DNA of 5,021 bases from Candidatus Hermodarchaeota archaeon (GCA_048886185.1 JBHLKY010000065.1:1-5021); one strand, 5' to 3'; numbered from the stretch's first letter, positions 1 through 5,021 are shown. The notes: a model not told the origin generated them from the letters alone. Made by a program: numbers and translations.

Positions 1-115
1 ATTTGAGAAGTTTGAAATTCGAGAGAGGAAAAGAGATTTCTTTATAGAAAAAGTCGTAAATTATTGTAATAAGAGATTAAAAATATGGGTTGAAAAAATG
101 GGAAATTATAACTAA
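1..115 (+). CDS. 3' end of an upstream gene, truncated by the window edge (…FEKFEIRERKRDFFIEKVVNYCNKRLKIWVEKMGNYN*); product unknown
   Basis: Hand translation: frame starting at nt 2 is open for 37 codons to TAA at 113-115. It is purine-rich, with a charged, helical-looking composition like the other + strand genes. Too short to assign a family. Confidence 0.6.
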   Translation, partial: FEKFEIRERKRDFFIEKVVNYCNKRLKIWVEKMGNYN

Positions 116-119
116 CTGT

Positions 120-143
120 ATATACCCCAGTATATCCTTTCTT
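120..143 (+). terminator. Possible weak terminator of the upstream gene
   Basis: ATATAC-CCCA-GTATAT hairpin (120-135) followed by pyrimidine-rich CCTTTCTT, a few nt after the TAA at 113-115. The stem is weak and AT-rich. Confidence 0.2.
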
Positions 144-147
144 AAAC

Positions 148-354
148 CTAATCAACGTCAAATGTCATCGTACACCATGTCAGAAGAGAAAAGGATAAAA
201 AACTCCCTCCACAAACGAAATAACCCTTATTTTGTATAAAGCTGTTTATCCTCGGATTGGGAAAAGATTTCGAGCTTAGATATTGTTTTAAGATCATCTG
301 GTCAAATATTCCATTAATTGGGGATGTACAGCATAAGTTTGGCCTCTCTTTCAT
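148..354 (-). CDS. Doubtful 68-aa hypothetical ORF or gene remnant
   Basis: From the ORF track. The frame is open stop-to-stop from 429 to 148. No clear SD or recognisable domain, and it may be non-coding. Confidence 0.15.
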   Translation of the reverse strand: MKERPNLCCTSPINGIFDQMILKQYLSSKSFPNPRINSFIQNKGYFVCGGSFLSFSLLTWCTMTFDVD

Positions 355-438
355 CTTAAAATGCAGCTTACAAGATCCAAATTTACCGGTATGAATAAAC
401 AGATAAAGCGTTCTATGAGTTAGAACACCTTAAATGAG

Positions 439-454
439 TAGAAAAGTTTAAATA
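439..454 (+). promoter_or_regulatory. Archaeal-type promoter: BRE (purine-rich TAGAAAAG) directly followed by TATA box TTTAAATA
   Basis: TTTAAATA at 447-454 matches the archaeal TTTAWATA consensus and is preceded by GAAAAG (441-446). It lies about 80-120 nt upstream of the candidate SBP starts. The AT-rich background lowers specificity. Confidence 0.5.
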
Positions 455-529
455 ACTGTTTTTATGAAGAGGAAAAGTACCTTTGATTGTTAAAATGTAA
501 ATCAGATTCATAATGAATATTAACTAGAA

Positions 530-2770
530 TTGATGTGGAGAATTATGACATTTTATGAGCTTCGACTTGTGAAAACGATCAATTCCCGCATATACAAGGT
601 TTTTTCACTAATATTATTCATTATTATTCTTCTACTACCTTATCCAATCACATTTTTGAGGCTTGGAGTCAAGTCACATGGAAAAACTGTTGAAATAGAA
701 ACCCAAACCAAGGAAAATCTCCAGATAAACACAAGAAGAACCTTGAATGGGCTTGAAGTAATCACAATCGGATGTTGGAACTATCTAAACGAATCTGTCA
801 ATTATGATCCAATACGAAGTGCAATTAGAGATGTATCATTTAACCAATGGAGAAGGCATTCACTAATATTCGATACATTAGTAGAGTATGATTCCGAAAC
901 GAAGGAAATTATTCCAAGTCTAGCTAGTCAATGGGTAGTCTCCAATGATAGCACATATTGGGTATTCACTCTTAGAAACGATGTATACTTCCATGATGGG
1001 ACAAAATTCAATGCTTCATCAGTTGTATTCTCTTTTGGGAGACATTGGGACCCATCAAATCCCACATATATGCCTGGAGGAAGTGAAGATGAGCGTGGAA
1101 CAATCGAAATCAAGAGTGAATATGAACTTATATTTCGCTTCAAAAAACCCTTTGCATCATTTATTTATAATCATGCAGCAACACATTATATTATTTCCGA
1201 AACAAGCTTTGATTATGCAACTCTAATGACTCCTATTGGAACAGGTCCTTATAAATTAGATCTATCATCAAGTAATTCAAGCTTTCAAAGCTTAACACGA
1301 AATCTCCATTATTTTAAAGGAATCCCTCCTTTTAAAAAGATTTATTATAGAATATATGACCGATTTGACGAATTAGCGACAGCGATTATCACGAGACAGG
1401 TTGATTTCATTCCAGCTTACTATAATATTGAGGAAATGGTGCAAAACCAAAGTTATTGGATGATAACCACCTCAAACAAAACAAATACAGTACTATTTGG
1501 ATGGATAAATCAAAATAATACACAATTGGCAGATTGGAGAGTGAGAACAGCACTAAATTATGCAATAAACCGAAATGCATTAATTACCCTAAGAAAGGGG
1601 TATGCAACAGCGAGTCAGAGTGTTCTACCGCCAAGCTCCCCCTTCTATGATACCGAAACTACAGGATACCCCTACAATATTGCAAATACGACTAGTCTGC
1701 TTGATGAAGCAGGATATATAGTTCAACGGGATGGCTATCGATTTCACCTGAATCTTGGAGGGATAAATGCTATGGGAGGAAGATTAAATCAGATAAAGGC
1801 AGATTTTGAAACGATAGGAGTGGAAACTGACATTATATTATTTACAAACCTAGCTGAGGGATGGTCGAAATGGATAAACGGAGAGATTGACATCCAAATT
1901 CTCGGAGCCTCGTATGCATTAAATCCACAAGTAGAATATCAGCTATTGCATTCAACAGGAAGTCAGAATTTTGGAAAATATCAAAATGAAGAAGTGGATA
2001 AGTTATTAGCTTTAGGAGAAGAAACACCTGTAATCCAGGAAAGAGAGTATTATTACGCAGCATTACAGAAATTAATCCAACGAGATGCCCCATACCTGCT
2101 TTTAATAAATCTTGATACATTTTATGTAACAACAACTCAAATAGATCCATATATTGGCTATTTCAATGAAAGGTTTGTTTTGAATTATGATCCTCAGATC
2201 ATAATACGGAATAAATTATCATTCGCATCAGATAATCAGATCATATTGGATTATTATAAAATGAAAAATGTGGAGATATCTAATAAAGCAATTTATTTCC
2301 CTTTTACTGATGCAGTAGTAGTTCCCACAAGCTCATTAGTCCTAAAAATGAATATGAGTATGTGTCACAACCTCAGCACATTTTTAACTGGTCAGAATGA
2401 AATAGGAAAATTCTTACAGATTAGTAGTGACCAGGAGAATACTGACTATCGGTTACGGTGGTATTACAATTTATGGGAGGTTAAAAGTGAATCACAATCA
2501 CAGTTAGGGATTTGGCAATACAGAGAAGAATCAGAAAGATGGGAGAAGCTAGACACAATCAAGCAAAATTCAACTCTTCAGTATGTAGAAGTAAAAGTAG
2601 AAGGAGGAAAGGCGCTTCTACGATTTGATGCTGACCAAATCATCCAATTATCCTATAAATTAGTACCTTTTTTCCTAGTTGCCTTGGGAGGATTGGTAAG
2701 TTTTGCAATGGTCACGATTATTTACAATATCAAGAAGATTAAAGAAGTTAGAAAGATGTGTGGACTATAA
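530..2770 (+). CDS. Family-5 extracellular solute-binding protein (OppA/DppA/NikA-like, SBP_bac_5) with N-terminal signal/TM, extra C-terminal extracellular domain and C-terminal TM anchor. True start probably GTG 569 (or ATG 533/545) rather than TTG 530.
   Basis: Family-5 motifs are present: FDTLVEYD…IIPSLASQWVVSND…WVFTLRNDVYFHDGTKFNASSVVFSF, PIGTGPYKL, DWRVRTALNYAINR, YPYN…LLDEAGY, NFGKYQNEEVDKLL…EREYYYAALQKLIQRDAP. N-terminal basic + hydrophobic segment (KTINSRIYKVFSLILFIIILLLPYPI) has no lipobox Cys. C-terminal hydrophobic helix LVPFFLVALGGLVSFAMVTIIY is followed by basic KKIKEVRK. Stop TAA at 2768-2770. Confidence 0.93.
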   Translation: MMWRIMTFYELRLVKTINSRIYKVFSLILFIIILLLPYPITFLRLGVKSHGKTVEIETQTKENLQINTRRTLNGLEVITIGCWNYLNESVNYDPIRSAIRDVSFNQWRRHSLIFDTLVEYDSETKEIIPSLASQWVVSNDSTYWVFTLRNDVYFHDGTKFNASSVVFSFGRHWDPSNPTYMPGGSEDERGTIEIKSEYELIFRFKKPFASFIYNHAATHYIISETSFDYATLMTPIGTGPYKLDLSSSNSSFQSLTRNLHYFKGIPPFKKIYYRIYDRFDELATAIITRQVDFIPAYYNIEEMVQNQSYWMITTSNKTNTVLFGWINQNNTQLADWRVRTALNYAINRNALITLRKGYATASQSVLPPSSPFYDTETTGYPYNIANTTSLLDEAGYIVQRDGYRFHLNLGGINAMGGRLNQIKADFETIGVETDIILFTNLAEGWSKWINGEIDIQILGASYALNPQVEYQLLHSTGSQNFGKYQNEEVDKLLALGEETPVIQEREYYYAALQKLIQRDAPYLLLINLDTFYVTTTQIDPYIGYFNERFVLNYDPQIIIRNKLSFASDNQIILDYYKMKNVEISNKAIYFPFTDAVVVPTSSLVLKMNMSMCHNLSTFLTGQNEIGKFLQISSDQENTDYRLRWYYNLWEVKSESQSQLGIWQYREESERWEKLDTIKQNSTLQYVEVKVEGGKALLRFDADQIIQLSYKLVPFFLVALGGLVSFAMVTIIYNIKKIKEVRKMCGL
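2189..2644 (+). other. ~150-aa non-SBP extracellular domain fused after the SBP fold; resembles beta-rich domains of archaeal surface proteins (PGF-pre-PGF-like pattern)
   Basis: The SBP fold ends near residue 553. The following segment has the pattern IGKFLQI…RLRWYY…LGIWQY…ERWEKLDT…QYVEVKV, which I recall from archaeal surface-protein domains. This is pattern recognition only, with no HMM run. Confidence 0.5.
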
Positions 2771-3330
2771 TGGTTCAAGACGAGACACTTCAGGTTGTTA
2801 CAGTAGAAGAACCAGAGAAACAGACATTCAGTACACGAATAGCTCGAAAAGTTAGAAAGACATTTCGAAACCAGTCAAGTTCGACCACTACTGATCCACT
2901 CCTCCAAGGTACAACATTACAGATATATTGGTACCTATTAACCCATTTACAAGGAATGGCTGGAATTAGAGAAATCCAGAAAACATTAGAGCTCTCCTCT
3001 CCAGGAGCCGTGTCTTATCATATAAATAAATTGATCAAAGCTGGAATAGTATCAAAAAATGAGCATACAGAGAAATATTATGTGAAAGAAGAAGTTAAAT
3101 CAGGAGTATTAGGCCTGTACTTCAGATTAGGACATCGTATGGTTCCACGCTTCACTTTTTATCTGATAATATTCATTTTAGCTACCCTCAGCTTCTTAAT
3201 CTTCCTTCTTACACGTGGAGACCCTTATATATTAGATCCCAGTAATTGGGTTTTTCTGTTCGTCCTAATCTTTGGAATAGTAGTCTTCATCTATGAATCA
3301 CTGAAAATATGGAGAATAAAACCCGAATAA
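2770..3330 (+). CDS. Membrane-anchored winged helix-turn-helix (ArsR-like fold) transcriptional regulator with two C-terminal TM helices, 186 aa
   Basis: wHTH core LQGTTLQIYWYLL…GIREIQKTLELSSPGAVSYHINKLIKAGIVSK…YYV (about 2902-3087), then conserved-looking VPRFTFY. TM1 FTFYLIIFILATLSFLIFLL (3151-3210), a 12-aa loop, TM2 WVFLFVLIFGIVVFIYESL (3247-3303), basic tail. ATG 2770-2772 overlaps the upstream TAA 2768-2770 (TAATG), favoured over the GTG at 2758 used by the ORF track. Confidence 0.88.
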   Translation: MVQDETLQVVTVEEPEKQTFSTRIARKVRKTFRNQSSSTTTDPLLQGTTLQIYWYLLTHLQGMAGIREIQKTLELSSPGAVSYHINKLIKAGIVSKNEHTEKYYVKEEVKSGVLGLYFRLGHRMVPRFTFYLIIFILATLSFLIFLLTRGDPYILDPSNWVFLFVLIFGIVVFIYESLKIWRIKPE

Positions 3331-3375
3331 TCCTAAATTAATCTTCAATTGCACAAAGACCAAGAAGGAAAAGAT

Positions 3376-3380
3376 GAGGA
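3376..3380 (+). promoter_or_regulatory. Shine-Dalgarno-like GAGGA for the beta-propeller gene
   Basis: GAGGA at 3376-3380, 6 nt before ATG 3387. Confidence 0.45.
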
Positions 3381-3386
3381 AAAAAT

Positions 3387-4778
3387 ATGGCGAATGGTAA
3401 AACAAATGTAATGCTGGTAAAAAGGAAAAGACTAATTTTTTTTATGATGTGTTTACTAATTGGCCTAATGACACCAAACATGGTAAATAGTGTTCCAACG
3501 AACGAGGAACAGTCACTACAATTGACCTGGTCAAAGACACTTGACAACCCCACTGGATATGGTTTAATTCCACTCCAATTTCTTTATACAACAGGTGACC
3601 CTTTAGTGAATGAGAGCTATTTTATTACTGGTTTGTATATAGTAAACGGAATAGAAATACCCTGTTTTCTGAAAACTGATTTAAACGGTGATCTTGTATG
3701 GAATCAGTCTTTTATACATCCTTCTAAACCTCAAGGACTCTTGAGAAGTCTTGTTCAGACATCTGATGGGGGATTTGCTCTGAGTGGTTGGATAAAATCA
3801 TCGTTAGGAAATGATTATAATACATACGATCTGTGGATTATAAAAACTGATGGAGATGGAGTTGAAGTCTGGAACCGAACATTTAATGGCCAGAAAGACA
3901 GTTTTGATTATGGCAGCCAAATTCTAGAAACTCCAGATGGTGGATTTTTGATTTCAGGTTGTACTGGAGCTGCTGAAAACTGGGAAATTGATTACTGGTT
4001 AATTAAGCTAAACGGAAATGGCACTGAAATATGGAATAAGACCTATCATCGAATTGGTGCCGACCAGGCAACTGCTCTTGTTCCTTTAAGCGGTGGTAAC
4101 TTCCTAATTAGTGGCTTATCAAGTCAATATTCGACCTCAGAGAATCCTCATTCTATTTGGGTTATAAAAATAGATGAAAATGGAACAGTTATCTGGGATA
4201 AAGTATTCAGTAAAGGAACTGAAACGCTCGGTGCTTGGGAAAGAAATTTGGTGGGAACTAACGACGGAGGTTTTATACTAAGCTATTATCAACGAGCTTC
4301 TTTGCATGTGGGAAAAGATTATTTGGTAGTAAAAGTTGACCAAGAGGGAGAGGTTGAATGGGAGAAAACTATTGGTGGAGATGATTACGATACTCCATCT
4401 GCCTGCCTCCAAAATGAAGCTGGAGATTACTACATAGGTGGTTCTTATGACTCTTCTGAAGGTGAGTATGAAACTGGTGACTTCTGTTTAACAAAATTAT
4501 CCAGTTCAGGAGAGATTCTTTGGCAACAAAAACATGGTGATAGAATAGCAGGTGAAACAATTGTGGATATGAGATTTATTAATGGGGTAAACTCAAATGA
4601 TACTATTGGTGTGTGTGGCCAAGTAAACTTCGCTGGGGACTATTCTTCAGCTAAATGTTGGTTAGGTAGATATGAATATGTTAAAGATATAGATAAACAA
4701 AGTAGTTCATCTGGAATAATAGTTCTTTCCTTAGGACTGGGTATCATTACGCTATTTTGCAAAAAAAGACTTTACTAA
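3387..4778 (+). CDS. Secreted, cell-surface-anchored beta-propeller repeat protein (7 repeats of ~54-57 aa) with signal peptide and C-terminal sorting/anchor signal
   Basis: Signal peptide VKRKRLIFFMMCLLIGLMTPNMVNS. Repeat W-x-K/R-T…T-x-DGG-F-x-x-SG…W-x-x-K-x-D-x-x-G, with Trp at residues 48, 105, 162, 216, 270, 325, 379. C-terminus QSSSSG-IIVLSLGLGIITLF-CKKRLY. Stop TAA at 4776-4778. Confidence 0.88.
   Translation: MANGKTNVMLVKRKRLIFFMMCLLIGLMTPNMVNSVPTNEEQSLQLTWSKTLDNPTGYGLIPLQFLYTTGDPLVNESYFITGLYIVNGIEIPCFLKTDLNGDLVWNQSFIHPSKPQGLLRSLVQTSDGGFALSGWIKSSLGNDYNTYDLWIIKTDGDGVEVWNRTFNGQKDSFDYGSQILETPDGGFLISGCTGAAENWEIDYWLIKLNGNGTEIWNKTYHRIGADQATALVPLSGGNFLISGLSSQYSTSENPHSIWVIKIDENGTVIWDKVFSKGTETLGAWERNLVGTNDGGFILSYYQRASLHVGKDYLVVKVDQEGEVEWEKTIGGDDYDTPSACLQNEAGDYYIGGSYDSSEGEYETGDFCLTKLSSSGEILWQQKHGDRIAGETIVDMRFINGVNSNDTIGVCGQVNFAGDYSSAKCWLGRYEYVKDIDKQSSSSGIIVLSLGLGIITLFCKKRLY
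3516..4679 (+). repeat. Seven protein-level tandem repeats (beta-propeller blades)
   Basis: Aligned blade ends: CFLKTDLNGDLVWNQSF / LWIIKTDGDGVEVWNRTF / YWLIKLNGNGTEIWNKTY / IWVIKIDENGTVIWDKVF / YLVVKVDQEGEVEWEKTI / FCLTKLSSSGEILWQQKH. Mid-blade motifs: QTSDGGF, ETPDGGF, PLSGGNF, GTNDGGF, QNEAGDY. The first and last repeats are degenerate. Confidence 0.85.
4698..4778 (+). other. CTERM-like C-terminal sorting signal (Ser-rich motif + short hydrophobic helix + basic cluster)
   Basis: SSSSG, then 14 hydrophobic residues, then CKKRLY*. The tripartite layout matches PGF-CTERM-type signals, but the PGF motif itself is absent. Confidence 0.55.
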
Positions 4779-4796
4779 AATTATTAGCGTAAAGGA

Positions 4797-4804
4797 AAAA
4801 AAAA
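4797..4804 (-). terminator. T8 tract on the minus strand; possible archaeal oligo(U) terminator for a convergent gene
   Basis: A8 run on + at 4797-4804, about 40 nt beyond the stop (4843) of the hydrophobic minus-strand frame. Confidence 0.3.
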
Positions 4805-4842
4805 GCACTTAGAGCATTTGACTAATTAATAATCCAAGAAAT

Positions 4843-5021
4843 TTATTTTGATATAATAAATATGTCATAGCCTGAGTTGAGACACATTATACATATCAAG
4901 ATATATGTATTCAGTTCAAATCCAACGTTAAAGCAATAGCTGCAAGGATACCAAAAATAATTACAATTGCCATTCTCGACTTATCATATTAAGAGATAAA
5001 ACTAGCCTTGTTTCTTTCGTT
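4843..5021 (-). pseudogene. Possible disrupted 3' end of a convergent small membrane-protein gene
   Basis: Minus strand from the window edge reads NERNKASFIS*YDKSRMAIVIIFGILAAIALTL. After a frame change near 4923 it continues GFELNTYILICIMCLNSGYDIFIISK* (stop 4843-4845). This gives two TM-like segments but requires one in-frame TAA (4989-4991) and one frameshift. Confidence 0.25.

Follow-up and report, generated by a model that had tools for sequence, protein, structure and literature searches.

Surface proteins translationally coupled to a membrane-tethered winged-helix regulator: a candidate kinase-free link to gene control in Hodarchaeales

Anatomy of the locus

The window (the whole 5,021-nt stretch of DNA that was analysed) is a complete 5-kb contig of a 4.8-Mb Hodarchaeales MAG (4.84-Mb genome, G000). 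It carries three genes on the plus strand, encoding an anchored family-5 solute-binding protein (SBP; 530-2770), a membrane-tethered winged-helix (wHTH) regulator (2770-3330) and a membrane-anchored surface beta-propeller (3387-4778). All features described in the sequence-only reading, namely an anchored SBP, an overlapping gene for a wHTH protein with two transmembrane (TM) helices (wHTH-2TM) and a propeller 56 nt further on, are indeed present. The first 77 nt of the contig are identical to the last 77 nt of another contig (C2), and the contig ends 243 nt past the propeller gene. No Opp permease or ATPase genes are found in the window, and the end of C2, upstream of it, encodes an ABC-2-type ATPase and permease instead; because the window is the whole contig, the absence of oppBCDF cannot be read from the window alone. 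An Rfam scan of the window (E≤1) gave no match. The data sets listed as containing the sequence are DNA from sediment metagenomes, four of which may be the source sample, and none of those listed is RNA.

The SBP gene encodes 746 aa when read from TTG 530, although ATG 545 is the more likely start because the Atlas record of the protein begins at residue 6. An N-terminal hydrophobic segment is followed by the SBP5 fold (approximately residues 103-541, nt 836-2152), an extra beta-rich juxtamembrane domain (approximately residues 560-705, nt 2207-2644), a C-terminal TM helix (residues 711-732, nt 2660-2725) and Asn733 with a basic tail (14 residues, nt 2726-2767). The protein belongs to SBP_bac_5 by both domain score (PF00496, E-value of 1e-58, 199.7 bits against a cut-off of 32.4, residues 126-479) and the full bilobed fold (residues 103-541 align with the solved structures of DppA, NikA and HbpA in the PDB), while the window co-encodes no OppBCDF-type permeases or ATPases with it. 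In an alignment of 16 cassette SBPs Asn733 is invariant and the C-terminal domain is conserved; the added domain and the tail mark these proteins as a subtype of their own. The juxtamembrane domain has just generic beta-sandwich neighbours in an Atlas structure search (TM-score about 0.6), and the protein contains 11 N-glycosylation sequons.

The stop codon of the SBP gene (TAA, 2768-2770) and the ATG of the regulator gene (2770-2772) share one base (TAATG, 2768-2772). The structure model of the regulator (186 aa; mean pLDDT 83.5) starts with a helix, continues with a winged helix and a beta-hairpin, and ends in a TM hairpin. More specifically, an N-terminal extension (residues 1-46) precedes the winged helix (residues 47-107, nt 2908-3090; 48-105 as read from the model), only residues 106-126, a short beta-hairpin, separate the wing from TM1 (residues 127-149, nt 3148-3216), and an outside loop of about 7 residues leads to TM2 (residues 157-182, nt 3238-3315), both termini being cytoplasmic in the model. 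Its fold neighbours are the DNA-binding domains of LexA, IclR, ArsR/SmtB and MarR. Pfam matches fall narrowly under their cut-offs (e.g. 21.6 bits for HTH_5 against 22), the best Pfam and fold types being ArsR, MarR, TrmB and LexA; the NCBIfam match is at 21.5 against 55. With HTH_5 under its cut-off and no cysteine for metal-binding Cys/His sites, the protein does not have the features of an ArsR/SmtB metalloregulator. A profile search at E≤1e-10 collected 529 cluster representatives of this family. The N-terminal extension is about 46 residues long in coupled regulators versus 7-20 in uncoupled short forms. Fusions of 352 aa are present in L025 and L028; a word-index search for fused forms among proteins of 327-2000 aa, a weak kind of evidence, found none and also missed these two, and the best 150 matches of an exhaustive regulator profile search are at most 355 aa long.

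The propeller gene starts 56 nt past the regulator stop codon and encodes 463 aa, modelled as an all-beta protein of about 30 strands with a C-terminal TM helix and a short tail of 5 residues. In Foldseek the CylK propeller is the top match (6e-18), and SBBP-like repeats of about 52 residues are visible in the alignment. No Pfam match was obtained at E≤1, PF06739 included, and an NCBIfam SBBP lipoprotein match is weak (7e-10, under its cut-off); BLAST relatives (e.g. L022) carry PF06739. Its homologues come after the regulator in C41b, L015, L016, L023, L029, L030 and L058. A Pfam-positive SBBP propeller occupies the same place in C19, and a BLAST relative of the latter does so in L018.

Paralog-specific palindromes and predicted autoregulation

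A predicted operator, GTTCTA-N5-TAGAAC (410-426), ends 20 nt upstream of the TATA-like box of an inferred promoter (BRE/TATA-like element AGAAAAG TTTAAATA, 440-454, plus strand, assigned from the archaeal consensus). This palindrome is present in a single copy in the 4.84-Mb genome, and the window holds no second one at a tolerance of up to 2 mismatches. The genome holds three further SBP + wHTH-2TM cassettes (see below), each with its own genome-unique palindrome at the equivalent position; all four sit 75-120 nt upstream of their own SBP gene, and a comparable GTWC-type inverted repeat is found in 4/4 cassettes versus 12 of 1122 other upstream regions. Each group's palindrome is kept in orthologues with a variable spacer (for example, GTTCTA-CGTGT-TAGAAC at the equivalent place in the orthologue L015), and most of the SBP genes in cassettes are preceded by a (G)TAGAAAA(G/C)(T/C)TTAAATA box. 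The recognition helix is likewise group-specific (VSYHINKL, TAAYQINKL, LVYYQIQKL and VVSYQLNKL). Elsewhere in the genome, sequences close to the four operators form no pattern, and none precedes an Opp operon. A sigma-70 promoter scan, which is not relevant to an archaeon, marked the palindrome as a "terminator-like" match (432-404); the terminator assignment was rejected, since about 455 nt separate the site from the nearest gene end on its upstream side and the predicted TATA box comes after it.

Since the palindromes are paralog-specific, genome-unique, kept in orthologues and placed just upstream of BRE/TATA, the wHTH-2TM protein appears to be a DNA-binding autoregulator acting at the palindrome of its own cassette. 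The presence of such a palindrome in every cassette also makes it very probably a real transcription factor, and the position of the site upstream of TATA suggests (albeit does not prove) activation rather than repression. We consider it very improbable that the protein is instead a membrane adaptor or an assembly factor that serves anchored surface proteins and has no role in transcription, the palindromes being unrelated promoter features. Winged helices serve in protein-protein contacts too, and such a role would fit the Pfam and NCBIfam HTH matches that stay under their cut-offs; however, the fold neighbours are DNA-binding repressors, and the palindromes are not only group-specific and genome-unique but also conserved in position and parallel to the differences between recognition helices.

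The propeller had been proposed to be either a co-receptor or a regulated output. The second option is the one favored by gene context: the propeller gene is apparently transcribed together with the other two here, and in the C19 group the third gene is preceded by a separate promoter that carries operator copies. Overall, the propeller looks like a regulated output.

Conserved coupling and a TM-tail module common to different ectodomains

All four paralogous cassettes of this genome show overlaps of 1 or 4 nt between the two genes. Matches of the SBP C-terminal domain are directly followed by a same-strand wHTH-2TM gene in 25/25 cases in 12 related genomes and in 4/4 cases in G000 (29/29 across 13 genomes), bearing out the expected conservation of the SBP-regulator linkage. 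The G000 paralogs each cluster with orthologues of other MAGs in the regulator tree, which argues that the cassette pairs are old and have been kept as units.

The same reading treated the SBP as transporter-less and anticipated an excess of SBPs over permease sets. Both points held: no Opp permease or ATPase gene lies within 6 kb of the 13 orthologous or paralogous loci checked, and the genome encodes about 20 SBP5 genes versus 6 complete Opp/Dpp sets, each set with an SBP of its own. In many bacteria extra OppA paralogs feed permeases encoded elsewhere, and one could view the product of this locus as an ordinary transport SBP feeding one of the six distant permeases, with wHTH-2TM merely regulating the SBP gene and its anchor serving some other input (transporter activity or membrane state) with no SBP contact. 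Such a role, which we rate as unlikely, would agree with the complete SBP5 fold, with the six permease sets and many extra SBPs, and with the sister clade of the regulator, whose genes adjoin, divergently, orphan OppB/C permease genes. It is at odds with the 29/29 linkage with its stop/start overlap, with the distinct subtype of the cassette SBPs (added domain and tail), with the lack of an operator near-match before any Opp operon and with the nature of the other partners of this regulator clade.

Indeed, in relatives the same clade is coupled to Beta_helix/NosD or SBBP-propeller surface proteins, which are not transporter parts, and their operons carry GTTCA/TGAAC repeats at the equivalent place. 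All partners, whether SBP5, Beta_helix/NosD or SBBP, end in a single TM helix with an invariant Asn and a basic tail behind it; these tails have 12-16 residues versus a mode of 6 in other anchored proteins. Therefore, while the coupling of a surface protein to the regulator stands, the partner is not SBP-specific as originally envisaged, and the unit is any ectodomain plus the conserved TM-tail plus the regulator. Tail identity tracks regulator identity and not ectodomain class (Spearman 0.38, Mantel p about 5e-4). For example, beta-helix and propeller tails are 56% identical, and the SBP tail of L038 is closer to these than to the remaining SBP tails. The correlation could come from the adjacency of the coding segments instead of selection for contact, and conserved acidic residues at the tail end may in part reflect the ribosome-binding site of the overlapping gene.

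Unrelated ectodomains on one common TM-tail, a predicted regulon that is the cassette itself and a stoichiometry fixed by translational coupling would also suit an abundance or insertion feedback with no external ligand, in which the regulator gauges the amount of its partner in the membrane (e.g. the tail sequesters or stabilises it) and the ectodomain activity (binding, adhesion or enzymatic) is the output. We rate this as unlikely too. A merely suggestive argument against it is that one genome contains four sets of paralogs, insulated from one another and diverged in SBP, regulator and operator alike, which resemble parallel sensory channels.

A proposed relay and its relation to known systems

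Bacterial membrane-tethered regulators that need a membrane partner and no kinase include ToxR-ToxS, TcpP-TcpH, VtrA-VtrC and CadC-LysP, the last pair communicating partly via TM contacts. ToxR, TcpP, VtrA and CadC have an OmpR-type wHTH, one TM helix and a periplasmic domain of their own. The wHTH-2TM protein is similar in combining a tethered DNA-binding domain with a co-encoded or partner membrane protein in a kinase-free arrangement. In contrast, neither an OmpR/PhoB-type winged helix nor a single TM with a periplasmic sensor was found in it: its wHTH is of the ArsR/MarR/LexA type, it has two TM helices with essentially nothing outside, and the partner gene is located upstream and overlaps. 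In the SgrR family a wHTH is fused to an SBP_bac_5 domain in a single soluble cytoplasmic polypeptide. There, too, a winged-helix transcription factor makes use of a family-5 SBP fold (and the window SBP has a weak SgrR match, 3.6e-5), but the window SBP is extracellular, anchored and a separate gene product.

A membrane-tethered regulator, taken by itself, has precedents in Archaea. ArnR and ArnR1 of Sulfolobus acidocaldarius are membrane-bound one-component activators that control surface structures by acting on inverted repeats (TCGAC-N5-GTCGA) in the target promoter; ArnR consists of an N-terminal HTH, HAMP-like and sensor domains and two C-terminal TM helices (PMC6396743). The likeness in architecture (an archaeal N-terminal HTH with two C-terminal TMs, and inverted repeats) has its limits. 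The window regulator has only about 20 residues from HTH to TM in place of the HAMP-like and sensor domains, it is coupled to an overlapping surface-protein gene that ArnR lacks, and its predicted target is its own cassette rather than the archaellum operon. A full-text literature search of open-access papers and preprints returned no description of the window's regulator family or architecture.

In SBP-dependent receptors such as BasB-BasT and CosB-CosT of Halobacterium, LuxP-LuxQ and ChvE-VirA, a chemoreceptor or kinase offers an extracytoplasmic ligand-binding domain to which the SBP docks (PMC8050422). BasB and CosB provide an archaeal precedent for a transporter-less SBP gene adjoining a membrane signalling gene; the SBP gene likewise adjoins that of the candidate receiver in all 29 pairs described above. 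On the other hand, the candidate receiver here has no docking domain (an outside loop of about 7 residues) and would itself be the transcription factor. The receivers of SBP signals covered by the same review are chemoreceptors, kinases, cyclic-di-GMP enzymes and Ser/Thr kinases, and its text contains none of the terms "transcriptional regulator", "ToxR" and "one-component" (PMC8050422). An anchored Asgard SBP has been described in Promethearchaeum syntrophicum, where the protein, with N- and C-terminal membrane helices, is made and N-glycosylated; the authors raise the possibility that it works as a chemoreceptor or in transport, and describe no regulator partner (PMC11284389). Overall, the locus looks like an undescribed kinase-free archaeal link from the cell surface to gene control.

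We propose, with evenly divided confidence, that the three genes form a surface cassette of Hodarchaeales that is complete in itself and regulates its own transcription, with a relay from the partner TM/tail to the tethered regulator. The first gene would provide a bitopic surface protein (in this window a family-5 SBP extended by a juxtamembrane domain) that ends in a module of an aromatic-Pro boundary, one TM helix, the invariant Asn and a basic tail of 12-16 residues. The second, translationally coupled to it, would provide a winged-helix protein held at the membrane by its TM hairpin with almost nothing outside, whose dimer would bind the palindrome of its cassette, directly upstream of BRE/TATA, and activate the SBP gene, its own gene and the downstream propeller gene. 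Whether the surface protein is ligand-bound, or merely present, would be relayed with no kinase, through contact of the partner TM and tail with the TM hairpin and the approximately 46-residue N-terminal extension of the regulator. A complex prediction with SBP residues 575-746 and the full regulator, supplied as alignments and run without controls, scored 0.06 against a mark of 0.32, which speaks neither for nor against such a contact.

A broader scheme, which we put forward more tentatively and consider somewhat doubtful, is a modular kinase-free signalling system of Hodarchaeales, with swappable ectodomains (SBP, beta-helix or beta-propeller) on a common TM-tail adaptor controlling a dedicated tethered transcription factor with an insulated operator. 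The adaptor might activate the factor through contact or might set its DNA-binding domain free, in the manner of SREBP, a eukaryotic membrane-bound transcription factor with a TM hairpin; Hodarchaeales are among the closest known archaeal relatives of eukaryotes.

The flow of information from the surface to transcription is largely unknown in Archaea, and in Asgard archaea especially. The present analysis defines a compact, repeated and testable unit: a surface protein with a recognisable TM-tail, a small tethered protein with a DNA-binding fold, and a predicted operator specific to each paralog. Should the relay prove true, the list of receivers for SBP signals would grow to include transcription factors, sensor domains would turn out to be shuffled on one unchanging membrane adaptor, and several regulator/operator pairs predicted to be orthogonal (four in this genome) would be usable as genetic parts. 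Should it prove false, the cassettes would still yield operators and regulons, predicted for the first time, for an archaeal wHTH-2TM family that is so far uncharacterised.

Gene layout and conservation of the cassette

The window corresponds to the complete contig C65 (5,021 nt) of a 75-contig MAG (4.84 Mb, completeness 96%), whose nearest relatives in public collections carry the labels Hodarchaeota, Hodarchaeales or Promethearchaeota. It is filled by three same-strand genes, and their layout had been described correctly from the sequence alone: a family-5 solute-binding protein (SBP; ORF 530-2770, + strand, Pfam 1e-58, with ATG 545 as the likely start codon), a wHTH-2TM regulator (2770-3330) whose ATG overlaps the SBP stop by one base (TAATG, 2768-2772), and an anchored propeller beginning 56 nt past the regulator. 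SBP residues 103-541 align with the solved DppA, NikA and HbpA proteins; beyond the SBP fold lie a conserved beta-rich domain (residues ~560-705), a TM helix (711-732) and a basic tail of 14 residues. In the AlphaFold model of the cysteine-free regulator (51 homologues as input, mean pLDDT 83.5), a winged helix (48-105) is followed by a short beta-hairpin and then by a pair of TM helices (127-149 and 157-182) with a connecting loop of ~7 residues. Its closest solved folds are the DNA-binding domains of LexA, IclR, ArsR/SmtB and MarR, and its HTH matches in Pfam and NCBIfam are slightly below the cut-offs. The third protein is modelled as a propeller of ~52-residue repeats with a C-terminal anchor, best matched by the CylK propeller (6e-18) and akin to Pfam-positive SBBP proteins.

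Contig C2 of the same MAG probably precedes C65 in the genome, because its last 77 nt are identical to the first 77 nt of C65; the genes at its end are for an ATPase and a permease of the ABC-2 type rather than for Opp components. No overlap was found between the other end of C65 and the remaining contigs. The long intergenic stretch 5' of the cassette contains a segment (153-267) that is 78% identical over ~110 nt to C39:14412-14521, partly resembles C35:12345-12412, overlaps a doubtful minus-strand ORF of 68 aa (148-354) and gave no match in an Rfam search; a small repeated element and an RNA gene are both conceivable. A 20-codon minus-strand ORF 3' of the propeller gene (4911-4970), encoding the hydrophobic peptide MAIVIIFGILAAIALTLDLN, is probably due to chance.

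The MAG harbors four SBP/wHTH-2TM pairs (one on C65, two on C41, one on C19), all with overlaps of 1 or 4 nt, and three further regulator paralogs with neighbours other than an SBP. Among 80 loci from other genomes, this SBP subtype abuts the regulator start in 12 (overlap of 1 or 4 nt, gap of 2-3 nt) and lies 295 nt 5' of it in a thirteenth (L024). When 24 genomes of the order were searched with the C-terminal part of the SBP and, separately, with the regulator, each SBP match was directly followed by a same-strand regulator match (25/25 in 12 related genomes and 4/4 in the MAG itself, 29/29 overall), a striking conservation of the linkage. The regulator tree contains a well-supported Hodarchaeales clade in which every paralog of our MAG pairs with orthologues of other MAGs; the cassettes are therefore old paralogs inherited as units, and that the cassette is a unit is nearly certain. 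The second pair on C41 (C41b) is flanked by direct repeats (16094-16397 and 19443-19839; identities of 91% over 163 nt, 77% over 52 nt and 100% over 41 nt), which are copies of the promoter region and the 5' end of the propeller gene that follows the pair and look like the footprint of a two-gene unit inserted or duplicated.

The same reading had allowed for Opp genes near the orthologues or elsewhere in the genome. No Opp permease or ATPase homologues were found within 6 kb of the 13 SBP-coupled loci. The genome does encode six complete Opp/Dpp loci, all of which include an SBP gene of their own, vs ~20 SBP5 genes, which amounts to a large SBP excess. The excess includes six anchored SBP5-like genes in tandem (C2:75577-88035) without an adjoining permease. 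The rival explanation that the cassette SBP serves transport and is accompanied by a merely local regulator we regard as rather improbable.

Predicted operators

A palindrome is found 5' of nearly every cassette SBP gene, ending 13-35 nt ahead of a conserved BRE/TATA-like box. In the window, the predicted operator GTTCTA-TGAGT-TAGAAC (410-426) precedes the box at 440-454, and the orthologous locus L015 has GTTCTA-CGTGT-TAGAAC. The other cassettes likewise share their palindromes with loci of other genomes: CTGTTCAG-N4-CTGAAC in C41a (the first pair on C41) and L016, GTACTAACGTTAGTAC in C41b and L058, and CTGTTCTAAAGTTAGTACAG in C19 and L018. Each of the four palindromes of the MAG occurs once in the genome, 75-120 nt 5' of its own SBP gene, and a GTWC-containing inverted repeat of similar kind is present in 12/1122 other upstream regions vs 4/4 cassettes. 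The recognition helix of the regulator is kept inside every group and varies from group to group. GTTCA/TGAAC repeats occupy the same position in operons where a beta-helix or propeller gene precedes that of the regulator, and repeats of this type also occur at promoters adjoining the regulator paralogs on C17 and C6. Near matches of the four operators elsewhere in the MAG revealed no pattern, none of them preceding an Opp operon.

These palindromes provide good indirect evidence that the wHTH-2TM protein would bind DNA as a dimer and regulate its own cassette. We consider it very probable that the regulator is a transcription factor acting at the predicted operator, and a role as a non-regulatory adaptor highly improbable. 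By analogy with known archaeal regulators, the location of the site 5' of the BRE/TATA-like box suggests activation. The third gene of the C19 group has a separate promoter bearing two copies of the group site; no operator-type site was found in the 56-nt regulator-propeller gap of the window, which suggests that the propeller is probably co-transcribed with the SBP and the regulator.

Partners of the regulator and their common membrane tail

In other Hodarchaeales, the gene overlapping the regulator start may encode a Beta_helix/NosD protein (loci L019-L021, L027, L036) or an SBBP propeller (L022, L031). All 23 of 23 partners share a C-terminus composed of an aromatic-Pro boundary, ~21 hydrophobic residues, an invariant Asn and a basic tail of 12-16 residues, frequently terminating in E-(Y/F/L)-x-L; its acidic end may double as a ribosome-binding site. 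The tails of other anchored proteins of the MAG, the window propeller included, are mostly 4-7 residues long. Two simple patterns of the module retrieved the four cassette SBPs and little else, namely three false positives in total. The tails of beta-helix and propeller partners are 56% identical despite unrelated ectodomains, and the tail of L038, the sole SBP whose regulator belongs to the beta-helix clade, is 44-47% identical to the tails of that clade vs 32% to other SBP tails. The N-terminal extension of the regulator measures ~46 residues where a partner gene overlaps vs 7-20 in uncoupled short forms. This pattern would be consistent with the shuffling of ectodomains on a fixed "adaptor + regulator" chassis. 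Tail identity tracks regulator identity (Spearman 0.38, Mantel p ~5e-4), a correlation for which co-inheritance alone could suffice, since the tail-coding segment directly adjoins the regulator gene.

Additional gene associations were observed across the family. A sister clade of ~255 aa, with an additional N-terminal region of ~110 residues, is divergent to an OppB/C-type permease pair in 3 of ~12 loci (L039 3428-6486, L056 3294-6435, L037 1-1737), with no SBP or ATPase gene adjoining. The wHTH-2TM of two genomes continues into a 4-5-TM domain within a single protein of 352 aa (L025 5950-7008, L028 6019-7077; compare L022 6672-7229). Elsewhere this domain is a separate gene 3' of the regulator, and the fusion suggests a further membrane partner. 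Short-form homologues of Bathyarchaeia and Thorarchaeota (L062-L094) are typically followed after 45-80 nt by a ~100-130 aa protein with two hydrophobic ends, or, in the Thorarchaeota-labelled MAGs, by an overlapping anchored protein of 325 aa; these followers are different conserved partners of the regulator family. A DUF3160 protein (730-750 aa, N-terminal anchor; 601 bits to PF11369) always precedes another regulator paralog with a gap of 125-193 nt (C17 6090-8988, L033, L040, L043, L047, L051, L060), and a GTTCG..CGAAC-type palindrome lies 5' of its gene in both loci checked (C17 and L033).

Proposed working and comparison with known systems

We propose an autoregulated cassette. Anchored in the membrane, the regulator would hold its DNA-binding domain ~20 residues away from the bilayer and, on the palindrome, would control the SBP, itself and the propeller. 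As the regulator exposes almost nothing outside, external information would have to enter via a partner, for which the co-translated surface protein, acting through its TM/tail, is the only conserved candidate. The proposed contact of this TM/tail with the regulator has about an even chance of being correct, and the sensing of an external ligand a chance somewhat below that. The same tail and autoregulation could instead serve a feedback loop that monitors the level of the membrane-bound partner, with no external ligand, but this we regard as rather improbable. The sequence-only interpretation of a kinase-free relay is partly supported, the relay itself being a proposal; the whole chain we judge to be evenly balanced. 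The four parallel-diverged SBP/regulator/operator sets in one genome look like insulated channels, by analogy with paralogous signalling systems.

The bacterial ToxR-ToxS, VtrA-VtrC and CadC-LysP systems, membrane-tethered regulators with a membrane partner, are similar in principle but differ in wHTH type, in TM number and in having a periplasmic domain. In SgrR, an SBP5 fold serves the wHTH regulator to which it is fused in one soluble protein. Among membrane-bound archaeal transcription factors, ArnR and ArnR1 combine HTH, HAMP and sensor domains with two C-terminal TMs and act on TCGAC-N5-GTCGA repeats (PMC6396743). The wHTH-2TM family shares their end-to-end topology, but is devoid of the cytoplasmic sensor region and has an obligatory partner gene. 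Known receivers of SBP signals include chemoreceptors, kinases, cyclic-di-GMP enzymes and Ser/Thr kinases, with BasB-BasT and CosB-CosT as the Halobacterium pairs; transcription factors are absent from the receivers in that review (PMC8050422). In P. syntrophicum, an Asgard archaeon in culture, the main glycoprotein is an SBP with a membrane anchor (PMC11284389).

Members of the wHTH-2TM family (529 cluster representatives at E<=1e-10) are archaeal, from Bathyarchaeia, Asgard, Nitrososphaerota and Thermoproteota, and annotated just as hypothetical or generic HTH. Our literature search, covering open-access papers and preprints, found no description of the family or the cassette. The predicted operators and the shared TM-tail module are its testable additions to what is known of membrane-tethered regulators with a partner.
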